DNA from: a phage
NCBI GenBank assembly: GCA_036439915.1
Contig: GCA_036439915.1_3065.1
Direction: 5' to 3' (one strand)
DNA length: 64,000 nucleotides
Shown: one piece after another, positions 1 to 64,000 of the stretch
Layout: every line of letters begins with the position of its first letter
How positions within the stretch are numbered: the first letter of the stretch is position 1
Position numbers and translations under genes: made by a program
Notes under the pieces: generated by a model
What the model saw: only the letters and a program-made list of their open reading frames with translations
Databases searched by the model: none
Told to the model about the DNA's origin: nothing

Positions 1-10
1 ATTTCCTCAG

Positions 11-18
11 TATAAATA
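11..18 (+). promoter_or_regulatory. T4-type late promoter TATAAATA upstream of uvsW
   Basis: exact TATAAATA about 30 nt upstream of uvsW ATG. Confidence 0.55.
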
Positions 19-47
19 TAGATATATTTATTACATGGTATTTAGAC

Positions 48-1559
48 ATGACTGACATTAAAGTACATTTTTATGATTTTAGTCACGTGAGAATTGATTG
101 TGAAGAAAGTACATTTCATGAACTCCGTGATTTCTTTAGCTTTGAAGCTGATGGGTATCGTTTTAATCCGAAGTACAAATATGGCCACTGGGATGGACGA
201 ATCCGTCTTTTAGATTATAATCGCCTTCTTCCGTTTGGCTTAGTCGGGCAAATTAAAAAGTTCTGTGATAACTTTGGCTATAAAGCCTGGATTGACCCGC
301 AAATTAACGAAAAAGAAAAATTATCAAGAAAAGATTTTGATGAATGGCTTTCTAAATTAGAAATCTATTCAGGAAATAAAAGAATTGAACCGCATTGGTA
401 TCAAAAAGATGCAGTGTTCGAAGGATTAGTTAATCGTCGTAGAATTCTTAATCTTCCAACATCCGCAGGTAAATCTTTAATTCAAGCTTTGCTTGCACGT
501 TATTATTTGGAAAATTATGAAGGTAAAATTCTTATCATTGTTCCAACAACTGCTCTGACAACTCAGATGGCTGATGACTTTGTTGACTATCGTTTATTCA
601 GTCATGCAATGATAAAGAAAATCGGTGGTGGAGCATCAAAAGATGATAAATATAAAAATGATGCACCGGTAATTGTTGGTACATGGCAAACTGTAGTAAA
701 ACAACCAAAAGAATGGTTCTCACAATTTGGAATGATGATGAACGATGAATGCCATCTTGCCACAGGAAAAAGTATTTCATCTATCATATCAGGTTTAAAT
801 AACTGTATGTTCAAATTTGGTCTATCGGGTTCATTACGTGATGGCAAAGCCAATATCATGCAGTATGTTGGAATGTTTGGTGAAATATTTAAGCCAGTAA
901 CGACTTCTAAATTAATGGAAGATGGACAAGTAACTGAGCTAAAAATTAATAGTATTTTTCTTCGCTATCCCGATGAGTTCACTACTAAATTAAAGGGAAA
1001 AACTTACCAAGAAGAAATAAAAATTATTACTGGACTCAGTAAAAGAAATAAATGGATCGCTAAATTAGCTATTAAACTTGCGCAAAAAGATGAAAACGCT
1101 TTTGTCATGTTTAAACATGTATCACATGGTAAAGCTATTTTCGATTTAATTAAAAATGAATACGATAAAGTTTATTACGTATCAGGGGAAGTTGATACTG
1201 AAACACGCAACGTAATGAAAACCTTAGCTGAAAACGGTAAAGGAATAATTATAGTAGCTAGTTATGGTGTATTTTCTACTGGTATTTCAGTTAAAAATCT
1301 GCATCACGTTGTTTTAGCACACGGTGTTAAATCTAAAATTATTGTATTGCAAACAATAGGTCGTGTATTACGTAAGCATGGTTCTAAAACAATCGCAACG
1401 GTCTGGGACCTCATTGACGATTGCGGTGTTAAGCCAAAATCTGCTAATACGAAAAAGAAATATGTTCATTTGAACTATCTTTTAAAACACGGCATTGATC
1501 GTATTCAGCGCTACGCAGATGAAAAATTTAATTACGTAATGAAAACAGTTAATTTATAA
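48..1559 (+). CDS. uvsW: UvsW SF2 helicase
   Basis: 503-aa ORF; Walker A LPTSAGKS and DECH box; recognised as T4 UvsW. Confidence 0.93.
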   Translation: MTDIKVHFYDFSHVRIDCEESTFHELRDFFSFEADGYRFNPKYKYGHWDGRIRLLDYNRLLPFGLVGQIKKFCDNFGYKAWIDPQINEKEKLSRKDFDEWLSKLEIYSGNKRIEPHWYQKDAVFEGLVNRRRILNLPTSAGKSLIQALLARYYLENYEGKILIIVPTTALTTQMADDFVDYRLFSHAMIKKIGGGASKDDKYKNDAPVIVGTWQTVVKQPKEWFSQFGMMMNDECHLATGKSISSIISGLNNCMFKFGLSGSLRDGKANIMQYVGMFGEIFKPVTTSKLMEDGQVTELKINSIFLRYPDEFTTKLKGKTYQEEIKIITGLSKRNKWIAKLAIKLAQKDENAFVMFKHVSHGKAIFDLIKNEYDKVYYVSGEVDTETRNVMKTLAENGKGIIIVASYGVFSTGISVKNLHHVVLAHGVKSKIIVLQTIGRVLRKHGSKTIATVWDLIDDCGVKPKSANTKKKYVHLNYLLKHGIDRIQRYADEKFNYVMKTVNL

Positions 1560-1577
1560 GGGCTTCGGCCCTTTGGA
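1560..1577 (+). terminator. UUCG-loop hairpin gggcttcggccc after uvsW
   Basis: perfect 4-bp GC stem with ttcg loop followed by ttt. Confidence 0.4.
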
Positions 1578-1815
1578 GAAAAAGATGTTACTAGAATTTA
1601 AACAATTTCTTTATGAAGCTTCTATTGATGAATTTATGGGTAAAATTGCCTCTTGTCAAACATTAGAAGGTCTAGAAGAACTTGAAGCTTATTATAAGAA
1701 AAGAGTTAAAGAAACTGAATTAAAAGATACTGATGACATCTCAGTCAGAGATGCTTTGGCAGGAAAAAGAGCTGAATTAGAAGATTCAGACGATGAAGTA
1801 GAAGAAAGCTTTTAA
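1573..1815 (+). CDS. uvsW.1: small acidic protein downstream of uvsW (UvsW.1-like)
   Basis: 80-aa ORF with acidic C-terminus; T4 synteny. Confidence 0.7.
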   Translation: MEKKMLLEFKQFLYEASIDEFMGKIASCQTLEGLEELEAYYKKRVKETELKDTDDISVRDALAGKRAELEDSDDEVEESF

Positions 1816-1868
1816 ATTAAAAAAGGCCCAACCAAAAAGGAAGGGCCAAAACTATAGACTAAAGGTCA

Positions 1869-2036
1869 CACTATAGCAAAAGTTGTGTTTCATTTAATTG
1901 TTCTTCAGAACTTTCTGAAACTGGTAGTTCTTTAATGTAATTATAGCAAGGCCCAGGATGTACAGGACCTTTGTCTGTTTCAACAACCAATGCAGAATCG
2001 ATTGGAGTTTTACAGACAACACAAATCTTATCTGAC
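1869..2036 (-). CDS. small Cys-containing protein (uvsY.-2 position)
   Basis: manually translated 55-aa ORF MSDKICVVCKTPIDS...; below ORF-track cutoff. Confidence 0.4.
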
Positions 2037-2066
2037 ATGATTGTCTCCTCTAAATTATATATCTAT

Positions 2067-2291
2067 TTATATAACTCTCATATGCATATCAATACCCATA
2101 TCTTTAGAATAAAAATATTCATCAAGATATCCGGCAAATTTTCCTTTAATATAAAGTACATCTTCACCGCATGGGTGGTCGGCCAGGATACGAATATCCT
2201 GACGCTTGAGATTATACTTTTTCATTAAGAATTGAATTTCCGTTTCGAATTCTTCTTCATAATTAAAAGCATCATCAATGCTATATTTCAT
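2067..2291 (-). CDS. hypothetical protein (uvsY.-1 position)
   Basis: 74-aa ORF; stop overlaps uvsY start. Confidence 0.65.
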   Translation of the reverse strand: MKYSIDDAFNYEEEFETEIQFLMKKYNLKRQDIRILADHPCGEDVLYIKGKFAGYLDEYFYSKDMGIDMHMRVI

Positions 2292-2704
2292 TATTTTCCA
2301 GCCTCAAATGCTCGCATGTCTTGAATATGCTTAATAGCAAATCCGCGTGATTTAATAGCATCAAGAGCTCCGCTACAGAAATCCAATAAAATTCCCCAAT
2401 ATTGTAATGAAGTATCAACTTTTAAAACGTCCTTATCAGCTGATAGAACTGTCTTCATTTCTGATTTTTCATAACGATCCATACTAAATTCATCACCATC
2501 TCCTCGTCCCGAGTAGTAGTCTAATTTAGCTTTAAGAGCAACTTTTTTCTGTGCTTCAATTCTAAGCATTTCCTTTTTAATACTTGAATGCTTATTGAGC
2601 CATTTACTATATAACATCACATTATTAGCTGCTTCATACTGTAATTTAGTCGAATCTATAAACACATCTTTCTTCAATTCTTCTTGAAGATCTTCTAATT
2701 TCAT
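2291..2704 (-). CDS. uvsY: UvsY recombination mediator
   Basis: 137-aa ORF recognised as T4 UvsY. Confidence 0.93.
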   Translation of the reverse strand: MKLEDLQEELKKDVFIDSTKLQYEAANNVMLYSKWLNKHSSIKKEMLRIEAQKKVALKAKLDYYSGRGDGDEFSMDRYEKSEMKTVLSADKDVLKVDTSLQYWGILLDFCSGALDAIKSRGFAIKHIQDMRAFEAGK

Positions 2705-2770
2705 ATTGTTCTCTATTCAATTGTTATTGGATGGACTTAGATTCATTATACCACGTTTATACGTGAAGCA

Positions 2771-3169
2771 TTATACTCTATTACTAGAAGCCAGTTGCAG
2801 TTTTATCTGCTCAATATCATCAGGGTTATCAATGACCGAAAAGCGTATTTCTACTATCAGAGTATAATCATCATAAACCGGTATTACATTAACTGCTAAT
2901 TTATCAATACGTGGCTCGTAGTTTCTTACTGCGCTTTCAATGTTACGCTCAACAGTATCAGCAGTAAGAGGAGTCATATTCTCAAAAAGTTGATCAGATA
3001 AATCGCATCCAAATTCTGGGTCAAATGGCCTTGACCCTTTCCTGGTTGTAATAATTCCCAAAAGGCTATTTTTAATTGACCTTAATCCAAGAGATCTGGA
3101 AACGTCTTTGTCCCAATCCATTTTCATTTCTGGGTCAATGTCAGAATAAAGCTTATTAATATTTGCCAT
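2771..3169 (-). CDS. 25: baseplate wedge protein gp25
   Basis: 132-aa ORF recognised as T4 gp25. Confidence 0.9.
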   Translation of the reverse strand: MANINKLYSDIDPEMKMDWDKDVSRSLGLRSIKNSLLGIITTRKGSRPFDPEFGCDLSDQLFENMTPLTADTVERNIESAVRNYEPRIDKLAVNVIPVYDDYTLIVEIRFSVIDNPDDIEQIKLQLASSNRV

Positions 3170-3795
3170 TACAATAGCTCAAAGAATTCTTTGAGTCCTC
3201 TTATTACATGAGCGTGAGTTTTTCCACACTCTGGACACTTAATTGGAACAGCCAAATAAACAGTAGGCTTTAAAAGCATATCTTTTATAGCTACAATATC
3301 TGACTCTGTGATGATAGAATATAAATCTTCCAACTCTTTTTCATTTAAGTCTTCAATTGGAATGCTTTCCCCGTTAGCATGAATTGTTTCTATACATGAT
3401 ACTATCATGTGGGCTATATTTTTATCATCAAAAATTTTAGGGTAATGGAACTTAATTTTAATGTCACCCAGTGTATACCAGAGGTCTTCTGGTGCATCTA
3501 TTTGCGTATGTAATAGATTTATATGGGTTGGTATTTCAGTTCCGCAGGTGCACTTCCAGGAGTTTTCGTGATTAACTTCCCCAAGAGAATGCGCCCATAA
3601 ATGAATCAACAAGAGTTCTGATTCTTGGCGGTTCAAATCTTTTGCATTTGTACAGTCTTTAATTAGCTTTTTAACGATCTCTTCGACTGAACCATTCTTT
3701 TTAGCAGTAATAAGTTCTAGATATTCTTTAAGAGTAAATGCGCGACAGTTGATTATTTTAGAACCAACTCTCACGTCAAATTTGTATTCATACAT
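3169..3795 (-). CDS. 26: baseplate hub protein gp26
   Basis: 208-aa ORF; position and length match T4 gp26. Confidence 0.85.
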
Positions 3796-3816
3796 ATTTA
3801 GCTCCTTTATTTATCA

Positions 3817-3824
3817 TATTTATA
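3817..3824 (-). promoter_or_regulatory. late promoter TATAAATA for gene 26 (minus strand)
   Basis: tatttata on + strand = TATAAATA on minus; overlaps + strand late promoter. Confidence 0.5.
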
Positions 3825-3828
3825 AATA
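3821..3828 (+). promoter_or_regulatory. late promoter TATAAATA for gene 51
   Basis: exact TATAAATA 18 nt upstream of gene 51 ATG with AGGAG RBS. Confidence 0.6.
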
Positions 3829-3845
3829 GAATAAAAGGAGCATCT

Positions 3846-4595
3846 ATGGCAAACATTATTCGTTGTAAATTACCAGATGGTGTTCATCGTTTTAAACCAT
3901 TTACGGTAGAAGATTATCGAGATTTTTTGTTAGTTCGAAACGATATAGAACATCGGTCACCACAAGAACAAAAAGAAATAATTGCTGATTTAATTGCCGA
4001 TTATTTTGGAGACTATCCGAAGACTTGGCAACCATTTATATTTTTGCAGGTATTTGTAGGATCAATAGGTAAAACTAAAGTACCGGTCACATTTGTATGT
4101 CCAAAATGTAAAAAAGAAAAGACAGTTCCATTTGAAATATATCAAAAAGAATTAAAGGAACCTGTTTTCGATGTAGCTAATGTTAAAATTAAATTAAAGT
4201 TTCCTTCTGAGTTTTATGAAAATAAAGCAAAGATGATTACTGAAAATATTCATTCTGTTCAAGTAGATGAAACATGGTATGATTGGAAGGAAATTAGTGA
4301 ATCAAGTCAAATAGAACTTGTTGATGCCATCGAGATAGAAACATTAGAAAAAATTCTCGATGCATTGAATCCTATTAATTTAACGCTACATATGTCCTGC
4401 TGTGATAAGTATGTAAAAAAATACACTGATATAGTAGATGTGTTTAAGCTATTAGTTAACCCAGATGAAATATTTACTTTTTATCAAATTAATCACACAC
4501 TCGTAAAAAGTAATTATAGCTTAAATTCAATAATGAAAATGATTCCTGCCGAGCGCGGATTCGTATTAAAACTGATTGAGAAGGATAAACAATAA
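3846..4595 (+). CDS. 51: baseplate hub assembly catalyst gp51
   Basis: 249-aa ORF; T4 synteny and length. Confidence 0.85.
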
Positions 4596-5770
4596 TGAGT
4601 ATGTTGCAACGCCCTGGATATCCAAATCTCAGCGTTAAATTATTTGATAGCTACGACGCTTGGAGTAATAATAGATTTGTTGAATTAGCTGCTACTATTA
4701 CCACATTAACTATGCGGGATTCTCTTTATGGCCGAAATGAAGGAATGCTGCAGTTTTATGATTCTAAAAACATCCATACAAAAATGGATGGAAACGAAAT
4801 AATTCAGATTTCTGTAGCTAATGCAAACGATATTAATAATGTTAAAACAAGAATTTATGGATGTAAGCATTTTTCCGTGTCAGTAGATTCAAAGGGTGAT
4901 AACATCATTGCTATTGAATTGGGAACTATTCATTCTATAGAAAATCTTAAATTTGGCAGACCGTTTTTCCCTGATGCAGGTGAATCTATAAAGGAAATGC
5001 TTGGTGTCATTTATCAAGACCGCACGCTATTAACTCCAGCGATAAATGCTATAAATGCTTATGTTCCTGATATTCCGTGGACTAGCACATTTGAAAACTA
5101 TTTGTCATATGTCAGAGAAGTTGCTCTAGCTGTAGGAAGTGACAAATTTGTATTTGTATGGCAAGACATCATGGGGGTTAACATGATGGACTATGATATG
5201 ATGATAAATCAAGAACCATATCCAATGATTGTCGGTGAGCCATCTTTAATAGGTCAATTCATCCAAGAATTAAAATATCCATTGGCATATGATTTCGTTT
5301 GGTTGACTAAATCGAATCCTCACAAACGTGACCCAATGAAAAACGCTACTATCTATGCTCATTCATTTTTAGATTCTTCATTGCCAATGATTACTACAGG
5401 AAAGGGCGAAAACTCTATTGTAGTGTCAAGGTCAGGTGCTTATTCTGAAATGACTTATAGGAATGGATATGAAGAAGCTATTCGTCTTCAAACTATGGCG
5501 CAATACGATGGCTATGCTAAATGTTCTACTGTCGGTAATTTTAACTTGACTCCTGGCGTTAAAATTATTTTTAATGATAGTAAAAACCAATTTAAAACAG
5601 AATTTTACGTTGATGAAGTTATCCATGAATTATCAAATAATAATTCAGTAACTCATCTATATATGTTCACTAATGCAACGAAACTGGAAACAATAGACCC
5701 AGTTAAGGTTAAAAATGAATTTAAATCTGATACTACCACTGAAGAAAGTAGTTCTTCCAATAAGCAATAA
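4595..5770 (+). CDS. 27: baseplate hub protein gp27
   Basis: 391-aa ORF; T4 synteny and length. Confidence 0.9.
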
Positions 5771-6248
5771 AGAAGTTTCTATTCCTAAAATGGGTCTTAA
5801 ACATTATAACATTTTAAAAGATGTTAAAGGTCCTGATGAAAATTTAAAACTTCTTATTGATTCTATTTGTCCGAATTTATCACCGGCAGAAGTTGATTTC
5901 GTTTCTATTCATTTATTGGAATTTAATGGAAAGATTAAATCTCGTAAAGAAATAGATGGTTATACTTATGACATTAATGATGTTTATGTATGCCAAAGAT
6001 TAGAATTTCAATACCAAGGAAATACATTTTATTTTAGACCTCCTGGAAAATTTGAACAATTTTTAACGGTGAGCGATATGTTATCTAAATGCTTGCTTAA
6101 GGTCAACGATGAAGTTAAAGAAATTAATTTTCTTGAGATGCCAGCATTCGTTTTAAAATGGGCAAATGATATTTTTACAACTTTAGCAATTCCTGGCCCT
6201 AATGGTCCAATAACTGGAATTGGCAATATTATTGGATTATTTGAATGA
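5715..6248 (+). CDS. 28: baseplate hub distal protein gp28
   Basis: 177-aa ORF overlapping 3' end of gene 27. Confidence 0.8.
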
Positions 6249-8017
6249 AAAAGCCACAAGAAATGCAAACGATGCGTAGAAAAGTTATTTCAGATAATAA
6301 ACCAACACAGGAAGCGGCTAAATCCGCTTCCAACACTTTATCTGGACTTAATGATATATCTACGAAATTGGATGATGCTCAAGCTGCTTCTGAATTAATA
6401 GCTCAAACTGTCGAAGAAAAATCGAATGAAATAGTTGGAGCAATTGGTAACGTAGAAAGCGCAGTGAGTGATACTACTGCTGGTTCTGAGTTAATTGCTG
6501 AAACTGTCGAAATTGGCAACAATATTAATAAAGAAATCGGTGAATCACTCGGAAGCAAATTAGATAAATTAACAAGTTTACTAGAGCAAAAAATCCAGAC
6601 AGCTGGAATTCAACAAACAGGAACTAGTTTAGCTACGGTTGAAAGCGCTATTCCCGTTAAAGTCGTTGAGGATGATACTGCTGAATCTGTGGGTCCTTTA
6701 TTACCAGCTCCTGAAGCAGTTAATAATGATCCTGACGCTGATTTTTTCCCTACCCCTCAGCCAGTTGAGCCAAAGCAAGAATCACCAGAAGAAAAACAGA
6801 AAAAAGAAGCATTTAACTTAAAATTATCTCAAGCTTTAGATAAATTAACAAAGACAGTTGATTTTGGATTTAAGAAATCCATTTCAATTACTGATAAAAT
6901 ATCAAGCATGCTATTTAAGTATACCGTCAGTGCTGCTATTGAAGCTGCTAAAATGACTGCAATGATATTGGCTGTTGTTGTTGGAATAGACCTGTTGATG
7001 GTTCATTTTAAATACTGGTCAGATAAATTTTCAAAAGCCTGGGATTTATTTAATACTGACTTTACTAAATTCTCTAGCGAAACCGGAACATGGGGCCCTT
7101 TATTACAGAGCATCTTTAGTTCTATTGATAAAATTAAGAAGCTGTGGGAAGCTGGAGATTGGGGCGGATTGACAGCAGCTATTGTAGAAGGGCTTGGAAA
7201 GGTTCTTTTTAATTTAGGAGAGCTTATTCAACTTGGAATGGCTAAATTATCTGCTGCAATTCTTCGAGTCATTCCTGGCATGAAAGACACTGCTGACGAA
7301 GTAGAAGGAAGAGCACTAGAAAATTTCCAAAACACTACAAATGCTTCTCTTAGCAAAGAAGACCAAGAAAAAGTTGCAAATTATCAATATAAAAGAATGA
7401 ATGGCGATCTTGGTCCAATAGCAAAAGGACTAGACAAAATTGCGAACTGGAAAACTCGCGCATCTAACTGGATTCGTGGTGTTGATAATAAAGAAGCACT
7501 AACGACTGATGAAGAGAGAGAAGAGGAAGAAGAAAAATTAAAGCAACTTTCTCCGGAGGAAGCTAAAATTGCTTTAATGAAAGCTAATGAAGCTCGTGCT
7601 GCTATGAATCGTTTTGATGAATACGCTAATTCGGCTGATATGAGTAAAGATTCAACAGTTAAATCAGTTGAAGCTGCCTATGAAGACCTTAAAAAACGGA
7701 TGGATGACCCGGATTTAAATAATTCACCGGCAGTTAAAAAAGAGCTTGCTGCTAGATTTTCTAAAATTGATGCTACTTATCAAGAGCTCAAGAAAAATCA
7801 GCCTAATGCCAAACCTGAAACTTCTGCTAAATCGCCAGAAGCAAAACAAGTCCAGGTTATTGAAAAGAACAAAGCACAACAAGCTCCTGTTCAACAAGCA
7901 TCTCCTTCGATCAATAATACTAATAATGTTATTAAGAAAAATACTGTCGTTCATAATATGACACCCGTAACGAGCACGACTGCTCCTGGTGTATTTGATG
8001 CGACTGGAGTTAATTAA
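6245..8017 (+). CDS. 29: baseplate hub / tail length determinator gp29
   Basis: 590-aa ORF; T4 synteny and length. Confidence 0.9.
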   Translation: MKKPQEMQTMRRKVISDNKPTQEAAKSASNTLSGLNDISTKLDDAQAASELIAQTVEEKSNEIVGAIGNVESAVSDTTAGSELIAETVEIGNNINKEIGESLGSKLDKLTSLLEQKIQTAGIQQTGTSLATVESAIPVKVVEDDTAESVGPLLPAPEAVNNDPDADFFPTPQPVEPKQESPEEKQKKEAFNLKLSQALDKLTKTVDFGFKKSISITDKISSMLFKYTVSAAIEAAKMTAMILAVVVGIDLLMVHFKYWSDKFSKAWDLFNTDFTKFSSETGTWGPLLQSIFSSIDKIKKLWEAGDWGGLTAAIVEGLGKVLFNLGELIQLGMAKLSAAILRVIPGMKDTADEVEGRALENFQNTTNASLSKEDQEKVANYQYKRMNGDLGPIAKGLDKIANWKTRASNWIRGVDNKEALTTDEEREEEEEKLKQLSPEEAKIALMKANEARAAMNRFDEYANSADMSKDSTVKSVEAAYEDLKKRMDDPDLNNSPAVKKELAARFSKIDATYQELKKNQPNAKPETSAKSPEAKQVQVIEKNKAQQAPVQQASPSINNTNNVIKKNTVVHNMTPVTSTTAPGVFDATGVN

Positions 8018-8025
8018 GGAATAAT

Positions 8026-9120
8026 ATGGCAATTGTTAAAGAAATAACTGCTGATTTAATTAAAAAGTCCGGTGAGAAAATTTCAGCCGGACAGAGCACT
8101 AAATCAGAAGTAGGAACTAAAACATACACTGCCCAGTTTCCAACTGGGCGTGCTAGTGGTAATGACACTACAGGGGACTTCCAGGTAACAGATCTATATA
8201 AGAATGGATTATTATTTACTGCATACAATATGTCATCTAGGGATTCTGGAAGTCTTAGATCGATGAGATCTAACTACTCTTCTTCATCTTCGAGTATTTT
8301 ACGTACAGCCAGAAACACTATCAGTAATACAGTATCAAAACTGTCAAATGGATTAATATCAGATAATAATTCAGGAACAATAAGTAAAGCCCCTGTTGCA
8401 AATATTCTTTTACCAAGATCTAAATCTGATGTTGATACATCATCACATAGATTTAATGATGTTCAAGAAAGTCTTATCAGCAGAGGCGGAGGTACTGCTA
8501 CTGGTGTGCTAAGTAATATTGCTTCAACCGCAGTATTTGGGGCACTGGAAAGTATAACACAAGGTATAATGGCTGATAATAATGAACAGATTTATACTAC
8601 AGCCAGAAGTATGTATGGTGGTGCTGAGAATAGAACTAAAGTGTTTACATGGGATTTGACTCCACGTTCCACAGAAGATTTGATGGCTATTATTAATATC
8701 TATCAATATTTTAACTATTTTTCTTATGGTGAAACGGGTAAATCTCAATATGCTGCTGAAATAAAGGGGTATTTAGATGATTGGTATCGTTCTACGTTAA
8801 TTGAACCTTTATCTCCGGAAGACGCAGCTAAAAATAAAACACTATTTGAGAAAATGACATCGAGTTTAACTAACGTTCTAGTAGTTTCAAACCCGACAAT
8901 TTGGATGGTGAAAAACTTTGGTGCAACATCTAAGTTTGATGGAAAAACGGAAATATTTGGCCCATGCCAAATACAGAGCATCAGATTTGATAAAACACCT
9001 AATGGTAACTTTAACGGATTAGCTATTGCTCCAAACCTCCCTAGTACATTTACTCTTGAGATTACTATGAGAGAAATTATCACGTTAAACCGTGCTTCTT
9101 TATATGCGGGGACTTTTTAA
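8026..9120 (+). CDS. 48: baseplate tail-tube junction protein gp48
   Basis: 364-aa ORF; T4 synteny and length. Confidence 0.9.
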   Translation: MAIVKEITADLIKKSGEKISAGQSTKSEVGTKTYTAQFPTGRASGNDTTGDFQVTDLYKNGLLFTAYNMSSRDSGSLRSMRSNYSSSSSSILRTARNTISNTVSKLSNGLISDNNSGTISKAPVANILLPRSKSDVDTSSHRFNDVQESLISRGGGTATGVLSNIASTAVFGALESITQGIMADNNEQIYTTARSMYGGAENRTKVFTWDLTPRSTEDLMAIINIYQYFNYFSYGETGKSQYAAEIKGYLDDWYRSTLIEPLSPEDAAKNKTLFEKMTSSLTNVLVVSNPTIWMVKNFGATSKFDGKTEIFGPCQIQSIRFDKTPNGNFNGLAIAPNLPSTFTLEITMREIITLNRASLYAGTF

Positions 9121-10085
9121 TGTATTCTTTAGAGGAATTTAATAATCAAGCAATAAACGCAGATTTCCAACGTAATAATATGTTTAGCTGCGTTTTTGCG
9201 ACAACTCCATCAACTAAAAGCTCTTCGTTGATAAGTTCAATTAGCAACTTTTCTTATAATAACTTGGGTCTAAATTCAGATTGGTTAGGATTGACTCAAG
9301 GTGATATTAATCAGGGAATTACCACGCTAATTACTGCTGGCACACAAAAACTGATAAGAAAATCAGGGGTTAGTAAATATCTTATTGGTGCCATGAGTCA
9401 ACGTACAGTTCAAAGTTTATTGGGCTCATTTACAGTTGGTACATATTTAATTGACTTCTTTAACATGGCATATAACTCATCTGGATTGATGATATATTCC
9501 GTAAAAATGCCAGAGAATAGATTATCCTATGAAACTGACTGGAACTATAATTCTCCTAATATTCGTATAACTGGGAGAGAATTAGACCCTTTGGTTATTT
9601 CATTTAGAATGGATTCAGAAGCATGTAATTATCGTGCGATGCAAGACTGGGTTAACGCTGTTCAAGACCCAGTAACTGGATTACGCGCTTTGCCACAAGA
9701 TGTCGAGGCAGACATTCAGGTTAATCTTCATGCTCGTAATGGATTACCTCATACTGCTGTGATGTTCACCGGATGCATTCCAGTGTCAGTGAGCGCTCCT
9801 GAGTTATCATATGATGGAGATAATCAAATAACTACATTTGATGTTACTTTTGCGTATAGAGTCATGCAGGCTGGAGCAGTTGATAGACAAGCTGCGCTTG
9901 AATGGCTTGAATCTGCTGCTATAAATGGCATTCAAAGCGTTCTCGGAAATAGTGGAGGTGTTACTGGACTATCTAATTCGCTTTCACGACTTAGTAGATT
10001 AGGAGGAACTGCTGGAAGCATTTCAAACATTAATACTATGACGGGAATTGTCAACTCGCAAAGTAAAATATTAGGAGCAATATAA
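9120..10085 (+). CDS. 54: baseplate tail-tube initiator gp54
   Basis: 321-aa ORF; T4 synteny and length. Confidence 0.9.
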   Translation: MYSLEEFNNQAINADFQRNNMFSCVFATTPSTKSSSLISSISNFSYNNLGLNSDWLGLTQGDINQGITTLITAGTQKLIRKSGVSKYLIGAMSQRTVQSLLGSFTVGTYLIDFFNMAYNSSGLMIYSVKMPENRLSYETDWNYNSPNIRITGRELDPLVISFRMDSEACNYRAMQDWVNAVQDPVTGLRALPQDVEADIQVNLHARNGLPHTAVMFTGCIPVSVSAPELSYDGDNQITTFDVTFAYRVMQAGAVDRQAALEWLESAAINGIQSVLGNSGGVTGLSNSLSRLSRLGGTAGSISNINTMTGIVNSQSKILGAI

Positions 10086-10089
10086 CAAT

Positions 10090-10119
10090 GGGGACCGAAA
10101 GGTCCCCATATTTTTATTT
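10090..10119 (+). terminator. intrinsic terminator after gene 54
   Basis: ggggacc-gaaa-ggtcccc hairpin followed by atatttttattt. Confidence 0.7.
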
Positions 10120-10404
10120 ACGGAACGAAATAAAAGCAGCAACTGAAGCAACTAAACTGTCTTCAATATAAACTTCAATTTTTACCGGAGCTTCTGACTC
10201 AAATTTGCCTGTTACTACACCTTGGAAAATGCTTTCAGTCTGTTCTGGCTTTGAAAAATTTTCAGAAGGAAAAATTCCGAACTTTTTATCTGTTCCAAAA
10301 ATTTTGATAAATTCATCGTAAACTGCTTCATTAAAAGCGTTATCAGCAGGAATAACGCCTTCAACTACGAGTTCTTGACCTAAAAAGCGCAAAGAAGATT
10401 TCAT
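10114..10404 (-). CDS. hypothetical protein (alt.-3 / alt.-2 position)
   Basis: 96-aa ORF with GAGGA RBS directly downstream of an early promoter. Confidence 0.6.
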   Translation of the reverse strand: MKSSLRFLGQELVVEGVIPADNAFNEAVYDEFIKIFGTDKKFGIFPSENFSKPEQTESIFQGVVTGKFESEAPVKIEVYIEDSLVASVAAFISFRK

Positions 10405-10424
10405 TTTGTGTTCCTCATGTTATG

Positions 10425-10466
10425 TCAGTAAGATTATTATAACACAACACGAGGGACTTGTAAACT
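10425..10466 (-). promoter_or_regulatory. T4-type early promoter (GTTTAC -35, TATAAT -10)
   Basis: minus strand reads GTTTACAAGTCCCTCGTGTTGTGTTATAAT; near-identical copy at 26220-26260. Confidence 0.6.
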
Positions 10467-12522
10467 ACATTTTGAACTTTTTAGACATTCCGTTGATATT
10501 AACCAAAGAAGCCAAGATTTGAGAAACTTCGTTTTCCTCTTCTTTTGATTCTTCTACAAGGAATTGATTAAATCCAGCCATTGGACGAACTTCACCAGTT
10601 TCCATTAGATGGTCGCCATCATATACCGATTCTTCTAATTGTTCAGAAGGAGGAACGATTGTGCCTTCGATTAGATACTTGTTATAAGCAGTTTCTTTCA
10701 TCATGTACGTACTCACTTTATTAATCTTCAGCAAAATTCCACGCGGTAGAATAACTTCAGCTTCTGATGGAAATCCTGATAAATGTCCTGGAACGATAAC
10801 TTTGATTCGCTCAGCTCCTTTAATTACCATACCCACGCTAGTTTCAGCATCTTCATTGGCATACGCAGAATGACTACCCATATGCATTAAATCTTCAGCG
10901 TCAACAGAACCTTCTCCTTCACCAGAAAATACTGCACTGGAATCATCTAGGGCCATATAGTTTTTACCATACTCACCGAAGATATTTGGTTTAAGCGATG
11001 TGGATACGAAGTTCTTGAAATAGAACATTTTATTTTCAATATTATGACGTAAAGTTTTAAAGGTAACTTCTTGGCCACGGTAAAGCGTAGTTCCTGGAGG
11101 AAGAACTGATCCTTTGGCAAAAGCAGAATCCATCGTCTCGATGTGTTTAATAGCTCGTTCCATATATTCTTCACGGGTAGAATCCGGTTTACCTAAAAGG
11201 AACGAGTTCATTTCAACATATGAATCTGCACAATAATCTTCAATTACATCAGACTCAGCCTGAGTTAATCCTTTTGGGGGTACTTCAGTACTTGCATATT
11301 CATACGCTTGAGAAGCAGACTCATTAATCAATTTATAAACGCCATTCATGACAAATTGAATAATAGCTACCTTTTCATCTGGCGTGGCTTTAGAACCTTT
11401 AACTAAATCATTGACAATTTTCTTAATAACATCAAAGCTATTAGAAATATTAATGTCAGCAAGATCACTTAAAATTTTATCAGTTTTATAATCAAAAAAT
11501 TCTTTATTCTTTAAATATTCTTGAGAACCTTGATATGATATATCGCTCTGTAACTTGATAGATGGATCACGTAAACGCGCATGAGCCAATGCAATATGAT
11601 TTCGGAAGCTTTCTAATTCATAATCACTAGATTTAAAACGGGAAGCACTTCTCATACCACCGATAGCTCCTTTGCTGAAGTTTGAACCAACCTGAATAAC
11701 GCCGGAGTTCATTGGTCCTTCTGCTTTATATACCGGAACTTTAGATTCAAACTCTTGGTATTTCTTAGCAGCGAAGCTATCACCCTGAAGCGAAGCATCG
11801 ACAGTAGAATATTGAGCTTGTGCTGCTAATCGACGACTAATTTTAGTTTTCTGAATAACAGCTTGATCCGTGCGCTTATCATTTTCTAAAGCAATAGAAG
11901 CGGCAACAGCGACAGCTTTAGGAACAGCATTACCTGTTTTAACATCTACATAAACATCACCAACCTTTGATTCAACTTTTGTGAATAACTCAGTTGAAAT
12001 AGGAGGTACACCTGGAATGTCTTCTAAATTGGCATTTTTACGGTAAACCATAATATATGCATATTTCTTATCATAGTCCCAGATTTCTTTTAAAAGAACA
12101 TATCGACCTGCTCCTTTAGTACGTACTAAACGGTCAGCAATAACTTGAATTTGTCGAGCTGCGCCATTTGTTTTACTCTTTAGTACGCGGAATAAGCATG
12201 CGTCAATTTTGTACTGTTTCATTGTCTGAAGAGCAGTATCAAAAACCGCATTAATGGCACCAATTGGATTTCCACCCAAGTTTTTAAGTTTAACTAATGA
12301 TAGTTTCTCATTGACACCTATCATTACGATATGCATCATTTTATCGCCTGGCTTAACGTTTTTGTTTGTATCACCGCCAGAGGTGTATGTACAAAATCTA
12401 AATCCAGGAAGCACGCTTTCTTCACCTGCTTGAATAGCAAAAATTTGAGGTATTTTATGCTTAGGATTTAAGTTAACAACCGGCGCCGAAGCGCCGTCAA
12501 ATAATTCTGTAATAAGTTCCAT
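10465..12522 (-). CDS. Alt-like ADP-ribosyltransferase, second paralog
   Basis: 685-aa ORF; N-terminal ~230 aa closely similar to adjacent Alt; R (LYRG), STS (FVSTSL) and ExE (SEAEV) motifs. Confidence 0.85.
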   Translation of the reverse strand: MELITELFDGASAPVVNLNPKHKIPQIFAIQAGEESVLPGFRFCTYTSGGDTNKNVKPGDKMMHIVMIGVNEKLSLVKLKNLGGNPIGAINAVFDTALQTMKQYKIDACLFRVLKSKTNGAARQIQVIADRLVRTKGAGRYVLLKEIWDYDKKYAYIMVYRKNANLEDIPGVPPISTELFTKVESKVGDVYVDVKTGNAVPKAVAVAASIALENDKRTDQAVIQKTKISRRLAAQAQYSTVDASLQGDSFAAKKYQEFESKVPVYKAEGPMNSGVIQVGSNFSKGAIGGMRSASRFKSSDYELESFRNHIALAHARLRDPSIKLQSDISYQGSQEYLKNKEFFDYKTDKILSDLADINISNSFDVIKKIVNDLVKGSKATPDEKVAIIQFVMNGVYKLINESASQAYEYASTEVPPKGLTQAESDVIEDYCADSYVEMNSFLLGKPDSTREEYMERAIKHIETMDSAFAKGSVLPPGTTLYRGQEVTFKTLRHNIENKMFYFKNFVSTSLKPNIFGEYGKNYMALDDSSAVFSGEGEGSVDAEDLMHMGSHSAYANEDAETSVGMVIKGAERIKVIVPGHLSGFPSEAEVILPRGILLKINKVSTYMMKETAYNKYLIEGTIVPPSEQLEESVYDGDHLMETGEVRPMAGFNQFLVEESKEEENEVSQILASLVNINGMSKKFKM

Positions 12523-12525
12523 GAT

Positions 12526-14622
12526 TTATCCTTGAACGAACTTGTAAGGCATGTTTGTAATATCTATGCAAGACGCAATAATTCCGAGAGATGATTCTGC
12601 TTTCTGTTTAACATTTGATGAAACAAATGATGCAAAGTCAACTCTGTCTTCTATTTCAATATCATCTGTCATTGCAACTACTTCACCAGTTTCCATTAGA
12701 CGGTCACCGTCATAAATTACTGATTCGGTGAGTTCTTCCGTAGTCATAACTTCAGTTTGAATGAGTTTTGTATTATTAGATGTTGTTCCGTCATTATTAG
12801 AAGCATCAGTTATTTTATTAACTTTGACCATCAATCCGCGTGGTAGAATTACTTCAGCTTCTGTTGCTATTCCGAGACTTCCTGGATATACAACATTAAC
12901 TTTATGAGCTCCATCAATTGCCCATCCTATTTGAACTTTAACGTATTCAGGATTTTCTTTATACGCTCTTATTTCGTTTGGATTAATAGTTATTCCTTCT
13001 TCATTTTTATCAACTGTTAATTCATTACGAGCTTCTGGTTCTAAAAGACCGATACCAGCATGTGTAATTCCAAAACGTCCAAAAATGATAGGAGTTAAAG
13101 AAGTAGATACAAAATTTCTGAAATAGAACACTTTATTTTTAACTAGCGCTTCGTATATAGGAGCAGTCATACTTTGAGCACGATAAACTGTAATGCCTTC
13201 TGGTATACGGTCACCATTTTCAAAAGCTGAATCTAAATTATTTATCGCAGATTCAATTTCTTTTTCACTCATTACATCATATCGTTCTGGATTGTAACGA
13301 CCCAAAAGAAGATTATTGATGTCAGTATATCCTGAACCACAATACTCTCTAATGCCGCGCTTTTGTGATGGAGTATATTTAGAACCATCACGGGCAATAG
13401 TAATATCAATCATTGGACCTGCACCAATTCCAGAAAAGCTATAAATCATTCGTTTGAGGAATTTAGTTTTTGCTGCGTTCCAGGAATTTTTAGTTATTTC
13501 TTCCCAGACTTCATCTGACTGCCCTTTACGGGTTTTATTATGTTTATCAAGCCAATTATCTTTATATTCTTCAAAGAATTTATTAATAGCTGCTGCATAC
13601 TTCTCTAAACATTTTATTGAAGTGGTTGGTTCATTTTTAATCGCATTGAGAATTACATCTTTAATTTTTTCAGAAACTTCATTAACCTCACTTTTTGAAA
13701 AGAATTTATAGTCATAGTGAAGTTCATCTGCGGTTCCTTCGGCAATAATTTTTGCTGCCTTAGTTTTAGAAGCTAATGAATTAATTCCAAGCTTCATTTC
13801 TTCTGCTTCGGGAATTAAAGGAGCTGTAGCAGGTTTATTGAAATTAGCTGCGGTAGATTCATATTTCTGGAATAATTCGCTTTCAAATCTAGAAGATTCT
13901 AATGACTGACTTTGCGCAATTGCTCTACGGGAAATTTTAACTTTAACGATTACAGCTTGGTCAGAACGTTTATCATTTTCTTGCGCAATAGATGCAGCAA
14001 TTGCCTCATTTTTAGTTACTTGAGCTCCAGTATCTTTATTGATATAAACATCGCCGACTTTCGATTCAACTTTAGTAAAGAGCTCGGTACTAATTTCCGG
14101 AACTCCTGGAATGTCTTCTAGTGATACATTTTTGCGATGTATAAGAATATATGCATACTTTTTATCATAATCCCAGAGTTCCTTAAGAAGGACGTATCTT
14201 CCACCTGAACGACTACGGATAAGTCTATCAGCAATAACTTGAATTTGTCGAGCTTGACCAGCAGTTTTAGACTTAAGAATACGGAGCATACAGGCATCAA
14301 TTTTATACTGACGCATCGTCTGCATTGCAACAGTAAAAACTGAATTGATGTAATTAATTGGGCTTGGACCGAGACCTTTTAATTTAGCAATTGAACCTTT
14401 AGCAGTTAATGTAAAAGGAACAATATGCATCATTTTATCGCCCATTTTTAAATCGCGATTAGTATCACCTCCAGATGTATAGGTACATAAACGAAAGCCT
14501 GGTTGTTCAATTGCGTCATCAACGTGAACTGAAAAAATTTGTGGTATTTTCTTCTTTGGATTTAAGTTTGTAATCGGAAGAGTAGTATCTTCGTCAAATA
14601 ATTCTGTAATAAGTTCCATCAT
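12526..14622 (-). CDS. alt: Alt ADP-ribosyltransferase (virion-packaged, modifies host RNA polymerase)
   Basis: 698-aa ORF adjacent to ligase as in T4; R (VYRAQ), STS (FVSTSL), ExE (TEAEV) motifs. Confidence 0.9.
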   Translation of the reverse strand: MMELITELFDEDTTLPITNLNPKKKIPQIFSVHVDDAIEQPGFRLCTYTSGGDTNRDLKMGDKMMHIVPFTLTAKGSIAKLKGLGPSPINYINSVFTVAMQTMRQYKIDACMLRILKSKTAGQARQIQVIADRLIRSRSGGRYVLLKELWDYDKKYAYILIHRKNVSLEDIPGVPEISTELFTKVESKVGDVYINKDTGAQVTKNEAIAASIAQENDKRSDQAVIVKVKISRRAIAQSQSLESSRFESELFQKYESTAANFNKPATAPLIPEAEEMKLGINSLASKTKAAKIIAEGTADELHYDYKFFSKSEVNEVSEKIKDVILNAIKNEPTTSIKCLEKYAAAINKFFEEYKDNWLDKHNKTRKGQSDEVWEEITKNSWNAAKTKFLKRMIYSFSGIGAGPMIDITIARDGSKYTPSQKRGIREYCGSGYTDINNLLLGRYNPERYDVMSEKEIESAINNLDSAFENGDRIPEGITVYRAQSMTAPIYEALVKNKVFYFRNFVSTSLTPIIFGRFGITHAGIGLLEPEARNELTVDKNEEGITINPNEIRAYKENPEYVKVQIGWAIDGAHKVNVVYPGSLGIATEAEVILPRGLMVKVNKITDASNNDGTTSNNTKLIQTEVMTTEELTESVIYDGDRLMETGEVVAMTDDIEIEDRVDFASFVSSNVKQKAESSLGIIASCIDITNMPYKFVQG

Positions 14623-14642
14623 ATCCTCTCTAGTGTTTATTC

Positions 14643-14650
14643 TATTTATA
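14643..14650 (-). promoter_or_regulatory. candidate late promoter TATAAATA upstream of alt
   Basis: tatttata on + strand about 20 nt upstream of alt start. Confidence 0.5.
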
Positions 14651-14656
14651 AAATTA

Positions 14657-14674
14657 AAGGCCCGAAGGCCTTTA
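14657..14674. terminator. GC hairpin aaaggcccgaaggccttt
   Basis: perfect inverted repeat with cgaa loop between 62-aa ORF and alt. Confidence 0.45.
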
Positions 14675-14860
14675 ATAATCTAGTGGTAAGAGAGTACGAT
14701 ATATTTCAAACTTTGGCCCTTTTTCATAGGCATCAAATGTTTCTGTAAATTTATTATAAGCATATGCATCTACAAATTCAAGAACGATTTGTGATACAGA
14801 AGTAGAAACATCTCCACCTTCTTTTTGAGCCACGACAATTGTTTCTAAGTAAGCTTTCAT
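14672..14860 (-). CDS. hypothetical protein between gene 30 and alt
   Basis: 62-aa ORF overlapping ligase stop by 4 nt. Confidence 0.6.
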   Translation of the reverse strand: MKAYLETIVVAQKEGGDVSTSVSQIVLEFVDAYAYNKFTETFDAYEKGPKFEIYRTLLPLDY

Positions 14861-16317
14861 AGACCAGTTACCTCATGAAAATCACCAAATACATCCTCGA
14901 ATGTATTAGCTTTAGTTTTATCTTCACGTAAACGAATCGCAATCGGAAGAAATAATTTAACGTAATCAGTGCGGCCATCAGATTTTAACCAACCGTTGCA
15001 TTCGCACTCTAGAATTTTTCCAATATAATAATTTTGTTTTTCCATAATGCGAGTACGGTCAAGTTCATGTGATTTTACGCCAGCTTTATCTTTTAAACCT
15101 GAACCGGCATTTACTTTAATTTTTCCACACTCTGATTCAAGAATAAATCCACCTGCTTTAGTAGGATCTTTACGGTGAGGATAAATTCCTACAATTTTTA
15201 AATCAACATCAATTACTTCTTTAAATTTATAGAGATTTTTTGAACGAGCATTTTCCCACAATCCATCGGTATTTTTGAGAATAATACCTTCAAGACCTTG
15301 GTCAATATATTTTTTATAAATTACCTTAGCTTCATCTAGGTTATTTACTACCTGGTTTTCAATTAAAATTACTTTATCATATCCTGATGTCATTTGTTCT
15401 AGTTTAGAAAAACGTACATCATATTTTAAACGAAACGCCGGAAGACCGTATATTTCTACCAACGGAACATAATCCCAGACCTGAAACTTCATGCATTTGG
15501 CTTCTTTTTCGGAAATGGTTCCTTTTAAGGATTTATTGGCGATTCCATTAGAAGCAGTACGAGATTCCGCTACTTCGGCGAATTCTTTAGCTTTACTAAT
15601 TTCAGGAGCATCAAAAAGAAAATCTAGGCCTTCTGGTTCCTTTTCAACTTGCTCATGGTATACCAATTCGCCATCAATTAACACACCTTCTGGATGAATC
15701 TGGCGGGCTTCAGCGGTCATTTTGATTAACTCTTCCTTAAGAAGATCTAATCCTAGGTATTCATTGCCAGCTCGCGATAAAAGACGAACATCATCTAATT
15801 CATCACCTCGGACTTCAGCAAAACACCGAGCTCCATCTGCTTTTAACTGCGCAAAAGCTGGAAATTTGATATTCTTACTAATGCCTTTTTCATCATAAGA
15901 ACTTGCAAGCATTTGAGGTTGTTCAGGAATTAAACCTGGCCAAACTTTGTTTGCAATAGATACTGATGCACCGCATTCAAGGTCTCGCATCATCACCCGA
16001 CGCAAAACTTCAACATCATCTTTTTTACCGTCAGTAATATATCCAGTTAATTCCTCAATTGCCGCATTTCCAGTCAATTTCCGAGTAGCTAATGTGAATT
16101 CAATGAAGTCAAGCATATCGGTAAGAGTCAACATTCCAAAACTCTGGGTAGCAATACCAGGTTTAGGCCATTTCTTGATATAATACTGTAACCCACGAGA
16201 ATAAGTCAGACGATATACTCGTTTGAGCAATTCATTATCTTTATTCTTTTCAAGAATTGCTTGCTTTTGCTTAGTTGAACCAATAGATGCTATTTCATTC
16301 AGAATTTTAAGAATCAT
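14857..16317 (-). CDS. 30: ATP-dependent DNA ligase
   Basis: 486-aa ORF recognised as T4 DNA ligase; KADG adenylation motif. Confidence 0.95.
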   Translation of the reverse strand: MILKILNEIASIGSTKQKQAILEKNKDNELLKRVYRLTYSRGLQYYIKKWPKPGIATQSFGMLTLTDMLDFIEFTLATRKLTGNAAIEELTGYITDGKKDDVEVLRRVMMRDLECGASVSIANKVWPGLIPEQPQMLASSYDEKGISKNIKFPAFAQLKADGARCFAEVRGDELDDVRLLSRAGNEYLGLDLLKEELIKMTAEARQIHPEGVLIDGELVYHEQVEKEPEGLDFLFDAPEISKAKEFAEVAESRTASNGIANKSLKGTISEKEAKCMKFQVWDYVPLVEIYGLPAFRLKYDVRFSKLEQMTSGYDKVILIENQVVNNLDEAKVIYKKYIDQGLEGIILKNTDGLWENARSKNLYKFKEVIDVDLKIVGIYPHRKDPTKAGGFILESECGKIKVNAGSGLKDKAGVKSHELDRTRIMEKQNYYIGKILECECNGWLKSDGRTDYVKLFLPIAIRLREDKTKANTFEDVFGDFHEVTGL

Positions 16318-16583
16318 TGTTCATCCTTTAGAGTTTGGTTTACAGCTCTATTATAAATCAATTCATCATTAAGCTCAGGCAAAGACTTATGATATGTAGT
16401 TCTAACTTTATTTCCTTGCATCCAGTGCTTGACGTAAATGAAACCTTGTTCTACACATTTTTTAAAAATTCGTTCGTCTTTTTGAGCACGGAATTCTGGA
16501 TTGCATCTAAAAAATTGATTTACGTGACCGTAATCACGTGTAGTATTACCTTCATTTTCATAAATAGTATGAACAACAAACAT
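16314..16583 (-). CDS. hypothetical protein (30.1 position)
   Basis: 89-aa ORF; synteny. Confidence 0.65.
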   Translation of the reverse strand: MFVVHTIYENEGNTTRDYGHVNQFFRCNPEFRAQKDERIFKKCVEQGFIYVKHWMQGNKVRTTYHKSLPELNDELIYNRAVNQTLKDEQ

Positions 16584-17419
16584 TAGAATGCTCCTTGAAA
16601 AATATTATCACCACTAGTAGGTCTATTATACAAATACTCTATGCCACCAGGTTTAATATAGTTCCATGTCTGAAACGGATATGGATGATATGGATGATAT
16701 AGATTATAAGGATTAAATCCAGGCGTTCTCCAGGTAGTGTTCCAAGGAAAAGAATCGTTTTTAACCATCTTCTCAATTACATCTTTTATAGCTTTTTCAC
16801 TATCAAAATTTTCTTTATTTTCCTTCGGTGAAAAAAGCTTATTTTCTACATCATTCCATGTATAAACTCGCTGAGCAGTTTTTGGAATATTGTCACGTTC
16901 TCCTCGAGCCATCCAATAAACCGGAACATTTAATATTTCACTCGCGTGGTCGCAGTGGTGAGCGAGATCGTCAATATAACAAATTACGTTATATTTCTCT
17001 TTTGCCTTTTTAAACAACTCTTCTTTTGAAGAATCATGACCACACATCATTACTTCTGAGAAGGCACCAGGAAAAAGAGCATTCAAATTAAATTGACGAT
17101 TTAATAGAGCATCAATAGAATCACCCAATGCTGTAACAGCTACAAAATTATAATCTTCTTTTAATTTGTTAATTACACACAGGGCATCTTTATACGGAGA
17201 CAAGTAACGAATAAAATCTGAACGATTGTATTTTTCAATTAACTTGACGCCAAGTTCTTCGTCACAATTAAAGAGTTTACCTGGAGAAATAAATTTCTCA
17301 TCTTGGATCATTTTTAAAATATGTTCTAATGGAAGATTATATTTCTGAGCAAAATAAGGAAGGCCTGATTGCCAGCTTAAACATACTCCATCAATATCAG
17401 TCAAAATAGTTGGCTTCAT
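16583..17419 (-). CDS. hypothetical protein with HAD-like DxDGV motif (30.2 position)
   Basis: 278-aa ORF; N-terminal ILTDIDGVCLSW resembles HAD motif I. Confidence 0.65.
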   Translation of the reverse strand: MKPTILTDIDGVCLSWQSGLPYFAQKYNLPLEHILKMIQDEKFISPGKLFNCDEELGVKLIEKYNRSDFIRYLSPYKDALCVINKLKEDYNFVAVTALGDSIDALLNRQFNLNALFPGAFSEVMMCGHDSSKEELFKKAKEKYNVICYIDDLAHHCDHASEILNVPVYWMARGERDNIPKTAQRVYTWNDVENKLFSPKENKENFDSEKAIKDVIEKMVKNDSFPWNTTWRTPGFNPYNLYHPYHPYPFQTWNYIKPGGIEYLYNRPTSGDNIFQGAF

Positions 17420-17880
17420 AGAGAGTCTCTTAATAGGTTTAACACATCAATAAATTCAGCTTCGGTTAGTATTGTATCATCTTTTGTTAGACCACTAGCC
17501 ATGCTGTGCTTCAAAACTTTTCCTTTCGAGGCTTGTAATGCATCACGAAAGCCCCTGTTTTGGATCGCTGCTTCAAAATATGCATTTGTGTATAATTCTT
17601 TCCATGCTGGAGAGTATCTTGAAAATGGAACTCCAAGCCAGAACAACGTGCCACGGTCCTGAGCTCTAGCATAAGACCTTCCAGCTTGTTGAGCGGCAAG
17701 CCCGGATAACCCAAATATACGTCTTTGCTGTTCAACATTTTTCACCTTACACCCTTGGAGGAATCCTTCGAGACCTCCAAATTGGATACCGTCCATAACA
17801 AAAGGCCATTGGGCGAAATTGCTTAATGCACATGATGGCCATCTAAAATTGCTTCTTATCTCTAGCTCAGACATTTTCAA
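17416..17880 (-). CDS. NADAR (YbiA/DUF1768)-like protein (30.3 position)
   Basis: 154-aa ORF; LSNFAQWPFVMDG...EGFLQGCK resembles YbiA FSNFAAWPIKVDG...EHYFQAQK. Confidence 0.6.
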   Translation of the reverse strand: MKMSELEIRSNFRWPSCALSNFAQWPFVMDGIQFGGLEGFLQGCKVKNVEQQRRIFGLSGLAAQQAGRSYARAQDRGTLFWLGVPFSRYSPAWKELYTNAYFEAAIQNRGFRDALQASKGKVLKHSMASGLTKDDTILTEAEFIDVLNLLRDSL

Positions 17881-18073
17881 TACTTATAATTTCAACATCA
17901 GCCCAATGACCATAGCAAGGAAGACGAAATTCAACTGGCCAGTTAGGGTCCTTTTCTAATATAATAGACTTAACTTGTGGTTCTTCATGTTCATCGGTAT
18001 ACGGACCTTTATACGTTACTTTATATGTGACCTTAATGTACTGAATTCCAAAAATCTTATTAATTATATTCAT
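17867..18073 (-). CDS. hypothetical protein
   Basis: 68-aa ORF in 30.x block. Confidence 0.55.
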   Translation of the reverse strand: MNIINKIFGIQYIKVTYKVTYKGPYTDEHEEPQVKSIILEKDPNWPVEFRLPCYGHWADVEIISIENV

Positions 18074-18267
18074 ACTAATTCCTTTAATCCGTAAATAGGA
18101 GACAATTCATCACCCATACGAAGGTCTTCATTTCCATCTACCCAGGAAACAATATAAGCCTCTTTTATTTGAACACCACTCCATTTAAATGGAGGTAGAA
18201 CCTTAGAAATTAATCCAGGTATACCAACTCCCTTTAATTCAACAGTTTGACCTAAAAAGAATTTCAT
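18070..18267 (-). CDS. hypothetical protein
   Basis: 65-aa ORF, 4-nt overlaps with neighbours. Confidence 0.55.
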   Translation of the reverse strand: MKFFLGQTVELKGVGIPGLISKVLPPFKWSGVQIKEAYIVSWVDGNEDLRMGDELSPIYGLKELV

Positions 18268-18554
18268 TAGAACCTCATCTGAAAACCATGCGATTTAACA
18301 TTACCGCCGCCAATATCAGAAATATTAATTTCACGCGCAATTGAAGGGTCAATGTCAATTTCACGATTAAGTTTAGCGATAGCTAAAGTATCACGCCCAT
18401 TTACTGTACGGAATTCTAAAGGACAAACCACATCAACGTAATTTTTAATCGATTCACTGGTAGGCTGCAAATGAGCAGGAAGGTCTTTAGGTGCCTTTGA
18501 GAAAACCACTTCACAAAAATTTTTGCGGGTGTCAAAATAAGTAGTCATAAACAT
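18267..18554 (-). CDS. hypothetical protein
   Basis: 95-aa ORF in 30.x block. Confidence 0.6.
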   Translation of the reverse strand: MFMTTYFDTRKNFCEVVFSKAPKDLPAHLQPTSESIKNYVDVVCPLEFRTVNGRDTLAIAKLNREIDIDPSIAREINISDIGGGNVKSHGFQMRF

Positions 18555-18595
18555 AATATTTTCCTCAGTAAGGGGCCGAAGCCCCTCATTTTATT

Positions 18596-18961
18596 TTAAA
18601 TATCAAATTCGTTAAGAACTACATCAAAGATTGCTTCAAGATGCTCAGGTTTAGCTCTGTTACTCAGAATATGACGAATCCAAGTTTTAACCAAAAGCTT
18701 GCGATTATCACCATTCCAGCAAGGATGAGTCCCTAAATCGCGTTGACGAAAATCATCATCTAAAGCGATTTTAAAATTTGAACCTTCCACTGTGATTGAA
18801 ACCGTGATGCCATTTTCAAATCGCATATAAACGTAGTTAGGAGTCATATACTGTTCAATTTCGCATACTGATCCATTTTGATGTTTCCAAAGGCAAATAG
18901 TATCAATAGAACCTGCAATACCATTAGAAACATATTTACGTTCAAAGTTGATGTAGTTCAT
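18596..18961 (-). CDS. hypothetical protein
   Basis: 121-aa ORF in 30.x block. Confidence 0.6.
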   Translation of the reverse strand: MNYINFERKYVSNGIAGSIDTICLWKHQNGSVCEIEQYMTPNYVYMRFENGITVSITVEGSNFKIALDDDFRQRDLGTHPCWNGDNRKLLVKTWIRHILSNRAKPEHLEAIFDVVLNEFDI

Positions 18962-19029
18962 TTTTGTTCTCCGAGATGTTTAATTGCGGTACAGGTATAT
19001 AATATCATATCCTGTACCAAAGTAAACAA

Positions 19030-19362
19030 TTATTTTACTACTTTCCAGTGCTTCATGTCAAGTTTACCGACTTTTTTCATCTTCTCAATTAAGCGTTCGG
19101 CACGTTGGCGAGCTGTAACATAATACCATTCACCTAATTCATTTTGTTCAATTTTTCCAACGATTACTGTATTCAATTCATAAATCCAACCAGTAAAGAA
19201 ATTATGAACTTGAATTGTAAAGGTGAAATCTGTTCCCATACCTTCTGTTGTTTCTACTTCAATAATATCACCTTCAACTGCTATTAAGAACCACATAGTT
19301 TCGTTATATTCACCATTGAAGCATTTAGCTTTAACTGCAGCGTTCAGATTAATCGTTTTCAT
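19030..19362 (-). CDS. hypothetical protein
   Basis: 110-aa ORF preceded by early-promoter-like GTTTAC/TACTAT. Confidence 0.6.
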   Translation of the reverse strand: MKTINLNAAVKAKCFNGEYNETMWFLIAVEGDIIEVETTEGMGTDFTFTIQVHNFFTGWIYELNTVIVGKIEQNELGEWYYVTARQRAERLIEKMKKVGKLDMKHWKVVK

Positions 19363-19440
19363 TTTATTCTCCTTTGTTTGTGTAAGATAATACTATCACA
19401 AAGGAACCATACTGTAAACAACTTTATGCAATCTTTGGAA

Positions 19441-19467
19441 AATAAAAAAGGACTCCCGAAGGAGTCC
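19441..19467 (-). terminator. intrinsic terminator downstream of 30.9-like ORF
   Basis: ggactcc-cgaa-ggagtcc hairpin followed on minus strand by T run. Confidence 0.75.
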
Positions 19468-19472
19468 TCAAC

Positions 19473-19649
19473 TTATGCTTTCTGCTTACCAAAACGAGAA
19501 GCATCATCTCGAAGAACCGCACGTGCTCGGCGCATGATCTTCTCAACAGTTTGATTGATACGAGAGTTCGACCCACGCTTGTAGCCAGCGCGTTTAGAAT
19601 CACCAACTTTCTTTTCAACTGCTTTCTTTGCTTTAGCTTGTTTTGCCAT
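19473..19649 (-). CDS. small lysine/arginine-rich protein (30.9 position)
   Basis: 58 aa from MAKQAKAKK; ORF-track 5' extension discounted. Confidence 0.55.
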   Translation of the reverse strand: MAKQAKAKKAVEKKVGDSKRAGYKRGSNSRINQTVEKIMRRARAVLRDDASRFGKQKA

Positions 19650-19892
19650 TATAAATTCTCTTTTAAATGAAAATGCAGGACTTATTGGCATTGCCTGCGC
19701 AAGCCCTCAAGGGGAACATAGGTTTTGGATATTTAACGACAGGATAACCATAAACCCGTCATCATTCACATTCAAGAGGTACACCATAAAACTGCCGGGG
19801 TCTTAAAACTATAATGATTCGCAAATCATTAATCAGACAGTTCGATGGCTCCTCGATTTTAGCTCACACTAAGGCAGTGAATCTCCAATAAA

Positions 19893-20141
19893 TTACTTCA
19901 GTGTTACCACAAAGTGACGAACTGCTTTTCGTGCAGCAGAAGCCAGAGGCTTAGCATACTTAAGTTCATCTTTTTCCTGAAGCTCAGCAGCTAATGCAGT
20001 TTGAGCAGGATTCAGATGTTTGAAATAACGCAGGATTTCAAGAGCTTCGGCTTCAACATCAATAGATGCGCCATAGTTTTCGTGACCATTATTCCATGCG
20101 TTTCGTTGCAGTTCAAGAGCGTGTTGTAATTGTTTAATCAT
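19893..20141 (-). CDS. rIII: rIII lysis-inhibition accessory protein
   Basis: 82-aa ORF recognised as T4 RIII. Confidence 0.9.
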   Translation of the reverse strand: MIKQLQHALELQRNAWNNGHENYGASIDVEAEALEILRYFKHLNPAQTALAAELQEKDELKYAKPLASAARKAVRHFVVTLK

Positions 20142-20288
20142 TTAAAAATTCTCGTTAGAGATTAAAACTCGGTAGTCACGTTCTTCTGAATTTCATCTTC
20201 TTTCGACAGATCTCTCAGTTGTAGACTACCACATAGAATTGTTCGGTTAACTTATTATTCCGACACCCAATTCATATTATTATTTATA

Positions 20289-20624
20289 TCACTTATAAAG
20301 ACACGGAATAGCTTTATAGTGACAAGTAACGAATTTTTGTTTAATTTCTTTTGGCTGCTTAAGACCCAGAGCTACAAAAGGATGCGGAACATTTCGAATT
20401 TGACCAACTGGAAGAGAAGTCAAATCACCAACTTCGCAGAAACCTTCAGGAACATCAGGACCAACAGAGTGAACTACACACAGTTCAGGAACTTCACCTT
20501 GAACACGTTTACCGATAATAAGTCCTGATTCTGTAACTTCTTCATCACCGGCTTGTGCAGGTTCAGAAACTAAAATAACATATTCACCGACAGCACGAAT
20601 TGGTAGCTGTTGTACTTCAGACAT
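20289..20624 (-). CDS. 31: gp31 co-chaperonin (GroES analogue)
   Basis: 111-aa ORF recognised as T4 gp31. Confidence 0.93.
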
Positions 20625-20680
20625 CGTTTTTCCTTTTTGTTAACAGATGAATTAATAATAACAAATAATTCTTAAAGCAT

Positions 20681-20989
20681 TTATTTACCAATAAATTGAA
20701 GCAAATGCTCAACTTTCATACCATTAACAGAAATCAATTTGTCAATAGAAAAACCTCGCCACTCGCCAAGCTCAACATCAAATACTGGAATCATATCAGT
20801 AGATTCTTTCCGAGCAGATTCAGTCAATTTACCAGTTTGCATGGTTGGCATAAAGTCAGCATCACGAGTACCTTTCATAGTACGAATAGTACCATCAGAC
20901 TTTTCAAAAACTACGTTTGAAACACCCATGGACAATTTAGTTTTCAAAATTTCACGAATTGCTACTTTCTTTTCAGTTGTCAGTTTCAT
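20681..20989 (-). CDS. hypothetical protein (31.1 position)
   Basis: 102-aa ORF; synteny. Confidence 0.65.
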   Translation of the reverse strand: MKLTTEKKVAIREILKTKLSMGVSNVVFEKSDGTIRTMKGTRDADFMPTMQTGKLTESARKESTDMIPVFDVELGEWRGFSIDKLISVNGMKVEHLLQFIGK

Positions 20990-21226
20990 TTATTTACCTA
21001 TTACAGTTTTAATATGAGTTGTTCCACGTTCTTTAAGGGTGGAAAGTAATTTTTGGCATTTTTCTAAATCAGATTTCCAACTATATGGTCTATCAATACT
21101 AGTCCAATCAGTTTTATAATACTGTTTCCATTTAGAGAAAAAATATTTCTTATACTCTACAGCAAACGAGATGTTCTCATTAGAATAAGAACTAATTGCT
21201 GTGAGCTGTACCAAACGAAATTTCAT
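20990..21226 (-). CDS. hypothetical protein (31.2 position)
   Basis: 78-aa ORF; synteny. Confidence 0.6.
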   Translation of the reverse strand: MKFRLVQLTAISSYSNENISFAVEYKKYFFSKWKQYYKTDWTSIDRPYSWKSDLEKCQKLLSTLKERGTTHIKTVIGK

Positions 21227-21807
21227 TATTCACCACAGAATTCGTTGATATTTTCCCAGTTTAACTTATTCAAGTTTTTCTTAGGAACATTAAACACTTC
21301 AATACCTGCATTTCGCAGAATATCATCCCAGCCAGGTTTATTTTTATCGTATGTTTCACAATAAACCAACTTTTTAATTCCAGATTGAGCTATTGCTTTT
21401 GCACAATCTGGGCAAGGAGAAAGTGTTACATACATAGTAGCACCTTCAATAGAAGAACCATTTCGTGCAGCAAACAAAATTGCGTTTAGTTCAGCATGAA
21501 TTTCATTTTTAGACGACCATTCAGAGTGAGCGCTACGGTGTTCTTTCGCCAAGACAAAGCGATCAGTTGAACCAAATGATACGCATTCAGGCTTATGGCC
21601 TTGGATAATAGTATGTTTAGGTTTATTCAGCAACCAACCTTGCTCAGCGGCATAATCACAACAGTTCACACCACCAGCAGGTGAACCATTATATCCGGTA
21701 GAAATAATACGTCCATTCTTTTCAATTACTGCTCCTACCTTCCAGGAGCAACATTTTGATTCTTGTGATACTAAATATGCAATTTGAAGTACTGTACTCG
21801 CTTTCAT
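21226..21807 (-). CDS. cd: dCMP deaminase
   Basis: 193-aa ORF; zinc-binding HAE...PCxxC motifs; recognised as T4 Cd. Confidence 0.93.
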   Translation of the reverse strand: MKASTVLQIAYLVSQESKCCSWKVGAVIEKNGRIISTGYNGSPAGGVNCCDYAAEQGWLLNKPKHTIIQGHKPECVSFGSTDRFVLAKEHRSAHSEWSSKNEIHAELNAILFAARNGSSIEGATMYVTLSPCPDCAKAIAQSGIKKLVYCETYDKNKPGWDDILRNAGIEVFNVPKKNLNKLNWENINEFCGE

Positions 21808-22142
21808 TTCATAATCACCAGATAAGCAGATTTAGCAGTTTCAACACGATAAATTTCATGACGAAGTTTAGTTATACTTTTAATAACAGAACTAATTATA
21901 TTCTGCCCATCTTTAAAGCGGTTTTTCTTATCAATAAAAATTGCACCAGTCATCTTTTTGTGAAGCTCAACTGGATACTTCGTCACAATAATAGCATCAT
22001 ACACAGAAGGATGAATACTATTCACCAGAGTATCATTCATTAAAGTTATTCTAATGAACTTTGCTGTTTCAGAGTCAAGCGCTCTATGATCGCCAGTATC
22101 ATTTTCAAGACAATTATCAATTATATCAGTTAAATTCATCAT
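21804..22142 (-). CDS. hypothetical protein (cd.1 position)
   Basis: 112-aa ORF. Confidence 0.6.
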   Translation of the reverse strand: MMNLTDIIDNCLENDTGDHRALDSETAKFIRITLMNDTLVNSIHPSVYDAIIVTKYPVELHKKMTGAIFIDKKNRFKDGQNIISSVIKSITKLRHEIYRVETAKSAYLVIMK

Positions 22143-22375
22143 AGTACGCCATACACCCTTTGTGCTTCAACTAATCCATCAAAATCTAATTTAAGATGCG
22201 ATATTTGATCGCCATCACCTGGATTCACAATTACTAATACTGAACGAGGAGTTTCGGTAATAACACGAACCGATGTTTCAGGAAATCGTTCAGAAATCCT
22301 ATTTACTAATTCCTGCGCAAATAGTTTAACTTTTTCTTGGAATTCTTTAACAGTAATTGGTTTTTCACTTAGCAT
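22139..22375 (-). CDS. hypothetical protein (cd.2 position)
   Basis: 78-aa ORF. Confidence 0.55.
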   Translation of the reverse strand: MLSEKPITVKEFQEKVKLFAQELVNRISERFPETSVRVITETPRSVLVIVNPGDGDQISHLKLDFDGLVEAQRVYGVL

Positions 22376-22896
22376 GTTGATCCCAGCTCCTTACTTTCAA
22401 CGTTTTTAACTAATTTGACAGAAACTAATTCAGCATCTTGGGTAATCATTACCGGACCTTCTTCATACTCTTCAAGATATTCTAGAGCTTTCTTTTTAGC
22501 TTCTTCCTTCGTATCAGTTTGAGCATAGATATAGAACATACAACCAGTAATACCTACTACTTTCCACTTAATTTCTTTATCAGTTTTAATTTCAAATTTA
22601 CTTACAGAATCATCTTTTTGAACTTCTTCGAAAAAAGAATATTCTAACATATAAGCAATTGAAAATAACGGGCTAACTTTATAGGATTCACCCATTACAT
22701 CAACAGCTTTATACCAGCAGTCATCAATTTCGCGTTTAATGCTAATAACATTTTTCGCAGGGTCAATTTTTACTTTAAATGAATTTTCCCCAATAAACTG
22801 GGCAATTCGTTTATTAGCCCCGCAAGTTTCATTAAAAATATCTTTATATCCAGCTTTAAAGCGATAAACCTTATCTTCTTCAAACCATTCGCTCAT
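22369..22896 (-). CDS. hypothetical protein (cd.3 position)
   Basis: 175-aa ORF. Confidence 0.6.
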   Translation of the reverse strand: MSEWFEEDKVYRFKAGYKDIFNETCGANKRIAQFIGENSFKVKIDPAKNVISIKREIDDCWYKAVDVMGESYKVSPLFSIAYMLEYSFFEEVQKDDSVSKFEIKTDKEIKWKVVGITGCMFYIYAQTDTKEEAKKKALEYLEEYEEGPVMITQDAELVSVKLVKNVESKELGSTC

Positions 22897-22958
22897 TTCA
22901 ATTTCCTCATTTGTTTTGGTAGAGCTATAATATCACAACTCTACCGTAAAGTAAACTA

Positions 22959-23234
22959 TTAAATTGCTTTGAATTCTGATGTCTGTGATTCAAAGCGAAT
23001 GTCGCCTTTGATAACTAGCTCAGCATCAAGACCGAATACGACAATGATATGCGCTGAACCTGGATACAACGTGATGGCAACAGAATCCACCTGGTCTGGA
23101 AGCAAAGTATTCAATACATGAGTCACTTGAGCATGGATTCGAAGCTCAGCTGCATTATCAAGTTTTTCAAACATATTATTAGCGATAATTTGGCTAAACA
23201 CTACTTCTACGATTTTAGAGTAAGTCGGAAACAT
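22959..23234 (-). CDS. hypothetical protein (cd.4 position)
   Basis: 91-aa ORF. Confidence 0.55.
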   Translation of the reverse strand: MFPTYSKIVEVVFSQIIANNMFEKLDNAAELRIHAQVTHVLNTLLPDQVDSVAITLYPGSAHIIVVFGLDAELVIKGDIRFESQTSEFKAI

Positions 23235-23236
23235 AT

Positions 23237-23429
23237 TTACCTCACATAATTTTCTTCAAGCCAATCAATAACATCCAAAGCGTTATCAAAAGTTGAACCA
23301 TCTACTCTGTCTTCTGTTTCATAATCAAGAACATCTAAGCCTACTCTTCCATCAACAATAGGCCATAAACAAAATAGATATTTCTTTTCTTTTTCAATTT
23401 TATCACAAAGATGATAAATCTTTTCTAGG

Positions 23430-23437
<8 letters not shown>
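23237..23437 (-). CDS. hypothetical protein (cd.5 position)
   Basis: 66-aa ORF. Confidence 0.5.
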
Positions 23438-24827
<1,390 letters not shown>

Positions 24828-24831
<4 letters not shown>

Positions 24832-25058
24832 TTATTTTTCTCAACCAATGATTGAATATAATCATGCAGGTCTTTAGATGCTTTACCCCACTTATTTTGA
24901 TATTCATTTTTGAGATTAGCGCGTGATTGAGCTAATAAAACATCATTAGTTGGAGGTAAAGATTCTAATCGTTGAATCTGTCGTCCATAAATCATTGCAG
25001 CCATCTCGGATTCATAAATTAATCCTTTTAGATGTTCAAATTGATACCATGAAATCAT
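24828..25058 (-). CDS. hypothetical protein (pseT.1 region)
   Basis: 76-aa ORF. Confidence 0.55.
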
Positions 25059-25354
25059 TTACATTTATCCTCTTTTAGCTCTTGGCGATAATAACATATC
25101 ATAGTTTTCTGGTCATGTACATATCGTTTTACATCATTAAGCCAAATACGAAATTCCTGAGAATCTTCAAATGGCATACCTACCCAAGCTTTACCATCAA
25201 TAACTTTAACTTGCCAAGATAGTTTAGCTTCGTCATATGACTTTATTTGCACAGGCCAATTAGGATGAACTGTTTCTTTCTTTACTTCTAGAGGCTTTGT
25301 CGAACAACCAACTAGAAGACCAATAGATAATATTACTGCAGATAATTTAATCAT
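25055..25354 (-). CDS. o-spanin-like outer-membrane lipoprotein
   Basis: 99-aa ORF; signal peptide with lipobox LVGC; 4-nt overlap with i-spanin-like gene. Confidence 0.7.
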   Translation of the reverse strand: MIKLSAVILSIGLLVGCSTKPLEVKKETVHPNWPVQIKSYDEAKLSWQVKVIDGKAWVGMPFEDSQEFRIWLNDVKRYVHDQKTMICYYRQELKEDKCK

Positions 25355-25704
25355 TTAGAAAGGTCCTGGATGTCTTCTGCGAACTTGTTGAAGGAGTTGT
25401 TGATTTGTTTTTCAACCAATCCTGGCTTACGAGCCACCACATCCGCCTTCTTTGCATCTTTGCGCAGTTTTTCATTTTCACGCTCAATAGCAGCAATCGC
25501 CTCACGATTTTTATTATTCATCGCATCAATATAATTATACTGAATTCGCAAATTATTTAATGCTAAGGCGTTTTCATTGGCCGTTTTTGTAATTTCTACA
25601 ACAGACGTTTCTAATCTTTCTACCTTATTTTTTAAAATAATAGATGTTCCGCCAAATGCTATTACAAGTAATAGCAATCCAGCTGTAAAATTACTTACAT
25701 GCAT
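25351..25704 (-). CDS. i-spanin-like protein
   Basis: 117-aa ORF; N-terminal TM helix then charged coiled-coil-like region. Confidence 0.7.
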   Translation of the reverse strand: MHVSNFTAGLLLLVIAFGGTSIILKNKVERLETSVVEITKTANENALALNNLRIQYNYIDAMNNKNREAIAAIERENEKLRKDAKKADVVARKPGLVEKQINNSFNKFAEDIQDLSK

Positions 25705-26201
25705 AAAGTTTTAATAACCTCTATAATATCGTCTTGAGAAAGACCGTTAATTAAAATATGATGTTCAGCTGGAGATTTAGAAATTTTAAAGCATGCCTCA
25801 ACATCTTCTGCCATATCCGATGCACTACGATTTGGATTACTAATTCCAAGACGATGTTTTCCCGTCAAAGGATTAACGATGATATAGCATTTGCAGCTAT
25901 TGATATGAACATTAGGCTGAGTCTGATTAATGAATACTTCGCACTCATACTTAGCGAGTTGATTTTCTAAAAAGACTTTCATCTCCTCAACCGCATCAGG
26001 AAGCATATCACGGGCTTGCTCAAGACGACGATTTCGATATTCTTTAATGGTCGTTTTCCGTTTGACTTGCTTAGCTAAATCTTTCTTAAGATCGGTGATA
26101 TATCCAACTCGACGATTTCCTTTAAATACAGAAATCCCATCCGTAGTATCACCGTATGCTTCAACAACCATTTCAGTAGTAATAAGCTGCAAATCCATCA
26201 T
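25695..26201 (-). CDS. alc: Alc transcription terminator protein
   Basis: 168-aa ORF recognised as T4 Alc. Confidence 0.85.
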   Translation of the reverse strand: MMDLQLITTEMVVEAYGDTTDGISVFKGNRRVGYITDLKKDLAKQVKRKTTIKEYRNRRLEQARDMLPDAVEEMKVFLENQLAKYECEVFINQTQPNVHINSCKCYIIVNPLTGKHRLGISNPNRSASDMAEDVEACFKISKSPAEHHILINGLSQDDIIEVIKTLCM

Positions 26202-26219
26202 AAAGTCCTCATGTTATGT

Positions 26220-26260
26220 CAGTAAAACTACTATAACACAACACGAGGGACTTGTAAACA
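26220..26260 (-). promoter_or_regulatory. T4-type early promoter upstream of alc
   Basis: GTTTAC -35 and TATAGT -10; near-identical to copy at 10425-10466. Confidence 0.6.
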
Positions 26261-26262
26261 GC

Positions 26263-27850
<1,588 letters not shown>

Positions 27851-27858
27851 AATAAAAT

Positions 27859-27872
27859 GGGCCTTGCGGCCC
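27859..27872 (-). promoter_or_regulatory. GCAA-tetraloop hairpin between nrdB stop and denA start
   Basis: gggcc-gcaa-ggccc 8 nt upstream of denA AUG; only SD-like AAGGAG lies 5' of the hairpin. Confidence 0.5.
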
Positions 27873-27877
27873 ACTCC

Positions 27878-29056
27878 TTAAAAGTATTTTTTAAAACTCA
27901 TCATAACTTTATCATCAACATCATTATCAATCTGTGCAACAAGATAAGATGACAGTTCTACTTCTTGTGGCGCGGATTGAACATTATCAGAATTAAGGTA
28001 TTCACGAATCCAAGGATATGGATGTTTAACCGGAGCATCGGTAATTGGGCATGGAAGACCACACTGTTTCATACGAGATACAGTTAAATAATCAATAAAG
28101 CTCCACATGCTATTTGTATTTAATCCAGGAACATCGCCATCTTTAAATAAATGAACTGCCCAATCTTTTTCTTGGCGGTTAACTTCCATGAAAATATCAA
28201 CTGCTTCTTGTTCACACTCTTGAGCAATTTTAACCCATTCATCACCATCAGTGCCAAGTTGAAGTTGACGAATAATATACTGGGTGCCTTTAAGGTGAAG
28301 CTGCTCATCACGTGCAATGAACTTCATAATCTTCGCATTACCTTCCATGATTTCCATATTTTTATGGAAGTTGAAAGTACATGCAAAGGATACATAAAAA
28401 CGAATAGCTTCCAGGGCATTGATAACATGAAGGCAGAGATAAAGCGACTTCATCAATGCATATTTACATTCTTCCACATGCATAAGACTATTTGAATATG
28501 CATCTAAATCATATTCATTTTCGGAAAAACATTTAAAAATTTCTTTTGCATTTTCCCATTCGCGCGTCTTAACCAGAACATCATCATAATAACGACCAAT
28601 AGATTCAGCACGTTTCATGATAGCTTTATCTAATACAATCTCATCAAATACCTTTGACGGATCAGTATAAAGATTTCGCATAATATGAGTGTATGAACGA
28701 CTGTGAATAGTTTCACTAAAAGTCCATGTAGCAACCCATGTATCAAGACTTGGGTCTGAAATTAACGACATAAGTACAGCAGACGGTGCACGACCCTGAA
28801 TGCTATCTAGAAGTGATTGATACTTCAGGTTATTAGTAAAAATATCTTGCTGATATTGAGGAAGCTTGTTAAATTGCGCAGCATCCATCATTAAGTTTAC
28901 TTCTTCAGGACGCCAGAAAAATGACAATTGCTTTTCGGTTAAATCTTCAAAAACTTTATGACGTTGAATATCATAACGCGCAATACCAAGACCTGAACCG
29001 AAGAACATAGGTTCTTTTAAAACATCAACTGGATTTGTATTAAAAACTGTGCTCAT
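27878..29056 (-). CDS. nrdB: ribonucleotide reductase beta subunit, intron-less
   Basis: contiguous 392-aa ORF recognised as T4 NrdB. Confidence 0.93.
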   Translation of the reverse strand: MSTVFNTNPVDVLKEPMFFGSGLGIARYDIQRHKVFEDLTEKQLSFFWRPEEVNLMMDAAQFNKLPQYQQDIFTNNLKYQSLLDSIQGRAPSAVLMSLISDPSLDTWVATWTFSETIHSRSYTHIMRNLYTDPSKVFDEIVLDKAIMKRAESIGRYYDDVLVKTREWENAKEIFKCFSENEYDLDAYSNSLMHVEECKYALMKSLYLCLHVINALEAIRFYVSFACTFNFHKNMEIMEGNAKIMKFIARDEQLHLKGTQYIIRQLQLGTDGDEWVKIAQECEQEAVDIFMEVNRQEKDWAVHLFKDGDVPGLNTNSMWSFIDYLTVSRMKQCGLPCPITDAPVKHPYPWIREYLNSDNVQSAPQEVELSSYLVAQIDNDVDDKVMMSFKKYF

Positions 29057-29107
29057 AAATTTTCCGCTTAGTTAATAGTTGGTGACTCGTCCGTGAGTCA
29101 AATTATA

Positions 29108-31372
29108 TCATAATTTACAGGATGAACAATCTTCAGCTTTTGGAGTTTCTATTTCATAATCATCAGTACCAGAACCGTCACGGGTATTATGATAATAGAA
29201 ATTTTTTCCGCCAAAATACCAAAAATACAAAAGGTCATCAATCATTATTGACATTGGAACCTTTCCTTTTGGAAAAATCTGTGGGTCATAATATGTATTC
29301 GCCGAAGCTGATTGACAAACCCATTTCAGCATAATAGCTACCTGCGTAAGATAAGGTTTATTACCTTTCTTAGCTAATTTCCATGTATAATCATAAAGGT
29401 CTATGTTATGCTCAATATTGGGCACGACTTGATTAAAGGAGCCCTCTTTTGATTCTTTAACAGAGACTGGTCCACGTGGAGGCTCGATACCGTTTGTACT
29501 GTTAGAAACTTGGGAAGATGACTCACATGGCATAAGTGCTGATAATGTGCTATTACGGATGCCAAAGAGCTTAAGGTCTTCCCGCAGCGACGACCAGTCA
29601 CAAACGTATTTTGGAGCTGCGATTTGGTCAATCTTTTTATTGTACCAGTCGATAGGTAATTCGCCTCGAGACCAACGAGTGTCTGAATAATATTCACAAG
29701 GTCCTTTTTCTTTGGCGAGTTTAATGGATGCTTTAATGAGTCCATACTGTAATCTCTCAAATAGTTCATGTGTTAAATCGTTAGCATCTTCATAAGAAGC
29801 AAAGTTACTTGCCAACCAAGCTGCATAGTTAGTAACACCTACACCGAGGTTACGACGCTTTTTAGCTTTTTCTGCTTCAGGAACTGGATATCCTTGGTAA
29901 TCCAAAAGATTATCAAGAGCACGAACCTGGACTTCTGCCAATTCATTAATTTTATCTTGGTCTTGCCAGTCAAAATTATCCAGTACGAATGCAGAGAGAG
30001 TACACAATCCAATTTCAGCATCAGGACTATTCACATCATTTGTTGGAATAGCAATTTCACAGCACAAGTTACTCTGACGAATAGGTGCCTTTTCACGAAT
30101 AAACGGAGTATAGTTATTCGTATTATCAATGAACTGTACATAAATCCTTGCTGTTCCTGAGCGTTCAGTCATGAGCAATTCAAATAGTTCACGAGCTTTA
30201 ATACGCTTTTTACGAATATTAGGGTCTTTTTCTGCGGCTTCATACAATTCACGGAAACGGTCTTGGTCTTTAAAATAAGAATAATAAAGCTCTCCGCCCA
30301 TTTCATGGGGACTGAACAAAGTAATGTAATCGTTCTTTCCGAATCGTTCCATCATCAAATCATTCAGCTGAACACCATAATCCATATGACGAATGCGGTT
30401 TTCTTCTACGCCTTTGTTATTTTTCAAAACAAGAAGATTTTCAACTTCCAAATGCCAAATAGGATAATAAGCAGTAGCAGCGCCGCCACGAATTCCACCC
30501 TGTGAGCATGATTTAACAGCAGTCTGAAAATGTTTCCAAAAAGGAATAACACCAGTATGGCGTACTTCACCCATGCCAATCTTAGAACCTTCAGCACGAA
30601 TCATACCAACGTTAATACCAATTCCAGCGCGTTTAGAGATATATTCAACAATTGAAGCGGAAGCCTTATTGATAGACTTTAATGAATCACCTGCCTCAAT
30701 AACAACGCATGAACTAAACTGCCGGGTTGGAGTACGGCAACCAGCCATAATAGGAGTTGGCAATGAAATCTGTCGAGTAGATACTGCTTCATAAAAACGG
30801 ATAACGTGTTTTAATCTATCAACAGGTTCATCTTGATGCAATGCCATTCCAATAGTCATAAATGCAAACTGTGGAGTTTCATAAATTTGACCAGTGGTTT
30901 TATCTTTAACTAGATATTTTTCTTTTAATTGCATCGCCCCGGAATAAGTAAATTCCATATCCCGCTCGTGCTTAATTTTTGATTCTAAAAATGTAATTTC
31001 TTCTGCAGAATATTTTGACAACAATTCAGGGTCGTATTTACCTTCATTTACACAGTAAGAAATATGGTCAATAAATGAACGTGGTTCATACTGCCCATAA
31101 ACATGCTTACGAAGAGCAAACATTAAACAGCGTGCAGCTACATATTGATAATCAGGTTCTTCAACCGAAATAGAATTCGCAGCGGCCTTAATGACAATAG
31201 TCTGAATATCATCAGTTGTCATTCCATCACGGAGATATGATTTAATATTTTCATATAATTCATAAGGATCTACAGATGTTCCTTCAGCTGCCCAAGATAA
31301 AACTTTAATAATTTTTTGCGGGTCAAAGCTCTGAGAAACACCACTACTTTTGATAACATTAATTAATTGCAT
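29108..31372 (-). CDS. nrdA: ribonucleotide reductase alpha subunit
   Basis: 754-aa ORF recognised as T4 NrdA. Confidence 0.95.
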   Translation of the reverse strand: MQLINVIKSSGVSQSFDPQKIIKVLSWAAEGTSVDPYELYENIKSYLRDGMTTDDIQTIVIKAAANSISVEEPDYQYVAARCLMFALRKHVYGQYEPRSFIDHISYCVNEGKYDPELLSKYSAEEITFLESKIKHERDMEFTYSGAMQLKEKYLVKDKTTGQIYETPQFAFMTIGMALHQDEPVDRLKHVIRFYEAVSTRQISLPTPIMAGCRTPTRQFSSCVVIEAGDSLKSINKASASIVEYISKRAGIGINVGMIRAEGSKIGMGEVRHTGVIPFWKHFQTAVKSCSQGGIRGGAATAYYPIWHLEVENLLVLKNNKGVEENRIRHMDYGVQLNDLMMERFGKNDYITLFSPHEMGGELYYSYFKDQDRFRELYEAAEKDPNIRKKRIKARELFELLMTERSGTARIYVQFIDNTNNYTPFIREKAPIRQSNLCCEIAIPTNDVNSPDAEIGLCTLSAFVLDNFDWQDQDKINELAEVQVRALDNLLDYQGYPVPEAEKAKKRRNLGVGVTNYAAWLASNFASYEDANDLTHELFERLQYGLIKASIKLAKEKGPCEYYSDTRWSRGELPIDWYNKKIDQIAAPKYVCDWSSLREDLKLFGIRNSTLSALMPCESSSQVSNSTNGIEPPRGPVSVKESKEGSFNQVVPNIEHNIDLYDYTWKLAKKGNKPYLTQVAIMLKWVCQSASANTYYDPQIFPKGKVPMSIMIDDLLYFWYFGGKNFYYHNTRDGSGTDDYEIETPKAEDCSSCKL

Positions 31373-31689
31373 AAGTCCTCAACTTGAAAATCGTCTTTAA
31401 ACAATCGGTTAACTATATGAGCTATTATATCACCATGACACGGCTTTGGTTTACATGTGCATCCTAGCCTCATTCCACGTAAAGGCTCTAAATGTGCTTT
31501 AGTTATTTCTCCGGATTTAATTCGACGTATAAAATCTTTTTTGAATAATTCAATGGCAGCCTCCCGGCTGCCAGCATCTTTACCGACGTAATTTCCCCAA
31601 AATGTACCACGGTGAATATTAACATCAAAGTCGGATTTATATTTATTCACTACCCGGCATAGACTGCCCGCGCGGTTGTAGGTGTTCAT
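31363..31689 (-). CDS. hypothetical protein (nrdA.1 position)
   Basis: 108-aa ORF. Confidence 0.65.
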
Positions 31690-31918
31690 ATTGTTCTTCC
31701 GTTAAAACAGTAATATCGTAGTAACAGTCAGAAGAAGTTTTAACTGTGGAAATTTTATTATCAAAATACTCACGAGTCATTTTATGAGTATAATATTTTT
31801 TGCCATAAATGATAATAGGCTGATTTGGTCCTGGAACTTCTAACTCACTTGGATTAGGAAGTGTAAAAAGAACTACACCAGAAGTATCTTTAAATCGTAA
31901 AATCATATATCCTCGCAA
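31643..31918 (-). CDS. hypothetical protein (nrdA.2 position)
   Basis: 91-aa ORF. Confidence 0.6.
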
Positions 31919-31926
31919 TAATAAAA

Positions 31927-32787
31927 TTACACCGCCATCTTTCCTTTAATAGGAGGATGTGATTCATAGTTGTTAAGAACAAAATTATGAGGCTTTGCAA
32001 ATTGACTCAACCAAAATACCTGCGATTCTGTGTCCCATTCATCAAATTCATCTGGAAATTTTAATTGTAATTCGCATAAATCCATAGGTTCACGACATAA
32101 AATTTCTTTACATTGTTCTACGTGATTCATATAGATATGAGTATTACCACCAGAAAATATCAAATCTCCCGGAATAAGATTACACATTTTAGCTACAATA
32201 TGAACTAACGTAGCATATGATGCAATATTAAATGGAAGACCGAGGAAAACATCTACCGAACGTTGATACCACTGAAGGTCAAGGTATCCATTACGCACAT
32301 TAAACTGATAGAACATGTGACAAGGCGGTAATGCCATTTGCTTGAGTTCAGCTGGATTCCATGCTGAAACAACTTGACGTCTATCATTTGGCAGTTTTTT
32401 AATACGATCAATAACTTCTACAATTTGGTCTACACCGCCAAAATCACGCCACTGTTTTCCATAAATTGGACCAAGTTCACCGCTATGGTATCCTAAATCT
32501 TTTGCTTGATTTTCGTAATTTTCATCCCAGACTGTTTTGCCTTGAATTAATGAATCATGTTGAATTAATCGCAAATCATTTACATTTGTGCTTCCTGATA
32601 AAAACCATATTAGCTCAGCAATGCATGCATTCCAGGCGAGCTTTTTAGTTGTTACTGCAGGAAAACCTTTAGTTAAATCCCAACGCAATTTAGTACCGAA
32701 CAGAGCAATTGTTCCTGTGCCTGTTCGGTCATCAGTTTCATAACCATTTTCAAAAATGTCTTTAATTAAATCTTGGTATTGTTTCAT
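31927..32787 (-). CDS. td: thymidylate synthase, intron-less
   Basis: contiguous 286-aa ORF recognised as T4 Td. Confidence 0.95.
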
Positions 32788-32832
32788 TTAGTACCTTATA
32801 TAAATTATAATACATTTTATGAAGCTAAATAA

Positions 32833-33180
32833 TCAATACGGTTTAGCATCAAATTTTCTCTCAATTTCAGGCGTGAAATATAATTCTTTACCGCGTTTGG
32901 AAAAGCGACCAATAATATGATAATTATTCTCATCAAACGTGATATTACCAATATCCATAGCTTTCAACCAAATATCGATATTTCTATCCAGCTTTATGTC
33001 AAAATTCCAATACGGAGAACTATTACCGAAAATACTACAAGCGGATTCAGTGAAACAACTGCTATAAATCTTGTCTTTAGGAACTACTAATTGATAGACA
33101 CCTTTAATAAACTGAGGACCCTGCCACTTTGGCTGTTTCTCATCTTTTTCTAATAGAATAGGGTAATAATTAAAATTCAT
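32833..33180 (-). CDS. hypothetical protein inserted between frd and td
   Basis: 115-aa ORF in a 412-bp spacer; no recognisable motifs. Confidence 0.6.
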   Translation of the reverse strand: MNFNYYPILLEKDEKQPKWQGPQFIKGVYQLVVPKDKIYSSCFTESACSIFGNSSPYWNFDIKLDRNIDIWLKAMDIGNITFDENNYHIIGRFSKRGKELYFTPEIERKFDAKPY

Positions 33181-33199
33181 ATTTCCGCCGCGCGTTATT

Positions 33200-34026
<827 letters not shown>

Positions 34027-34037
34027 ATTATCTCCTA

Positions 34038-34370
34038 TTAAAAAGGATCAGGAACATATCCGCTAGCTTTAATCATTTTAATTAACGTTAACATTCCTTT
34101 GTTAACTGCTCGTGAGATTTCATCAAAAACTTCATCACTAAAAAGTTCTAACACGCCCTTCTGAACTTTTAATTTACAGCCAACAATTTCTTCATCGCCT
34201 ATAGTAAATTCATTACCACCAATTCCACCGAAAAACTTAATTACACCAGTTAACTGTCTTCCACGAGAATATGGGTCGTGTGATAAAGTAATATGAGTCA
34301 CCCCGGGTACAGTTTTAAATTGACAGCGAATGTTTACTTGAGCAATTCCAGTTACATGAATGTCAGACAT
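34038..34370 (-). CDS. hypothetical protein (frd.2 position)
   Basis: 110-aa ORF. Confidence 0.6.
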   Translation of the reverse strand: MSDIHVTGIAQVNIRCQFKTVPGVTHITLSHDPYSRGRQLTGVIKFFGGIGGNEFTIGDEEIVGCKLKVQKGVLELFSDEVFDEISRAVNKGMLTLIKMIKASGYVPDPF

Positions 34371-34380
34371 AATATTTTCC

Positions 34381-34623
34381 TCAAACAGACTTTTTCACAA
34401 TTTTCCAGTCAGCTTTAAACTGATCAACGTCAGAGTGATAAATCCAAAATCCTGCACTTTCTCCATCTTCATAAAGCGGACATCCATCACATTCATCTTC
34501 CCATCCCATGCCACGTAAAAGATGTTCAGCTTTTTCAACAAGTTCAGAATCTTTACCGATAATATTAAAATACCATTTACCTCTAACTTCTGAATCTTTG
34601 ATGCTCTGACGTTGTAATCTCAT
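34381..34623 (-). CDS. hypothetical protein (frd.3 position)
   Basis: 80-aa ORF. Confidence 0.6.
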   Translation of the reverse strand: MRLQRQSIKDSEVRGKWYFNIIGKDSELVEKAEHLLRGMGWEDECDGCPLYEDGESAGFWIYHSDVDQFKADWKIVKKSV

Positions 34624-34724
34624 TTTATTCTCCTTAGCAAGCTTTAATCAAAAGATATAAACAAACTAACATAACTGCTGCCATAATATAAGGTGCGAAC
34701 ATTTTCTTTTCTCCATTAGTTTTG

Positions 34725-34765
34725 ATAGGGTAATAGTATCACACTACTACCCTGCTGTAAACTAC
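34725..34765 (-). promoter_or_regulatory. T4-type early promoter
   Basis: minus strand GTTTACAGCAGGGTAGTAGTGTGATACTAT. Confidence 0.5.
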
Positions 34766-35139
34766 TTTTTGAAAGTTTTTCGCAAAAGTTCAATGATTCG
34801 ATCTACATTGTTTTCGTCAACGATGCAGTGAATTTTTGTTACGCCAGAAATCGTGTCTTCGCCTTCATCTTCAGAAATCGGTTCTTTATACTCGCGAAAG
34901 CAATAAAATTCGTCTTCGCAAATTTCTGAAAGTCTATCACAAAAGTAAAAATGTTTTCCATTGGCGCATTCAATATGTTTTACTGCTTTAAATCCATTAT
35001 TAAAGAAAACTTCTTTAACTTCAAACCATCCACCATTTTCTTTGATAATTTTAACTATCGATCCATTAGAACGTGGGCTATGACTAATAAATGCGTCAAT
35101 GAGACTTGGAATAAGTTCATACTTTTTACCGATATACAT
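34762..35139 (-). CDS. hypothetical protein between frd.3 and gene 32
   Basis: 125-aa ORF. Confidence 0.55.
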   Translation of the reverse strand: MYIGKKYELIPSLIDAFISHSPRSNGSIVKIIKENGGWFEVKEVFFNNGFKAVKHIECANGKHFYFCDRLSEICEDEFYCFREYKEPISEDEGEDTISGVTKIHCIVDENNVDRIIELLRKTFKK

Positions 35140-35184
35140 TTTCTTTTCCTCATTTTTAAGGGGCTATCAATAACCCCTTGATAA

Positions 35185-35412
35185 TTATCGTTCAATCAGT
35201 CCCATGTAAAACTCTGCGTCTTCGGCATCCATACCATCACAGTATTCATTAGCCATAAAGCGTTCAAGAACTTCTAAAGGACCTTCAACAACAATTTGAA
35301 TACTCCAAAATTTAGAATCTTGCACACTTGTGATGCTAAGTTCAGGATAACGATTACGAATAATTTCTTCGATGTATTCAAAATCAACGATGTCAATATC
35401 AACTTTAGCCAT
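35185..35412 (-). CDS. hypothetical protein between frd.3 and gene 32
   Basis: 75 aa from MAKVDIDIV with AAGAGGAAAA RBS; ORF-track extension overlaps the promoter. Confidence 0.5.
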
Positions 35413-35447
35413 ATTATTTTCCTCTTTAATCATCAACAGTATTGCCG

Positions 35448-35490
35448 ATAGTTGTATAGTACCATGGAACGACAAGGATGTAAACAGTTT
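35448..35490 (-). promoter_or_regulatory. T4-type early promoter with upstream A/T tract
   Basis: minus strand GTTTACATCCTTGTCGTTCCATGGTACTATACAACTATC. Confidence 0.55.
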
Positions 35491-35499
35491 TGTGAAAAA

Positions 35500-35537
35500 A
35501 TTTTTGAAATAAAAATGGGGACCTCTAGGGTCCCCGA
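35500..35537 (-). terminator. intrinsic terminator downstream of gene 32
   Basis: ggggacc-ctaga-ggtcccc hairpin followed on minus strand by T-rich tract. Confidence 0.75.
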
Positions 35538-35557
35538 TTAATTAGTAATATAATCTA

Positions 35558-36466
35558 TTAAAGATCATTCAAAAGATCATCCAGATCCGTGTCATCAGCA
35601 CTAGATGAACTGTTAGAGCTTGAACTCATAAAATCATCTTCAGTTTTTGTGTTAAAATCATCAACATTGAATGCATCCAAATCATCAGCAACTTTATCGG
35701 CTTTCTTAGCAGCTGTTGCCGCAGCACCACCCATAATAGCAGTTCCCATAACTTGACTAAATTTAGTATTCAGTTCTTCAAATGATTTGAACTTATCTTT
35801 AGAAGTCATTTCAGAAAGATCAACCATTTGCTCAAACAGTTCTTTCTGGAAAGATTCATTATCAATGTTTGGAATTGCAGACTGATTCAAGAATTTAGAT
35901 TCGTCGTAATTACTGAAACCAGAAACCTGTTTGACTTTCAGTACAAAGTTAGCACCTTCCCACGGACAAGTTACATCAACCGGAGTTTCACCCATTTCAA
36001 CATCAACTGCAATCATTGCATTGATTTTATCCCAGATTTTCTTACCGAAACGGTATTTAAATACTTTACCTTCATTTTCTGGAGCAGCTGGGTCTTTTAC
36101 TACAAGAATGTTAGCCCAGTAAGAAGTTTTACGTTTAACAAGACCGTACTCTTTATTGTCAGTGTTGTATAAATCATTTTTACTGATGTACTGACATACT
36201 GGACAAGAATCGTAATCACCGTGGGTAGATGAACAGTTTTCAATATACCATTTACCATTTTTCTTGAAACCGTGATTTACAAGAATTGCGAATGGTGCTT
36301 GTTCATCATTTTTAGACGGAAGAAAACGAATTACTGCTTGACCGTTACCCGCATTGTCGAGTTTCAGTTTCCACTCGCCTTTATCTTCAGAAGAAAAACC
36401 ACCTTTATTTCCAGCCAGTTTAGCCATTTGTGCAGCGAGTTCAGCAGTAGATTTACGTTTAAACAT
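35558..36466 (-). CDS. 32: gp32 single-stranded DNA-binding protein
   Basis: 302-aa ORF recognised as T4 gp32; acidic Ser/Asp-rich C-terminus. Confidence 0.95.
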
Positions 36467-36565
36467 TTTTATTTCCTTTTTAATTTAATTAACAGTTGGT
36501 GCTATGACGATGTATGACCTCATAGCTGGTCAGTGAGATAATTATAATTTATTTATAATAAGCAA

Positions 36566-37219
36566 TTAATACTTACAAGATTTCACAGTTTCAATAAAAA
36601 CTTTTTTAGCTTCCTGTGAATCGATATTTAAAATTTTTCTATAAGCTTTTAACTTTATAGAATAATTATTCCAGACTAAATTATCAGTCTGTTCATCGTG
36701 TTTATCAATTATATTTAAAAATGAATCAAGCAAGATAAACGTCTCAAACGAAATTATGTTCGATTGCAGAAGTTTAAAAATATAACTTGACTGAACCTTT
36801 GGATTATATTCAAAGATTTCTTTAAAAGCAGAAACTTCAACTTTTTTACTAAAATAATAAATGTTGCGAATATCTTCTTCAAACTTAAATTTAATTTGCT
36901 TTAAGCGTCCGATATATTCACGATAAAACACAAGTGCATCAGCGTCAGAGATGTCACCAATCCAAGCATCCTGGTTAGCAACAAGATTGCTTATAAAGAT
37001 TAAAGCAAGTTCCTTTAATTTATATTTTTCTGATAACTTCTGGAAAAAATACTTATCCCTTCGCTTTTGATAAGCGGCATCAGACACCCGCATGCACCAA
37101 TTATACTTAATAACATCATACTTTCCATTCATATGTTGTTTTATCATTAAGTATAATTTATAAACTGATTTACCATCAATATATCTTTCACCACCAGCAG
37201 GCATGCGGAGTTTAATCAT
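36566..37219 (-). CDS. 59: gp59 helicase loader
   Basis: 217-aa ORF recognised as T4 gp59. Confidence 0.93.
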   Translation of the reverse strand: MIKLRMPAGGERYIDGKSVYKLYLMIKQHMNGKYDVIKYNWCMRVSDAAYQKRRDKYFFQKLSEKYKLKELALIFISNLVANQDAWIGDISDADALVFYREYIGRLKQIKFKFEEDIRNIYYFSKKVEVSAFKEIFEYNPKVQSSYIFKLLQSNIISFETFILLDSFLNIIDKHDEQTDNLVWNNYSIKLKAYRKILNIDSQEAKKVFIETVKSCKY

Positions 37220-37554
37220 AGTAGAAAATCTAATGTATTAGTTTTTTCACAACGAACAACAGAAGGACGTAAAAGATTTTCGTCAATAGCTTCTGACTGA
37301 ATTTTTTCAATTATACCCGAAGGAATAAATTTAGCAAATTGAGTTTCAGGAATAGAATTTTCTTCTAAGAATGCTGTTGTAGCTTCAAGATAACTCATTC
37401 CAAACTCTTCTACCATTTTTTCAATAATAAATCCATTTTCTTGACGGTCAAGAAGCTTTGCAATTTCATCCTTTTCTTTCTTAATTGAAAGTTCTTTTTC
37501 TGAAAGACCGGTCTCATCGACCGGACGAATATCATTTAGAGAAAACTGTGTCAT
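37216..37554 (-). CDS. 33: gp33 late-transcription co-activator
   Basis: 112 aa from MTQFSLND; recognised as T4 gp33. Confidence 0.85.
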   Translation of the reverse strand: MTQFSLNDIRPVDETGLSEKELSIKKEKDEIAKLLDRQENGFIIEKMVEEFGMSYLEATTAFLEENSIPETQFAKFIPSGIIEKIQSEAIDENLLRPSVVRCEKTNTLDFLL

Positions 37555-37801
37555 AAAGTTCAACTACCTCTTCGGTTTCAGCTTCAAACACATCACGGTT
37601 ATCTTTATGATACAAAGCTAATAGACGATTAAACATCTTACCATCAACGCCAAGTTCATCTTTGGCACGAATTCGAATATCTTTAATCAATTCATTATAA
37701 CCGGAAATTTTCAGTTTATGATCAGATGCTTCTTTAATAAATTTAGCCAAGTCTTCGCCATGGATAGCTTCATCAAATTCAACCATTTCTTTTTTAGCCA
37801 T
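37532..37801 (-). CDS. dsbA: DsbA dsDNA-binding protein
   Basis: 89-aa ORF recognised as T4 DsbA. Confidence 0.85.
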   Translation of the reverse strand: MAKKEMVEFDEAIHGEDLAKFIKEASDHKLKISGYNELIKDIRIRAKDELGVDGKMFNRLLALYHKDNRDVFEAETEEVVELYDTVFSK

Positions 37802-37809
37802 TATTCACC

Positions 37810-38727
37810 TCAAAATTCATTAATGCTATTAGTTAATTTAGAAAGACCCGCTTTTACAAAATATGAATAAATTTTGCCACGCGGTGGTAATTTATATGAA
37901 TTATAGTAATTCACAATGTTTGAAGCAATATTATCAGGAATATAATCAAAATCAATTAGAACTAAATTTTCTTTATAACGATTATATTCAGATTCTGTGA
38001 GAAGCACCTTAGCTTGCTCACGGTCATTAGCAATAGCTTCAACGATTGAAGTTTTCATTGAAGGAGTTCGTTCACCTTCAACTTTGGTAAACCAAAAGTC
38101 AGATCGTACTTTAACTGAAGCAACGTTATCCTTTTTGTCGCCTTTAAGGATTTTAGTCATACAGTCAATTTCAGCAGAACCGCTTTTAATTTTAACCCAT
38201 TTCTTATGCATCGGTGACCATTGCTTAACATTTGGGTATTTGTGAAGCTGTGTAAAGTCACCATCCGACGAAATGATTAAAATTTTATGTCCTTCTAAAG
38301 AGAACTTTTTAACAAGAACAGCAATGTGGTCATCTGCTTCATACTTATCAATATCCATAACAATGTATGGCATATAAGCTTTCAATTCATCTATAACTTT
38401 ATGACTGGATTCAAAATAACCTTCCCAGTCCCAAGTAGATTCTTCTCGTGCTTTTCCGCGGTTTTTCTTATAATAATACGCGAAATCACGACGCCAGTAT
38501 CCAGATTTCGCGTTATCAATACACAGTACAATTTTAGTGTATCCAAGCGTTTTTGCTTTTTTAACATTAAACTTAATTGAGTTCAATATCAAATGACGAA
38601 CCATTGATAAATTAATTTTTTCTTTATCTGGGAAGTTTACCAAAGCAGTTGAAAGCGCAATTTGACTAAAGTCAATTAAGCAGATTCCTTCTTTGTAATC
38701 TTCATCCAGCATCATTTCTAAATCCAT
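37810..38727 (-). CDS. rnh: RNase H (5'-3' flap exonuclease)
   Basis: 305 aa from MDLEMML with GAGG RBS; recognised as T4 RNase H. Confidence 0.9.
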   Translation of the reverse strand: MDLEMMLDEDYKEGICLIDFSQIALSTALVNFPDKEKINLSMVRHLILNSIKFNVKKAKTLGYTKIVLCIDNAKSGYWRRDFAYYYKKNRGKAREESTWDWEGYFESSHKVIDELKAYMPYIVMDIDKYEADDHIAVLVKKFSLEGHKILIISSDGDFTQLHKYPNVKQWSPMHKKWVKIKSGSAEIDCMTKILKGDKKDNVASVKVRSDFWFTKVEGERTPSMKTSIVEAIANDREQAKVLLTESEYNRYKENLVLIDFDYIPDNIASNIVNYYNSYKLPPRGKIYSYFVKAGLSKLTNSINEF

Positions 38728-38789
38728 ATGAACCTCGTTCAATTAGTGAGATTTCTATTATATACCATCCGAATCTTAAAGTAAACAAG

Positions 38790-38797
38790 TATAAATA
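38790..38797 (+). promoter_or_regulatory. late promoter TATAAATA for gene 34
   Basis: exact TATAAATA about 35 nt upstream of gene 34 ATG. Confidence 0.6.
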
Positions 38798-38831
38798 CTT
38801 ATTATTGAAAACACAATAGGAGCCCGGGAGA

Positions 38832-41800
38832 ATGGCCGAGATTAAAAGAAAGTTCAGAGCAGAAGATGGTCTGGACGCAGGTGGTGATAAAATAATCAAC
38901 GTAGCTTTAGCTGATCGTGCCGTAGGAACTGACGGTGTTAACGTTGATTACTTAATTCAAGAAAACACAGTTCAACAATATGATCCAACTCGTGGATATT
39001 TAAAAGATTTTGTAATCATTTATGATAACCGCTTTTGGGCTGCTATAAATGATATTCCAAAACCAGCAGGAGCTTTTAATAGCGTACGATGGAGAGCGTT
39101 ACGCACTGATGCAAACTGGACAACTGTTTCGTCAGGACCTTATCAATTAAAATCAGGCGAATCGATTTCAGTTAACACCGCAGCGGGTAATGACATTACA
39201 TTTACTTTGCCATCTTCTCCAATTGATGGTGATACTATCGTTCTCCAAGATATTGGAGGAAAACCTGGAGTTAACCAGGTTTTAATTACAGCTCCGGTAC
39301 AAAGCATTGTAAACTTTAGAGGTCAACAAGTACGCTCAGTACTAATGACTCATCCAAAATCACAGATAGTTTTAATTTTTAGTAATCGTCTGTGGCAAAT
39401 GTATGTTGCTGATTATAGCAGAGAAGCTGTAGTTGTAACACCGGCGAGTCTTTATCAGGCGCAATCAAACGATTTTATCGTGCGTAGATTTACTTCTGCT
39501 TCAGCAATTAATATTAAACTTCCTAGATTTGCTAATCATGGGGATATTATTAATTTTGTTGATTTAGATAAATTAAATCCGTTATATCATACTATCGTTA
39601 CTACATACGATGAAACGACTTCAGTACAAGAAGTTGGAACTCATTCCATTGAAGGCCGTACATCTATTGATGGTTTCTTGATGTTTGATGATAATGAGAA
39701 ATTGTGGAGATTGTTTGACGGGGATAGTAAAGCACGTTTACGCATTATAACGACTAATTCTAATATTCGTCCAAATGAAGAAGTCATGGTATTTGGCGCG
39801 AATAATGGAACAACCCAAACAATTGAACTTCAGCTTCCAACTGATATTTCTATCGGTGATACTGTTAAGATTTCCATGAATTATATGAGAAAAGGACAAA
39901 CAGTTAAAATCAAAGCTGCCGGTGAAGATAAAATTGCTTCTTCAGTTCAATTGCTGCAATTTCCAAAACGTTCAGAATACCCACCTGAAACTAAATGGGT
40001 GACTGTTCAAGAATTAGTTTTTAATGGCGAAACCAATTATGTTCCAGTTTTACAGCTTGCTTATATCGAAGATTCCGATGGAAAATATTGGGTTGTACAG
40101 CAAAACGTTCCAACTGTAGAAAGAGTAGACTCTTTAAATAATTCTACTAGAGCAAGATTAGGCGTAATTGCTTTAGCTACACAGGCTCAAGCTAATGCTG
40201 ATCTAGAAAATTCTCCACAAAAAGAACTGGCAATTACTCCAGAAACGTTAGCTAATCGTACTGCTACAGAAACTCGTAGAGGTATTGCAAGAATAGCAAC
40301 AACTGCGCAAGTAAACCAGGATACCACATTCTCTTTTGCAGATGACCTTATCATCACTCCTAAAAAGTTGAATGAAAGAACTGCTACAGAAACTCGTAGG
40401 GGTGTCGCTGAAATTGCTACGCAGCAAGAAACAAACACAGGAACAGATGATACAACCATCATTACTCCTAAAAAGCTTCAAGCTCGTCAAGGTTCTGAAT
40501 CATTATCTGGTATTGTAACTTTTGTATCTACTGCAGGTGCTACTCCGGCTTCTAGCCGTGAATTAAATGGTACAAATGTTTATAATAAAAACACTAATAA
40601 CTTAGTTGTTTCGCCAAAAGCTTTGGACCAGTATAAAGCTACGCCTACTCAACAGGGTGCAGTAATTTTAGCAGTTGAAAGTGAAGTAATTGCTGGACAA
40701 AGTCAGGAAGGATGGGCAAATGCTGTTGTAACGCCAGAAACGTTACATAAAAAGACATCAACTGATGGAAGAATTGGTTTAATTGAAATTGCTACGCAAA
40801 GTGAAGTTAATACAGGAACTGATTATACTCGTGCAGTCACTCCTAAAACTTTAAATGACCGTAGAGCAACTGAAAGTTTAAGTGGTATAGCTGAAATTGC
40901 TACACAAGTTGAATTCGACGCAGGCGTCGACGATACTCGTATCTCTACACCATTAAAAATTAAAACTAGATTTAATAGTACTGATCGTACTTCTGTTGTT
41001 GCTCTATCTGGATTAGTTGAATCAGGAACTCTCTGGGACCATTATACCCTTAATATTCTTGAAGCAAATGAGACACAACGTGGTACACTTCGTGTGGCTA
41101 CACAAGTTGAAGCTGCTGCTGGAAAATTAGATAATGTTTTAATAACTCCTAAAAAGCTTTTAGGTACTAAATCTACTGAAGCACAAGAAGGTGTTATTAA
41201 AGTTGCAACACAAACCGAAACTGTTGCTGGAACATCGGCAAATACTGCTGTATCTCCAAAAAATTTAAAATGGATTGTGCAGAGTGAACCTACTTGGGCA
41301 GCTACTACTGCAGTAAGAGGCTTTGTTAAAACTTCATCTGGTTCAATTACATTCGTTGGTAATGATACAGCCGGTTCTACTCAGGACTTAGAGCTATACG
41401 AGAAAAATAGCTATGCAGTATCACCATACGAATTAAACCGTGTATTAGCAAATTATTTGCCATTAAAAGCAAAAGCTGCAGATAGTAATTTATTGGATGG
41501 TCTAGATTCATCTCAGTTCATTCGTAGGGATATTGCGCAGACGGTTAATGGTTCACTAACCTTAACTCAACAAACGAATCTGAGTGCCCCTCTTGTATCA
41601 TCTAGTACTGCTACGTTCGGTGGATCAGTTTCAGCAAATAGTACATTAACTATTTCTAATACTGGAACAGCAACTCGATTGATTTTTGAGAAAGGACCTC
41701 AAACTGGAACAAACCCAGCCCAAACGATGACTGTTAGAGTGTGGGGAAATCAATTTAGTGGGGAATTAGATACAACACGTTCTACCGTATTTGAAGTTAG

Positions 41801-42701
41801 TGATGAAACATCTAGTCATTTTTATTCTCAGCGCAATAAAGCCGGAAATATAACATTTAATATCAACGGTACAGTAACACCGATAAATGTTAATGCTTCA
41901 GGAACATTGAATGCAAATGGCGTAGCAACATTTGGTAATTCAGTCACTGCAACTGGTGAAATTATTTCTCGAAGCGCAAATGCTTTCCGTGCTATTAACG
42001 GAAATTACGGTTTCATTGTTCGCAATGATGGATCAGTAACGAATTTTATGCTTACTGCATCGGGTGATCAGACTGGTGGATTTAATGGATTACGCCCATT
42101 AGCTATTAATAATGCATCTGGCCAAGTAACGATTGGTGAAAGCTTAATCATTGCCAAAGGTGCTACTATAAATTCAGGTGGTTTGACTGTTAACTCGAGA
42201 ATTCGTTCTCAAGGTACTAAAACATCTGACTTATATACACGTGCGCCAACATCTGATACTGTAGGATTCTGGTCAATTGATATTAACGATTCAGCTACTT
42301 ATAACCAGTTCCCAGGTTATTTTAAAATGGTTGAAAAAACTAATGAAGTGACTGGTCTTCCATATTTAGAACGTGGCGAAGAAGTTAAATCTCCTGGTAC
42401 ACTGACTCAGTTTGGTAACACACTTGATTCGCTTTACCAAGATTGGATTACTTATCCAACAACGCCAGAGGCGCGTACCACTCGCTGGACACGTACATGG
42501 CAGAAAACCAAAAATTCTTGGTCAAGTTTTGTTCAGGTATTTGATGGAGGTAACCCTCCTCAACCGTCTGATATCGGTGCTTTACCATCTGATAATGCTA
42601 CAATGGGTAATCTTACTATTCGTGATTTCTTACGAATTGGTAATGTTCGCATTATTCCTGACCCAGTGAATAAAACTGTTAAATTTGAATGGGTTGAATA
42701 A
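38832..42701 (+). CDS. 34: long tail fibre proximal subunit gp34
   Basis: 1289-aa ORF, same length as T4 gp34; internal tandem repeats. Confidence 0.93.
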   Translation: MAEIKRKFRAEDGLDAGGDKIINVALADRAVGTDGVNVDYLIQENTVQQYDPTRGYLKDFVIIYDNRFWAAINDIPKPAGAFNSVRWRALRTDANWTTVSSGPYQLKSGESISVNTAAGNDITFTLPSSPIDGDTIVLQDIGGKPGVNQVLITAPVQSIVNFRGQQVRSVLMTHPKSQIVLIFSNRLWQMYVADYSREAVVVTPASLYQAQSNDFIVRRFTSASAINIKLPRFANHGDIINFVDLDKLNPLYHTIVTTYDETTSVQEVGTHSIEGRTSIDGFLMFDDNEKLWRLFDGDSKARLRIITTNSNIRPNEEVMVFGANNGTTQTIELQLPTDISIGDTVKISMNYMRKGQTVKIKAAGEDKIASSVQLLQFPKRSEYPPETKWVTVQELVFNGETNYVPVLQLAYIEDSDGKYWVVQQNVPTVERVDSLNNSTRARLGVIALATQAQANADLENSPQKELAITPETLANRTATETRRGIARIATTAQVNQDTTFSFADDLIITPKKLNERTATETRRGVAEIATQQETNTGTDDTTIITPKKLQARQGSESLSGIVTFVSTAGATPASSRELNGTNVYNKNTNNLVVSPKALDQYKATPTQQGAVILAVESEVIAGQSQEGWANAVVTPETLHKKTSTDGRIGLIEIATQSEVNTGTDYTRAVTPKTLNDRRATESLSGIAEIATQVEFDAGVDDTRISTPLKIKTRFNSTDRTSVVALSGLVESGTLWDHYTLNILEANETQRGTLRVATQVEAAAGKLDNVLITPKKLLGTKSTEAQEGVIKVATQTETVAGTSANTAVSPKNLKWIVQSEPTWAATTAVRGFVKTSSGSITFVGNDTAGSTQDLELYEKNSYAVSPYELNRVLANYLPLKAKAADSNLLDGLDSSQFIRRDIAQTVNGSLTLTQQTNLSAPLVSSSTATFGGSVSANSTLTISNTGTATRLIFEKGPQTGTNPAQTMTVRVWGNQFSGELDTTRSTVFEVSDETSSHFYSQRNKAGNITFNINGTVTPINVNASGTLNANGVATFGNSVTATGEIISRSANAFRAINGNYGFIVRNDGSVTNFMLTASGDQTGGFNGLRPLAINNASGQVTIGESLIIAKGATINSGGLTVNSRIRSQGTKTSDLYTRAPTSDTVGFWSIDINDSATYNQFPGYFKMVEKTNEVTGLPYLERGEEVKSPGTLTQFGNTLDSLYQDWITYPTTPEARTTRWTRTWQKTKNSWSSFVQVFDGGNPPQPSDIGALPSDNATMGNLTIRDFLRIGNVRIIPDPVNKTVKFEWVE
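40200..41320 (+). repeat. intragenic tandem repeats in gene 34
   Basis: repeated peptide motif (I/V)TPKKL..R.ATE(T/S)..G.A.IATQ at least 7 times. Confidence 0.7.
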
Positions 42702-42709
42702 GAGGTATT

Positions 42710-43825
42710 ATGGAAAAATTTATGGCAGAGTTTGGACAAGGATATGTCCAAACGCCATTTTTATCGGAAAGCAATTCAGTAAGATATAAAATAAGCATAG
42801 CGGGTTCTTGCCCGCTTTCTACAGCAGGACCATACGTTAAATTTCAAGATAATCCTGTAGGAAGTCAAACATTTAGTGCAGGTCTTCATTTAAGAGTTTT
42901 TGACCCTTCTACAGGAGCATTGGTTGATAGTAAGTCATATGTTTTTTCTACTTCAAATGATACAACATCTGCTGCTTTTGTTAGTTTCATGAATTCTTTT
43001 TCAAGCAATAGACTTGTTGCTATATTAACTAGCGGAAAGGTTAATTTTCCTCCTGAAGTAGTATCTTGGTTAAGAACGGCAGGAACATCTGCTTTTCCAT
43101 CTGATTCTTTATTGTCAAGATTTGACGTATCATATGCTGCCTTTTACACTTCTTCTAAAAGAGCTATCGCACTAGAGCATGTTAAACTGAGTAACAGAAA
43201 AAGCACAGATGACTATCAAACTATATTAGATGTAGTATTTGATAGTTTAGAAGATGTTGGAGCGACAGGATTTCCTAAAAGAACATATGAAAGCGTTGAG
43301 CAATTTATGTCAGCTGTTGGTGGAACTAATAACGAAATTGCATGTCTACCTACAGCATCTGCAATAAGTAAACTTTCTGACTATAATTTAATTCCTGGAG
43401 ATGTTCTTTATCTTAAAGCACAACTATATGCTGATGCTGATTTATTAGCGTTGGGAACTACTAATATTTCAATTCGTTTTTATAATGCGTCGAATGGATA
43501 TATTTCCTCGACACAAGCTGAGTTTACCGGACAAGCTGGGTCTTGGGAATTAAAAGAAGATTATGTAGTTGTTCCAGAAAATGCAGTTGGATTTACGATA
43601 TACGCACAGAGAACTGCACAAGCGGGTCAAGGCGGTATGAGAAATTTAAGCTTTTCTGAAGTGTCAAGAAATGGTGGCATTTCAAAACCTGCTGAGTTTG
43701 GCGTCAATGGTATTCGAGTTAATTATATCTGTGAATCTGCTTCACCTCCGGATATAATGGTACTTCCTACGCAAGCATCGTCTAAAACTGGTAAAGTGTT
43801 TGGACAGGAATTTAGAGAAGTTTAA
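42710..43825 (+). CDS. 35: long tail fibre hinge protein gp35
   Basis: 371-aa ORF; synteny. Confidence 0.88.
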   Translation: MEKFMAEFGQGYVQTPFLSESNSVRYKISIAGSCPLSTAGPYVKFQDNPVGSQTFSAGLHLRVFDPSTGALVDSKSYVFSTSNDTTSAAFVSFMNSFSSNRLVAILTSGKVNFPPEVVSWLRTAGTSAFPSDSLLSRFDVSYAAFYTSSKRAIALEHVKLSNRKSTDDYQTILDVVFDSLEDVGATGFPKRTYESVEQFMSAVGGTNNEIACLPTASAISKLSDYNLIPGDVLYLKAQLYADADLLALGTTNISIRFYNASNGYISSTQAEFTGQAGSWELKEDYVVVPENAVGFTIYAQRTAQAGQGGMRNLSFSEVSRNGGISKPAEFGVNGIRVNYICESASPPDIMVLPTQASSKTGKVFGQEFREV

Positions 43826-43830
43826 ATTGA

Positions 43831-43856
43831 GGGAGCCTTCGGGTTCCCTTTTTCTT
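43831..43856 (+). terminator. hairpin plus T tract after gene 35
   Basis: gggagcc-ttcg-ggttccc then tttttcttt. Confidence 0.6.
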
Positions 43857-43862
43857 TATAAA
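43855..43862 (+). promoter_or_regulatory. late promoter TATAAATA for gene 36
   Basis: exact TATAAATA 25 nt upstream of gene 36 ATG. Confidence 0.6.
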
Positions 43863-43887
43863 TACTATTAAAATAAAGGGGCATACA

Positions 43888-44544
43888 ATGGCTGATTTAA
43901 AAGTAGGTTCAACAACTGGAGGCTCTGTCATTTGGCATCAAGGAAATTTTCCATTGAATCCAGCCGGTGACGATGTACTCTATAAATCATTTAAAATATA
44001 TTCAGAATATAATAAACCACAAGCTGCTGATAACGATTTCGTTTCTAAAGCTAATGGTGGTACATATTTAAATAAAGTAATTTTTAATAAAGGAATGACT
44101 GTTCCTGGTGCTGGGTCAGGTGACAACGGTATTTTTGCCGGTCCTGGTGATAATGCTACATATGATACTACAAATATGGATATTGTTTCATGGTATGGTA
44201 TCGGCTTTAAATCATCACAAGGGGCAGCAGGTAGAACTGTAGTAATTAACACACGAAACGGAGATATTAGCTCAAAGGGTGTAATTGAAGCATCACAAAT
44301 ACGCGCAACTTCGTTATCACCAGTAAATAATTATGACCTTACGAGAAAAGATTATGTTGATGGAGCAATAAATATTGTTACAACAAATGCAAACTCTAGA
44401 GTATTACGCTCTGGAGACACTATGACAGGAAATTTAACTGCGCCAAACCTTTTTTCACAGAATCCTGCATCTCAACCCTCGCATGTTCCGCGATTTGACC
44501 AAATCGTAATTAAGGATTCTGTTCAAGATTTCGGCTATTATTAA
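43888..44544 (+). CDS. 36: long tail fibre distal connector gp36
   Basis: 218-aa ORF; synteny. Confidence 0.88.
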   Translation: MADLKVGSTTGGSVIWHQGNFPLNPAGDDVLYKSFKIYSEYNKPQAADNDFVSKANGGTYLNKVIFNKGMTVPGAGSGDNGIFAGPGDNATYDTTNMDIVSWYGIGFKSSQGAAGRTVVINTRNGDISSKGVIEASQIRATSLSPVNNYDLTRKDYVDGAINIVTTNANSRVLRSGDTMTGNLTAPNLFSQNPASQPSHVPRFDQIVIKDSVQDFGYY

Positions 44545-44552
44545 GAGGACTT

Positions 44553-47500
44553 ATGGCTACTTTAAAACAAATACAATTTAAAAGAAGCAAAACGGCAGGT
44601 CAACGTCCAGCTGCTTCAGTATTAGCCGAAGGTGAATTGGCTATAAACTTAAAAGATCGTGTACTTTTTACTAAAGATGATCAAGGAAATATTATTGACT
44701 TAGGTTTTGCTAAAGGCGGTAGTATTGATGGGAATGTTATTCATAAAGGCAATTATAACCAAACTGGCGATTATACTTTAAACGGTACATTCGCCCAGAC
44801 TGGTAATTTTAATTTAACCGGTATTGCTCGAGTAACTCGTGATATTATTGCTGCTGGGCAGATTATGACTGAAGGCGGAGAACTTATTACAAAAAGTTCA
44901 GGAACGGCACACGTTCGTTTTCATGATTCCGCCGACCGTGAACGCGGTATTATTTTTTCTCCTGCTAATGACGGTTTAACTACACAAGTAGTTAACATCA
45001 GAGTTCAAGATTACAAAGCTGGTTCAGAAAGCACTTTCGCTTTTAATGGAAATGGTTTGTTTTCTTCACCAGAAGTTTTTGGGTGGAAATCTGTATCAAC
45101 TCCGGTAATTTATACCAATAAAGTTATCACCAATAAAAAAGTTAAAGATGATTATGACATCTATTCGATGGCAGACAATGTTCCATTGTCTGAAAGCACT
45201 ACTGCTATTAATCATCTTCGTGTTATGCGTAATGCAGTTGGTTCTGGTATTTTCCATGAAGTTAAAGATAATGATGGAATAACATGGTATAGTGGAGATG
45301 GATTAGACGCTTATCTTTGGTCATTTACTTGGAGCGGCGGAATTAAATCAAGTCACTCAATTTCCATCGGTTTAACACCCGGACCTAAGGATTACTCAAT
45401 ATTAGGACCGTCTAGTATCGCTTTAGGAGATAATGATACTGGATTTAAATGGCATCAAGACGGATATTATTTCAGTGTTAACAATGGCACAAAAACGTTT
45501 TTATTTAGTCCCAGCGAAACAACTAGCCTAAGAAAATTTGTAGCTGGATATTCTACTAACGGAACCGATTTAACTACTCCTCCAACTGAAAATTATGCTC
45601 TTGCTACTGTAGTGACATACCATGATAATAACGCGTTTGGGGATGGTCAGACTCTTTTAGGATATTATCAAGGCGGTAACTATCATCATTATTTCCGCGG
45701 CAAGGGCACTACAAACATTAATACTCACGGCGGTTTGTTAGTTACTCCAGGCAATATTGACGTTATTGGTGGTTCTGTTAATATCGATGGTAGAAATAAT
45801 GCTTCTACAGCGATGTTTAAAGGTAACACAACAGGTAGTAGTTCTGTGGATAACATGACAATTTCTGTGTGGGGTAATACATTTACTAATCCTAGCGAAG
45901 GTAATCGCAAAAATGTCATGGAAATTTCCGATGCAACTAGCTGGATGAGCTATATTCAAAGACTTACTACTGGTGAAGTAGAAATGAACGTTAACGGTTC
46001 ATTTGAATCATCTGGTGTTACTGCTGGAAATAGAGGAGTTCACACAACAGGCGAAATTTCATCTGGAGCAGTGAATGCTCTTCGCATTTGGAATGCAGAT
46101 TATGGAGCCATTTTTAGACGTTCAGAAGGTAGTCTTCATATTATTCCAACTGCTTATGGTGAAGGCAAAAATGGTGATATTGGTCCACTTCGTCCATTTA
46201 GCATAGCTTTAGATACTGGTAAGGTTGTTATTCCAGATTTAGAATCAAGTTATAACACGTTTGCTGCAAATGGCTACATTAAATTTGCTGGTCATGGGGC
46301 TGGTGCCGGCGGTTATGATATTCAGTATTCACAAGCTGCTCCTATTTTCCAAGAAATCGATGATGCTGCTGTAAGCAAATATTATCCTATTGTTAAACAG
46401 AAGTTTTTAAACGGTAAAGCTGTCTGGTCTTTAGGTACTGAAATTAATTCAGGTACATTTGTTTTACATCATCTAAAAGAAGATGGTTCACAAGGCCATA
46501 CATCAAGATTTAATGCTGATGGTACAGTTAATTTCCCCGATAATGTTCAAGTCGGCGGCGGTGAAGCTACTATTGCTCGTAATGGTAATATCTTCTCTGA
46601 TATTTGGAAAACATTTACTTCTGCCGGAGAAACCACAAATATTCGCGATGCAATAGCTACTCGTGTTTCTAAAGAAGGCGACACGATGACTGGTAAATTG
46701 ACTTTATCAGCAGGCAATGATGCTCTCGTTTTAACTGCGGGCGAAGGTGCTTCATCACATATCCGTAGTGATGTAGGTGGTACAAATAACTGGTATATAG
46801 GCAAAGGTGGCGGCGACAGCGGTCTAGGTTTTTACAGTTACATTACACAGGGTGGTGTATACATAACAAATAACGGCGAAATATCGCTTTCTCCTCAAGG
46901 TCAAGGAACATTTAATTTTAATAGAGATCGCATTCATATAAATGGCACACAATGGACTGCACACCAAGCTGGTGATTGGGGAAACCAATGGCGACAAGAA
47001 GCGCCGATATTTGTAGATTTTGGCAATGTCGGTAATGATAGTTATTACCCGATTATCAAAGGAAAATCTGGTATTACTAATGAAGGATACATATCGGGTG
47101 TTGATTTTGGTATGCGACGCACTACTAACCAATGGGCTCAGGCTATTATCCGTGTTGGTAACCAGGAAAATGGTTCTGACCCACAAGCTATCTATGAATT
47201 TCACCACAATGGAGTTCTGTATGCTCCTAATATGGTTCAAGCTGGAGCAAGATTATCAGCTGGCGGTGGTGACCCTGTATGGACCGGCCCGTGTCTTGTT
47301 ATTGGTGATAATGATACTGGATTAGTTCATGGTGGTGACGGCCGAATCAATATGGTTGCAAATGGTGTGCATATTGCTTCGTGGTCTTCATCTTATCAGT
47401 CTCATCCTGGCCTTTGGGATTCAAACGGTGCTTTTTGGACAGAAGTTGGAAGAGCTATCGTTTCTCATGGGCATCTCGTTCAGGCAAATGATAGTTATTC

Positions 47501-47864
47501 AACGTTTGTCCGTGATGTTTATGTCCGTTCTGATATTCGTGTTAAAAAGGACCTAGTTAAATTTGAAAATGCTTCTGAGAAGCTTTCAAAAATTAATGGT
47601 TACACTTATATGCAGAAGCGAGGCCTAGATGAAGAAGGTAATCAGAAATGGGAACCAAACGCTGGGTTAATTGCTCAAGAAGTTCAAGCTATTTTACCTG
47701 AATTGGTTGAAGGCGATCAGGATAGTGAAGCTTTACTTCGTTTGAACTATAACGGTGTAATTGGTTTAAATACAGCTGCAATCAATGAGCATACTGCAGA
47801 AATTGCAGAACTTAAGTCAGAGATTGAAGAGCTTAAAAAATTAGTTAAATCATTGTTAAAATAA
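44553..47864 (+). CDS. 37: long tail fibre distal subunit gp37 with C-terminal intramolecular chaperone-like domain
   Basis: 1103-aa ORF; C-terminal ~110 aa has SDIRVKK then coiled-coil, resembling self-cleaving peptidase-S74 tails. Confidence 0.9.
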
Positions 47865-47869
47865 AATGA

Positions 47870-47883
47870 GGGGCTTCGGCCCC
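47870..47883 (+). terminator. UUCG-loop hairpin between genes 37 and 38
   Basis: ggggc-ttcg-gcccc directly before GGAGG RBS of gene 38; no T tract. Confidence 0.4.
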
Positions 47884-47895
47884 TTGGAGGTTTAT

Positions 47896-48669
47896 ATGGC
47901 AGTTGAAGGACCGTGGGTAGGATGGTCTGCGAGGGTACAAACTGGAGACCCTTGGATGGGTGGTGCCGCACAGAGATTGAGAATGGGAATTCCGTTTTGG
48001 ATGAGTAATATGATAGGTCGATCTGTTGAAGTAATTCACACGCTTGGAGCAGACCATAACTTCAATGGTCAATGGTTCCGAGATAGATGTTTTGAGGCAG
48101 GTAGTACACCTATAGTGTTTAATATCACTGGAGATTTAGTATCATATTCTAAAGATGTTCCTTTATTCTTCATGTACGGAGATACACCGAATGAATATGT
48201 TCAGTTGAATATACACGGCGTAACGATGTATGGACGTGGCGGGAATGGCGGTAGCAATAGTCCCGGATCGGCTGGGGGTCATTGTATTCAAAATGATATT
48301 GGTGGAAGACTAAGAATTAATAATGGCGGAGCTATTGCAGGCGGCGGTGGCGGCGGCGGCGGCGGTAACTACGGTAGACTATCATTTGGTGGTGGTGGTG
48401 GTCGCCCATTCGGTGCTGGCGGGTCTTCCTCTCATATGGGTGCTGGTGCAACCGCTGGCACCATTTCCGCTCCGGGTGCAGGATCTGTCGGTAAGGGGTC
48501 TCTTTGGGTATATACAGGCGGGAATGGCGGTGAAGTTGGCTCAGCAGGAGGTAGATGTAATATTCATGGGAACGGTACAGAATATAACGGTGGTGCTGCT
48601 GGTTATGCCGTCATAGGGTCTACACCGACATGGCAAAACGTTGGAGCAATATATGGTCCAAGAGTATAA
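47896..48669 (+). CDS. 38: T2-type receptor-recognising adhesin gp38
   Basis: 257 aa from MAVEGPW; conserved N-terminus, glycine-rich motifs, poly-Gly run. Confidence 0.85.
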
Positions 48670-48699
48670 TTTGAATAAATATCCTTAAAAGGAGGGTCT

Positions 48700-49356
48700 A
48701 TGGCAGCACCTAGAATATCATTTTCGCCCTCTGATATTCTGTTGGGTGTTCTAGATCGCTTGTTCAAAGATAACGCTACCGGGAAGGTTCTTGCTTCCCG
48801 AGTAGCTGTCGTAATTCTTTTGTTTATAATGGCGATTGTTTGGTATAGGGGAGATAGTTTCTTTGAGTACTATAAGCAATCAAAGTATGAAACATACAGT
48901 GAAATTATTGAAAAGGAAAGAAATGCACGCTTTGAATCTGTCGCCCTGGAACAACTCCAGATAGTTCACATATCATCTGAGGCAGACTTTAGTGCGGTGT
49001 ATTCTTTCCGCCCTAAAAACTTAAACTATTTTGTTGATATTATAGCATATGAAGGAAAATTACCTTCAACAATAAGCGAAAAATCACTTGGAGGATATCC
49101 TGTTGATAAAACTATGGATGAATATACAGTTCATTTAAATGGACGTCATTATTATTCCAACTCAAAATTTGCTTTTTTACCAACTAAAAAGCCTACTCCC
49201 GAAATAAATTACATGTACAGTTGTCCATATTTCAATTTGGATAATATCTATGCTGGAACAATAACCATGTACTGGTATAGAAATGATCATATAAGTAATG
49301 ACCGCCTTGAATCAATATGTTCTCAGGCGGCCAGAATATTAGGAAGGGCTAAATAA
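48700..49356 (+). CDS. t: holin T
   Basis: 218-aa ORF recognised as T4 T holin; single N-proximal TM. Confidence 0.93.
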   Translation: MAAPRISFSPSDILLGVLDRLFKDNATGKVLASRVAVVILLFIMAIVWYRGDSFFEYYKQSKYETYSEIIEKERNARFESVALEQLQIVHISSEADFSAVYSFRPKNLNYFVDIIAYEGKLPSTISEKSLGGYPVDKTMDEYTVHLNGRHYYSNSKFAFLPTKKPTPEINYMYSCPYFNLDNIYAGTITMYWYRNDHISNDRLESICSQAARILGRAK

Positions 49357-49629
49357 TTATTTGTTTGTATACATCTCTAGATATCGATATACACCCTCAA
49401 AACCCTCGTTGAATTCGTCGATGAGGGTTTTCTTATCTTCTTGGGTTAATTCAGAAACAATTTTACGGAATGAATTCTGATTTAACTTTCTACCTTCATG
49501 CGTTACTCCAATCTCATTCAGAAATGCAATAAAATTAGCACGATTCTCAACAATATCTTCTCTGGAAAATTTAATCAAAATAGATGCAACAGTAATAATT
49601 TCACGAACTGTATCAATGTTTTTATTCAT
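49357..49629 (-). CDS. asiA: AsiA anti-sigma-70 factor
   Basis: 90-aa ORF recognised as T4 AsiA. Confidence 0.95.
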   Translation of the reverse strand: MNKNIDTVREIITVASILIKFSREDIVENRANFIAFLNEIGVTHEGRKLNQNSFRKIVSELTQEDKKTLIDEFNEGFEGVYRYLEMYTNK

Positions 49630-49641
49630 TAACTATACCAC

Positions 49642-49794
49642 TCAATTAGTTGACTTTATTATAATATCATCAGACACTCGATTTGTAAACTGGTCTGTGT
49701 TATTTTCTTCAAAAATTTTTTCTACGAATTCCTTGAACGACTCGCGTTCCTGAGCTACATTATGCTCGATTACCTTTTCAAGATTATGACTCAT
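49642..49794 (-). CDS. possible small ORF between arn and asiA
   Basis: manually translated 50-aa ORF, ATGA overlap with arn stop; contains the asiA promoter. Confidence 0.3.
   Translation of the reverse strand: MSHNLEKVIEHNVAQERESFKEFVEKIFEENNTDQFTNRVSDDIIIKSTN
49655..49690 (-). promoter_or_regulatory. T4-type early promoter for asiA
   Basis: minus strand GTTTACAAATCGAGTGTCTGATGATATTATAAT. Confidence 0.55.
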
Positions 49795-50069
49795 TCGAAA
49801 TAATCTTCAATTTCGTAATCATGGACGTAAAACATTATAGTTTTTAATACATCATCAATACTTTTTCCTGGAGCTGGAATTACATAAAAATATCCCGCCT
49901 TTGAGTTATCTTTATAAGTTCCAACCAAGAAATCATTATTCTCGAGATGTAGTTCTTCAACTAATTCATTAACAATTGAGTGGTATAAATTTGGTAGAAA
50001 CTTATACAGCTTTTCTAGAATATCAATTTTGATTGTGTATTGAACCACAGACTGAGAATCAATAATCAT
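49791..50069 (-). CDS. arn: Arn anti-restriction (McrBC inhibitor)
   Basis: 92-aa ORF recognised as T4 Arn. Confidence 0.88.
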   Translation of the reverse strand: MIIDSQSVVQYTIKIDILEKLYKFLPNLYHSIVNELVEELHLENNDFLVGTYKDNSKAGYFYVIPAPGKSIDDVLKTIMFYVHDYEIEDYFE

Positions 50070-50152
50070 AGACCTTCCCCTTATGTTTCTGTTTGCGATT
50101 AGATTCTTTAAACGCTTTCTTCTTATCCTTATGAACAGAAGCTTTATTAAAA

Positions 50153-50371
50153 TTATGTTTTGCGACTAAATTGTTCATAATGCTGAATTACCTCTCTTAA
50201 ACATTTGCATGTGAATGAGAACTTTTTAGCTACACCACATTCAAATATATGTTCTCTTAAATCACGTGTATCAGTATATCCCATCTCAACAATAAAATGC
50301 CTTATTAGATTTTTATCTTTATCATTGAGAGAATTAAAATAATCAGATTTTGAATTAATTTCCCTGGCCAA
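50153..50371 (-). CDS. hypothetical protein (arn.1 position)
   Basis: 72-aa ORF. Confidence 0.55.
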   Translation of the reverse strand: MAREINSKSDYFNSLNDKDKNLIRHFIVEMGYTDTRDLREHIFECGVAKKFSFTCKCLREVIQHYEQFSRKT

Positions 50372-50651
50372 ATTGAATCACCTTCAGTTGACGTTTTAAT
50401 TCTTTTATCATTTCTTCGTTCATCGCAATATAAAGATCGCGTAAAGCAGGTTTTAGCATTCCATTTACCGGAGAACTAAATGGGCATACATAATCTTTTC
50501 CTACAAGCTTTTTGGTAAATTCCATATCACAAAATTTAAATGCTGGCTCATTCGCATAAATTCCCCAATTAGTTGACATCATTTTATTGGCATATTCCAG
50601 TGCCTGAATTTGATTCATAATTCCATCGATTTGAAACTTTTTAATATTCAT
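50355..50651 (-). CDS. hypothetical protein (arn.2 position)
   Basis: 98-aa ORF. Confidence 0.55.
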   Translation of the reverse strand: MNIKKFQIDGIMNQIQALEYANKMMSTNWGIYANEPAFKFCDMEFTKKLVGKDYVCPFSSPVNGMLKPALRDLYIAMNEEMIKELKRQLKVIQFGQGN

Positions 50652-51112
50652 TAGTAAAGGTCCTCAGAGTAAAGTTCTTTTTCACTACCACCCCGTTCAA
50701 TACGTACTTGTCCAGCGTAAGTTGCAATAATCATTGCTTCTTCACGTGTCCAATAATTACTATATTGGTCAATAAACCCTTGGTCATCATCACAAACTTG
50801 TTGAGTAACTAATTGAGGTTTAACTACATCTAAAACTTCGGCCATATCTTTAGAATAATGACGAGCACCTGGAATAATAAGAGTTCGTCCATCTTTTAAT
50901 TTAAAACGGTTGGCCGCGCAGACAATTCGTCGTTGATACTTTTGGTTTTCATCCCAATATGCAGTCTGCCAACATATTTCAGGAACTTCTTTTAGAATAT
51001 CTTCTTCTGTGCATTTATAACCATGCGCTTTAAATTTTTCAGCAAGACTTTCTGGAGTTTCACGAGATAAAGGAACATTCAGCATTTTTAAACGATTGAT
51101 AAATGGGTTCAT
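50651..51112 (-). CDS. hypothetical protein (arn.3 position)
   Basis: 153-aa ORF. Confidence 0.6.
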
Positions 51113-51438
51113 TTAAACCATCCTTTAATACGTTGCCACAAAGTTTTCTGTTGAGCTTTGTTAACACCGATTGAGCGAATAACTGGTTGAGATTCCTGGA
51201 ATTCTTTATAATCGGCAAGGTAAATTTCGTAAGCTGCATCTGTAAAGGAACTTATCGCTGCCATGAAATTATTGCGAATACCTACTGGAGCATCTTTACT
51301 TTCACGAATAATCATGTATTTACCAGTCTTAATCTTTACAATAGTTCCAAGATAAGCTCCATGGTACCAAATATCCCAACCCTCTTGAGTAGGTTCTGCA
51401 CAACGACGAAGTTCATTGATAATTTCTAACTTGTTCAT
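51109..51438 (-). CDS. hypothetical protein (arn.4 position)
   Basis: 109-aa ORF. Confidence 0.6.
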
Positions 51439-51448
51439 TATTTATTCC

Positions 51449-52084
51449 TCACAGTTCAGATGCTACAGTGATTACTGCTTCAATGTTTTCTTCCGAGCGT
51501 TTAATGTCAAGATACACATTACCGTTTTTAGCGATTTTACATGACATTCCGATATCAGTAAATTTCTGAATATGATGTTCCATCATTTTGTATCCAAAAA
51601 TTCGCATATTTCCATTGTTGTTAATTTCAAAATTACGAATTCCGTGAGTGCGTTTTTCTAAAATAGCGAGATAGTTACTACGATAAGTTTCGACCTTTTT
51701 AAGAACAAATCCATTTTCATCTAAAAGTTTTAACATGAGGTCTTTATCTTCTTCCATATCAGAAGTAATCTCACGAGCTTTACGAGTTGCTCGTTTTTTC
51801 AGTAGTTCCGGAGCATTTTCCTGTGCGTATAAAGTTGCTGCATTTGAAATAATATCCTGAGCTTCACCAGTAATGATTAATCCATCACCTGATTTCTCCA
51901 CCAGGCCTTTTTTAATCAACACCCCAATATTACTATTAACTACTGCGTTACCTAAATCTGGATGCACCTCACGAACTTCTGCAGCTGTAATGAAATCTTT
52001 CTTAGCAATAGTAATTAAAATCGCAGCAGTTTTTTCATTCAAAACATCGTTAGAAGCTTTGATGATGTAAGTTACTTTAGACAT
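51449..52084 (-). CDS. motA: MotA middle-transcription activator
   Basis: 211-aa ORF recognised as T4 MotA. Confidence 0.95.
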   Translation of the reverse strand: MSKVTYIIKASNDVLNEKTAAILITIAKKDFITAAEVREVHPDLGNAVVNSNIGVLIKKGLVEKSGDGLIITGEAQDIISNAATLYAQENAPELLKKRATRKAREITSDMEEDKDLMLKLLDENGFVLKKVETYRSNYLAILEKRTHGIRNFEINNNGNMRIFGYKMMEHHIQKFTDIGMSCKIAKNGNVYLDIKRSEENIEAVITVASEL

Positions 52085-52109
52085 TTTCTAATCTCCGTAA
52101 TTCTGTATC

Positions 52110-52160
52110 AGTAGTTGATAGTTGTATAGTACCACAGTATGCTTTGGTTGTAAACCGTTT
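52110..52160 (-). promoter_or_regulatory. T4-type early promoter for motA
   Basis: minus strand GTTTACAACCAAAGCATACTGTGGTACTATACAACTATCAACTAC with upstream A/T tract. Confidence 0.6.
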
Positions 52161-52181
52161 TGTGAAAAAAATTTTTGAAAT

Positions 52182-52207
52182 AAAAAAGGGAGAGCCTCGG
52201 CTCTCCC
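52182..52207 (-). terminator. intrinsic terminator
   Basis: gggagagcc-tc-ggctctccc hairpin followed on minus strand by TTTTTT. Confidence 0.75.
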
Positions 52208-52213
52208 TAAAAA

Positions 52214-52363
52214 TTACTGCATGACTGTGATAACTGTCATGATAACACGTTGAATGCCGAACGCAAGAAGACCTCCTGCTACGGCTGGAACAACACCTAA
52301 ACCCGCCAGTAAAATGCTACCGGATACTAATGCAGCGCTTGTAATACCTATGAATGGACTCAT
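52214..52363 (-). CDS. small hydrophobic membrane peptide (motA.1 position)
   Basis: manually translated 49-aa ORF MSPFIGITSAALVSG...; ATGA overlap with gene 52 stop. Confidence 0.5.
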   Translation of the reverse strand: MSPFIGITSAALVSGSILLAGLGVVPAVAGGLLAFGIQRVIMTVITVMQ

Positions 52364-53688
52364 TTGATTTCCTCTAAATCTTTAGTGTATTCGGTAACTA
52401 CATTAGTAGTTTTCCAATATTCGTTTTCTTCTTTCTTAGCTTTAGCTTCTTCAGCAAGTTTCTTTGCTTCGTCGGAAGTCATATGAAAAATATTCATTCC
52501 AACTAGTTTATCAACATAAGAAGAATACATATCGATTTTCGAAAGTTCTTCGGTCAGTTCTTTGCGAGTTTTACCTTGCACAACGATTTCACCTGAAATT
52601 ACTTTCTTAATGAAATGTGCCTTGGCAAAGGCTAAACGAAAAGCTGACTCAGTTTCTTTGATTTTGTTATCAATTCGTTTTTGGACATAAGTTTTACGAA
52701 CTTCAACAAAGTCTTTAATTAAATCGACTACGTTATCGTAAACTTGTAGTTTTCCTTTCTCATTAATAACCGTAATATTCTGAGAACGGCGCTCAATTAA
52801 CCCAAAGTCTTTCATAATTTTTGCATGGCGTTCTTCTTCATTATCGCTCAAAGAATATTCTTTACGGAATTTAACTTTAAAGCCAAAACCATGCTCACCA
52901 CAAGCATCATCCCATGTAATGAAGCCTTTATCTTCAAGTGGGTCTAAGATTTTACTCACATAAGTTTCACGATCATACTTATACGGAATCTCAGTGATAT
53001 GCATTTGAGTTCGTGAAGTAAACTTATATGTTCCACGAATTTCATATTGCCCATCAATCTCAACGACTTCACCACGAAATTCTGGGAATTCTACCTTCGG
53101 TTTAGTTACTTTCTTTCCTTGAAGAGCTTGTAATACAGCTTTCTTAACAGAAGAAACACTATGAGGAAGAATGTAAGTTGCATAACCAGTTGCAATACCG
53201 GAAACACCATTAAGAAGAACAGTAGGAATAATAGGCAAATAGAAAGCAGGCGGAATGTGTTCTTTATCTTGATGTACCGGAGCATATTCAGTATCTTTAT
53301 ATACGTTATAGAAATTTTTACTTACACGAGCAAAAATATAACGACTTGCTGCTGCTTTTTGGACGGTACGAGAACCAAAGTTTCCTTGACCATCTAACAG
53401 AGGAAAATTATTATTCCAAGTGTTAGCCATCAAAGCACCTGCGTCTTGCGCAGAGTTTTCACCATGATGATATCCAAGGTCCGCTACACCACCTGCAATA
53501 GAAGCGAGTTTGTGAAACTTATCTTTATTTCCTCGTGCCAAATCAAGAGCTCGAGCAATAACAAATCGTTGAACTGGCTTAAATCCGTCAATCATATTTG
53601 GAATGGCACGATTTTCAACCGTGTACATAGCATAAGCCAATGCTTCATTATCAATGATACTTTTTAAATCGCGATTATTCAGTTGCAT
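52360..53688 (-). CDS. 52: DNA topoisomerase II medium subunit gp52
   Basis: 442-aa ORF, same length as T4 gp52. Confidence 0.93.
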   Translation of the reverse strand: MQLNNRDLKSIIDNEALAYAMYTVENRAIPNMIDGFKPVQRFVIARALDLARGNKDKFHKLASIAGGVADLGYHHGENSAQDAGALMANTWNNNFPLLDGQGNFGSRTVQKAAASRYIFARVSKNFYNVYKDTEYAPVHQDKEHIPPAFYLPIIPTVLLNGVSGIATGYATYILPHSVSSVKKAVLQALQGKKVTKPKVEFPEFRGEVVEIDGQYEIRGTYKFTSRTQMHITEIPYKYDRETYVSKILDPLEDKGFITWDDACGEHGFGFKVKFRKEYSLSDNEEERHAKIMKDFGLIERRSQNITVINEKGKLQVYDNVVDLIKDFVEVRKTYVQKRIDNKIKETESAFRLAFAKAHFIKKVISGEIVVQGKTRKELTEELSKIDMYSSYVDKLVGMNIFHMTSDEAKKLAEEAKAKKEENEYWKTTNVVTEYTKDLEEIK

Positions 53689-53692
53689 AAAT

Positions 53693-53839
53693 TTACCATA
53701 CTAGTGAATGTAGTGCCATAATAACATCAGAAATGAAAAGCACGACTTGAATTAATCCGAACATTACTCCATAATATAGTGCTACTAATAAAGTAGCAAG
53801 GGTTAATGAATAGCCCAAGATTTTCTTAATCATTTTCAT
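53693..53839 (-). CDS. small membrane peptide (52.1 position)
   Basis: manually translated 48-aa hydrophobic ORF MKMIKKILGYSLTLATLL... Confidence 0.4.
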   Translation of the reverse strand: MKMIKKILGYSLTLATLLVALYYGVMFGLIQVVLFISDVIMALHSLVW

Positions 53840-53978
53840 TTAATAGCCAAAACAATGATAAAATTGCTAATACGCCTTGAGCTGTTGCTTGTAAAAATAC
53901 TGAAGTTTCTCCAGTTATTACTGTTCCGGCGAATAAAAAGGACCAGCAGAAAAAGGCTATACCATAAACAAATTTCAT
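53826..53978 (-). CDS. small membrane peptide (ac-like position)
   Basis: manually translated 50-aa ORF MKFVYGIAFFCWSF... with GAGGAAAA RBS. Confidence 0.5.
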   Translation of the reverse strand: MKFVYGIAFFCWSFLFAGTVITGETSVFLQATAQGVLAILSLFWLLNEND

Positions 53979-53985
53979 ATTTTCC

Positions 53986-54066
53986 TCACTGGCGTCCGAA
54001 GACGCCTTTAGTTTTAAAATTATTACGATAGAACTGCATCACATGTTCGTTATGGAAATTACTCAT
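53986..54066 (-). CDS. stp: Stp peptide (activator of host PrrC anticodon nuclease)
   Basis: manually translated 26-aa [29 protein letters not shown] recognised as T4 Stp; start overlaps ndd stop. Confidence 0.8.
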
Positions 54067-54524
54067 TAATATGCCTGCAAAACGAATTTAAAGTTATCAG
54101 CCAACATACGGTTCATTTCTTCAAGTGTTTGATACTCAGAATGATGATTACGAGTAAACGCTAAAGCTAACTGTCCTTTTCCAAATCCCGTCGTCAGAGG
54201 TTTCATCTTAGAAGCAGGCAGATAAAACACTGTGTATGGAACATTGTTATTTGCAATAGTACGTGCAAGCTGAGACCGACGTTGACGAATATGACTTAGA
54301 ACTGCACTGAATCCTTGCTTAGAACGCTGATTACCTACATAAAATCGTGCTGACACACATGGATTACTAAATGGACGACCATCTAATTTACTCACTAAAA
54401 AGTAAAATCCAGGTTTAGATAAAAAGTCTTTATGTGGAACTCCCAAAAACCATTCACCGTTCTTGATTGTACCAATAACAGTAGCGCCCGCATTATTCAG
54501 ATCAGTAACAGTCATGTATTTCAT
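54066..54524 (-). CDS. ndd: Ndd nucleoid disruption protein
   Basis: 152-aa ORF recognised as T4 Ndd. Confidence 0.9.
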
Positions 54525-54583
54525 ATTAATTTCCTCTAATTATTTTCTACTCCAAGGCCGCATGAATACGCGCGGCCATTAAA

Positions 54584-54799
54584 TTAATCGTCGCAGTCGA
54601 CGCTCAATTCCCAAAACTCTTCTACAGTATAAGTTTCAGTATCATTTTCAATACAGAAACGTTCATTACTGTTATTTGCTAAAGTAGCGTTAACTGTCAT
54701 TTTCTCGCTGGCGCTCTTAAGAGGTGAAATACGAATTAACTGATCACCGTTATCTAAACAGAAAATTTCACCAACTTTTACATCTTTAAAGATTTTCAT
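54584..54799 (-). CDS. hypothetical protein (ndd.1 position)
   Basis: 71-aa ORF. Confidence 0.6.
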   Translation of the reverse strand: MKIFKDVKVGEIFCLDNGDQLIRISPLKSASEKMTVNATLANNSNERFCIENDTETYTVEEFWELSVDCDD

Positions 54800-54914
54800 A
54801 ATTCACCTCAAGGAGTATAAAATCCGAATGCAGTTGTTGACCATCCCATCCAATATGGGAAATTTGCACCAATGTAAAACATAAGAATATAAAACCAACC
54901 GCTCAGTAAATTCA

Positions 54915-55133
54915 TCATTTTACACCATTCCAAATTGTTTCAACTACGGATTTTAAACCATTTTGATGAATATCCATTCCGACTACCGCCATCAAATAGA
55001 TTCCAACTACAACTGAACCTAAGGCAAAAATCAGCATGAAAATGAATAAAGCCGGAAAAATATTATCGAAAAACCATTCAATAAATGTAAAAGCACTGCG
55101 TTTACGCTTCATATTTTCCTCACATAAATCCAA
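54915..55133 (-). CDS. small membrane protein
   Basis: 72-aa ORF with long hydrophobic segment. Confidence 0.5.
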   Translation of the reverse strand: MDLCEENMKRKRSAFTFIEWFFDNIFPALFIFMLIFALGSVVVGIYLMAVVGMDIHQNGLKSVVETIWNGVK

Positions 55134-55233
55134 AGTAAACGTTTAATACATCAATCATTAAAACGATTGGGAATATACTCAAAACTATTAGTATTATAAC
55201 TACATTCCATATAGCTTTAACAATCTTTTTCAT
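55120..55233 (-). CDS. small membrane protein
   Basis: 37 aa from MKKIVKAIW; ORF-track extension is translated promoter sequence. Confidence 0.45.
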   Translation of the reverse strand: MKKIVKAIWNVVIILIVLSIFPIVLMIDVLNVYFGFM

Positions 55234-55475
55234 TTTCTGTTCCTCCGTAGTTGATAGGGTAATAGTACCACGGAAGAACAGTCTTGTAAACAACTTTTTA
55301 AAAATATTCGTAATAAATGTGAATACCAACTACTACCGCTGAAACCTGTGCAACCCACCACGCGCAAGCAATAAGTACAGAATTCATAATTTTCATAATA
55401 ACCTCATTACAAAAGTAAATGTTAAACAAATTACTGGAATACTAATTAACCAAACAAAACACCACCACAGTGAAC

Positions 55476-55739
55476 TCATAGCTCAATCTCAGCGATTTTC
55501 ATTTCATTACTATTAATAGCCGCTTTAAGACTATCTGAAAGAATTACATTCCAATGGTCATTCATATGACCACTAACTAAGCGTGTAATTTCTTCGGGAG
55601 TTGAAAAATAAGGCGTATCAGACTCCCAATGCGATAATCCTAAGCGAGTATAAATCATACCTTCATCATCGCTAGAATATTCAACTGACACAAACTCATC
55701 AGTTATTTTATGTTTAGCGTAATGAAATTTAAATTTCAT
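55476..55739 (-). CDS. hypothetical protein
   Basis: 87 aa from MKFKFHYAKHK with GGAGGAGCGGAAA RBS. Confidence 0.55.
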   Translation of the reverse strand: MKFKFHYAKHKITDEFVSVEYSSDDEGMIYTRLGLSHWESDTPYFSTPEEITRLVSGHMNDHWNVILSDSLKAAINSNEMKIAEIEL

Positions 55740-55813
55740 TTTCCGCTCCTCCGTAGTTGATAGTTGTATAGTACCACGGTCCTTGTGGTATGTAAACCGT
55801 TTTGTGAAAATTT

Positions 55814-56371
55814 TTAAATGGAAAGATACCATCCGTTGTAGTTGCTTTTTCTTACAACCTTACGAAGGTCTTCTCTGTCACCGATGAACTTCGGAGTGTA
55901 CTGGATGACACCTGGGTGAATTTCTTTAGTGTTGAATATAATTATACAGTCAGCGACTTGATGATTTAGAATGGGCCCTAAATTTATTCCAGAACCATAT
56001 GGATACTCTCCGCTGCATCCCGTTGTTACCGAAATCCAACGCGAGTCAGTTTGATGTGTCTTAACTTCTACACGAAGCCCGCAGTATCTTGGATGCGCCA
56101 ATACATCCCATGCGTATGTATACGGGTCATTAACGTCCTCTTGGCCTTTGTTAACATACCCGCTTAGCCAATCTGCCACAAAAAACTCTGCGTACACCGC
56201 GATACGGCATCTTTCGATAACTTCTGCTTTATCCTGGTTCGGGTTTTGTTTTAAAGAGTATCTTGCTGTATCAGCAATTTTGACCTTCATTTCACTAGTC
56301 AAGTCACTGTTCGATAGGGTAAATGTCGGAATCTGAAATAGTCTCTGTAAACCCGGATTCGTTTTCTGCAT
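55814..56371 (-). CDS. denB: endonuclease IV (position-assigned)
   Basis: 185-aa ORF between the ndd cluster and rIIB; length matches T4 DenB. Confidence 0.7.
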   Translation of the reverse strand: MQKTNPGLQRLFQIPTFTLSNSDLTSEMKVKIADTARYSLKQNPNQDKAEVIERCRIAVYAEFFVADWLSGYVNKGQEDVNDPYTYAWDVLAHPRYCGLRVEVKTHQTDSRWISVTTGCSGEYPYGSGINLGPILNHQVADCIIIFNTKEIHPGVIQYTPKFIGDREDLRKVVRKSNYNGWYLSI

Positions 56372-56633
56372 TTAGACTTTCCTTTTTACCGCTGAGATAA
56401 GCGTTATATACTTTAAGAGTGCCGTAATAAATTCGGTCATTTTCATCTAAAGACTCACGGTCAAGTTCATCGAGTTCCTTTTTATCCATGACTATAACAT
56501 CATTGCAATAAAGAAACCCAAGTTTTTTGTGTCCAAACTCAAATTTATTACAGTACACAATATTAGCGTGATGATTACCATGTAGAGAAATTTCTTTTAT
56601 GTCGGAATCACCGATATTCATACAATAAATCAT
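56304..56633 (-). CDS. hypothetical protein (denB.1 position)
   Basis: 109-aa ORF. Confidence 0.55.
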   Translation of the reverse strand: MIYCMNIGDSDIKEISLHGNHHANIVYCNKFEFGHKKLGFLYCNDVIVMDKKELDELDRESLDENDRIYYGTLKVYNAYLSGKKESLNAENESGFTETISDSDIYPIEQ

Positions 56634-56644
56634 AATTCACCTTA

Positions 56645-56680
56645 AAACAAAAGGGCCGAAGCCCTTATTTTATTTGAATT
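56645..56680. terminator. bidirectional hairpin aagggccgaagccctt
   Basis: GC stem with cgaa loop flanked by T/A runs on both strands; a near-identical hairpin occurs about 220 bp downstream. Confidence 0.6.
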
Positions 56681-56864
56681 GTGCAATTCTTTTCTCTAGA
56701 CACTCAGCATAAGATTTCATTGAGATGAACTGTGAAAGCAGCAGTTCTTGCTCAACTGCACTAACCGTTAGAAACTTTGCGCTTTCTAAAAATTTGCTCA
56801 GTGCATTAATTTTGAGCATTAATTGGTCGTATTCTTCTTTTACTCGTGCTTGATAACCTAACAT
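56670..56864 (-). CDS. hypothetical protein
   Basis: 64-aa ORF between rIIB and denB.1. Confidence 0.5.
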   Translation of the reverse strand: MLGYQARVKEEYDQLMLKINALSKFLESAKFLTVSAVEQELLLSQFISMKSYAECLEKRIAQFK

Positions 56865-56892
56865 AATTTTCCTTAGTTAAGGGCCGAAGCCC

Positions 56893-57831
56893 TTATTTAA
56901 ATTGTTCAGTAACGTCTTCAATTACTTCGTATTGGCAGGTACGCATTTTAGCGTCGTTGTAATCAATCGGAATTGATACTACATCACGAGGATGAACTTT
57001 AACTTTTACAACTCGGCTGGTTGAACCACCGAAGTGACGAATATAAGATTTAGAACACACATGCAGACCACGAGAACAAGTTTGTGTATCATCGTCATTC
57101 ACACGAGTACGCGGCATTTTAACTACTTTACCAGGACTGTTATCAAAGGTATTTGAGTGACAGTCAAAGTAATTGCTACGAACTACTTTCCAAGCATAGA
57201 AGTAACCATCTTCTGTAATTTCAATATCGTTTGCTACCAAGAAATCAAAAAGTCGAGATACCGCTTTCTGGCTTGGGTTTTCCAGCAGATTTTCCAAGAA
57301 CGGAAAATAAAATTCAAAGTTTTCGCCTTTTTCCATCGAATCAAGAATACGATCAACCAAACCAGACCGCAATTCAATATTTTGATAGAATAAGCTTCCA
57401 CCTTCAATTCGAACTTCGCCGGAAATATATTTTTCAACAGCGCGACGAACATTAATTTTTTGTGCCGCTTCTTCCAGCTTATCCGCTACAAGCAGATTGA
57501 GAATTTCCTGGAAGTTTGAATGAGTATTAGGCGTTGCATTATAAGTTACACCATCAACAGTAATCGAAATGAATTTTTTAGATGCATTCCAAATAATGTC
57601 AGATTTAGCAACTGGAGCAATAACTGCATCGCTATTAACTTTAACTGTAATATCACCGCTAATAGTAATTTTAGAGTGTTTAGCTTCTTCAGCATTTTTC
57701 AAAACACGACGGATTGTATCAACCGATACACCTTGCCAATCAGCCAATTCTTGCTGAGTATAATTACCGCTTGAATACAGTTTAACAATTTCAGCTTGTT
57801 CATTTTTGGTCAGGCATTTAATATTGTACAT
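56893..57831 (-). CDS. rIIB: rIIB membrane-associated protein
   Basis: 312-aa ORF, same length as T4 rIIB. Confidence 0.9.
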   Translation of the reverse strand: MYNIKCLTKNEQAEIVKLYSSGNYTQQELADWQGVSVDTIRRVLKNAEEAKHSKITISGDITVKVNSDAVIAPVAKSDIIWNASKKFISITVDGVTYNATPNTHSNFQEILNLLVADKLEEAAQKINVRRAVEKYISGEVRIEGGSLFYQNIELRSGLVDRILDSMEKGENFEFYFPFLENLLENPSQKAVSRLFDFLVANDIEITEDGYFYAWKVVRSNYFDCHSNTFDNSPGKVVKMPRTRVNDDDTQTCSRGLHVCSKSYIRHFGGSTSRVVKVKVHPRDVVSIPIDYNDAKMRTCQYEVIEDVTEQFK

Positions 57832-57842
57832 AATTTTCCTTA

Positions 57843-60020
57843 TTAGGCCGCAAGGGCCTTCATAGTTTTAGCGATTTGGGAGACTTCATCATCGCTTAAA
57901 GAGCTGCGATAACCGATGAAGTCGGAAACAATACGGAATTTCTTGGTAAACTCAGCAACCATTTTATCACTGTTTTTTGAAGCATTATTTGATAATACAT
58001 CAAAAAGATTAGTTACTGTCCAGATGTCATGACCGATGGTATCTTTTCCACCATTAAAATATACACCGCGCAATGAACTAACTATATTAGCGAGTCGTGT
58101 ATATTCTTCAGAAACTTCATCTGTACTGAAGTACTTCATCATAAAATCTAATTCAGGATGCTTGATAATTTTATCAATATATCGTTGAGCTGAACTTGAA
58201 TAACCTACATACTTATCATAATCTACATCATCAAAAGCATCTACATATAAATCACGCAAAGCTTCAAAAATACATTGGCACTGACCGAGTTCTTTTACCT
58301 TTTTCTGTAAAAGCGGACGAATAACATAAAATTCATTAATGCCAATAAGATTAGCCATACGAATCAAAATATTCATAGATGGATGACAAAGCGATGTAGT
58401 ACCATCCATAGAGAAAATATCAGAACGATGCATGTACGCTACATAACCAGTAATTTCATCTGCTTCTGACGTAAGTGTAAATAGTTCCTCTTTTTCCCAT
58501 CGCCCATCTTTAATTTCAAACTTAAATGCTGTAGCAGCTTTAGGACGAGGAGCTTTACTTTTAACTACCTTTGGAATATAGCTTTTAACTAAAGCTTCAA
58601 TTTCTGACAAATAATGAATGTTAACTTCATCACTTTCAAACATTGCCATAATATCAGGTAGTAAATCAATCTGCGATTCTACTTCCGGATTAATAAACAG
58701 AAGACGCTCATTGTGATGAATATTTAAAGTGTTATTAAATTCACTATCATCTAGCGCATGTGCTAATCCACGGACAATATTAACACGATTTTTAATATTA
58801 TCAATAACAATATTAATTTTTGTTGTATTAATGCCAAACAGACGATAACTTGATGCAACGGCTGAAGTTTCATGACTTTGCTTAATGCGTTTCAGTCGAG
58901 GGTCAAGATTTACTTCATACACCACGCCTGCATTACATAACTTACTGTCAGGTTCAAACATGCTCTGCATCTTTTTATATGACAGATTTTTAGTCGTGAA
59001 TTTGACTGAATTACTAATCATATAATCTCGAGCAGAATACCCCATCTTCATCAATTCACGATATGTGTGACGGGGAGATGTAGATTCTTTAAATCGTTTT
59101 ACATCTTCATTAAATGCTTTCTCACTAAGCTCTTTAACTCGTTCAATAATATTTTTACGAGTACGATCATCCAATGAAAGAGCTTCACGTGATGGAGCAA
59201 TATCAAGTGAACCCATTGGAAACTTAATGTAATTCACTTCATTGCGAATGCTTAGCCAGTTACGGTCTCTAATAACACCATCGATAGGATAAACAATACC
59301 GCCGTAGATAGCATATAATCCACCACGATCTGGCCAGTATCTTTCTGGATTTACACCGTAATAATCATCAAAATCCGGAAAATAATCAATTTCACGGTCA
59401 AGACCATTAATAATAGCCAAATCTTTGAACGGTCGCATGATATAAGAAACTTCATAAGCAAAGTTTCTAAAGTCTTTTTCTTCAACTGGAACTACGATTT
59501 CAATACCAGTTTTATCATCTGGACCCATTTCTTTCACGAATGTAGGTTTAATTTGTGGACCATCGCCATCCATGTAAGCTACATAACCACGAATTTCACC
59601 TTTATGATACGAAGTAATACTAAATGTATCAGTATAACTAAACGGAGATTTAGAACCTAAACCAAATCCGCCAATGAAATCGTTAGATTCAGCCTTAGAT
59701 GAACTGAAGTATGAATTATACAAACCAGGAGAATTATCATCACCTTGAATATCAAAATCACTCATACCCGGACCAAAATCTCGGCAAACAAATCGTGGAT
59801 CTAAACGTCCAGGAACTTGAATGATAAATTTTTCAGGATTTCCATTGAGTGCATGGGCATCAATCATGTTAGTAATCAATTCACGGACTACTGCGCGAAT
59901 TTTGTTTGTATACAAATCAGATGACAGAATTTTAAATACTTTAGGAGATGCTGTGATGCTAAATGCTTTTGATTTAGAACCATTACCAAGAATTGTTTCT
60001 TTTTCAGTGGTGATAATCAT
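57843..60020 (-). CDS. rIIA: rIIA protein
   Basis: 725-aa ORF, same length as T4 rIIA. Confidence 0.9.
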
Positions 60021-60030
60021 AATTTCCTCA

Positions 60031-60234
60031 TTAATTCATATTACGCTTAATAACTTCAGCAACTTCTAGTAGTTCATCTTTAGTTGCGGTGTCGGATTGA
60101 ATTTTATCTCTAATATCTTTAAAGCGGTTTTTAAATTCTTCGGCTTCTCCCATATCGAAAAAGCGTTGAATGATTCTATATTCTCGATGAACTGCTTTAT
60201 CAAAAAGTTCTAAATTTACTTTATATGATTTCAT
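60031..60234 (-). CDS. hypothetical protein (rIIA.1 position)
   Basis: 67-aa ORF. Confidence 0.6.
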
Positions 60235-60288
60235 TCCAATATCCTCATTTGCCCAATTAATTATACCACATCCTTGTGGTAAAGTAAA

Positions 60289-62109
60289 CTACTGGCTCAT
60301 CCATTCTTTACGAAGGTCAGCATTATCTCCCATGAGCATTTCAAAAAGCTCTTTCCAGTTCTCAGGAAGTTTAACAACATCATATACTGGGTTTTGAATC
60401 ATCTCACGATATTCAGATTTTTCCAAAGAGCCAAGTCCCTTAATATAACGGATGCTATGTTTAGGTAGAGCATCTTTGGCACTCTCATATTCAGCGACTG
60501 TATAAAACCATTCTTGTTTTTTACCGACCTGAGCGATGATTACAGGAGTTTTGACAAAGCGAATTCTTCCTTGTTCAAACAGTTCTGGCCAATTACTAAA
60601 AAATCCGAGCAGAGAAGGATAAATGCTTCCTAAACCATCATGGTCAGCATCGGTCATAATAGCAATATTATGATAATTCAAGTTTTCAGCTTTTTCACCA
60701 AGAACTAATCCAGTGATTGCGCAAATATCAAATAGTTCTTTGTTTTTAAGCATATCAGCATATGACATACCCCAACTGTTGAGAACTTTACCACGCAATG
60801 GATAACCACCATGAAGTTCTTTATCACGAACATCAATAAGATATCCGATAGCAGAATCACCCTCAGTCAAGAAAAGAGTAGTGTCAGCATCTTTACCACA
60901 AAGATTCGCTTTGATATGTTTATGAACCTTAGCTTTAGAAGCCTTTTTAGCTGCTTTAGTTTCTGCTGCTTTTTCTGCTGCTAATTTACGTGCTAAAGCA
61001 GCTTCAATAATCGGCATTAAAATTGCTTCATTATTTAGAATAGCGCGTGAAATCTTTTTAGCATCAAGTTGAATATGACTACGAATTTCACCAAAAGGAG
61101 AAGTAAGTCGTTCTTTAGTTTGAGAATCAAATCGCATGTTTTTCATATCACGAACAAACATAACGATAGTCAAACATTCTTTGACACGTGCTTTAGTTAC
61201 ATCAATTTTGAACTTACGTTTGATTTGTGGAATAAGGTCTTCACAAATATCATCCATAACACAGTCAATGTGATGGCCACCATTCTTAGTGTGAATGTTA
61301 TTCACATAAGTTAATTGACGAAAACCATCAGGTGAACGACCAACCGCAATAGAACAATTTTCTTGTTCTTGAACAATAGCATGTTCATCATACTGCCGTG
61401 CATATTTCTTAAAATTGCCCTGAACCTTTTTACCATTAAAAGTAAATTGAATATCAGGATAAACAACAGCAAGTGTCTGAAGACGATCTAGTGTAATGTC
61501 AAGATAAACTTGGGACAGCTCATTAGTTTCAAATGACATAAAATCAGGAATGAAAGTAACACGAGTTCCTTTCCATTTTCCTGGAATAGTTTCCCATGAT
61601 TTATTTTCCATGCCATTTGAACAACGAACTACAATATTATTTTGACCATCGCCAGTTTCACCGACAAACATCACAGAAAAAATGTTAGTTAAACTAGAAC
61701 CAACACCATTCATACCACCGGTGACACGTTCTTTATCATCACCAAAGTTACCACCTGCTTTTGGAATAGTCCAGGCAGCAACAGGACCAGGAATTTCTTC
61801 ACCGGTAGGTGTTTTAACCATCGCTTGTGGAATACCACGACCGTTATCTTCAACTGTTACCTGATTATTTTTAATGGTAACATTAATTTTATTCGCGAAT
61901 TTAAACTTAGTACGAATACCTTCATCGACTGAGTTATCGATAATTTCATCAATAAGCTTAACAAGACCAGGTACATACTGAACACTTTCCCATTTACCAA
62001 ACAGAAAGCGCTCATGCATTTCATTAGCAGAAGAGCCAATATACATGCCGCTACGCTTTTTGATATGTTCAATATCGCTCAGAATTTTAATTTCATTCTT
62101 AATCATCAC
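60289..62109 (-). CDS. 39: DNA topoisomerase II large subunit, uninterrupted
   Basis: 606-aa ORF spanning the ATPase and the region T4 encodes in gene 60. Confidence 0.93.
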   Translation of the reverse strand: MMIKNEIKILSDIEHIKKRSGMYIGSSANEMHERFLFGKWESVQYVPGLVKLIDEIIDNSVDEGIRTKFKFANKINVTIKNNQVTVEDNGRGIPQAMVKTPTGEEIPGPVAAWTIPKAGGNFGDDKERVTGGMNGVGSSLTNIFSVMFVGETGDGQNNIVVRCSNGMENKSWETIPGKWKGTRVTFIPDFMSFETNELSQVYLDITLDRLQTLAVVYPDIQFTFNGKKVQGNFKKYARQYDEHAIVQEQENCSIAVGRSPDGFRQLTYVNNIHTKNGGHHIDCVMDDICEDLIPQIKRKFKIDVTKARVKECLTIVMFVRDMKNMRFDSQTKERLTSPFGEIRSHIQLDAKKISRAILNNEAILMPIIEAALARKLAAEKAAETKAAKKASKAKVHKHIKANLCGKDADTTLFLTEGDSAIGYLIDVRDKELHGGYPLRGKVLNSWGMSYADMLKNKELFDICAITGLVLGEKAENLNYHNIAIMTDADHDGLGSIYPSLLGFFSNWPELFEQGRIRFVKTPVIIAQVGKKQEWFYTVAEYESAKDALPKHSIRYIKGLGSLEKSEYREMIQNPVYDVVKLPENWKELFEMLMGDNADLRKEWMSQ

Positions 62110-62154
62110 TTATCCTCGTTTGGTTTCGGGAATATTATACTCCGGCAATCATAA

Positions 62155-62185
62155 AGCTAAAGGCCCGAAGGCCTTTTATTTAAAA
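62155..62185. terminator. GC hairpin aaaggcccgaaggccttt
   Basis: perfect inverted repeat with flanking T/A tracts, between lipoprotein ORF and gene 39. Confidence 0.55.
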
Positions 62186-62445
62186 CGAATAGTTGAATCC
62201 TTAAAGAACAGCCCAGAACATACTGTTCCTTCTACTTTCTGCCCGGTAGGTCCAATAGCACGAAATCCAGTATGTTGGAAATCATTTTCAGAGCAACCGA
62301 ACCAGTTATATCCAGTGATTTCAATATTCGTAAAACCACTTGATGATAAAATTTTAGTTGCATTATCAGCATCAGTACATCCTACTAAAGATACTGCTAA
62401 TACTAATGCTGCAATAGAACGATTAATATATTTCATAATTTTCAC
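62176..62445 (-). CDS. putative lipoprotein
   Basis: 89-aa ORF; signal peptide with lipobox LVGC. Confidence 0.6.
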   Translation of the reverse strand: MKIMKYINRSIAALVLAVSLVGCTDADNATKILSSSGFTNIEITGYNWFGCSENDFQHTGFRAIGPTGQKVEGTVCSGLFFKDSTIRFK

Positions 62446-62813
62446 TTAAATTTAATGGCTTGAAGAAGACTAATAATTCTCAAACGACTTCTTTCATCTT
62501 TAACTGTAAAAGAAAGAGGGTCGCCAGATTTCATAGTAATAGTGCATTCAAAATCAAAGTTTTCTGTAACTTCTTCAAAGAAGTCAAATTCTTCATCATA
62601 AATTAGAACACTACTTTGCATACTATGAAGAGTTTTTCCATCATTTCCAGTTGCTGTACCAATCATCGTAACATTACGACCTTTCATATCTTCAACGATA
62701 AATTCGCTTGTCGATATTACAACATTAATAGAACTATTTCTATGAATAGCAGAAAATAGAAATTTCTTTTCTTCACCTTCACGAATACGATATTTCTTAC
62801 CGATTTTAAACAT
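62442..62813 (-). CDS. hypothetical protein
   Basis: 123-aa ORF. Confidence 0.6.
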   Translation of the reverse strand: MFKIGKKYRIREGEEKKFLFSAIHRNSSINVVISTSEFIVEDMKGRNVTMIGTATGNDGKTLHSMQSSVLIYDEEFDFFEEVTENFDFECTITMKSGDPLSFTVKDERSRLRIISLLQAIKFK

Positions 62814-62815
62814 AA

Positions 62816-62992
62816 TTATCCCTTAAGTAAGTCGTAAAATCCGCCATTCACATGCTTAGGAGCAGAAGGCCGACGAGTAGACAAACGATGACATTTAGGG
62901 CAAACATCATTTTCTCGTTCAGAAATCTTTTTAATTTTTTCATATTCATGCCCGCAATCTTCGGATTGGCATTTATAATCATACATTGGCAT
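62816..62992 (-). CDS. FmdB-like zinc-ribbon small protein
   Basis: manually translated 58-aa ORF MPMYDYKCQSEDCGHEYE...CPKCH; two CxxC pairs. Confidence 0.5.
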   Translation of the reverse strand: MPMYDYKCQSEDCGHEYEKIKKISERENDVCPKCHRLSTRRPSAPKHVNGGFYDLLKG

Positions 62993-62994
62993 AA

Positions 62995-63420
62995 TTATTC
63001 CTTAAAATGGGCTTTCAGCATCTGATACAAAGACCACGCCTGTTCATTATTTTCAATAGTAACTTTCATGACCGGGAATTCTGTGAAATCTTCTATCTGT
63101 TCTTGCTCTTTCTCTTCCTGCTCTTGCTCTTCGGCTGCCTGGTATGGATTTTCCACTTCATCAAAGAACACAGCTTCGCTCGTTGAAAGCCAGATAAAAT
63201 CTTCATCCAAAATATCTTTATCAGAAGATAACGCCAATTTTCCACTAGATGTCACAAGTTTAGTAGGACGACCAAGATAGTCAATATCTGTAACTCTAAA
63301 AGGTTCCATACCAAGACGACGTGCATAAATTCCGTTTTCAGTATGGTCCTTGATAAAATCTTCTTGAGCTTGTTTATTTTTAAATTGATACCATTTATTA
63401 ACTTCAAATTTAATAGCCAT
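62995..63420 (-). CDS. hypothetical acidic protein
   Basis: 141-aa ORF with [12 protein letters not shown] tract. Confidence 0.6.
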
Positions 63421-63635
63421 TAATAAGTTTCCTTCCAGTAAGTTGTGCCATCTTCAGTAATTTCACGGAATACACCATAAATCGGTTGTTTATCACCAAC
63501 CTTTTCATACACATAAACCGAAGTCAAATGAGTAAACTTATTAGTATGTTCCTTTTGAACTACTACAAGATTTGGATCAAATAATACATCTTCAAATTCG
63601 TCATTAGTGCAATTCTGAACAATTTTACGTTTCAT
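63420..63635 (-). CDS. hypothetical protein
   Basis: 71-aa ORF. Confidence 0.55.
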
Positions 63636-63648
63636 TACAATTTCCTCA

Positions 63649-63930
63649 TTAATTGAACAGTGGAGCGATGCGTTTCAGAAGAGTAGCAGCACCTTTAGCG
63701 AATTTTACATCATGAAAAACAGTTTCTTCTTCCGTTACAACACGAGCTTTAATGTTTTCACAATCCCAATTTTTGCGAACAATCTTCAAAAGCTGCAGTA
63801 AATCTTTACATTCAGCAATATCGATAACACATCCACGAGAATCTTCCATTATCGCACGATAACCGTAAGCCATACCATAATCGTTGAAAGATTGCTCGAT
63901 GATAATTAAGTTTTCCATTTTATTCTCCAA
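63649..63930 (-). CDS. hypothetical protein
   Basis: 93-aa ORF followed upstream by early-promoter-like sequence. Confidence 0.6.
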   Translation of the reverse strand: MENKMENLIIIEQSFNDYGMAYGYRAIMEDSRGCVIDIAECKDLLQLLKIVRKNWDCENIKARVVTEEETVFHDVKFAKGAATLLKRIAPLFN

Positions 63931-64000
63931 GTTATTTTCTGTATCAGTAGTTGATATTGATATAGTACCATAATCAACTACTGATGTATATAGTTTTATG

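Follow-up and report, generated by a model that had tools for sequence, protein, structure and literature searches.

In T4, the nrdB–nrdA–td region is interrupted by introns and by the homing endonuclease gene mobE, which raises the question of how the same region should be read in a phage whose genes appear to be uninterrupted: as a set of sites that these elements never occupied, as sites from which they were lost, or as sites that are protected against them. To answer it, we analyzed a stretch of 64,000 nucleotides of phage DNA (hereafter the window) and compared it with T4, T2 and further relatives. Aligned with T4 (NC_000866) by BLASTN, nrdB and td, which like nrdA are located on the minus strand, run colinearly with the exons of T4 as joined by splicing, and the alignment contains three clean gaps that lie exactly where T4 has its extra DNA: 1017 nt in td (the intron with I-TevI), 598 nt in nrdB (the intron with the defective I-TevIII; 600 nt by BLAST, 598 nt once the splice sites are placed) and 700 nt at the nrdA–nrdB junction (mobE and nrdB.1). 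An earlier note on this DNA had described nrdB and td as single uninterrupted ORFs of 392 and 286 aa that lack the T4 introns, with about 50 bp between nrdB and nrdA. All of this holds: The nrdB ORF gives a full-length Ribonuc_red_sm match, the td ORF covers positions 1–266 of 266 of the Thymidylat_synt profile, the gaps coincide with the known insertion points, and the spacer measures 51 bp. The position of mobE in T4 given in the note was likewise right (T4 annotation; PMC2790892). ORF continuity and alignment by themselves suffice to establish that the introns are absent, and as both are read directly, no test against chance is needed. An Rfam scan for group I introns gave no match in the window, and at the gathering threshold it likewise missed the T4 introns that served as control.

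Alignment with T4 revealed no intron remnants at the nrdB, td and nrdA–nrdB junctions, and re-inspection of positions 27878–32787 on both strands by ORFs, Pfam and alignment yielded neither an intron nor any other ORF with a Pfam endonuclease domain. Two candidates were considered and rejected. The GIY-YIG ORF next to nrdB is not a homing endonuclease but the resident denA, which is present also in T4 and T2 and is annotated as a 411-nt gene in relatives. The length of NrdB, 392 aa versus 388 aa in T4, is no intron remnant either; it results from a replaced variable segment of 29 aa versus 25 aa. The coordinates of all features are compiled in Table 1.

Table 1. Features of the nrdB–nrdA–td region and its surroundings, given as positions in the window.
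Feature	Position	Strand	Remarks
denA (endonuclease II, GIY-YIG)	27440..27874	-	Pfam GIY-YIG, phrog_1111; same position in T4 and T2
nrdB, 392 aa, uninterrupted	27878..29056	-	Pfam Ribonuc_red_sm, E = 3e-36; colinear with T4 exon 1 and exon 2
Empty nrdB intron site, between nrdB nt 676/677	28380..28381	-	Context TCCTTTGCAT / GTACTTTC; T4: 598 nt inserted
NrdB variable cassette, ~aa 171–199	28450..28567	-	Accounts for 392 vs 388 aa
MobE target region, nrdB nt 114–131	28926..28943	-	Window TTTAACCGAAAAGCAATT vs T2 TTTAACCGAAAAGCAGTT
nrdA–nrdB spacer, 51 bp	29057..29107	-	No room for a gene; nrdA stop ends at 29108, nrdB ATG starts at 29056
nrdA, 754 aa, uninterrupted	29108..31372	-	Pfam ATP-cone, Ribonuc_red_lgN, Ribonuc_red_lgC
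Empty site of the REP2/REP3 HNH gene in nrdA (nt ~1346–1356)	~30017–30027	-	Alignment
nrdA.1 (DUF4326)	31363..31689	-	
nrdA.2 (DUF5496)	31643..31918	-	Annotated ATG start of relatives gives a 264-nt gene
td, 286 aa, uninterrupted	31927..32787	-	Pfam Thymidylat_synt, E = 1.9e-94, full length; colinear with T4 exons
Td C-terminal variable cassette, ~aa 231–270	31982..32098	-	Alignment with T2 and T4
Empty td intron site, between td nt 549/550	32238..32239	-	Context TTTTCCTCGGT / CTTCCATTT; T4: 1017 nt inserted
CAACG I-TevI cleavage motif, −27 to −23 (td nt 523–527)	32261..32265	-	Alignment
9-bp direct repeat TAAATGAAA, right copy	32782..32790	-	Covers td start codon
115-aa ORF	32833..33180	-	Between td and frd; absent from T4; outside finding
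9-bp direct repeat TAAATGAAA, left copy	33198..33206	-	Covers frd stop codon

We then asked whether the target sequences of the missing elements are of the occupied or of the unoccupied type. The nicks introduced by MobE have been mapped to nt 122–126 of T2 nrdB, and codon 42 has been described as AAG in all mobE-less phages (PMC2790892). In the window, codon 42 is AAG as well (28931–28933, minus strand), with the FFWRPEE-coding block downstream. Within the 18 nt of the target region, the window differs from T2 by a single nucleotide at nt 129, around which lies a polymorphic region that has been proposed to be read by the catalytic domain of MobE (PMC2790892). The block of nt 114–131 is common to all of the 11 mobE-less phages aligned; T4 and T6 carry 12–16 substitutions in nt 96–136. 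Over nt 91–170, the alignment assigns the window to the mobE-less haplotype. Judged by its sequence, the nrdB of the window is a T2-type, mobE-less allele that fits the published description of the MobE nick site (PMC2790892). The nrdA–nrdB spacer has the same length of 51 bp in each of the 11 aligned mobE-less phages and is identical in sequence to those of AugustSocin, REP2 and RB51. It contains a TATAAT (29102–29107, minus strand) and a hairpin, TGACTC-N6-GAGTCA (29083–29100, minus strand; −7.5 kcal/mol), after which no T tract follows; the nrdB promoter probably lies at the extreme end of nrdA or inside this spacer.

For cleavage, I-TevI requires a CNNNG motif, and it tolerates many substitutions in its site. 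I-TevI cuts at two positions upstream of the td insertion site, at distances of 23 and 25 nt (PMC2988022), and the td gene of the window has CAACG at the corresponding position. In its 3′ half, the homing site does not differ from that of T2, and the 70-nt td junction of the window is found contiguously in 138 phage records, many of them at 100% identity. Between cut site and insertion site, four silent changes distinguish the window from T4 (−22, −19, −6 and −4), with three more just downstream; those at −22 and −19, beside the cut site, also distinguish it from T2. Overall, the sequence suggests that td is an unoccupied, cleavable I-TevI target. Full sensitivity to I-TevI and MobE is nevertheless an assumption, because the window differs at td −22 and −19 and at nrdB nt 129.

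The exon bases directly adjacent to the insertion sites distinguish occupied from unoccupied alleles: In td, the four intron-bearing alleles (T4, T6, F25 and Isf-Pm2) without exception have T at −6 and G at −4, which are absent from the window, and their exon 1 ends in CTTGGGT, which pairs in register with GCCUGAG of the intron (7 pairs, −6.4 kcal/mol). By comparison, exon 1 ends in CCTCGGT or TCTTGGT in the intronless alleles (9/9, including the window). In nrdB, the intron-bearing alleles of T4, RB5, FL23 and AV118 (4/4) read TCTTTTGCGT up to the insertion point and have a G at −2, where the window has an A. For P1 (the first helix) of the nrdB intron, the energetics are ambiguous, as the short hairpins fold in more than one way.

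Consequently, we consider it very probable that the window carries unoccupied ("empty-site") alleles of a known T-even hotspot of homing endonuclease genes and introns, arranged as in T2. The absence of introns and mobE is a correct observation and corresponds to the already known T2-type condition. This also bears on two broader statements of the earlier note. It had called the region naive to invasion: The sites do look unoccupied and cleavable, but a never-invaded status is not provable, as replacement by a whole intronless allele would leave no trace. It had further held that the region separates this phage from T4, which is true but trivial, given that T4 is the outlier according to the review literature (PMC2988022) and that the layout of T2 is identical down to the 51-bp spacer.

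Among the alternatives, secondary loss fares best, although we regard it as unlikely: An ancestor would once have possessed the introns, mobE or both, and either these were precisely deleted or the occupied alleles were replaced when the phage recombined with a relative that lacks introns. Homing elements are generally expected to pass through cycles of gain, decay and loss, and the mosaic character of the region, with its cassettes and recombination joints within both nrdB and td, means that allele replacement clearly happens. Moreover, RB51 combines an intronless nrdB with a T4-like exon context including the G at −2, as a loss event might leave it. In the window, however, the intron-associated exon bases are missing at td −6/−4 and nrdB −2, which speaks against a precise loss of the introns in the recent past. 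Loss is further disfavored by the mobE-less haplotype that extends over nrdB nt 91–170, by junctions free of remnants and by the fact that none of the collection records has a contiguous T4-type exon 1–exon 2 junction of td. Highly improbable is a second alternative, in which the sites are empty because synonymous differences near the cut sites protect them from I-TevI and/or MobE: It could draw on the silent changes in td and on the difference from T2 at nrdB nt 129, but the CAACG motif is intact in a site whose enzyme is tolerant, codon 42 of nrdB is of the mobE-less type, Isf-Pm2 also has A at nt 129, and natural invasion of this allele type seems to have taken place, as REP2 shares the bases of the window at td nt 528–546 and F25 resembles a REP2-type allele plus intron with donor bases only in this tract.

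If the sites are unoccupied alleles of the T2 type, nrdB, nrdA and td would be plain continuous genes that are expressed without splicing. Since the sites are empty and the recognition sequences are T2-like, co-infection with a T4-like donor would be expected to result in a MobE nick in nrdB near codon 42 and in an I-TevI cut in td, 23–25 nt upstream of the point of intron insertion. In the course of double-strand-break repair, mobE would be copied into this genome and the nrdB intron along with it, while in td the intron would be copied in together with flanking donor exon bases. In a mixed infection with T4, T4 sequence is thus predicted to replace the markers around nrdB and td, that is, to cause localized marker exclusion.

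The least ordinary items nearby are two cassettes, which constitute surface segments in otherwise near-identical essential genes. The NrdB cassette has 35–52% nucleotide identity to T2, T4 and T6, with flanks that are 95–100% identical. It exists in three allelic classes; that of the window is 100% identical in SfPhi01, REP3 and KMB42 and occurs at ~95% identity also in the genus Mosigvirus. In td, nt 721–780 share 38% nucleotide identity with T2 and T4, and the Td cassette of the window type is present in 157 records, some without the intron (RB51) and some with it (F25, T6). A link between NrdB cassette class and mobE, as might be read from the single class shared by the mobE-positive T4 and T6, is not strict, because cassettes of the window class are found in LF82 phages with a mobE-like gene. 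The classes of the NrdB and Td cassettes are not linked to each other either, as T6 and RB51 combine them differently.

A further feature, missed by the earlier note, is the 115-aa ORF between td and frd. In one relative it is labeled "putative homing endonuclease", a label that finds no support here, as the ORF shows no endonuclease domain or fold: The ORF has no Pfam match, nor have 24 members of its family, and the invariant residues Q16, W19, G27, G91, K95 and G97 do not correspond to any nuclease motif. In the structural model built from 24 sequences, which took the place of a low-quality model (pLDDT 61) based on 4, a nuclease fold was not found, and there was no match to any solved fold. 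The ORF lies between frd and td in T2, T6 and RB51, as does a homologue of 63% identity on a divergent contig; the distribution of the ORF is not sporadic and its position does not vary, with T4 as the exception. T4 lacks the ORF, and its frd and td overlap by ATGA. Deletion of one repeat unit (416 nt) between the 9-bp direct repeats reproduces exactly this overlap, and the RB51 record carries the remark "flanked by 9 bp repeat". One might read the cassettes as being under diversifying selection or exchanged as units, and likewise the product of the conserved ORF as an uncharacterised partner of the enzymes of the dTMP cycle, but we give this little credence. On such a reading, the cassettes might be driven by host defence that senses phage enzymes of nucleotide metabolism or by competition between co-infecting phages.

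How, then, does the region compare with those of known phages? T2, which lacks both the introns and mobE, is the recipient classically used in homing crosses with T4. Its genome (AP018813) has the same order and sizes throughout: denA, nrdB (1179 nt, encoding a NrdB of 392 aa as in the window), the 51-bp spacer, nrdA (2265 nt), nrdA.1, nrdA.2, td (861 nt), the 348-nt ORF and frd. The overall identity between T2 and the window is 94.7%; the NrdB (aa ~171–199) and Td C-terminal cassettes belong to different allelic classes, and a few silent differences are found on the 5′ side of the insertion site in td. The core genes of T4 are ~93–97% identical to the window outside the cassettes. Closer still are the Tequatrovirus phages wV7, JY01, RB51, RB68 and AugustSocin, which give colinear single-piece matches of 97.4–98.2% over positions 27400–33250, lack introns and mobE, and have an empty td site identical to that of the window. 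They show small mosaic differences, the NrdB cassette of RB51 being of the T2 class. For positions 1–25000 of the window, no collection record exceeds ~97% identity.

Other relatives share the Td cassette and the NrdB cassette class of the window but are occupied. F25 and Isf-Pm2 (96.8–96.9% identical over the region) carry the td intron with I-TevI, and their donor-type exon bases do not extend beyond a short tract adjoining the td insertion site. In REP2 and REP3 (98.1%), an HNH endonuclease gene splits nrdA; the insertion of ~913 nt in REP2 encodes a 236-aa protein with matches to HNH and I-HmuI-like NUMOD domains. From their alignments, these phages present themselves as natural invaded derivatives of the same alleles. 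The intron-bearing relatives illustrate co-conversion, in which the donor tract includes the bases that pair with the guide sequence of the intron, a principle that is already established for T4. Among ~517 records with at least 90% identity over the region, ~197 have the td intron, ~118 the nrdB intron and at most 143 mobE-like DNA, counts that are approximate as duplicate and partial records are included. The empty state is the majority in the phage collection, and the value of the observation is mainly one of annotation: It places this phage within the endonuclease-poor, T2-like majority of the T-even phages.

The window comes from a T-even (Tequatrovirus) genome. Between 26 and 34 kb the minus strand carries every gene, and the order is rnlA, denA, nrdB, nrdA, nrdA.1, nrdA.2, td, a 115-aa ORF and frd. 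The earlier note had described nrdB and td as intronless single ORFs, separated from their T4 counterparts by the introns and the mobE gene that T4 carries, and its estimate of about 50 bp between nrdA and nrdB corresponds to a measured 51 bp from the nrdA stop to the nrdB start. This spacer is identical in sequence in the window, RB51, AugustSocin and REP2, and its length is 51 bp in each of the 11 aligned phages that lack mobE. We infer a promoter here: TATAAT stands immediately past the nrdA stop codon, and the spacer also contains a hairpin with a 6-bp stem (-7.5 kcal/mol) without a T tract behind it.

In the T4 record, td and nrdB are each annotated as two joined pieces, with I-TevI and I-TevIII inside, respectively, and nrdB.1 and mobE sit between nrdA and nrdB, the position given for mobE in the earlier note. 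Alignment of nrdB, td and the nrdA-nrdB junction with T4 by BLASTN yields colinear blocks with three clean T4-only gaps of 1017, 600 and 700 nt, which coincide exactly with the sites of the td intron, the nrdB intron (598 nt once the splice sites are placed by junction reading) and nrdB.1 plus mobE. The window runs uninterrupted through each of these places, so the earlier observation is right in every particular. Re-inspection of the ORFs inside the interval found no nuclease domain on either strand; the adjoining GIY-YIG ORF is denA (endonuclease II), which occupies the same position in T4 and T2. The 4-aa excess of NrdB over that of T4 is not an intron scar: it is explained by a swapped internal segment of 29 aa in the window versus 25 aa in T4. 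An Rfam scan of the window reported no intron, but as the T4 introns likewise went undetected in the control, a negative scan cannot exclude ORF-containing phage introns and was not used as evidence; at the gathering threshold, neither the td nor the nrdB group I intron was reported in the whole T4 locus. A single 213-aa ORF of T6 with HNH and NUMOD3 corresponds to T4 mobE (annotated with 141 aa, HNH) plus nrdB.1 (83 aa, NUMOD3), so that the T4 reference gene appears split.

Positions of the features discussed (window coordinates unless a locus is named)
Feature	Position	Strand	Remark
alt paralogues	10465-14622		two, full-length, tandem; 685 and 698 aa
Small ORFs	22369-22896; 24529-24831; 33781-34370		not at these positions in T4
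nrdB	27878-29056	-	single ORF, 392 aa; full-length Pfam match
NrdB hypervariable cassette	28450-28567		aa about 171-199; inside 95-100% conserved essential gene
nrdA-nrdB spacer	29057-29107
nrdA	29108-31372	-	single ORF, 754 aa; full-length Pfam match
Site matching REP2 insertion	about 30017-30027		corresponds to 4188-4898 of REP2 locus (L003)
td	31927-32787	-	single ORF, 286 aa; full-length Pfam match
Td C-terminal cassette	31982-32098		aa about 231-270; 38% nt identity to T2/T4 class
9-bp direct repeat	33198-33206; 32782-32790		bounds td-frd insert
115-aa ORF	32833-33180	-	between td and frd
Gene 32 to gene 59 gap	36467-36565		about 100 bp
Gene 38 product	47866-48669		T2 type, 267 aa; tail-fibre adhesin, phrog_2056
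mobE and nrdB.1	5717-6417 of T4 locus (L001)
HNH+NUMOD3 ORF	5997-6638 of T6 locus (L005)

The region had further been called naive to invasion, and the target sequences bear out the part of this claim that concerns empty, T2-like sites. MobE-dependent nicks were mapped to nt 122-126 of T2 nrdB, every phage without mobE was reported to have AAG at codon 42, and a two-part site has been proposed that comprises the polymorphic nt 114-131 and the FFWRPEE-coding block (Wilson and Edgell, PMC2790892). The window has AAG at codon 42 and a single nucleotide difference from T2 within nt 114-131; in a 13-phage alignment the target block is common to all 11 mobE-less phages, and the mobE-positive T4 and T6 show 12-16 substitutions in it. 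I-TevI cleaves 23 and 25 nt upstream of the td insertion site (PMC2988022), where the window retains CAACG at -27 to -23, and its homing site matches that of T2 exactly throughout the 3' half. Judged by these sequences, the sites look like cleavable recipients that are empty and probably susceptible. That they were never invaded is an overstatement, as an older intron loss through recombination with an intronless allele is compatible with the same sites.

A recent precise excision of T4-type introns fares less well, as the target sites, the exon context and the failure to find precise-loss junctions together argue against it. Exon 1 of td ends in CTTGGGT in all four intron-bearing alleles (T4, T6, F25 and Isf-Pm2) and in CCTCGGT, or TCTTGGT in T2, in all nine intronless alleles including the window. 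Intron bases 9-15 (GCCUGAG) can be read as the in-register pairing partner of CTTGGGT in the first helix of the intron, and the window bases at -6 and -4 would disrupt two of the seven pairs of this predicted helix. Likewise, exon 1 of nrdB ends in TCTTTTGCGT in all four alleles with the intron (T4, RB5, FL23 and AV118, a Mosigvirus phage) and in TCCTTTGCAT in the window. No record in the phage collection contains a contiguous T4-type exon 1-exon 2 junction of td. A separate case is the intronless nrdB of RB51, which shares the exon-flank polymorphisms of T4, including G at -2, and is a candidate for precise intron loss or for an allele that hosts a T4-type intron.

Invaded versions are found among close relatives. 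The td intron is present in F25 and Isf-Pm2, which match the window at 96.8-96.9% identity across this region and share its Td cassette. On the 5' side, F25 differs from the REP2-type allele only within td nt 528-546, the stretch between the I-TevI cut site and the point of insertion, a pattern expected of co-conversion; Isf-Pm2 differs from CM8 only at -6 and -4. In REP2 and REP3 (98.1% identity), nrdA is split into two ORFs near nt 1350 by about 913 nt of inserted DNA that codes for a 236-aa HNH/I-HmuI-like endonuclease, and this site is empty in the window.

The 115-aa protein, annotated in one relative as a putative homing endonuclease, is encoded in a 404-nt insert between td and frd that has no counterpart in T4. 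Because this label, if true, would contradict an endonuclease-free neighbourhood, it was tested. The protein belongs to phrog_1928 (function unknown); neither it nor 24 family members have a Pfam match, the invariant residues of the family include no nuclease motif, and matches in the viral structure library BFVD are only to uncharacterised proteins. Only 23 proteins came out of a profile search against 1.8 billion representatives, almost all of them standalone and about 95-116 aa in length. T2, T6 and RB51 have the ORF at the same frd-td position, as does a divergent T4-like contig with a homologue of 63% identity. None of these tests supports the homing-endonuclease label. The insert is bounded by the direct repeat TAAATGAAA, also recorded by the RB51 annotators, and removal of one unit gives exactly the frd/td ATGA overlap of T4; the gene is most simply read as a resident one that T4 has lost by deletion, and not as a mobile endonuclease.

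Variation of another kind is found in two cassettes. That of NrdB, which we take to align with a surface beta-hairpin of E. coli NrdB, occurs in three allelic classes (window/JY01/REP2, T2/RB51 and T4/T6) with 35-52% nt identity between them and lengths of 29 or 25 aa; SfPhi01, REP3 and KMB42 carry the window class at 100% identity, and the Mosigvirus phages ATK47 and Shf125875 carry it at about 95%. The window-class Td cassette occurs in 157 records, in some with and in others without the td intron.

Elsewhere, the gene 32-gene 59 position, which in T4 holds the GIY-YIG homing endonuclease gene segG, is empty in the window and T2. Both alt paralogues are ADP-ribosyltransferases (phrog_802), in contrast to the one alt gene and short remnants alt.-1 and alt.-2 of T4. 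The small T4-absent ORFs (phrog_3710, 175 aa; phrog_2364, 100 aa; phrog_3183, 81 aa; DUF7247/phrog_3566, 110 aa) have no nuclease domain and unknown functions. The gene 38 product is not the T4-type assembly chaperone, which again puts the phage among the T2-like ones. No phage-collection record exceeds about 97% identity over 1-25000, and the phage is apparently a mosaic of known Tequatrovirus segments.

The difference from T4 is thus real, but the weight given to it was too great, since the sites are empty in the majority of sequenced relatives. Matches to the 5.85-kb region occur in 1032 phage records, about 517 of them at ≥90% identity; 36 of the best 40 matches, with identities up to 98.2%, are single colinear pieces, and such relatives include JY01, wV7, RB51 and RB68. 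Counting duplicates and partial records, most of the length of the T4 td intron is found in 197 records and of the nrdB intron in 118, mobE-like DNA in at most 143, and the 70-nt td exon junction of the window is contiguous in 138, many at 100% identity. T4, with 15 endonuclease genes, has been called “the outlier” (PMC2988022). The empty-site arrangement is already known from descriptions that go back to the late 1980s; Wilson and Edgell 2009 (PMC2790892) mapped this very region of T4 against T2 in their Figure 1, with both introns and the mobE insertion specific to T4. Gene for gene, T2 (AP018813) is laid out like the window, including the 51-bp spacer and the 392-aa NrdB.

What the first reader, a model, noticed from the sequence alone, without database searches (positions are those of the whole stretch)
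32788..33199. 115-aa ORF inserted between frd and td
In T4 the frd stop overlaps the td start, as I recall it. Here the two are separated by 412 bp encoding a 115-aa protein with no motif I can recognise, with its own start 19 nt after the frd stop and a promoter-like TTATAATTTATATAAGG before td. It has no GIY-YIG, HNH or LAGLIDADG signature, so it is not an obvious homing endonuclease. Insertions within conserved nucleotide-metabolism operons of T-even phages are often mobile or host-interaction cargo.
Basis: partly seen in the sequence, partly recalled or inferred. Interest (0 to 1): 0.6.

Follow-up and report, generated by a model that had tools for sequence, protein, structure and literature searches.

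The report
Conserved small gene T4 lost
The 115-codon reading frame between the dihydrofolate reductase and thymidylate synthase genes is a real, selected gene of unknown function that hundreds of T4-like phage genomes already annotate as "hypothetical protein"; phage T4 is the exception that lacks it, so the finding is largely ordinary.

Summary
On the minus strand, frd (33200-33781) and an intron-less td (31927-32787) are separated by 412 bp. That gap holds a 115-aa ORF (32833-33180) starting 19 nt after the frd stop. In T4, frd and td overlap by ATGA.

The ORF is not new. It belongs to phrog_1928 and occurs at over 90% identity in about 363 phage records, including T2, T6 and RB32 (RB32ORF229c), almost always as "hypothetical protein". 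Diverged homologues (31-66% identity) lie between frd and td in at least five other Tevenvirinae genera, sometimes as tandem paralogues.

Within Tequatrovirus the ORF has diverged in step with its flanks under strong purifying selection (dN/dS 0-0.1). T4's frd is nested among ORF-bearing phages, so T4 most likely lost the gene. The deletion would run between two TAAATGAAA repeats 416 bp apart.

The gene can also move. Two RB69-like phages carry it as a clean cassette that is 90% identical to the window, while their flanks are only 62-75% identical.

It is not a homing endonuclease. It matches no known family, has no invariant acidic or histidine residue, and folds confidently into a small beta-protein with only weak OB-fold resemblance. 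Function is unknown; I infer a non-catalytic binding protein with an accessory role in host interaction.

The parts
33200..33781 (-). frd (dihydrofolate reductase, 193 aa), the upstream neighbour
   Evidence: ORF list. It is 97.4% identical to T4 Frd and annotated as frd in all close matches.
33198..33206 (-). Left copy of the direct repeat TAAATGAAA. It spans the last frd codon, the TGA stop and two further bases, and is followed by TAA, giving a vestigial ATG-AAA-TAA.
   Evidence: Sequence, junction alignment and positions. Removing the 416 bp between the two copies reproduces the T4 junction GTATATAAATGAAACAATACC exactly.
33181..33199 (-). 19-nt spacer between the frd stop and the ORF start. 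It is unusually G+C-rich (AAATAACGCGCGGCGGAAAT) and carries the Shine-Dalgarno-like GGCGGA at 33184-33189.
   Evidence: Sequence. GGCGGAAA(A)T is conserved in T2 and F2. The spacer is absent from NHEP36 and from L009 and L010, where the frd TGA overlaps the ORF ATG.
32833..33180 (-). The 115-aa ORF: a phrog_1928 member encoding a small beta-rich protein of unknown function
   Evidence: phrog_1928 at E 3e-36. The exact protein is on 80 contigs in public data, with 363 phage records at 90% identity or more. dN/dS is 0-0.1 and the AF2 model has pLDDT 90.1.
32788..32832 (-). 45-nt spacer between the ORF stop and the td start. It contains TATAAT (32804-32809), a MotA-box-like TTAGCTTCA, and the td Shine-Dalgarno AAGG (32794-32797). 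It may be a td-proximal promoter, but this is unverified.
   Evidence: Sequence. The promoter scan is not above the shuffled background. The spacer is specific to the T2/window allele subtype; F2 and NHEP36 have only 13-15 nt here.
32782..32790 (-). Right copy of the direct repeat TAAATGAAA, spanning the td start codon
   Evidence: The motif occurs 11 times in the window (both strands) against 2.6 expected, so it is a common gene-start motif and not a transposon-style target duplication.
31927..32787 (-). td (thymidylate synthase, 286 aa, without the group I intron or I-TevI), the downstream neighbour
   Evidence: ORF list, compared with the split T4 td.

Best explanation
The ORF is a genuine, expressed-type accessory gene of T4-like phages (family phrog_1928) whose native location is the variable slot between frd and td. 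That slot holds zero to four small ORFs in different Tevenvirinae. Members of this family are its commonest occupants, sometimes as tandem paralogues. In the genus of this window (Tequatrovirus) the gene is resident and has co-diverged with its flanks. T4 and a few relatives lost it by recombination between the two TAAATGAA(A) motifs, which arise because the frd Lys-stop and the td start look alike. The reverse exchange, using the same few bases of homology, placed the gene into a few RB69-like phages. The gene lies in the same orientation as frd and td, so I infer it is read with them in the prereplicative period, from its own Shine-Dalgarno. The product is a soluble 115-residue beta-protein with a single helix in the order beta1-beta2-beta3-alpha-beta4-beta5, which is OB-like. 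The invariant residues are Q16, W19, G27, G91, K95 and G97, with Y29, N79, F93 and F102 nearly invariant. No acidic or histidine residue is conserved. I therefore infer that it acts by binding and not by catalysis. By secondary-structure position alone, the conserved residues fall in the loop after beta1, on beta2 and in the beta4-beta5 hairpin, which form the ligand face of an OB fold. The ligand is most likely a single-stranded nucleic acid, a nucleotide or a host protein. The role is dispensable in the laboratory and conditionally useful, such as host takeover or counter-defence, and is not core nucleotide metabolism. Shown here: the gene is real, its distribution, synteny, selection, loss/gain history and lack of nuclease features. 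Inferred: co-transcription with frd and td, the OB-like binding mode (about 0.4) and the host-interaction role (about 0.35).
For: The gene is real and under selection. dN/dS is 0.004/0.286 against T2, 0.036/0.56 against NHEP36 and 0-0.1 for other pairs. There are 23 clusters of homologues at E<1e-3 among 1.84 billion representatives, almost all 95-116 aa. The AF2 model has pLDDT 90.1 and pTM 0.83.

It is already known as an ORF. phrog_1928 matches at E 3e-36. 355 records hold the whole junction at high identity and 363 records carry the protein at 90% identity or more, including T2, T6 and RB32ORF229c.

Synteny is old. A homologue lies between frd and td in KP17, Merlin, PM2 and ZX14, and in contigs L009, L010 and L016. 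Protein identity to the window is 33-46% for the ORF, 43-49% for Frd and 69-78% for Td. The second ORFs in Merlin, PM2, ZX14 and L009 are paralogues in phrog_1928.

T4 is a loss. Only 35 records have the T4-type junction. Within Tequatrovirus the ORF's dS (0.07-0.29) is like that of frd (0.08-0.23) and td exon 1 (0.15-0.33). T4's frd is nested among ORF-bearing phages: window-T4 dS is 0.135, window-T2 is 0.194. Deleting between the repeats at 33206 and 32790 gives the T4 sequence exactly.

Transfer has occurred. Between NHEP36 and the window, frd is 61.6% identical in nucleotides (dS about 2), the ORF 89.9% (dS 0.56) and td 74.5% (dS about 2.4). NHEP36 is 92-100% RB69-like right up to both edges of the ORF. 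Most Mosigvirus records lack the ORF.

It is not an enzyme of a known kind. There are no Pfam, NCBIfam, PADLOC or PDB-sequence hits, and no invariant Asp, Glu or His in the 24-sequence alignment.

Confidence: 0.6

Rival explanations
1. The ORF is a free-standing homing endonuclease (as annotated in BASEL phage TadeuszReichstein) that cuts ORF-less frd-td junctions and drives its own spread.
For: One record calls it "putative homing endonuclease". It shows presence/absence polymorphism between conserved nucleotide-metabolism genes, as the seg and mob genes do. It was transferred across genera as a discrete cassette whose dS is far below that of its flanks.
Against: No nuclease family matches in Pfam, NCBIfam or PDB sequences, for the protein or for any of 24 family members. 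No Asp, Glu or His is invariant in the family. The protein is only 115 aa with an OB-like beta fold and has no structural match to a nuclease. The family is old, syntenic, translationally coupled to frd and td in other genera, and tandemly duplicated. Within Tequatrovirus it co-diverges with its flanks. None of this fits a selfish invader. The short-repeat boundaries and the phage's own recombination system are enough to explain gain and loss.
Confidence: 0.04
2. The protein is an accessory factor of nucleotide metabolism that works with Frd and/or Td, for example as a bridging or regulatory subunit of the dNTP-synthesising complex.
For: It sits between frd and td in at least six genera, often with overlapping start and stop codons that imply coupled translation.
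Against: T4, RB69 and most Mosigvirus lack it. About a quarter of sampled Tequatrovirus records carry an unrelated 68-aa ORF (phrog_9550) in its place. One family member lies in a different context, next to an RlaP-family gene. Gene order is conserved throughout T4-like genomes whatever the function.
Confidence: 0.12
3. The ORF was inserted into an ancestral T4/RB69-type overlapping junction in the lineage of this window, so T4 keeps the original state.
For: RB69 and most Mosigvirus, the sister genus, have the same ATGA overlap as T4. Insertion into that junction demonstrably happened in NHEP36 and NHEP29. A vestigial ATG-AAA-TAA after the frd stop resembles a duplicated gene start. The ORF is more similar to the L009/L010 copies than Frd is.
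Against: The ORF-bearing junction is about ten times commoner than the T4 type in Tequatrovirus. ORF dS matches flank dS within the genus, and T4's frd is nested among ORF-bearing phages. More distant genera carry homologues in the same slot. The Tequatrovirus alleles (ORF A only, ORF C only, none) are subsets of the A-B-C cluster seen in L009.
Confidence: 0.2
4. The ORF is a spurious frame in a non-coding spacer.
For: It has no known domain and is small, and the sequence is AT-rich and so carries many chance ORFs.
Against: dN/dS is 0-0.1. Intact homologues exist at 30-66% identity. The structure prediction is confident, the ORF has its own Shine-Dalgarno sequence, and it matches a PHROG family.
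Confidence: 0.01

Closest known systems
phrog_1928, also annotated as RB32ORF229c, T2 EcT2_00240 (BBF63391) and T6 YP_010067382, among hundreds of "hypothetical protein" entries in Tequatrovirus genomes
   Same: It is the same gene at 92-100% protein identity, in the same place between frd and td.
   Different: Nothing differs. None of these entries has an assigned function.
Free-standing homing endonuclease genes of T-even phages (seg and mob genes, for example mobE between nrdA and nrdB)
   Same: It is a small gene lodged between conserved nucleotide-metabolism genes. It is present in some close relatives and absent in others, and can appear in a foreign genomic background.
   Different: It has no GIY-YIG, HNH or other nuclease domain and no conserved catalytic residues. 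It is long resident, co-diverges with its flanks in its own genus, and has tandem paralogues.
OB-fold ligand-binding domains (SSB, RPA, Teb1, S1 and cold-shock type)
   Same: The predicted order of elements is beta1-beta2-beta3-helix-beta4-beta5. The weak structural hits are mostly OB folds. The conserved residues are aromatic, basic and Gln/Asn.
Variable accessory-gene slots of T4-type genomes
   Same: Differential presence of small early ORFs between core genes, with gain and loss at very short homologies.
   Different: Here the slot lies inside a core nucleotide-metabolism operon. The boundary homology is simply the shared gene-start and stop motif TAAATGAA, not a promoter/stem-loop cassette.

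Membership tests
phrog_1928 (uncharacterised T4-like phage protein family) | Significant full-length match to the family profile | tested here: met
   E 3.1e-36, residues 4-111 against profile positions 2-125 of 126. The tandem paralogues also match.
phrog_1928 (uncharacterised T4-like phage protein family) | Conserved motifs Q-x-x-W, G-[IV]-Y, G-N and G-R-F-x-K-x-G shared with homologues | tested here: met
   In the 24-sequence alignment, Q16, W19, G27, G91, K95 and G97 are invariant. L9, Y29, N79, F93 and F102 are at least 90% conserved.
Homing endonucleases (GIY-YIG, HNH, LAGLIDADG, PD-(D/E)xK, EDxHD) | Recognisable catalytic domain or motif | tested here: not met
   No Pfam or NCBIfam family matches at E up to 10 for the protein. 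Across 24 members, each weak Pfam hit was matched by only one member; one of these single-member hits was to a nuclease family (PF18431 RNAse_A_bac, E 0.14). There is no PDB sequence match.
Homing endonucleases (GIY-YIG, HNH, LAGLIDADG, PD-(D/E)xK, EDxHD) | Conserved metal-binding or catalytic Asp, Glu or His residues | tested here: not met
   No acidic or histidine column is invariant or at least 90% conserved in alignment A2.
Homing endonucleases (GIY-YIG, HNH, LAGLIDADG, PD-(D/E)xK, EDxHD) | Site-specific cleavage of the ORF-less allele and biased inheritance in crosses | not testable with these tools
   This needs biochemistry and phage crosses.
OB-fold domains | Five-stranded barrel with a helix between strands 3 and 4 | tested here: inconclusive
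OB-fold domains | Binding of an oligonucleotide, oligosaccharide or protein on the beta2-beta3/L12/L45 face | not testable with these tools
   Conserved residues fall in those elements by sequence position only. No coordinates or binding data were available.
Horizontally exchanged accessory cassette of T4-type phages | Presence/absence polymorphism among close relatives | tested here: met
   Tequatrovirus: about 363 records with the ORF, 35 with the T4-type junction, and a third allele of about 205 bp. Mosigvirus: at most 4 records cover 80% or more of the NHEP36 frd-ORF-td query (NHEP36 itself and the listed NHEP29 among them), and most lack the ORF.
Horizontally exchanged accessory cassette of T4-type phages | Divergence of the cassette much lower than that of its flanks between lineages | tested here: met
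   Window against NHEP36: dS is 0.56 for the ORF, about 2.0 for frd and about 2.4 for td. The block boundaries are sharp.
Horizontally exchanged accessory cassette of T4-type phages | Own promoter or terminator that makes it an autonomous expression unit | tested here: inconclusive
   A TATAAT and a MotA-box-like element lie downstream of the ORF, facing td. No promoter lies between frd and the ORF and no terminator was found. The scan is not above the shuffled background.
Known anti-phage defence proteins (PADLOC) | Match to a defence-system protein model | tested here: not met
   0 families at E up to 10.

The most novel reading that the evidence does not exclude
The protein is a counter-defence or host-takeover effector with an essentially new small beta fold. 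It might, for example, sequester a nucleotide signal or nucleic acid, or block a host sensor. On this reading it is kept by selection in most T-even phages, swapped between genera at the frd-td slot, and missing from the laboratory model T4, which would explain why it has never been studied.
Probability: 0.25. Interest if true: 0.55.

Novelty: already known. Interest (0 to 1): 0.27.

Why it matters
As it stands, this is one more uncharacterised small gene of T-even phages, and databases have listed it for years. Its modest value is as a reminder that T4 is not representative of its genus at this locus. Most relatives, including T2 and T6, carry a strongly selected, well-folded protein of unknown function inside the frd-td operon. 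The frd-td junction is a small, cleanly delimited slot where accessory genes are lost, swapped and transferred between genera using only 8-9 bases of homology. If the protein proved to be a counter-defence or host-takeover factor it would add a new fold to that repertoire. It would also be easy to test, because natural plus and minus phages already exist: T2 and T6 against T4, and NHEP36 against RB69.

Tried and rejected
1. Sequence-family searches of the ORF gave nothing: Pfam, NCBIfam, PADLOC, PDB sequences, and all 24 family members scanned singly.
3. Literature searches for RB32ORF229c, phrog_1928, T-even accessory or anti-defence screens and phage essentiality screens found no functional data on this gene.
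4. A lead from a bioRxiv paper (10.1101/2024.12.17.629029) was checked and rejected. "T2 gp9" is an activator of the bacterial sensor bNACHT11, absent from T4 and present in 57% of Tequatrovirus. It is YP_010073657, between cef and motB, a different gene.
5. I considered linkage between ORF absence and the td intron/I-TevI, that is, co-conversion during intron homing. It is rejected as a general rule: T6, FL34 and ESCO58 have both ORF and intron, while T2, RB27 and this window have the ORF without the intron.
6. I considered the TAAATGAAA repeats as a transposon-like target-site duplication and rejected it. The motif is a common gene-start sequence (11 copies against 2.6 expected), and it follows from the frd Lys-stop and the ATG-AA start shared by the ORF and td.
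7. No paralogue was found elsewhere in the window (six-frame profile search).

Full report
**What is there.** The three genes lie on the minus strand. frd occupies 33200-33781 (193 aa), a 115-aa ATG-initiated ORF occupies 32833-33180, and td occupies 31927-32787 (286 aa, uninterrupted).
- The ORF starts 19 nt after the frd stop, behind a Shine-Dalgarno-like GGCGGA.
- A 45-nt spacer with a perfect TATAAT separates the ORF from td.
- A consensus scan finds no more promoter-like sites here than in shuffled sequence, and no terminator. The promoter remains a reading, not a result.

**It is a real gene.**
- Against the T2 copy, dN is 0.004 and dS 0.286. Against the copy in the Mosigvirus phage NHEP36, dN is 0.036 and dS 0.56. 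Other pairs give dN/dS of 0-0.1.
- A profile search of 1.84 billion representative proteins finds 23 clusters, nearly all 95-116 aa.
- A 24-sequence alignment has invariant Q16, W19, G27, G91, K95 and G97, and nearly invariant L9, Y29, N79, F93 and F102.
- AlphaFold2 on that alignment gives mean pLDDT 90.1 and pTM 0.83.

**It is already known as an ORF.**
- It matches phrog_1928, a family of unknown function (E 3e-36).
- The whole junction is present at high identity in 355 phage records.
- The protein is found at 90% identity or more in 363 records, including T2, T6 and RB51/RB32 (locus name RB32ORF229c). It is almost always labelled "hypothetical protein".
- One BASEL record calls it "putative homing endonuclease". 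I found no support for that label.

**Where it belongs.** A further 227 records hold homologues below 60% identity, again overlapping frd and td annotations. I inspected four genera.
- In Jiaodavirus KP17 a single homologue overlaps both frd and td.
- In Moonvirus Merlin, Mosugukvirus PM2 and Kanagawavirus ZX14 it is followed by a second ORF of 115-119 aa. That second ORF is a paralogue in the same PHROG.
- Protein identity to the window is 33-46% for the ORF, 43-49% for Frd and 69-78% for Td. The ORF is therefore about as diverged as Frd.
- The nearest non-Tequatrovirus homologues (63-66%) come from two uncultured T4-like contigs. Both contigs (L009 and L010) show frd, ORF A and its paralogue B in that order. 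In L009 a 69-aa ORF C and td follow, while L010 ends after B.
- A more distant member (31%) sits in a frd-td interval that holds four small ORFs. One member lies elsewhere, next to an RlaP-family gene.
- The frd-td interval is thus a variable slot with zero to four small genes, and this family is its usual occupant.

**Three alleles in Tequatrovirus.**
- Using the T4 sequence as query, nearly all records match in two pieces with extra DNA at the junction.
- About two thirds of an evenly spaced sample carry roughly 415 bp extra, which is this ORF. About a quarter carry roughly 205 bp extra.
- The 205-bp allele (for example ACG-C40) encodes an unrelated 68-aa ORF (phrog_9550) whose ATG overlaps the frd stop. 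It is the homologue of ORF C in L009.
- Only 35 records have the T4-type overlap. They are T4 isolates plus RB55, RB59, vB_EcoM_112, G28, F1, FN, HY03, SG1, JEP6, FL12, FL18, ECO07P1, ECO07P3 and a few others.
- The three alleles (A only, C only, none) are subsets of the A-B-C cluster.
- Presence of the ORF is independent of the td intron.

**Loss in T4.**
- Within Tequatrovirus the ORF's synonymous divergence (0.07-0.29) matches that of frd (0.08-0.23) and td exon 1 (0.15-0.33).
- T4's frd is nested among ORF-bearing phages: window-T4 dS is 0.135 and window-T2 dS is 0.194.
- The ORF segment is bounded by two copies of TAAATGAAA, at 33206 and 32790, 416 bp apart. Deleting between them yields the T4 junction base for base.
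- The motif is a common gene-start sequence in this genome (11 copies against 2.6 expected). It arises here because frd ends Lys-TGA and both the ORF and td begin ATG-AA. It is a substrate for short-homology recombination, not a transposition footprint.
- T4 also lacks two further small genes that this window has between frd.1 and frd. This fits a generally reduced region in T4.

**Gain in Mosigvirus.**
- RB69 and most of its genus have the same ATGA overlap as T4. NHEP36 and NHEP29 carry the ORF.
- NHEP36 is 97% RB69-like in Frd and Td, yet its ORF is 93% identical in protein to the window's.
- In nucleotides, the window and NHEP36 are 61.6% identical in frd (dS about 2), 89.9% in the ORF (dS 0.56) and 74.5% in td (dS about 2.4).
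- A sliding comparison shows NHEP36 tracking RB69 at 92-100% up to both edges of the ORF. The ORF block tracks the window at 78-100%.
- The gene therefore entered an RB69-like genome as a clean cassette of about 363 bp, with crossovers within a few tens of bases of its ends.
The direction is wrong for the genome in hand.

**What the protein might do.**
- No family, defence model or solved structure matches by sequence.
- The model is beta-rich with one helix, in the order beta1-beta2-beta3-alpha-beta4-beta5.
- BFVD returns only uncharacterised proteins of T4-like phages of Pectobacterium, Serratia, Erwinia and Aeromonas.
- No acidic or histidine residue is conserved, which argues against a nuclease or other metal-dependent enzyme.
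- The conserved residues are aromatic, basic and amide side chains plus glycines. They lie in the loop after beta1, on beta2 and in the beta4-beta5 hairpin.
- I infer a non-catalytic binder and hold that view with moderate-to-low confidence.
- The gene is dispensable (T4 and RB69 lack it), replaceable by an unrelated ORF, strongly selected where present, and exchanged between genera. An accessory host-interaction role therefore seems more likely than a role in dTMP synthesis. This is inference, and no experiment bearing on it was found.

**Verdict.**
In this lineage, however, it is resident, T4 is the deletion, and the gene has long been annotated.
- Interest is low to moderate.

Noticed in passing
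window 31927-32787 (-): td is a single uninterrupted 286-aa ORF. The group I intron with I-TevI that splits T4 td is absent here, as in T2. T6 and many others have both the intron and the 115-aa ORF.
   Followed up: partly
window 33781-34026 (-) and 34038-34370 (-): Two more small genes lie between the frd.1 homologue (DUF5417, 34381-34623) and frd: an 81-aa ORF with no family and a 110-aa DUF7247 protein. T4 has neither, only 71 nt between frd.1 and frd. T2, T6 and the uncultured contigs L009 and L010 have them. T4 therefore looks reduced across this whole region.
   Followed up: partly
L007 (ACG-C40, JN986846) about 489-694; L009 4670-4879: There is a third frd-td allele in Tequatrovirus: a 68-aa ORF (phrog_9550, unknown function) whose ATG overlaps the frd TGA and whose stop abuts the td ATG. 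In ACG-C40 it is annotated only as a 42-aa fragment. Its homologue is the third gene of the frd-A-B-C-td cluster in contig L009.
   Followed up: partly
L012 (phage F2, MN864145) 994-1611: frd is annotated as 618 nt and overlaps the ORF start. In F2 the sequence at the usual frd stop reads TATAAAAATGAAATAG, so the reading frame or stop differs from T2 and the window. F2 is also a mosaic: its Frd is 86% window-like, while its Td is closer to RB69 (89%) than to the window (82%).
   Followed up: no
L016 2245-3518 (uncultured T4-like contig): Four small ORFs (148, 106, 95 and 76 aa) fill the frd-td interval. Only the 95-aa one was identified as a family member, and the others were not examined.
   Followed up: no
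L017 1248-1577 (ENA contig k141_230232): A distant family member (P0023, 109 aa) lies outside the frd-td context, directly upstream of an RlaP-family (PF10127) gene and a few kb from a RegB homologue.
   Followed up: no
window 33181-33199 (-): The 19-nt spacer after frd contains CGCGCGGCGG, a strikingly G+C-rich run for a genome with 36% G+C. It is conserved with small changes in T2 and F2 and absent where frd and the ORF overlap (NHEP36, L009, L010). Its origin was not explained.
   Followed up: no
window 35185-35475 (-): The frd.3 homologue (PF05798) as listed starts at a TTG and is 96 aa, with a weak sub-threshold RelB-antitoxin-like match at its N-terminus (E 7e-4, below the Pfam cut-off). 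The true start is probably the internal ATG.
   Followed up: no

Follow-up and report, generated by a model that had tools for sequence, protein, structure and literature searches.

In phages T2 and T6, the distal subunit of the long tail fiber, gp37, is processed at its C-terminus and then capped by the adhesin gp38, as PMC3157838 relates from Drexler 1986. For phage S16, the account in PMC7917993, which cites Dunne 2018, describes autocleavage of the last 113 residues of gp37 at DLNVS^SDRRIKK, and the docking surface for gp38 is exposed only once gp37 has been cleaved (PMC7917993). Three N-terminal tryptophans of gp38 plug into the gp37 trimer's tip in structure 6F45 (PMC6851490), and in PP01 the N-terminal 113 residues of gp38 must match gp37 (PMC12892980). 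The adhesins are laid out as glycine-rich motifs (GRMs) and hypervariable segments (HVSs), and it is the HVSs that set receptor choice (PMC3157838, PMC12032242, bioRxiv 10.64898/2026.04.02.716166).

Gene order and boundaries of the locus

Our analysis covered a window of 64,000 nucleotides, the whole stretch of phage DNA, in which all features described here lie on the plus strand. The gene order is g34-g35-g36-g37-g38-t, with the holin gene t identified by Pfam; g38 lies directly 3' of a g37 that carries an intramolecular chaperone (IMC) domain and 5' of t, in the same order as in T2, T6, AR1, Sf23, IME340 and HMD-9, and close DNA relatives of the module occur in more than 600 GenBank phages. 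With a probability of about 0.93, the locus is the distal long-tail-fiber host-range module of a Tequatrovirus, built on the T2/T6/S16 pattern and not on that of T4; no observation spoke against this assignment. The first-pass annotation had read this gp37-IMC/gp38 architecture correctly, and it is textbook knowledge (Drexler 1986; Trojet 2011; Dunne 2018).

The T4 late-promoter consensus TATAAATA is present at 43857-43864, 31 nt 5' of g36, and probably serves as promoter for a late transcription unit comprising g36, g37 and g38; the motif was found directly 5' of neither g37 nor g38. Because TATAAATA is not enriched across the window (10 observed versus 8.5 expected, not above chance), this assignment is based on position and on what is known of T4. 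A search of the whole window for tRNA and Rfam families found none.

The stop codon of g37 and the ribosome-binding site of g38 are separated by a hairpin, UGAGGGGC-UUCG-GCCCCUUG (47867-47886), closed by a C(UUCG)G tetraloop; the segment 47855-47905 has an MFE of -15.1 kcal/mol (z = -2.3). Some records of relatives label a 'terminator' at this position. The hairpin also bears on the start of g38, since the mechanical open reading frame (47866-48669) opens at an ATG, 47866, that adjoins and partly overlaps it, and we rejected this codon as the start. The true start is the ATG at 47896, giving a receptor-recognizing adhesin of 257 residues (47896-48669; 25.9 kDa, 25% Gly, assigned by Pfam and homology), because a Shine-Dalgarno GGAGG (47886-47890) stands 5' of it, the hairpin partly includes the ATG at 47866, the Pfam N-terminal domain begins only at residue 11 of the longer frame, and four deposited records begin g38 at the equivalent ATG.

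The gp37 precursor and its chaperone domain

The open reading frame of g37 (44553-47864) encodes a distal subunit precursor of 1103 residues (118.9 kDa). Residues 449-551 (45897-46205) form a Gp34_trimer-like domain (Pfam PF21446, 33.9 bits) that matches the T4 gp34 structures 4UXE and 5NXF, and the C-terminal residues 993-1103 (47529-47861; 12.4 kDa) form an IMC domain of the Peptidase_S74 family (PF13884, E = 1.2e-12), with the profile hit on residues 993-1052 scoring 48.4 bits, where the cut-off is 22, and covering profile positions 1-57 of 58. The domain opens with SDIRVKK (residues 993-999, 47529-47549), 111 residues before the C-terminus, which supplies a serine nucleophile, S993 (47529-47531), and a lysine, K998 (47544-47546), at the canonical +5 spacing (S993-D-I-R-V-K998); 47529-47546 is thus the predicted autocleavage site and catalytic pair, with R992/S993 as the bond to be broken. 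It closes with a helix, I1077-K1103 (47781-47861), whose 27 residues, the last of gp37, read as four heptads with I, I, I and V at the a positions and H, L, L and L at the d positions, and which contains a 21-nt repeat found by Tandem Repeats Finder (TRF) at 47797-47836, in agreement with the heptads. The first-pass annotation had described an 1103-residue gp37 in which SDIRVKK is followed by a heptad-like coiled coil, and had taken this end for a self-cleaving-like chaperone domain; the description is exact, and the Pfam assignment, the Ser/Lys(+5) pair and the alignment with S16 favor the interpretation, in which cleavage itself would be carried over from relatives.

Residues 914-1103 align with S16 gp37 (6F45_A, E = 4e-43), residues 914-992 falling on its beta-helix; the IMC region alone gives E = 1.2e-34 with 6F45_A and 0.012 with the ICA domain of MYRF (7DC3). 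The sequence DVYVR-S993-DIRV-K998 aligns without gaps with the experimentally cleaved S16 site (PDB 6F45). The pattern DV[YQ][VI]R-SDxRxK is present in 27/27 gp37 genes examined beside a gp38-type adhesin, with C-terminal fragments of 95-117 residues, and AR1, Sf23, Ac3, FL18 and others share the flank DVYVR|SDIRVKK letter for letter.

Non-cleaving S74 variants are conceivable and cleavage is here predicted by sequence, so that the domain might fold the fiber and yet be retained, with gp38 attaching elsewhere or not at all. We consider this very improbable, given that gp37 has both Ser993 and Lys998 at the canonical spacing, that the flank is the same in AR1, Sf23, Ac3, FL18 and others, that no gap is needed to align the region with the cleaved S16 site, and that the docking tryptophans of gp38 are kept, whereas the S16 docking surface is bare only after cleavage (PMC7917993). 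Under the preferred reading of a self-removing chaperone, gp37 would be synthesized as a precursor of 1103 residues, its C-terminal 111 residues would nucleate trimerization of the beta-helical fiber, and autoproteolysis by Ser993/Lys998 at R992|S993 would then release the IMC domain from the trimer. The predicted mature gp37, placed by analogy with the S16 cleavage position (PMC7917993), comprises residues 1-992 (44553-47528; 106.5 kDa) and ends in DVYVR, a strand that would be bared by cleavage and is predicted to form the docking tip for gp38.

Layout of gp38 and its central glycine run

Pfam identified gp38 over the full length of two profiles, GP38 (PF05268, 232.2 bits, positions 1-218 of 218) and Gp38_N (PF21721, 71.6 bits, positions 1-40 of 40); these scores, like that of Peptidase_S74, exceed the curated cut-offs. 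In the PDB, gp38 matched 9V85 (PP01, E = 7e-79) and, over its full length, 6F45_D (S16, E = 1e-52). These matches bear on the possibility that the locus is organized as in T4, where the gp37 C-terminus is the receptor-binding tip and gp38 an assembly chaperone absent from virions. Only the legacy name of T6 gp38 ('distal long tail fiber assembly catalyst') and some cluster names speak for such an arrangement, and its probability is close to negligible, since gp38 matches both adhesin families and both solved adhesins, gp37 ends in an S74 chaperone, not in a receptor-binding domain, and a PDB search with the full gp37 returned S16 gp37 and gp34 domains but no T4 gp37 tip.

As an adhesin of the T2/T6/S16 type, gp38 begins with an AR1/Sf23/Ac3-type N-terminal attachment domain (approximately residues 1-50, 47896-48045; Pfam Gp38_N), in which W7, W20 and W35 are invariant in the alignment, including T2, T6 and AR1. 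The gp37 tip type and the gp38 N-terminal type, scored with a pattern that included the MAVEGPWVG type, co-vary (11/11 and 12/12). The first-pass annotation had called this a T2-family N-terminus, which is right for the family but not for T2 itself, as identity over residues 1-50 is 38% to T2 and 100% to Sf23 and FL18.

Alignment with T2 and T6 gp38 placed four HVSs between five invariant GRMs; the OmpA reference adhesins in the comparison were M1, FL18, IME340, AV119 and FL08, with K3 and Ox2 left out. Boundaries, which follow the scheme of Trojet 2011, were read off alignments and are approximate throughout: GRM1 (GRGGNGG, residues 113-119, 48232-48252), GRM2 (G149-G157, 48340-48366, TRF and alignment), HVS2 (NYGRLSF, residues 158-164, 48367-48387), GRM3 (48388-48423, with a five-Gly run, (ggt)5, at 48388-48402, TRF and alignment), HVS3 (residues 177-208, 48424-48519, including K200, AAG at 48493-48495), GRM4 (48520-48555), HVS4 (48556-48591) and GRM5 (48592-48606), the last three spanning 48520-48606, followed by a conserved C-terminal strand back to the beta-helix (48607-48666). 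Glycine makes up 38% of residues 113-240, and identity in HVS2-4 falls to 0-33% against other receptor classes. The earlier view of gp38 as an adhesin with glycine-rich motifs is borne out by the Pfam families, the five GRMs and the homology to 6F45_D and 9V85, and its proposal that the variable segments between them would determine specificity agrees with this layout and with the role of HVSs in published relatives. By analogy with those relatives, one gp38 monomer of 257 residues would dock on the gp37 trimer at its tip (3:1) through W7, W20 and W35 of its N-terminal helical domain, and the GRMs would pack as polyglycine-II (PGII) helices into a sandwich that presents hypervariable loops to the outer-membrane protein.

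GRM2 consists of nine glycine codons, (ggc)2 ggt (ggc)5 ggt, in which TRF detected a repeat of period 3 with 8.7 copies; the ggc/ggt run had been placed near 48340-48370 by the first-pass annotation, which also suggested that it is a hotspot of length variation. In its strongest form, that suggestion would make the run a hypermutable microsatellite with frequent in-frame slippage, generating adhesin length variants and host-range diversity. We scored run length by anchoring on GRM3, which was possible in 113 of 120 family representatives, and obtained lengths of 9 (52 sequences), 8 (38), 7 (11), 6 (9), 5 (2) and 4 (1). The run is a genuine trinucleotide repeat by TRF and spans 4-9 family-wide; moreover, rare variants are rearranged with the Gly runs as anchors: L002 carries a tandem duplication of GGGGG-YYSPFSQMRLTF, HVS2 is missing from P0017, P0028 and P0029, and in P0083 the run is joined to a gp37 C-terminus. 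However, length is subtype-specific, being constant at nine in every NxGRLxF-type sequence (the type of our gp38) and every T6-type sequence examined while the ggc, ggt and gga codons vary synonymously, the repeat is interrupted with at most five pure GGC units, and the variants with a deletion or fusion, which stem mostly from short-read assemblies, may be artefacts. In S16 gp38 the homologous run forms the central helix, PGII helix 3, within a lattice that is tightly packed (PMC6851490), and T6 phages lacking GRM2-4 or HVS1-3 could not be recovered (PMC3157838). Slippage-driven variation is therefore improbable, the hotspot claim is weakly supported, and a contingency-locus reading of the repeat was rejected on the grounds that it is in-frame, interrupted and length-conserved. 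A fixed length of nine despite synonymous codon turnover instead indicates purifying selection on run length, as expected for a central PGII helix. The Gly-coding runs appear to mediate recombination, visible as mosaic junctions and as the rare duplication or deletion of HVS2 between two poly-Gly runs.

Mosaicism, predicted receptor and related systems

The sequence comparisons show the module to be a recombinant, with g37 and the gp38 docking domain from an Sf23/AR1-like lineage and the specificity domain from an IME340/HMD-9-like lineage. Nucleotide identity of g37 to its Sf23/AR1 counterparts is approximately 99-100% over most of its length, and the docking domain of gp38 is about 99% Sf23/AR1-like. 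An exception is 47250-47470 in distal gp37, where sliding identity to Sf23, AR1, Ac3 and UoN_LDJ77_1 is 74-90% and which is, on these values, a separate mosaic patch; the best match for 47230-47560 was Phage NBEco003 (96.1%). Similarity to Sf23/AR1 declines from about 48150 and collapses 3' of GRM1, which identifies GRM1 (48232-48252) as the mosaic junction zone, and the megablast alignment to Sf23 stops inside GRM2, at nt 48359 (query position 3807), placing the exchange in the GRM1-GRM2 region. At the 3' end of g38, five-way sliding identity in MAFFT to UoN_LDJ77_1 was 87-97% against 97.4% by megablast, an understatement caused by the alignment around the Gly runs, so that megablast and protein alignment were used there. 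The mosaic junctions coincide with glycine-rich motifs, and the chimera could have arisen by recombination at the Gly-coding runs on either side of the HVSs.

The specificity domain is 99% identical to that of IME340 (144/145 residues) and 84% identical to that of FL18; its identity to those of T6 and FL23, which bind Tsx, is 80-81%, and 33% in HVS2. DNA identity to IME340 is 97.7%, and over residues 51-257 the two proteins differ at one position, K200 in place of E, which is also the only difference after residue 50 from the HMD-9 and UoN_LDJ77_1 adhesins. Deletion of ompA abolishes infection and adsorption by IME340, and complementation restores them (PMC6499177); FL18, whose HVSs belong to the same subtype, likewise depends on OmpA (PMC12032242). 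Given the match to IME340 over residues 51-257, K200 excepted, the receptor of this allele is predicted, by analogy, to be most likely E. coli OmpA, which would place the allele among the 'type 2' adhesins that resemble those of IME340 and FL18. It is unusual for a fiber of AR1/Sf23 type (OmpC lineage) to be paired with an IME340-type OmpA specificity domain.

K200 reverses a charge (E to K) in HVS3, and a single HVS3 change, Q206L, switches RB51/RB68 between OmpF and OmpW (bioRxiv 10.64898/2026.04.02.716166), which makes the OmpA assignment less certain than the architecture. Through K200, the adhesin may have moved from OmpA to some other receptor, or to other OmpA alleles: the substitution is the sole difference from IME340 beyond residue 50, K in this sequence context was found in none of the 50,697 phage records searched, and across the family the residue at this site varies (E 27, S 4, V 3, P 2, K 2, N 1). 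We regard such a shift as rather unlikely, since 144/145 residues of the specificity domain are those of an OmpA-dependent phage and most published single HVS changes modulate or extend specificity without replacing it (PMC3157838). Similarly doubtful is the fuller proposal that K200, on an AR1/Sf23-type fiber with an IME340-type OmpA domain in a chimera made by the Gly runs, is a natural host-range mutation affecting the OmpA loop alleles or the receptor recognized.

Genetic work on the gp37-IMC/gp38 system goes back to the 1980s, its structure is known (6F45 and 9V85) and it now serves receptor prediction and re-engineering, so that the locus has little discovery value; the mosaicism, the IME340 match and the Gly-run length results are new detail from the present analysis. 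For annotation, the gains are a g38 start moved to 47896 and a predicted gp37 maturation site at R992|S993, and knowing OmpA as the likely receptor would help should the phage become a candidate for therapy or for a designed cocktail. Modular exchange is also clearly illustrated here: the docking domain stays with its own gp37 and the specificity domain is swapped at glycine-rich motifs.

Among known systems, the S16 gp37-gp38 tip (PDB 6F45; Dunne et al. 2018) shares the two-gene architecture, cleavage motif, docking tryptophans and GRM/HVS layout. It differs in binding Salmonella OmpC, in HVS sequences unrelated to those here, in the gp37 shaft, in the residue before the cleaved serine (S in S16, R here) and in a central Gly run of eight rather than nine. 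AR1, Sf23 and PP01, with OmpC-binding gp38 (PDB 9V85), share the RDVYVR|SDIRVKK tip, and g37 and the attachment domain are approximately 99-100% (Sf23) and 84-100% identical; their specificity domains, in contrast, are only 53% identical, similarity ending in the GRM1-GRM2 region. Conversely, the specificity-domain DNA of IME340 (vB_EcoM_IME340, MH051916), HMD-9 and UoN_LDJ77_1 is 97.4-99.1% identical to the locus, but IME340 and HMD-9 carry another attachment-domain type (52-56% identity over residues 1-50) with a matching NDVYIR-type gp37 tip, and UoN_LDJ77_1 shares the attachment type but has a g37 only 67-80% identical over 44900-45400.

T2 and T6, reportedly the subject of work by the Henning laboratory in 1985-1991 and by Trojet et al. 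in 2011, are the founding cases of C-terminal gp37 processing and gp38 capping, with the same five GRMs, four HVSs and order g36-g37-g38-t. T2 gp38 is nevertheless only 38-49% identical to ours, with FadL/OmpF as receptors, and T6 gp38, although its specificity domain shows 80% identity, carries HVS2 and HVS3 of the Tsx type. T4 has a homologous fiber shaft and the same gene positions, but its gp37 has its own receptor-binding tip and its gp38 is an unrelated non-virion chaperone, both absent here. The Peptidase S74 domains of phage endosialidases and tail fibers, whose role as C-terminal intramolecular chaperones was reportedly described by Schulz et al. in 2010, and the MYRF ICA domain share with gp37 the Ser and Lys(+5), a C-terminal position on a trimeric fiber and helical heptads, although the direct sequence match to MYRF 7DC3 is weak. 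Compared with S74 tailspikes, release of the domain from gp37 would not just mature the fiber but also create the docking site for a separate adhesin.

Fibre cluster and the C-terminal domain of gp37

By ORF calling, the window holds a complete set of long-tail-fibre genes of T4-like phage type on its + strand: g34 (38832-42701), g35 for the hinge protein gp35 (42710-43825), g36 (43888-44544), g37 (44553-47864, stop codon 47862-47864), a mechanically called ORF holding g38 (47866-48669) and the holin gene t (48700-49356). Over its first 25 kb the window shares about 97% identity with many Tequatrovirus genomes. Megablast with the 4.1-kb g37-g38 stretch gave matches in 660 phage records of GenBank; in 123 of these, one place alone covers at least 80% of the query. 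G+C content rises locally to 0.50 at g38, compared with about 0.35-0.38 in the flanking genes, because of the 25% glycine content; the glycine codon GGC stands at 24-25% in g37 and g38, 11-12% in g34-g36 and 0% in t.

Matches to the T4 late-promoter consensus TATAAATA lie 42 nt upstream of g34 (38790-38797) and 31 nt upstream of g36 (43857-43864), with none directly before g35, g37 or g38, and its count over the whole window is not above chance. Residues 58-127 of gp35 match ILEI (PF15711, interleukin-like EMT inducer/FAM3 fold; 31.1 bits, Pfam gathering threshold 27). ARAGORN found no tRNA genes in the 64-kb window, so the T4-type tRNA cluster is not part of it, and a scan of the same 64 kb against Rfam gave no family above its gathering threshold.

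The first-pass annotation described gp37 as a 1103-residue protein ending in SDIRVKK and a coiled coil, typical of a self-cleaving intramolecular chaperone (IMC) domain, and this description was borne out. SDIRVKK occupies residues 993-999, 111 residues before the C-terminus, and four heptads (a, I/I/I/V; d, H/L/L/L) make up the last 27 residues; their DNA counterpart is a 21-nt tandem repeat at 47797-47836. Peptidase_S74 ("chaperone of endosialidase") was recognised by Pfam on residues 993-1052 (48.4 bits, cut-off 22), and residues 914-1103 aligned with the crystallised C-terminal fragment of gp37 from Salmonella phage S16 (6F45_A; E 4e-43, or 1.2e-34 for the last 121 residues alone). Those 121 residues also matched the ICA domain of MYRF (7DC3, E 0.012), which is recognised as related to S74. 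The motif DV[YQ][VI]R-SDxRxK was present in 27/27 gp37 genes adjoining a gp38-type adhesin, including those of T2, T6, AR1, Sf23, Ac3, IME340 and IMG/VR contigs, always 95-117 residues from the end.

The last 113 residues of S16 gp37 are an IMC that is autocleaved after trimerisation at DLNVS^SDRRIKK, uncovering the gp38 docking surface (PMC7917993). The window sequence DVYVR^SDIRVKK aligns gap-free to this site, with both Ser (S993) and Lys at +5 (K998) kept. Cleavage between R992 and S993 would yield a mature gp37 of residues 1-992 (106.5 kDa) and a 12.4-kDa fragment. The biochemical demonstration of gp37 processing in T2 dates from 1986, and processing is cited as established for T2 and T6 (PMC3157838). 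Further upstream, gp37 residues 449-551 (45897-46205) match the gp34 C-terminal trimerisation domain (PF21446; 4UXE/5NXF, E about 1e-12), indicating modules common to the proximal and distal half-fibres.

The gp38 adhesin and its predicted receptor

The mechanical ORF start, ATG 47866, adjoins and partly enters an intergenic hairpin. The true start of g38 is ATG 47896, which sits 5 nt after a GGAGG Shine-Dalgarno sequence (47886-47890), coincides exactly with the opening of the Pfam N-terminal domain and corresponds to the codon used as gene start in deposited relatives; gp38 is therefore 257 aa long. The stable hairpin itself (47867-47886; UGAGGGGC-UUCG-GCCCCUUG) is capped by a C(UUCG)G tetraloop and lies between the g37 stop codon and the g38 Shine-Dalgarno, a place annotated as a terminator in some relatives. 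Its possible roles are to stabilise the g36-g37 message, to attenuate it or to modulate translation of g38.

The downstream product is a glycine-rich adhesin, as initially proposed, with Pfam matches to GP38 (232 bits) and Gp38_N (71.6 bits) and homology to the solved receptor-binding domain of PP01 (9V85, E 7e-79) and to full-length S16 gp38 (6F45_D, E 1e-52). In an alignment with T2, T6, AR1, Sf23, Ac3, FL18, FL23 and UoN_LDJ77_1, W7, W20 and W35 were invariant; in S16 the gp37 trimer has three pockets that receive the equivalent tryptophans of gp38 (PMC6851490). Both this alignment and a second adding M1, AV119, FL08, IME340 and HMD-9 showed five invariant glycine-rich motifs (GRMs) between four hypervariable segments (HVSs), the classical gp38 layout (PMC3157838). 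The S16 motifs are polyglycine-II helices packed as a sandwich (PMC6851490), and central helix 3 of S16 gp38 (151-GGGGGGGG-158) corresponds to the G149-G157 run of the window protein. This run, GRM2, was found where a ggc/ggt repeat had been noted, at 48340-48366 on the + strand, as nine codons (ggc ggc ggt ggc ggc ggc ggc ggc ggt; GGC 7/9); a second run, (ggt)5, follows at 48388-48402 (+).

Identity to characterised adhesins was taken by region. Over residues 1-50, residues 113-257 and HVS2, respectively, it was 56%, 99% and 100% for IME340 (OmpA), 100%, 84% and 57% for FL18 (OmpA), 100%, 81% and 33% for FL23 (Tsx), 52%, 80% and 33% for T6 (Tsx), 56%, 67% and 7% for M1 (OmpA), 84%, 53% and 0% for AR1 (OmpC), 100%, 53% and 0% for Sf23, and 38%, 49% and 8% for T2 (FadL). 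IME340 selects ompA mutants and neither infects nor adsorbs to an ompA deletion, both being rescued by complementation (PMC6499177), and FL18 is an OmpA "type 2" phage (PMC12032242). Judged from sequence, OmpA is therefore the best prediction for the receptor of the window gp38, which from residue 51 onward is nearly identical to that of IME340.

A caveat on this prediction is K200 in HVS3 (AAG, 48493-48495, +), the one difference from residue 51 onward to IME340, HMD-9 and UoN_LDJ77_1, all of which, like the cluster representative P0002, carry Glu there. Across the gp38 family this position is occupied by E (27), S (4), V (3), P (2), K (2) and N (1), and the exact 51-nt context of K200 occurred in no record of the phage collection, the best matches being 98% (one mismatch). 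A single HVS3 substitution switches the receptor between OmpF and OmpW in RB51/RB68 (bioRxiv 10.64898/2026.04.02.716166).

Mosaic structure and the probable role of the glycine runs

Sliding-window comparison gave 99-100% identity between g37 and its Sf23 and AR1 counterparts across most of the gene. A patch of ~220 nt just upstream of the tip (about 47250-47470) has 74-90% identity to these genes and its closest match in Phage NBEco003 (96%); it represents another small mosaic insert, the second in the distal fibre. Identity to Sf23/AR1 declines from about 48150 and, beyond about 48360, collapses to 43-49%; megablast ends its alignment with Sf23 at query position 3807 (nt 48359), within the GRM2 glycine run. 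For the DNA of the specificity domain (48200-48669), identity is instead 99.1% to HMD-9 and 97.7% to IME340. In both of these the attachment domain is of the other type, 52-56% identical to the window gp38 over residues 1-50.

The tip type of gp37 (47496-47549) and the N-terminal type of gp38 (47896-48045) were perfectly linked at 23 loci: the RDVYVR^SDIRVKK tip pairs with a MAV[ET]GPWVG N-terminus (11/11 loci), and xDVYIR, xNVYIR or xDVQIR tips with a MAVVG[VI]PGWIG-type N-terminus (12/12). HVS sets occurred with either type. This linkage fits the experimental finding that the N-terminal 113 residues of gp38 must match the gp37 that they cap (PMC12892980), and exchange of the part "from HVS2 onwards" alone has been seen directly in engineered crosses (bioRxiv 10.64898/2026.04.02.716166). 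The docking module thus moves with g37, and the specificity module is exchanged at conserved glycine motifs.

The poly-Gly run of GRM2 had been proposed as a hotspot for length variation, a claim that is weakly supported. GRM2, whose boundaries are approximate, could be scored in 113 of the 120 gp38 cluster representatives, with 9 Gly in 52, 8 in 38, 7 in 11, 6 in 9, 5 in 2 and 4 in 1. Its length follows HVS2 subtype: 9 Gly is the count in every NxGRLxF-type sequence examined, among them the window gp38, and in every T6-type one, and 8 predominates in the IAYRPHSGANWQDI and YSQANNWAGKYVC types. The nine codons vary synonymously among relatives (ggc, ggt and gga mixtures) with the count constant at 9, and this constancy bears the mark of selection on length rather than free slippage. 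Such selection fits the structural role of GRM2 and the failure to recover T6 GRM or HVS deletions (PMC3157838).

Rearrangements anchored in glycine runs were present but rare. The clearest case mediated by a Gly-coding run is the T6-type gp38 of related locus L002 (IMGVR_UViG_2974787500_000001, 4001-4834), a 277-aa adhesin in which GGGGG-YYSPFSQMRLTF (GRM + HVS2) is perfectly duplicated in tandem. Three cluster representatives (P0017, P0028 and P0029) are without HVS2, GRM2 being joined straight to GRM3, and in P0083 (303 aa, from an E. coli assembly) residues 1-155 of gp38 are fused, within the poly-Gly run, to the C-terminal part of a gp37 including the IMC domain; these deletions and this fusion may be genuine or may have arisen in short-read assembly across the repeat. 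Taken together, the runs appear to act as recombination anchors, not as a hypervariable microsatellite.

Comparison with known fibre-tip systems

The locus does not look like a T4-type fibre tip: the PDB search with the window gp37 returned no match to the T4 gp37 tip. Every sequence-testable hallmark of the Peptidase_S74 IMC family and of the T2/T6/S16-type gp38 adhesin family was found here, and the first-pass observation and interpretation of the locus were right. Modular swapping at glycine motifs was described by Trojet and colleagues (PMC3157838) and in earlier work from the same laboratory, and the gp37-IMC/gp38 system is already known genetically, biochemically and structurally, and is in use for receptor prediction and reprogramming. 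Against this background, what sets the window sequence apart is only its specific chimera, the substitution at K200 and the revised start of g38.
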